From NCBI GenBank assembly GCA_043754515.1, contig JAYUUO010000077.1:1-15134 (forward strand): a DNA stretch of 15,134 nucleotides, written 5' to 3'. Every line of letters begins with the position of its first letter. The stretch's first letter is position 1. The notes below the pieces were generated by a model. It searched no databases. It was not told the origin of the DNA and saw only the letters and a list, made by a program, of their open reading frames with translations. The DNA is from Armatimonadota bacterium (GTDB lineage: Bacteria > Armatimonadota > Armatimonadia > Armatimonadales > Armatimonadaceae). The translations under genes were made by a program, and so were the position numbers. Shown piece after piece: positions 1-15,134 of this stretch.

Positions 1-19
1 CCAGGTTCTGTATAGGTTG

Positions 20-244
20 GTTTCCATACCACACTGGTTCGATTAGAGGACTGCCGTGTTTGGTACTGCCCTCCGCCATTAGTTCGGTTTCCATACCACA
101 CTGGTTCGATTAGAGGACGAAGCCCAATGCGCAAAGTTCCAGTTTGGCAGTTTCCATACCACACTGGTTCGATTAGAGGCCATTAGTTCGCGGTAGGCCA
201 GTGTGATGTCGGCAGTTTCCATACCACACTGGTTCGATTAGAGG
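20..244 (-). CRISPR. CRISPR array, leader-proximal end (4 identical 30-bp repeats, 3 full spacers, plus a partial spacer at 1-19); class 1, I-B/III-like repeat
   Basis: GTTTCCATACCACACTGGTTCGATTAGAGG at 20-49, 87-116, 150-179 and 215-244; spacers of 37, 33 and 35 nt. The reverse complement CCTCTAATCGAACCAGTGTGGTATGGAAAC ends in the canonical ATGGAAAC handle, which indicates minus-strand transcription. The array probably continues left of the window. Confidence 0.97.
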
Positions 245-393
245 TCCACATTTCGACGCCCGCCCCGCTTCAACTACCATCTATAGTACCACGGCACGCG
301 CGTAGACTGCCCTCGACCCCAGTTCCACACCGTCGCGAGGCAAAATCGTCGTCGCACTCACTCGTGGCGATGCGCTACCGGGGTCCGACGACG
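245..393 (-). promoter_or_regulatory. CRISPR leader with extended -10 promoter and inverted-repeat motif
   Basis: Minus-strand TGgTACTAT (291-283) points into the array. An 8-bp perfect inverted repeat, CGTCGTCG (347-354) / CGACGACG (386-393), resembles the GTCG...CGAC motifs of I-B-type leaders. Confidence 0.7.
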
Positions 394-397
394 CTTG

Positions 398-442
398 GCC
401 CGCCACTTTTCGCGGCGGTTCGCGACGCGAAAAGTGGCGGGC
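398..442. terminator. 17-bp perfect hairpin between the radA stop and the CRISPR leader (possible terminator/insulator)
   Basis: GCCCGCCACTTTTCGCG (398-414) / CGCGAAAAGTGGCGGGC (426-442), 11-nt loop, about 50 nt downstream of the radA stop. No clear U-tract. Confidence 0.5.
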
Positions 443-492
443 GCGGAGCGTACCACGTCGCCCGCCTCACGCACGCCGCTAGTCACGACCGG

Positions 493-2013
493 CTACACGC
501 CGCTCGTCGAGATCAATGCCTTGTCCACCGCCTCGCGGAGCGCGTCCACGCCCAGGAACGCGATGCCGGAGCCTTTCGCGTCCCGCCCGACGTTCTTGCC
601 GGGGATCAGCGCCATGTCGAAGCCGAGCCGCGCCGCCTCTTTGAGCCGCTTGTCAATCTGCGAACAGCCGCGCACCTCGCCCGACAAGCCTATCTCGCCG
701 AGGAAGATCGCCTTCGGGTCCACCGGCATCTCCTTGAAGTTGGACGCGATGGCGAGCGCGATGGCGAGATCCGCCGCTGGCTCCTCAATCTTGATGCCGC
801 CCGCAACGTTGATGTAAACGTCCTGATTCGCGAGCGACAAGCCGACTCGCTTCTCCAGCACCGCAAGGATCATGGCGACCCGATCTCGCGAAACACCGTT
901 CGTGGTGCGGCGCGGCGAGCCGAGATAGGACGGCGCGACGAGCGCCTGAATCTCGACCAGTAGCGGGCGCGTCCCTTCAATAGTCGCCGTGACCGTGGAG
1001 CCGGGCTGCATCTCCGGGCGTTCGGCCAGGAACAACTCCGACGGGTTCTCGACGCCGACCAGCCCTTCCTCGCGCATCTCGAAAATGCCGAGTTCGTCCG
1101 TGGAGCCGAAGCGGTTCTTCACCGCGCGCAGAACACGGAATGTCAGGTGGCGGTCACCCTCGAAGTAAAGCACCGTGTCTACCATGTGCTCCAGAACACG
1201 GGGTCCGGCGAGCGAGCCTTCCTTCGTCACGTGCCCGACCAGGAACACCGGGATCCCCCGGCCCTTCGCGATAGCCGCGAGCGCGGCGGTAGACGCGCGG
1301 ACCTGCGAGACGGTGCCGGGGGACGATTCGACATCCGGCGACGACATCGTCTGGATCGAGTCAATCACGATAAACTTCGGCTTTAGTTCGTCCACGTAAC
1401 GGGCGATTTGGCCGACATCGGTCTCGGAGGCGAGTAACAGCTCCTCGTGCTCCGCGCCGAGCCGTTGCGCGCGTAGCTTAATCTGCTCCGCCGACTCCTC
1501 GCCCGAGACATACAGCACCGTGCCGTAGGCTTTAGCGAGGTTTCCAGCCACCTGACTCAGTAATGTGGATTTGCCCGCGCCCGGCTCCCCGCAGATCAGC
1601 ACGAGCGAACCCGCAACCACGCCGCCGCCTAGCACGCGGTCGAACTCGCTGATGTACGTGCTCTGGCGGGCATGCGATATCGCCGAAATCATCGTGATCG
1701 GGCGCGGACGCGACTGCGCGGCACCCATGTACGAGATGTTAGCGGGCGGCGAGACGCGTTCGGGCGCACCCGCGCCGTCCCCGTTCGGCGAGCCGCCGTT
1801 GCCACCCGAGTAGCCACCTGCGGACGAGCCGCCGCCCCCATTTAGCGAACCGCCGTTACGGGCGAGCGACTGGGCGAGCGTGGTCGCGCCGCCGCGTACC
1901 GCCTCCTCCACGAGGCCGTTCCACTCGCCGCAGTCGGGGCACTTGCCTTGCCACTTGGGCTGCACAGAGCCGCACATTTCGCAAACATATCGAGTCTTGG
2001 TGCCGGTAGCCAT
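493..2013 (-). CDS. radA: DNA repair protein RadA/Sms
   Basis: C4 zinc finger CEMC...CPDC, Walker A GEPGAGKST, Walker B IVIDS, KNRFG signature and Lon-like C-terminal domain (GEIGLSGEVR). Carries a Gly/Ser/Asn-rich linker expansion. Confidence 0.97.
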   Translation of the reverse strand: MATGTKTRYVCEMCGSVQPKWQGKCPDCGEWNGLVEEAVRGGATTLAQSLARNGGSLNGGGGSSAGGYSGGNGGSPNGDGAGAPERVSPPANISYMGAAQSRPRPITMISAISHARQSTYISEFDRVLGGGVVAGSLVLICGEPGAGKSTLLSQVAGNLAKAYGTVLYVSGEESAEQIKLRAQRLGAEHEELLLASETDVGQIARYVDELKPKFIVIDSIQTMSSPDVESSPGTVSQVRASTAALAAIAKGRGIPVFLVGHVTKEGSLAGPRVLEHMVDTVLYFEGDRHLTFRVLRAVKNRFGSTDELGIFEMREEGLVGVENPSELFLAERPEMQPGSTVTATIEGTRPLLVEIQALVAPSYLGSPRRTTNGVSRDRVAMILAVLEKRVGLSLANQDVYINVAGGIKIEEPAADLAIALAIASNFKEMPVDPKAIFLGEIGLSGEVRGCSQIDKRLKEAARLGFDMALIPGKNVGRDAKGSGIAFLGVDALREAVDKALISTSGV

Positions 2014-2019
2014 GCGATT

Positions 2020-2048
2020 ATTGTATCAGAAAGGAGGAGTCAAGGCAA
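2020..2048 (-). promoter_or_regulatory. sigma70-type promoter, probably giving a leaderless radA mRNA
   Basis: Minus strand reads TTGCCT-N17-TACAAT with an extended TG, 6 nt before the ATG at 2013; no SD between the -10 and the start codon. Confidence 0.7.
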
Positions 2049-2071
2049 ACATAATGGCAAACAAAAACGGT

Positions 2072-3271
2072 TCACTGGATGATGTCGCTCGACTCCTCGC
2101 GCCGCCGCGCTATTTGCCGGAGCGTCAAGAACTCCATCGCGTTCTCCAGCGTTACCATGCCGAGCAGGTCACCGCCCGCGTTCTCGCGCACCAAGACCGG
2201 CGCGTGGCGCAACGAGTGGCTCGAAAGCAGGTAGTCCTCCAGCGGTTCGTCCGGGGCGGCGAAGATAACGTCGCGATCCATGAAGCTGGCGACGTACGCC
2301 GATTCGCCCTCCCGCGCCAGCCCACGCAGGAGTTGCGAGCGCGATAACATGCCGACCACCTCCCCGCCCGCGATCACCGGGAAGTCCTGCTGGCTCCCGG
2401 CGAGCAACACGTCGGCGGCATGTTTGAGCGTATCCCCATGCGAAAGCGTCGCGAAGTCGCGCATCATGGCGTCGGCGACGGGTGTATCGGACATAATATC
2501 GCGCGATTCTTCCGCCGCCCGCTCCTGCCCCGCGCCGAAATAGACGAATACCGCGATAATTACCAACAAGTAGTTTTTCGGATTGTTCCAAACGCCCAGC
2601 CCGGTCAGACACAGGAAAAACGCGAGCACCTGCCCTATGCCCGCCGCGATGCGCGTCGCCCGCACTCGCCCTATTTTGAGCGCGAGGGCCGCCCGCAACA
2701 CCCGCCCGCCGTCCATCGGGAACGCGGGAATGGCGTTGAACGCGATCAGCATCAGGTTCGTGTACAAGAGGAGCGTCAGGTACCCGGTGCTGACAGGCAC
2801 GCCGTGCCCGGTCTGTAGCTCGATAAAGAGGCCGCGCAACCGTTCCCAGATGGAATCGTGCGTAAAGAACGTCGCCCAGAGTCCGATCAGGGAAGCGATC
2901 ACGACGTTCACCGCCGGACCCGCGACCGCGATCCAGAGCTCGTGACGCGCGCGGGGCGTCTCTTCAATGGACGCGACGCCGCCGATGGGGTACAAAACGA
3001 TGTCGCTCACCGTGTAGCCGTAGCGTTGTGCCACCAGCGAATGCCCCAGTTCGTGGAGCACGACGCAGGTGAACACACCGAGCAGGAACACGGCCTGCGC
3101 CCAGCCGCCGCGCCCCCAGCCAGCGACCACGAAGTATGCAAGGAATAGCAGGAACGTGAAGTGCAGGCGGATGGGTATCCGGAAGACGGTCGCGACGCGA
3201 ACAGACCAGCCAGTATGCGGGTCACGCTCGCGGCTTTCTTTTTTCGGGGCGTTATTGATGGGAACACTCAT
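2072..3271 (-). CDS. Site-2 protease (M50 family intramembrane zinc metalloprotease) with C-terminal CBS pair
   Basis: HELGH zinc motif, AGPAVN, NAIPAFPMDGGR motif, several hydrophobic helices and a tandem CBS-like C-terminus (FPVI..VVGML, LLGMVT). Confidence 0.93.
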   Translation of the reverse strand: MSVPINNAPKKESRERDPHTGWSVRVATVFRIPIRLHFTFLLFLAYFVVAGWGRGGWAQAVFLLGVFTCVVLHELGHSLVAQRYGYTVSDIVLYPIGGVASIEETPRARHELWIAVAGPAVNVVIASLIGLWATFFTHDSIWERLRGLFIELQTGHGVPVSTGYLTLLLYTNLMLIAFNAIPAFPMDGGRVLRAALALKIGRVRATRIAAGIGQVLAFFLCLTGLGVWNNPKNYLLVIIAVFVYFGAGQERAAEESRDIMSDTPVADAMMRDFATLSHGDTLKHAADVLLAGSQQDFPVIAGGEVVGMLSRSQLLRGLAREGESAYVASFMDRDVIFAAPDEPLEDYLLSSHSLRHAPVLVRENAGGDLLGMVTLENAMEFLTLRQIARRREESSDIIQ

Positions 3272-3297
3272 AATACAGATATACGCCCTTCACGGTT

Positions 3298-4404
3298 TCA
3301 TAGTTCATTGGGTTTCATTTCGGCTATGGTACCGCCCCGCTCGTCCGTTCGCACTCTGCCGAACGCGAGCAACCGGGATCGTTCGCGCGCGGACGCCGCC
3401 GCGCCGCGCGGGACGGTAACACGCACCCCGACCGCCTCCCGGTCGAATCCGTCATATCTGCCCAGCGCGAACAGGCGTCCGGTGTCGTCGTGCAGGCCGA
3501 CCAGCACCCCTTGATGCGCCGGGAGCGACACCACCCGCACCGTGCGCACCTTGAAATGCTCCGACGCCGCGCCCGATAAGCCCTCCCAGCCCGGACGCGG
3601 CGCGCCGTCCAGAAATAGCGTTAACACCCCGCCCGTGATTTCGCCGTGCGCCACCGGCAGATGGAGCGTGTCACCCGCCCACCGCGCGAGGTGCGGCGCG
3701 ATCACGGTGCCGGATCCCAGCGTCGCACCCAGGGTCACGACCTTGTCGAGCGGTACCAGCACCGTGACCGGTTGCTCGCCGAAGTAGGCAGCGAGACGGG
3801 TCTGTCGGCGGGTAGCGCGTTGCGCCGGCGGCTTGCGCTGTACGCCGCCTGGCACCGGGACCGCGAGTAGCTCCGCGTCACAAACGGCGGCCGCGACTTG
3901 CGCGAGGGCGAGCAGTTCGCGGTCCTTGTCGGCACCGAAAGCGAGGATCAGGGCGGGCTGGATCAGTGCCGCCTTCGCCGCTTTGAGGCGACGCGCGGTC
4001 GGCCCCGAAACGTAGCCGGTGGTGTCCACCAGAATACGTGTGGCGTCGCGGGTTCGGGCGTGACGCACGGCGGCCGCGGCGGCGGTCGCGTGTTCGAGGG
4101 GCAGGGTGGACGCGGAGAAACAGCCGACGAAGAAGGTCCCCGCCGGTTTCAGGTCGGACCGCTCGGCGTCCGCGCGCGCCCACGCCACGGCGACGGTTCC
4201 GGGCGGGGCGATCTCGCTCTGCCCGATGTCGGCGTCAACCACGGCGATCCGCTCCGAGTCTTCGGCGAGGGCGCGGGCCACCCGCGTAGTGAATGTGGTT
4301 TTGCCGGTGTCGGTGCCGCCGATGAGCAGCACCGTGCCGCCGGCCGGGAGCGAGGCGATGCGCGCGTACGCGGGTGCCCATTCGGGCGGTACTTCGTTGT
4401 TCAC
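3298..4404 (-). CDS. Clp1/Grc3-family polynucleotide 5'-OH kinase
   Basis: Walker A GGTDTGKTT, DADIGQ Walker B signature, clasp-like DTTGY and Arg-rich lid RATRRQTR. GTG start. Confidence 0.85.
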   Translation of the reverse strand: MNNEVPPEWAPAYARIASLPAGGTVLLIGGTDTGKTTFTTRVARALAEDSERIAVVDADIGQSEIAPPGTVAVAWARADAERSDLKPAGTFFVGCFSASTLPLEHATAAAAAVRHARTRDATRILVDTTGYVSGPTARRLKAAKAALIQPALILAFGADKDRELLALAQVAAAVCDAELLAVPVPGGVQRKPPAQRATRRQTRLAAYFGEQPVTVLVPLDKVVTLGATLGSGTVIAPHLARWAGDTLHLPVAHGEITGGVLTLFLDGAPRPGWEGLSGAASEHFKVRTVRVVSLPAHQGVLVGLHDDTGRLFALGRYDGFDREAVGVRVTVPRGAAASARERSRLLAFGRVRTDERGGTIAEMKPNEL

Positions 4405-4411
4405 GGGTTTT

Positions 4412-4417
4412 ATTCTA
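4412..4417 (-). promoter_or_regulatory. -10 element for a probably leaderless Clp1 transcript
   Basis: TAGAAT on the minus strand, 7 nt upstream of the GTG at 4404. Confidence 0.55.
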
Positions 4418-4431
4418 CCCGCGCGGGAGCA

Positions 4432-4809
4432 TCACTGCCGGACGCCGAGCCGAACTCGTTCCGGCTCACGAGCCACCGCGGGAGCGGCGTACGATTCCTC
4501 CCCCTCCGTGGCGACTACCGGCGCGGTCCGCGGATACGGTTCGGCGGCGACGCCGACACGCACCGTCCTCCGCCGCGACAGCGACCACATGCCGTTCGCG
4601 ACGAGCGGCGCACAAACCACGGCGGGGATTAGCAGCGGAAGCGTGGAGGCCAGGCGGGCCAACAACGATTTCGGACCGAGACTCACTGCCAGAGCGGGGT
4701 AGAAGGCGGTGAGTAACGAGGCGAACAGGCTCAGTTGTACGGCGACGGTAAGTACCGCCTTCGGCGTGCGCAAGGCATCGAGCAAAAGCGTAGCGGTTCG
4801 GTTGCTCAT
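4432..4809 (-). CDS. Small hypothetical membrane protein (about 125 aa, 2 hydrophobic segments)
   Basis: 3' part of the 4432..5244 ORF. The ATG at 4809 is preceded 6 nt upstream by TGcTACACT (4824-4816); hydrophobic stretches VLTVAVQLSLFASLLTAFYPALAV and LPLLIPAVVCAPLVANG. Confidence 0.6.
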   Translation of the reverse strand: MSNRTATLLLDALRTPKAVLTVAVQLSLFASLLTAFYPALAVSLGPKSLLARLASTLPLLIPAVVCAPLVANGMWSLSRRRTVRVGVAAEPYPRTAPVVATEGEESYAAPAVAREPERVRLGVRQ

Positions 4810-4938
4810 GGCGTTAGTGTAGCATGACCGGCCGGAGTTATAGATGCCCCGGCTAACTACGTGAAGAGCGATTGCAGGGTATCGCACCTCGGGTGGCCTG
4901 CGGGTTGTCGGTACACTTCTCCCCCGGTTGCCCTCTTG

Positions 4939-5052
4939 GTAGTCGGCGTCCTCGCGCGTTGACCGCAGGGCGATCAAATGCGTACCGACACGTCGCCGCG
5001 CCGGGACCGCTAAACCGCCGTTGTTCCGAATTAGTTCCGGCAGTTGATCGTA
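4939..5052 (-). pseudogene. Fragment of a HEPN-domain gene (second, inverted paralog)
   Basis: YDQLPELIRNNGGLAVPARRRVGTHLIALRSTREDADY aligns without gaps, 19/38 identical by hand count, to the plus-strand HEPN segment at 5488-5601. Confidence 0.75.
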
Positions 5053-5283
5053 AGTACCGCGCTGCGGACGCGAGTTGGGCGCGGCGAACGGCAACGCATT
5101 TAGGCGGGCGTCGGCGCGGAGAGGGCGGTGCTGGCTATGGACCACGAAGCCGCGCACTGGTTGTACGCCTTTCGGTGCGGCTACCGCGGCGTTTCCGAAA
5201 CCGACATAGGAGCGCATAGCGCACTTTCCGCCGCGCCGACGCAAACGAATCGTGCTATAGTCCCTTCATGGGACGCCCGCTGG

Positions 5284-5772
5284 ATGCCAGAAAGTAGCCG
5301 CGACCGAGCGAAACGCTGGCGGCGCATGGCGACGGCGACGCTCGATACGGCGAAGTTTCTGCGAGAGCGTGACGATCACCGCTCGTGTGTGAGCCGAGTA
5401 TACTACGCGGCATATCAGGCGGCAACTTCGGCAGCAATCGCGCATGGCGACGCGGGCAGTTTCCCGCCCGGCTGGAACAACCCGTCACATGAACAACTGC
5501 CTGGCCTCGTGTTAAACAACGACGATTTGCCCCTCCCGACGCGCCGCACGATCCGCACTATTCGGCGGGAACTGCGGAGTTTGCGCGAGGATTCTGACTA
5601 CTCGAATATGCCATCGTTTATTTACACCCAAAAAAGCCCTTTAGCCTTAAAGCCACTAATGGTTCTGGTGCTACCCTTAAACTATTCCCGAAACATTGCA
5701 GTCATCGGGCCCGCCTCCCTTTACTACATCTATAATATGGTAGTAGCATTGCGGAAGAACACGCCCGCGTGA
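5284..5772 (+). pseudogene. HEPN-domain protein (HEPN-MNT type), apparently truncated after the R-x4-Y motif
   Basis: SRVYYAAYQA, a conserved His (PSHEQL) and REDSDY ending at 5601. The frame then runs into AT-rich, non-HEPN-like sequence. Extended -10 TGcTATAGT at 5253-5261; start codon uncertain. Confidence 0.7.
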
Positions 5773-5834
5773 GACGCGTCCGCAAAAGGCGGAGGTAGTT
5801 TAATGAGGAACAACGAGGCGACACCCCTCGCTGA

Positions 5835-6464
5835 TCACGGCGCGTGTTTCGCGCACCCGGCGCACAGATAGTCAACCGCGCCGAGCAGATCCGAAAGGTT
5901 GTTGAGGCCGAACAGCGCGGACTGTTGCACGGTGTTTTGCGTTGTGAGGCAGTAAAACTGCCATCCATTCCCGTTGCTGACGATGCCGTAGATCGGAATA
6001 ATAGTCCCACTCTGCCGGTTATTCCAGCGGCAGGCTACCATCTCCGCGACGCATTGCGCCTCGCTGCCCTCGAAATCGTCCTTTTTCGCCTCGACGACGC
6101 ACAGCAAAGGAGCTTTGACATACGCGCGTTTGGGCGCGATCAGGTAGTCCGTAAAGCCAGTCATGGCGTCGGTTTCGAGCGGCTCCCCCTTCCACACCTT
6201 GATCTTCGGATGACGCGGCACAACCTCGATCAGGATCGCGTCGATCAGCATTATTTTCGCGGGTTCCGATCCAGTCAGGTCGAAAGACTCGAAGCGGGCG
6301 AGTATTTCGGTCAATATAGCGGAAGGAGGGAGCGGGGCACTCCCGATGTTCCAGGGAATTAGTAGCTCCGTCGGCACCAGACCTAACGCCTCCTCCAGCG
6401 AAAAGCCGGAATACTTGCGCTTCACGACGACCGTTCCGGCGACTTTACGGACGCGTGTCACCAT
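5835..6464 (-). CDS. PD-(D/E)xK nuclease-like protein (HsdR N-terminal-like)
   Basis: SE..K...I..IL, G.TDY, VVEAKK, QC.AEM and YGIVSNG..WQF motifs. The ATG at 6464 has GAGGG upstream. The longer 6617 start overlaps the next gene. Confidence 0.75.
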   Translation of the reverse strand: MVTRVRKVAGTVVVKRKYSGFSLEEALGLVPTELLIPWNIGSAPLPPSAILTEILARFESFDLTGSEPAKIMLIDAILIEVVPRHPKIKVWKGEPLETDAMTGFTDYLIAPKRAYVKAPLLCVVEAKKDDFEGSEAQCVAEMVACRWNNRQSGTIIPIYGIVSNGNGWQFYCLTTQNTVQQSALFGLNNLSDLLGAVDYLCAGCAKHAP

Positions 6465-6483
6465 GCCGCCCTCGCTTCGTCTT

Positions 6484-7626
6484 TCACGCCGGGACCGCGT
6501 CCGCGCCGACCGATTCTGTCTCTTCGCCGAACTCGCCCGCGAGCGTGTCGGCGATCCCGAATCCGGGATCAGCGGGTTCGAGAAGGGCATGTTCGGGGAC
6601 ATAGGGTGCGTCCCCATCGTGCGCCGCCAAGAAGGGGCGTACGGCGGCTAGGAACGCCTCCGGTTGCTCGACATGTGGGAGCATTCCGGCGTCCTCGATG
6701 ACCTCTAGCTTTGCGGCGGGGTTCGATGTAACGAACGCCTCCGCGTGCGCGATGGGCGATTCCACCGCGCCGCTACCCCACACGATCAGCGGCAGGTCAA
6801 TCACCTTTTTCCACTCGTCGGCGATGCGTATGTTCAGCATACCGGACAGGAACGACGGCAGGGCGTTCTCGCCGCCCGGCTGATGCGCCGCCGTGTGATA
6901 CTCGTCCACCATCTCGCTCGTCGCCGTGGCGGGACTGGCGAACAGGCGCGTTGTCATATAGTTGCGGATTCCGGCTTTGGACGTAATCGCGTTGTAAAGT
7001 GAAGTGCCCACTACCGGCGTGGAGAGCACGCTCCGCCCGATTTCAGCGCGGTCACTCGGCGGTTTGGCAAGCTCCTCAATACCGGTCGGACAGATCAATA
7101 CCAGTCGGCGGAAAAGAGAAGGGTCGGTGCCGGACAGCGCGATCACGTACGCGGCGGAAAGCGATGTCGCGATCACGTCGCACTCGCCGCGTCCCGCCCC
7201 GACCTTGATCACCTTGCGGCAGAAGCCGTCCAGTAACGTGACGTATTTCTCGGCGGTGTACGCCATTTGCGGCTTGTCGGACTTGCCGAACCCGAGCAGA
7301 TCCAGCGCGTAGACGGTGTGCTTTTCCGTCAGCGCATCCCAAACTTGAAGCCACTCATACGACGAGCAACCCGCGCCGATGCCGTGTACCAGCAGGAGGG
7401 GCGGTCCCGAGCCGGCCTTTTTATAGAAAACGTCGCCGTCGGGGGTCGGGAAATAACGCGTCTCGCCGCCCGTGAGTTTCGTGGTAAGCGGGGGAGTTTT
7501 GTAGAAGATGAACGCGTTCGTGAGTGCCGCCGCGCCGACTGTGATTCCCAGGGCGAGGAGCCCGGTCAGCCAGCCGTTCGCACCGTCGTTCCGCCCGCTT
7601 CGGTCGTTGCTTTCGATATCAGCCAT
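6484..7626 (-). CDS. Alpha/beta hydrolase with an N-terminal membrane anchor
   Basis: LLLVHGIGAG oxyanion motif, DLLGFGKS, an atypical nucleophile elbow ATSLS and C-terminal MLPHVE (catalytic His). Confidence 0.88.
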   Translation of the reverse strand: MADIESNDRSGRNDGANGWLTGLLALGITVGAAALTNAFIFYKTPPLTTKLTGGETRYFPTPDGDVFYKKAGSGPPLLLVHGIGAGCSSYEWLQVWDALTEKHTVYALDLLGFGKSDKPQMAYTAEKYVTLLDGFCRKVIKVGAGRGECDVIATSLSAAYVIALSGTDPSLFRRLVLICPTGIEELAKPPSDRAEIGRSVLSTPVVGTSLYNAITSKAGIRNYMTTRLFASPATATSEMVDEYHTAAHQPGGENALPSFLSGMLNIRIADEWKKVIDLPLIVWGSGAVESPIAHAEAFVTSNPAAKLEVIEDAGMLPHVEQPEAFLAAVRPFLAAHDGDAPYVPEHALLEPADPGFGIADTLAGEFGEETESVGADAVPA

Positions 7627-7893
7627 AACTTTTAGTAACTTTCGACGCGGTGACGATATGCGCCGGTAGTGTTATACCCGTCCACCCCTTCCTGCCGCAA
7701 GCGCACCGCGCGGATTAGGGCGATTGCACCGTGGTTTGGCCGCTCGTTCGGAGAGCGGGCGCGGAACGGTGAACCGTTTCAGCGGGCGTCGGTGCCGACG
7801 CCTAACATACAATAGCCCAATCGTTCCCTACCGCGCCGGGCGGACTTCATTCCGCGATGTGGCGTACAATAGCGGCGGGAGTTTTTAACCGCT

Positions 7894-8724
7894 ATGCCGT
7901 TACCGTTCCGCCTCGCCGCCGTTGATCTTGATGACACTCTGCTCGGGCCTGACAAAGAGGTCAGCCGCGCCAACTATCTCGCCGTGCATCGCCTCGTGGA
8001 CGCGGGCGTGCAGGTCGTTCTAGCATCGGGACGGCGGCACGAGAACATGCGCCGCTTTTATAAGGAACTCGACCTGTTGGGCGGCTGGATCGTCTCGTGC
8101 AATGGGGCGATGGCGCGCAACGAGATCACGGATGAGACGATCTACGAGAAGCTATTGCCGCAACATCTGGTCGGCCCGATCCTCGGGGACGGCGAGCGGT
8201 TCGGCGTGACGCAGAACTTCTACCACCGGGACGGTGGTTTGCTCGTGAACGCCACCAACGAATGGACGGAAATCTACAAGACGCGCACGAAGTCCGAGGT
8301 TCAGCCGGTAGAAAATATCCTCGCCTACTCTAATCAGCCCGCGCTGAAGATAATATGGGTGACATCGGAGGAGAACGCGCTTGTGCTGGGGAAGACGATG
8401 TTCGACGCCTATGGCACGGACGAACTGCACATCGTGATCACCGACCCGGAGTACCTGGAGTTCATGGCGCAGGGGGTGAATAAGGCCACGGGGCTTGAGT
8501 ATGTCGCCGAACGTCTGGGGATCGCTTCCGCCGAGTGCGTGGCGTTCGGCGACGGCAACAACGACGTTGAAATGCTGGTCTGGGCGGGACTCGGGATCGC
8601 GATGCCGCACGCGCGGAAAGCGGCGCGGGAGGCGGCCAATATAGTGGCAACCGATGGCGATCCGGAAACGGCGTTCGCCCGCGCCGTCGACACGCTGTTC
8701 GCATCGCCAACGGGGGGGTTGTAG
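7894..8724 (+). CDS. Cof-type HAD-IIB hydrolase
   Basis: DLDDTLL, ASGR, NGA, GVNK and FGDGNND motifs; TACAAT at 7865-7870 upstream. Confidence 0.93.
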   Translation: MPLPFRLAAVDLDDTLLGPDKEVSRANYLAVHRLVDAGVQVVLASGRRHENMRRFYKELDLLGGWIVSCNGAMARNEITDETIYEKLLPQHLVGPILGDGERFGVTQNFYHRDGGLLVNATNEWTEIYKTRTKSEVQPVENILAYSNQPALKIIWVTSEENALVLGKTMFDAYGTDELHIVITDPEYLEFMAQGVNKATGLEYVAERLGIASAECVAFGDGNNDVEMLVWAGLGIAMPHARKAAREAANIVATDGDPETAFARAVDTLFASPTGGL

Positions 8725-8727
8725 AAA

Positions 8728-9387
8728 ATGGCCTACTCCGACTTCACGCTGGATAAGGTACTGCGGCAGTTCGCGGTGCGGTATGCGGCGCGGGAACTGT
8801 TCCCCGATCTGCGACCGGCGGTCGCCCCTGAGTGGCTGGCGGCGACCCTTGCGCGGGGGCGTCAGACAGCGACGACTTCGGAGAAGGCGCGGTCGGAGTT
8901 TATCGTGACGCCGATCCTGCTCGCGGCCAAGGAGCTAGCGGGCGGCACGGTCGCGCTTTTCAGCGGGGAGCGGCTGACGGTGGACCGGGATTCCGGGCTG
9001 GACGGCGAGTGTGATTACCTGTTGTCCCTGATCACGCGCGATTTCCCGGTGCTTCAGGTGATCCAGAAGCCGGTGCTCTGCATGGTTAAGGCGAAGAAGA
9101 ACGACATCGAGTCAGGGCTCGGACAGTGCGCGGCGCAGATGGTCGCGGCGCAACGCTGGAACGCGGGCGAGGAAGCGGGGCACAACGCGGGCGAGGATGG
9201 GAGACGCGAGGTGATACACGGTTGCGTGACCACCGGCGAGACGTGGCAGTTTCTACGGCTCGACGCGGCGAACGAGCTGACGCTCGACGAACGCCGCTTG
9301 TACCTGAGCGATCTACCCGCCGTTCTCGCCGCGCTCCTCGCGGCGTGCGGCATTGTTCACCCGCGTGGCGCAACTTCTGGCGTGTAA
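8728..9387 (+). CDS. PD-(D/E)xK nuclease-like protein, paralog of 5835..6464, with E->K in the ExK motif
   Basis: MAYSDFTL, SEKARSE..V.PIL, G.CDY, MVKAKK (paralog has VEAKK), QC.AQM and GCVTTG..WQF. Overlaps the convergent glycosyltransferase by 31 nt. Confidence 0.8.
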   Translation: MAYSDFTLDKVLRQFAVRYAARELFPDLRPAVAPEWLAATLARGRQTATTSEKARSEFIVTPILLAAKELAGGTVALFSGERLTVDRDSGLDGECDYLLSLITRDFPVLQVIQKPVLCMVKAKKNDIESGLGQCAAQMVAAQRWNAGEEAGHNAGEDGRREVIHGCVTTGETWQFLRLDAANELTLDERRLYLSDLPAVLAALLAACGIVHPRGATSGV

Positions 9388-10568
9388 ACGCGGCCCTTCC
9401 AAGCGTGCCCTTTTCCCGAAATCGCGAGGTACGCCGAGTTCCAAGCGATGGCGATCACGATCAGCCACCCGACCGGATGCGTGAGTACCGCCCACCACGC
9501 CTGCCGGAACCGGAACGTCAGCGCGAGACGGATGCACAGCGCGACGCCGACATGCGCGAGCGGGAACCAGAACACGGCGGGTGCGCGATTCCCGCTCGCG
9601 AGTGCCGTGCCCAAGAACAGAAACGGGAACACCTGCGTCAACAGTAAGAACAGACTCCACACGGTGACGACCGGCACGGAGTTGCCCATCGCCGAAAAGA
9701 CGTTCTTGCTGAACCCATCCCACACCTCGCGGAAGCCGCTATACATGCGCACGCCGTAGGTGGTGGAACCGTCGCCGTAGACTAGTTTCCTGCCCTGCCG
9801 TTTGACATTCTGGGCGAACCTAATATCCTCCGCCATTTCGCTCTTGACCGGCTCGTGCCCGCCGAGTTCCGCGTAGGTGGTCGCGGGGAGCAGGATAAAC
9901 GCGCCGTTCGCGGCGGCGAAGGCGGGATTAGGAGACGCATAGACGTTACGCACGGGGAGCGTGGCGAATACGAGCATGTACTGGAGCGGGATTACGACGT
10001 GCTCCCAAAACGACCCGCACCCGAGGTACGGCATCAGCGACAGAACATCCGCCCCGGTCTCCACGCGCAGGCTGACAGCGCGGCGGAGCGCGCCGGGGTA
10101 GAAAACGCAGTCCGCGTCGGTCAGCAGAAGCACGTCGCCGGTAGCCACGGCGGACAGTTGCCGCAGGGCGTTCGGCTTGCCCTTCCAGCCGGGGAGCAGT
10201 TCGCCGCCCCCGATCAGCCGCACGCGGGGATCGGTCGCCGCGATTTCCGAGATGATCCGCCCCGTGGCGTCGTCGGAGCGGTCGTCGAGCACCAGGATTT
10301 CGAGAGTGCCGGAGTATTCCTGCGACCGGAGTGACTCCACGCACGCGGCGATAACCGCCTCCTCGTTGCGCGCCGGGATCAGCACGGAGAGGGACTGAGT
10401 TGTCGCCGGTGCCCCGCTCCATTCGCCCGGCCGCCGGAAGGCGAACCAGTCCCCCGCCGCGTTGACAAGCGAGTAGAGCACGAATACGCTGACGAAGATC
10501 TGATAGACGAGCAGTGGCGTGACGTTCTCGCGCGCGAAGCGGAGCAGGGAGGCAAAGTCAGTCGGCAT
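9357..10568 (-). CDS. GT2 glycosyltransferase, carotenoid glycosyltransferase-like (CruC/CrtQ type)
   Basis: IPARNEE, LDDRSDD, GWKGK, DAD, ANGAF and AED motifs, with N- and C-terminal TM helices; adjacent to crtC. Confidence 0.85.
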   Translation of the reverse strand: MPTDFASLLRFARENVTPLLVYQIFVSVFVLYSLVNAAGDWFAFRRPGEWSGAPATTQSLSVLIPARNEEAVIAACVESLRSQEYSGTLEILVLDDRSDDATGRIISEIAATDPRVRLIGGGELLPGWKGKPNALRQLSAVATGDVLLLTDADCVFYPGALRRAVSLRVETGADVLSLMPYLGCGSFWEHVVIPLQYMLVFATLPVRNVYASPNPAFAAANGAFILLPATTYAELGGHEPVKSEMAEDIRFAQNVKRQGRKLVYGDGSTTYGVRMYSGFREVWDGFSKNVFSAMGNSVPVVTVWSLFLLLTQVFPFLFLGTALASGNRAPAVFWFPLAHVGVALCIRLALTFRFRQAWWAVLTHPVGWLIVIAIAWNSAYLAISGKGHAWKGRVYTPEVAPRG

Positions 10569-10572
10569 ATCG

Positions 10573-10585
10573 GGTACAGTGTACC
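10573..10585. promoter_or_regulatory. Quasi-palindromic candidate bidirectional promoter/operator
   Basis: GGTAC-AGT-GTACC in a 23-bp divergent intergenic gap; reads TACAGT on plus (10575-10580) and TACACT on minus (10583-10578). Confidence 0.5.
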
Positions 10586-10591
10586 TGCCCT

Positions 10592-11686
10592 ATGCGAATC
10601 CTGTTCGGCCCCGAAAACGACGGCTTGCACATCAACCCCCATGAGCCAAACGGTTACGAGTGGTGGTACTTCGACGCAATTTCAGATGACGACCGGTACG
10701 TACTGGTGGTGATCTACTTCCTCGGCACGCCGATGTCGCCCTACTACAAGGCAGTCGCTGACGGGAAGAACCCGATCCCGAAGGACTGGTGCGGCGTGTT
10801 CGTTTCAGTCCACGAGCGCGTGGGGAGCGGCTATCGGGAAGTTGCCTACGCGTACAATCTGTATACGGACGAGGTTGACGACACGAACTACTTCCGTGAC
10901 AAGCCCGTCGGTATCCGGCTGGGTGGGACCACGCTCGACGCAACCTACTCGCATAACGGGCGGCGGTTCACGCACGGCTGGCAGCTCGCACTAAACGAGC
11001 GCAACCTGTGGTTCGGTACCACGAAGGCGAGTCTCCAGTTCGTCATGCCCGCGTTACTGGACGGCCGACCGGCTATCGAGTCGGGCGACGCGTGTCATAC
11101 CTGGGTATGCGTCGCGCCCGACTGCGACGTCACTGGAGACATATCGCTCGGAGGGAGGGTCATCCGGTTCGTCGGGCGCGGTTACCACGACCACAATTTC
11201 GGGCGGTTGCCGTGGAGCGGTGTCGGCTCCTGGACGTGGAACCGGGTACACCTCCACTCCTCGGACGACCGACGGCGCACGCTGATCGAGTACAACACCG
11301 ATTATATATCGGCCTCGGGGGAGCGAGCGCGGAGGGATACGAATACAGAACTGGTCCGCCTTCTAGTGGAGGGTAGCACCGTCCAACAGTCAGGTCACGC
11401 GTCGAGTTTCGGGGGGACGGGGGCGAGCCAGGTCGAGGGAGCGGGAGACGGCCTCCCTCACACCGAAAGCCGATTTATGGGCGCGGAAGCGACGCTACAG
11501 CGCAGCCCCTTCTACCGCCGCGTGCTGACGGCCAATAGCGCGTCTATGGCGGGAGCGAAGTCGGGCGATCAACCACCGGCATGGGAGGGGGGAGGGGTCG
11601 GCCTCGGCGAAGCGTTCGACCCGGCGCGGCTGTGCGGCCCGATCATCTCGCGTATGATGTGGACGCGAATCCGGCGGCGTTCGTAG
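10592..11686 (+). CDS. crtC: Carotenoid 1,2-hydratase (CrtC family)
   Basis: GYEWWYFDAISDD, G.PMSPYY, GYHDHNFG and SPFY.R motifs characteristic of CrtC. Confidence 0.8.
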   Translation: MRILFGPENDGLHINPHEPNGYEWWYFDAISDDDRYVLVVIYFLGTPMSPYYKAVADGKNPIPKDWCGVFVSVHERVGSGYREVAYAYNLYTDEVDDTNYFRDKPVGIRLGGTTLDATYSHNGRRFTHGWQLALNERNLWFGTTKASLQFVMPALLDGRPAIESGDACHTWVCVAPDCDVTGDISLGGRVIRFVGRGYHDHNFGRLPWSGVGSWTWNRVHLHSSDDRRRTLIEYNTDYISASGERARRDTNTELVRLLVEGSTVQQSGHASSFGGTGASQVEGAGDGLPHTESRFMGAEATLQRSPFYRRVLTANSASMAGAKSGDQPPAWEGGGVGLGEAFDPARLCGPIISRMMWTRIRRRS

Positions 11687-11810
11687 GGGCGAGGTGCCGG
11701 GCGTGGGCGGCGCAGGTCTCCAGGGGCGAGCCGTTCCGGTAGGTCGCGCGTCCCGCACGGGCGATACTTTGTGCCGGGGCTTGCATAGGTCGGGGGATCC
11801 GACTCCAATA

Positions 11811-12445
11811 TCAGGCAGATACGCGGTAACGGTGCGCATTCAGTTTGTTCAGAATGTTGTTCACGTGCGTTTTCACCGTCCCCTCCGTGATGAACAGGGA
11901 GACGCCGATCTGGTGATTCGTCTTGCCGGTGGCGATCAGCTGAAGCACTTCGCTCTCGCGCACGGTTAGCTCGTTGCCGTTCATTCGCTCGATCAGTTTC
12001 GCCGCGATTGCCGGGGGATACGCATTTACCCCGCGCTGACCGTGATGATCGCCTCATATAGATCGTCCGCCGAGGCGTATTTCAGGCAGTATCCCCGCGC
12101 ACCCGCCTGGAGGCTACGGTATATGTACTCGTCGCCGTCAAACGAGGTGAGGACGAGGATACGCGCCGCTACGTTCAGAGCACGGATGGCCGCTATCGCC
12201 CCCAGCCCATCCATAACCGGCATGCGCAGGTCCATTAAAACAACGTCTGGGCAGTGCTCGCGGAACAGTTTCACCGCCTCCTGGCCGTTCGTCGCCTCCC
12301 CCACGACTTTCATGAGCGCGTCGCGACTGATCAACGACACCAGACCGGTCCGCACCAGGAAATGATCGTCCGCGATCAGAACGCGTATGACGTTGCCTTC
12401 CGGAGCGGTTCCGCCGGGATGAATATTGTTTTCCTTCTGGAGCAT
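11811..12445 (-). pseudogene. NarL/LuxR-family response regulator, disrupted
   Basis: Intact REC domain (IADDH, DVVLMDLRMP, YCLK), then TAA at 12028-12026. The HTH (PPAIAAKL..ELTVRESEVL..TVKTHVNNILNKL) continues in another frame and lacks its last helix. Confidence 0.88.
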
Positions 12446-12513
12446 GAGAAACGAACCTTCTCTTGATCTGGTGTTGAGCGGATGCGGGGGGGGACGTCGA
12501 GGGCGACACGCCT

Positions 12514-12802
12514 TCATCTCTCGAGGATCGGTATGGACGCGCGAACGTGGATGCCCTTTCCGGGATGACTGAGGATGGTGGATTTACCCTGCAATGCTTC
12601 CACTCGCTCGCGCATACCGACCAACCCGAAGCCGCGATCGGCCGCGACGGGTTCCGCCCGGTCGAAACCCCGTCCGTTGTCGGTCACGGCGATCTTGAGT
12701 TCGCTACCTTCGAAGGTGAACACGATCTTCGCCCGCGAAGCGTCCGCGTGGCGGACGATGTTCGACAGCGTCTCCGTCAGAAGGTGATGCATGGCGTATC
12801 TA
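12514..12802 (-). pseudogene. C-terminal HATPase fragment of a NarX/DesK-type sensor kinase
   Basis: E.LSNIVRHA, DNGRGF and GFGLVGMRERV boxes. The upstream part is replaced by IS630 sequence at about the TA at 12801-12802. Confidence 0.85.
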
Positions 12803-13106
12803 ACTGAAGTTGTAAAAAAGCGACAAACGGTTTGGCATGAAAGCCTATTCGCTTGATCTACGCGAACGGATTGTGGCTTGTGTTCAACAAGGACACAACT
12901 ACAGCGAAACGGCGGAACGTTTCGGCGTCTCGATTCCGACGGTCTCGCGTTACATAGAGCGTTTCGTTCAAACCGCCTCGCTTGCTCCCGGTACTGCTCC
13001 GGGAGCCAGAGCACGCATCACCCCGGAAATATGGCAAGCCTTAGAAAAGCGTGCCCAAGAAATGCCCAACACGACTCTCGCCGACCACCAAGCATGGCTT
13101 AAAGAG
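12803..13106 (+). mobile_element. IS630-family element, left fragment
   Basis: Begins after a TA dinucleotide and encodes the typical IS630 N-terminus; cut by the IS1 inverted repeat at 13107. Left boundary approximate. Confidence 0.75.
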
Positions 13107-13118
13107 GGAAGTGACTAA
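12837..13118 (+). pseudogene. IS630 transposase N-terminal HTH, truncated
   Basis: MKAYSLDLRERIV...AERFGVS..TV.R...P.TTLA; the stop lies within the IS1 IR and no DDE domain follows. Confidence 0.85.
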
Positions 13119-13342
13119 ATTGCAGTGATAAAATCTCGCGGATTCTGCTGCAACTTGGGGAGCTGGCGGTGGAAGCGTTGCCGCCGGTTCCACCCCAACA
13201 CGAACAGGTCCACCGACCGACTTAACGCCTCTATAACTCCGCTAGAAACAACGACTGCGCCGCGCCAACCGCGCCAGAAGCAGCGGCTCTTGCGCGCGAG
13301 CCGCGCCAGATAATGCCTCCGTTCCGCGTTGTCCCCTGCCAC

Positions 13343-13366
13343 CCGGCGAAAACTGCGTTTTGCCTG
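13343..13366 (-). repeat. 24-nt in-frame hairpin insertion
   Basis: Coding strand ca-GGC-AAAAC-gca-GTTTT-c-GCC-gg; adds 8 residues between TY and the V(E/A)GDN motif. Boundaries can slide by a few nt. Confidence 0.6.
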
Positions 13367-13534
13367 CCTGTATGTCGCCCGCTTCTTCGGCAGGCTCTGA
13401 TGCGCACCTGGATAACAGATCGTGTCATACAAATTGAACACGTCGTTGAAGCACTGTTTCGCGGAGGGCATCACATGCCAGACCATTTCCCGCAGGTCGT
13501 CCTCGGTGCGATGCATCACGACGCAGTGGGCGAC

Positions 13535-13564
13535 GCAGAGAGATCGCCTCGGGCGATCTTCGCG
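13535..13564 (-). repeat. 30-nt in-frame hairpin insertion
   Basis: Coding strand cgc-GA-AGATCGCC-cga-GGCGATCT-c-TC-tgc; adds REDRPRRSLC inside TRCI/VAH. Confidence 0.6.
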
Positions 13565-13607
13565 GATGCAACGGGTTCGCCTCTCGACCCACGTCATAAT
13601 ATACGCC

Positions 13608-14024
13608 TCATCTTTTTTTGTCCCCGATGAATGTGAACAATTCATCGCCCTCCACTACTTCTAAACTCGCTCCCCCGGTGCGCTCGTCGCGCGGCTGGGA
13701 CTGGTACGCGCTGACCGCCCCGTTTTCGTGGGGGAAGCCCTCCTCCTTCTTGGCCGCGTCGTGATATTCTTTGACCCAGTTGACGACGCTCTGATGGTTG
13801 ACACCCAGGTGACGGCCGACGCGGCGGAAGTTCGTGCCGTCCAGGTACATGCGCACGGCGCACAGTCGCATCTCGGGCGAGTACCCTCTGATCTTTCTGA
13901 CGAGGGCGTAACTACGCTTGCAGTCCTGGCATTTGAAGCGCGGAACACCGCCGCCCGGAGCCGTGCCGTTCTTGACCTGGTGCTCCTCCGCGCCACAACG
14001 GGGGCATTTTAGAAGGCTTGACAT
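13608..14024 (-). CDS. IS1-family transposase N-terminal frame (InsA-like: zinc ribbon + HTH)
   Basis: CPRC...CQDC, HTH (FRRVGRHLGVNHQSVVNWV), GDELFTF, then an A7 run (13613-13619) linking to the -1 frame. Promoter TGaTAGAAT 9 nt upstream. Confidence 0.85.
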   Translation of the reverse strand: MSSLLKCPRCGAEEHQVKNGTAPGGGVPRFKCQDCKRSYALVRKIRGYSPEMRLCAVRMYLDGTNFRRVGRHLGVNHQSVVNWVKEYHDAAKKEEGFPHENGAVSAYQSQPRDERTGGASLEVVEGDELFTFIGDKKR

Positions 14025-14174
14025 CGTGATGACATTCTATCACTGCAATTTAGTCACTTCTCCGGAAAACTAAATATAGATATAACTAAACCCGAATCTT
14101 GAGTTGAAACAAGTCGGTCATCCCGATGTAGAATGAAGTCGCCAAACTTTAGCCCTACAAAAGGATGACATCCC

Positions 14175-15134
14175 ATGCTCAGTATACAGAATCCCACCGC
14201 CAAAGCGGTACGCTCCCTCGTGGCTTCGCATTTCCCCGTGTCGGCACCGTTACCACCGTTGGTGCCAAAAGCGGCGGGGCGAGACTTGCAAAGCATCATT
14301 CACCAGATGACCGTGCTGTTCAGTACCATAGACGACTTTCTCAAAGGGCAGGCGACTTGGACTCACTGGCGACGCTCCCCCAATAACAAACCACGCTTCA
14401 CCGACGCGGAGGTACTTACCGTCGGACTCTTGCAAAGCTGCCTCAAAGTCGCCACCCTTAAACACGCTCACCGGATCGTCGCCACCGACTTCCTAACGGC
14501 TTTCCCCGCCCTGCCTTCCTACGCCCAGTTCATGGCACGGCTTCATCTCTTACAACCTATCGTTGGTCGCTTAATACAGCAGATATTGCCCGACTTCGAT
14601 GGCGACGTTTACTTGATGGATGATCGGAAACCGCGGCGGTTTGCCGAGAGCAAGCCGATCCCCGTCTGCAAGCCGATCCGGCACGGGCGGGTGCGTCTGC
14701 TCAGGGAGGACGGCGCATATTTCGGAAGAAACAGCTGTGGCTGGTATTTCGGATTCAAGTTGCACGTCATCGCCCACCGGAGCGGCACGATTTTTTGCGC
14801 TTTTCTTACGTCTGCTAACACCCCCGACCGAGATGCGGCGTTGGCACTAGCCCAAGCGGCCGATGGCGGCATCCTGCTCGCGGACAAAGCCTATCGGGGC
14901 AAAGAGTTGGAGACGCTTTTTGATGAGCAAGCCGATTTGTTGCTGATAACCCCTGGAAACCGCGGCGATGCGAACCGCGCTTTGATCAGTGGTTTACGCG
15001 AGCGGATCGAGACCACGTTCAGCCAGTTGTACGAGCGGTTTATCGACCGCGTGTATTCGCGCTCATTTCATGGACTATGGAACACGGTCAAGCTCAAGAT
15101 ACTGCACCTAAATTTCTGTCACGCGGGGTTGCTG
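14175..15134 (+). CDS. IS982-family DDE transposase (open to the window end; absent from the ORF track because there is no stop)
   Basis: Hand translation: IDDFL, FTDAEVLT, FPALPSY.QF..RL, YLMD[DRKPRRFAE]SKPIPVC, GWYFGFKLH, LADKAY, RERIETTFSQL. Start could be 14175 (ATG) or 14286 (TTG). Confidence 0.85.
   Translation, partial: MLSIQNPTAKAVRSLVASHFPVSAPLPPLVPKAAGRDLQSIIHQMTVLFSTIDDFLKGQATWTHWRRSPNNKPRFTDAEVLTVGLLQSCLKVATLKHAHRIVATDFLTAFPALPSYAQFMARLHLLQPIVGRLIQQILPDFDGDVYLMDDRKPRRFAESKPIPVCKPIRHGRVRLLREDGAYFGRNSCGWYFGFKLHVIAHRSGTIFCAFLTSANTPDRDAALALAQAADGGILLADKAYRGKELETLFDEQADLLLITPGNRGDANRALISGLRERIETTFSQLYERFIDRVYSRSFHGLWNTVKLKILHLNFCHAGLL
14622..14648 (+). repeat. 27-nt in-frame hairpin insertion
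   Basis: ga-TCGG-AAACCG-cgg-CGGTTT-g-CCGA-g splits the conserved D-S of YLMDSKPIPVC. Confidence 0.72.

Follow-up and report, generated by a model that had tools for sequence, protein, structure and literature searches.

The locus raises the question of how three short, bulged palindromes came to lie inside the reading frames of two unrelated transposases. The window, that is, the whole 15,134-nucleotide stretch of DNA that was analyzed, is contig C77 of an Armatimonadota genome of 5.13 Mb (G000; 313 contigs, 92.7% complete). The original prediction offered two readings, a tiny selfish element defined by its structure or a host mechanism that cripples insertion sequences (ISs) without frameshift, and allowed that the apparent bias to IS genes could simply reflect relaxed selection.

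Three hairpin inserts in two transposase genes

An IS1-family element on the minus strand (13108..14060; 30-base inverted ends at 13108-13137 and 14031-14060; insA at 13608-14024 and insB at about 13115-13645) truncates an IS630-like N-terminal fragment on the plus strand (12837..13118), and is followed by an IS982-family element on the plus strand (14089..15134; ORF at 14175-15134), which extends past the contig end. At the start of the IS630-like fragment, 126 bases (window 12823-12950) are skipped by contigs of runs X1, X5, and X7.

Two of the palindromes, representing families A and B, lie on the plus strand within insB: a net 24 bases at 13343..13366, which adds eight residues at the T-Y-x-V-E-G motif, and a net 30 bases at 13535..13564, with one bulge per arm, which adds ten residues in T-R-C-I-V. 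The third, of family C, is a net 27 bases on the minus strand at 14622..14648, directly after the invariant D149 of the IS982 transposase. Rechecking of the sequence bore out the positions, lengths, and stem, loop, and bulge readings originally given for all three, and the claim that they interrupt normally contiguous motifs also stood. Insert C places nine residues between D149 and S, where 117 of the 119 other listed homologs have the plain spacing, and among ten InsB homologs insert B is missing from nine and present in one, and insert A is missing from eight and present in two. At the protein level, IS982 homologs P0010 and P0012 from other samples have 8-residue inserts of their own at different sites. 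An apparent fourth insert in insB (13236..13301, minus strand) was rejected, being a diverged tandem duplication of ~32 bases rather than a hairpin insert; it is skipped in a variant of run X1.

In the IS982 transposase alignment D149 and D237 are invariant and E276 is nearly so, and we take these three residues to be the DDE triad. AlphaFold predicts a single strand over residues 144-153 in an intact IS982 homolog, and in the filled protein a strand over residues 145-149 followed by a low-confidence loop. The models suggest that insert C shortens the strand after D149 and may damage the transposase.

Four runs (X1, X5, X7, and X9) were compared, all as contigs. Over 14533-15134, a 779-base contig of X7, a run of another study, matches the window without substitution and differs solely by a 27-base gap at 14622; it is the exact empty IS982 allele, and shows insert C to be precise, with no target duplication. 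Contigs of X5 carry inserts C and A, and the IS1 on an X9 contig, which differs in 23 places over 655 bases, shows no such gap at A or B. The presence of the inserts in contigs of X5 and X9, which come from other studies, excludes an assembly artifact. The filled IS982 is multi-copy, because its depth in X1, possibly the source sample, is 126-130 vs 23-24 for single-copy DNA, and because the G000 assembly has at least four left and at least three right IS982 junctions; its copy number is about five in X1 and about one in X5. No empty IS982 variant is listed among the X1 contigs, which can drop rarer variants. A second IS982 subfamily in G000 has the same 18-base end and could have moved the filled IS982 in trans.

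The inserts belong to dispersed hairpin families

Each window insert belongs to a dispersed family, with 17 pattern hits in G000 for family A, 36 for B, and 18 for C. Eleven patterns gave 134 copies at 111 distinct sites, spread over 51 of the 313 contigs, against 0 in the reversed genome used as a control; at least one of the catalogued copies, C7, is probably not genuine. A covariance model finds extra copies, including a 29-base form. Measured against paralog or relative alleles, with self-matches and weak chance matches left out, the net gain is 24 bases for A, 27 for C, 30 for B, 28 for D, and 25-26 for K, and net lengths across the superfamily are 24, 25, 27, 28, 29, and 30 bases. The family B fold runs from an outer stem through a bulge, an 8-pair stem, and a variable loop back to a stem and a bulge; in an alignment of 24 hand-chosen copies, 7 of its 12 pairs have changed on both sides and 95% of cells are paired, with covariation as high in 0 of 500 shuffles.

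The hairpins also exceed a shuffled background, as predicted. Those with a bulge, a 3-base loop, and at least 11 pairs number 59 vs 10 in one shuffle, and those of the A-tract type number 187 in G000 vs 27-39 in three shuffles. Grouping by similarity placed 172 G000 hairpins in 18 groups, and found none in one shuffle. Rfam returned three matches (E 0.49-4), all far under the gathering score and outside the inserts.

Elements in G000 are nested within one another and occur as tandem pairs, those of family C being on contigs C225 and C69. On contig C172 (1130-1300, 5660-5830, and 6340-6480), two 27-base hairpin families are nested or adjoining in Russian-doll arrays. Other REP-like repeat families, unrelated to the inserts, are present genome-wide at 13-22 copies each, and Type I-E cas genes adjoin an element-rich prophage-like region at C138:1-9900. 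No convincing autonomous long version with matching arms was found. The first half of the original prediction was upheld, in that a structure-conserving process inserts bulged hairpins of 24-30 bases precisely, and the inserts are very probably tiny mobile hairpin elements.

Distribution across genomes

Outside this Armatimonadota genus the families were hardly found at all. A scan of relatives detected 27 copies of family B in G000, 6 in G002, 1 in G001, and 0 in the 58 remaining relatives. For family A, the counts are 45 in G003 and 2 in G002; beyond the genus it gave one hit each in 3 of 300 genomes of the phylum, which is the level of the reversed control. Family C gave 0 hits in three congeners, and in 5 of 57 genomes outside the genus model R1 scored one weak hit each. 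Four pattern scans of viral sequence gave 0 hits; exact patterns miss diverged families, and these negatives for wider spread mean "not found" rather than "absent". The genome_contigs collection contains two loci, both matching places in G002, and metagenomes contain three loci with family B, whose surroundings we take, from their motifs, to be transposase-like.

In G003, 28 family A loci were inspected, and most of them lie between or at the ends of housekeeping genes, often within another repeat and sometimes as inverted pairs. In G002, the IS200/605 TnpA genes at L212, L215, L217, L223, L226, and L227 have one to three hairpin inserts each, of further uncatalogued families.

Concentration in mobile DNA

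In G000 and G002, the elements are strongly concentrated in IS, prophage/ICE, Rhs, and DUF4351 genes. IS coding DNA, 0.52% of G000, holds 27 of the 134 copies, with an insert in 17 of 48 IS loci, and prophage/ICE regions (3.1% of the genome) hold 68, an enrichment that is partly circular, since queries and regions were derived from element-bearing loci. Rhs or DUF4351 genes hold 14 copies and 25 lie elsewhere; typical-codon genes, which make up 44.5% of the genome, hold 2 of the 134. If all 25 other copies were intergenic, their density would still be about 40-fold below that in ISs. A cleaner, family-free count gave 11 hairpins in 10.2 kb of G002 loci that had been selected by transposase homology; housekeeping/integrase loci (TopA, recombinase, RT) gave 3 in 27.7 kb, and IS loci of other genera gave 0 in 40 kb. 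Enrichment in IS over core genes is seen in both G000 and G002, and the bias is real and seems larger than relaxed selection alone explains. The elements may pile up in mobile DNA because such DNA is often single-stranded or newly acquired, weakly selected, and copied together with its passengers.

The presence of family A in core intergenic DNA of G003 speaks against an intrinsic bias to mobile DNA. It also speaks against a host defense that would mark and cripple mobile DNA by hairpin inserts, an explanation that fits the frequency of inserts in IS loci, the uneven load among IS3 and TnpA copies, some with three to five inserts and others with none, and the many inserts that adjoin catalytic motifs, insert C among them with its predicted effect on the strand after D149. 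Against this explanation, too, the filled IS982 has become multi-copy, many of the inserts in prophage genes are in frame, and no defense gene is linked to the elements. The second half of the original prediction, a host mechanism that cripples ISs, is on these grounds very unlikely.

Recurrent insertion at the same nucleotide

Four sites are hit repeatedly by inserts in a set of 12 IS3 copies. In an unrooted tree of about 330 bases, the filled copies do not form one clade at site I (AU p about 1e-40) or site II (2e-38), and at both of these sites every filled copy has an empty closer relative; a single clade is not rejected for sites III/WG (p=0.21). IS3 copies hit at the same nucleotide are 54-62% alike, and their inserts are identical at 23/24 and 24/24 positions, with flanks 57-60% identical. 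Two TnpA paralogs of G002 have unrelated 30-mers at one nucleotide, with 13 of 30 positions alike by manual count. As judged from sequence, the IS3 and TnpA recurrences show independent insertion. At Rhs and IS630 sites the divergence of inserts and flanks is similar, as would be expected from inheritance.

Recurrence could also be produced by homology-guided spread, in which rare illegitimate insertions would be copied among related IS, Rhs, and phage sequences as short flank-hairpin-flank single strands, and the hot spots and IS bias would then be products of copying among repeats, not of an insertion enzyme. Insert sub-variants do track with the homologous site in 13 groups, covering 30 of 141 sites; multi-copy flanks are found at 49 of 134 elements, compared with 8.7% of points drawn at random and 16.9% of intergenic points so drawn; filled IS3 copies share 6-15 flank bases, which fits short-patch copying; and a recombination-type duplication is present in the window IS1. 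However, copying does not account for unrelated inserts at one TnpA nucleotide, L095 retains its own right flank beside the insert, the IS3 flanks are only 54-62% alike, and the 29 distinct sites of family B share a weak consensus but otherwise show no pairwise parentage of their flanks (p=0.16). A non-homologous step would still be required for new sites, and we consider this route unlikely.

Junctions, reading frame, and orientation

The junctions lack a fixed target duplication and vary by no more than one base. Empty homologs, which are not ancestors, have at several sites a base that matches neither flanking base, as though one base had been exchanged, a tentative reading. Family G is an exception, with a 1-3 base repeat at 13 of 16 junctions. 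Empty targets show no excess of pre-existing hairpins (p=0.31), the near-flank consensus is weak in all seven sets tested, and no conserved target tetranucleotide is present in the flanks. Pairing of an element-encoded guide with the target was considered and rejected: there is no significant covariation, 54 arm-versus-flank tests gave scattered nominal hits only, and the pairing seen by hand in family D involves only five sites.

Lengths in multiples of three without an in-frame stop, a feature of the original prediction, characterize the three window inserts and not the elements in general, which include sister families of 25, 28, and 29 bases and copies with an in-frame TAG. Keeping the frame is no rule, because family D frameshifts IS3 orfB and two family B copies carry an in-frame TAG. 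Nor is the 3' bulge on the coding strand supported as a design feature, since other copies are found in both orientations; they occur in all phases relative to genes, with no codon-boundary or strand rule. Some family B copies lie 6-20 bases downstream of IS3/IS630 A-tract frameshift sites (C153:2785-2813, C74:11277-11305, and L066) and could alter frameshifting there.

Frameshifting lengths and in-frame TAG, together with the high conservation of same-site inserts and the expansion of the filled IS982, would suit silent micro-introns or ribosome-bypass elements that are passed on within IS lineages and taken out when the gene is expressed. Such elements would nevertheless require repeated exact loss, and they sit poorly with the finding of both orientations, with unrelated inserts at a shared site, and with insert C, which has no matching take-off and landing codons; the second IS982 subfamily could have mobilized the filled element in trans through the shared 18-base end. 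This alternative appears extremely improbable.

A candidate mover

The best explanation, which we hold to be probable though well short of certain, is a superfamily, restricted to this genus, of tiny mobile DNA hairpins that are non-autonomous and would be moved as folded single strands by an enzyme supplied in trans. That enzyme would cut and join through a protein-DNA phosphotyrosine link; the folded hairpin would bring two cut sites together, leading to excision, and the reverse reaction would insert the hairpin into single-stranded DNA. Such a scheme would be expected to yield exact junctions and to favor DNA in transit.

Targets of family B have C four bases upstream of the junction (-4) in 47 of 64 cases, over a background of about 0.3. 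The signal is present in the discovery set (22/29), in other genomes (9/10), and in the model-found set (16/25, including one homologous pair and three copies from a looser list). Topoisomerase I and reverse gyrase work on single-stranded DNA by way of a 5'-phosphotyrosine. Both prefer C at -4 (PMC7587558). The genus has a single TopA, in which the R-x3-R-x3-Y pocket spacing is kept, and the elements of families A, B, and C, read in the working orientation, likewise have a C at -4 from their ends. The host type IA topoisomerase TopA is our leading guess, and a tentative one, because C at -4 fails or is weak beyond family B and is lacking from window insert C on either strand. On the element strand, family A in G003 has C at -4 in 5 of 19 cases, and G at +4 in 13 of 19, many of these within one host repeat; families D, G, H, and K show no C at -4 excess; and for A, C, and E in G000 the orientation was chosen after the signal had been seen, the signal being unspecific in C and E. 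A one-base preference alone cannot explain recurrence at the same nucleotide. The fuller proposal, that transposase-free elements of 24-30 bases are excised and inserted by host topoisomerase I and thereby parasitize and disable ISs and prophages at reproducible hot spots, is doubtful. An unknown dedicated enzyme ranks below TopA and is a rather weak candidate.

Also below TopA, and distinctly unlikely, is an HUH/Y1 transposase (RAYT or TnpA) that would move REP-like elements in trans. Bulged hairpins without target duplication would be expected of such a mover, family A in G003 is mostly intergenic and sometimes forms inverted pairs, and Y1 genes are present in four of four genomes. However, 0 of the 22 Y1 loci in G000-G003 (genomes 82-93% complete) are flanked by these hairpins, which, where found at Y1 loci, interrupt the Y1 gene, as they do at several of them; the family B consensus is without a GTAG/CGTC tag, and the flanks are without the conserved tetranucleotide. 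The other systems suggested at the outset fared no better. No integron integrase scores above the TIGR02249 cut-off in the four genomes, and retron-like and DGR-like reverse transcriptase (RT) genes exist, but no catalogued element lies beside them; G003 (82% complete), the genome richest in family A, has no RT match. The GxxExxY-type nuclease PF13366 was found in 0 of the four genomes, and the searches found no cognate transposase or autonomous form.

Of the RT genes, the one at about 17470-18880 of G000 contig C263 (L184:1270-2682) is presumably retron-like, judging from its motifs. It encodes about 470-500 aa and has orthologs in G001 and G002, and it overlaps a gene with what we take, again from motifs, to be a BRCT-like end. 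At about 29300-30930 of contig C197 (L187:969-2804) there is presumably a DGR-like cassette, apparently consisting of an RT, a small Avd-like gene, and a template-repeat-like stretch.

Relation to known repeats and implications

We regard the elements as SDR/REP-like micro-elements that are mobile, precise, and recurrent. Small dispersed repeats SDR1-8 of Nostocaceae were reportedly described by Elhai et al. in 2008 (Genome Res 18:1484). The likeness to these repeats, as they have been described, lies in a size of about 20-30 bases, dispersed and tandem occurrence, precise insertion, a narrow host range, and the lack of a known mover. SDR5 is reported to insert into HIP1 and to be found only in Nostocaceae (PMC4390886, PMC5861425, PMC2884548). 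In contrast, the present elements are from another phylum, Armatimonadota, their flank consensus is without HIP1, they have a strong bias to IS and prophage genes, they recur at the same nucleotide in distant transposases, and their lengths are not all multiples of three.

The REPs that are tagged with GTAG or CGTC, the REPINs, and the RAYT system (PMC3733652, PMC3116915) share with our elements short imperfect palindromes, some of them intragenic and in frame. CGTC REPs are likewise without a dedicated transposase, and family A in G003 is REP-like. The differences are that the family consensuses here have no terminal GTAG/CGTC tag, that the unit is a single hairpin and not a doublet, that no RAYT flanked by the repeats was found, and that in G000 and G002 the elements are mostly inside mobile genes. 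The REP feature of being mainly extragenic and often in inverted doublets fits family A in G003 but not the elements in G000. Rickettsia palindromic elements and bacterial MITEs are also structured, non-coding, and inserted in genes, whereas they are about 100 bases or longer, and a MITE carries target duplications and, at its ends, inverted repeats that match an IS, both absent here (PMC3184786). In the mostly open-access literature that we searched, we found neither these elements nor an insertion of hairpins driven by TopA described.

Since the Nostoc SDRs were described, the way in which repeats of 20-30 bases move has been an open question. This genus offers a tractable case, with empty and filled alleles that match exactly, about a dozen families of one fold, provable independent hits on single nucleotides, and a target signature pointing to a host enzyme that can be tested. 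Should TopA or some other housekeeping enzyme turn out to be the mover, mobility would need no element-encoded protein. Whatever the mover, the elements look like an overlooked decay route for IS and prophage genes.
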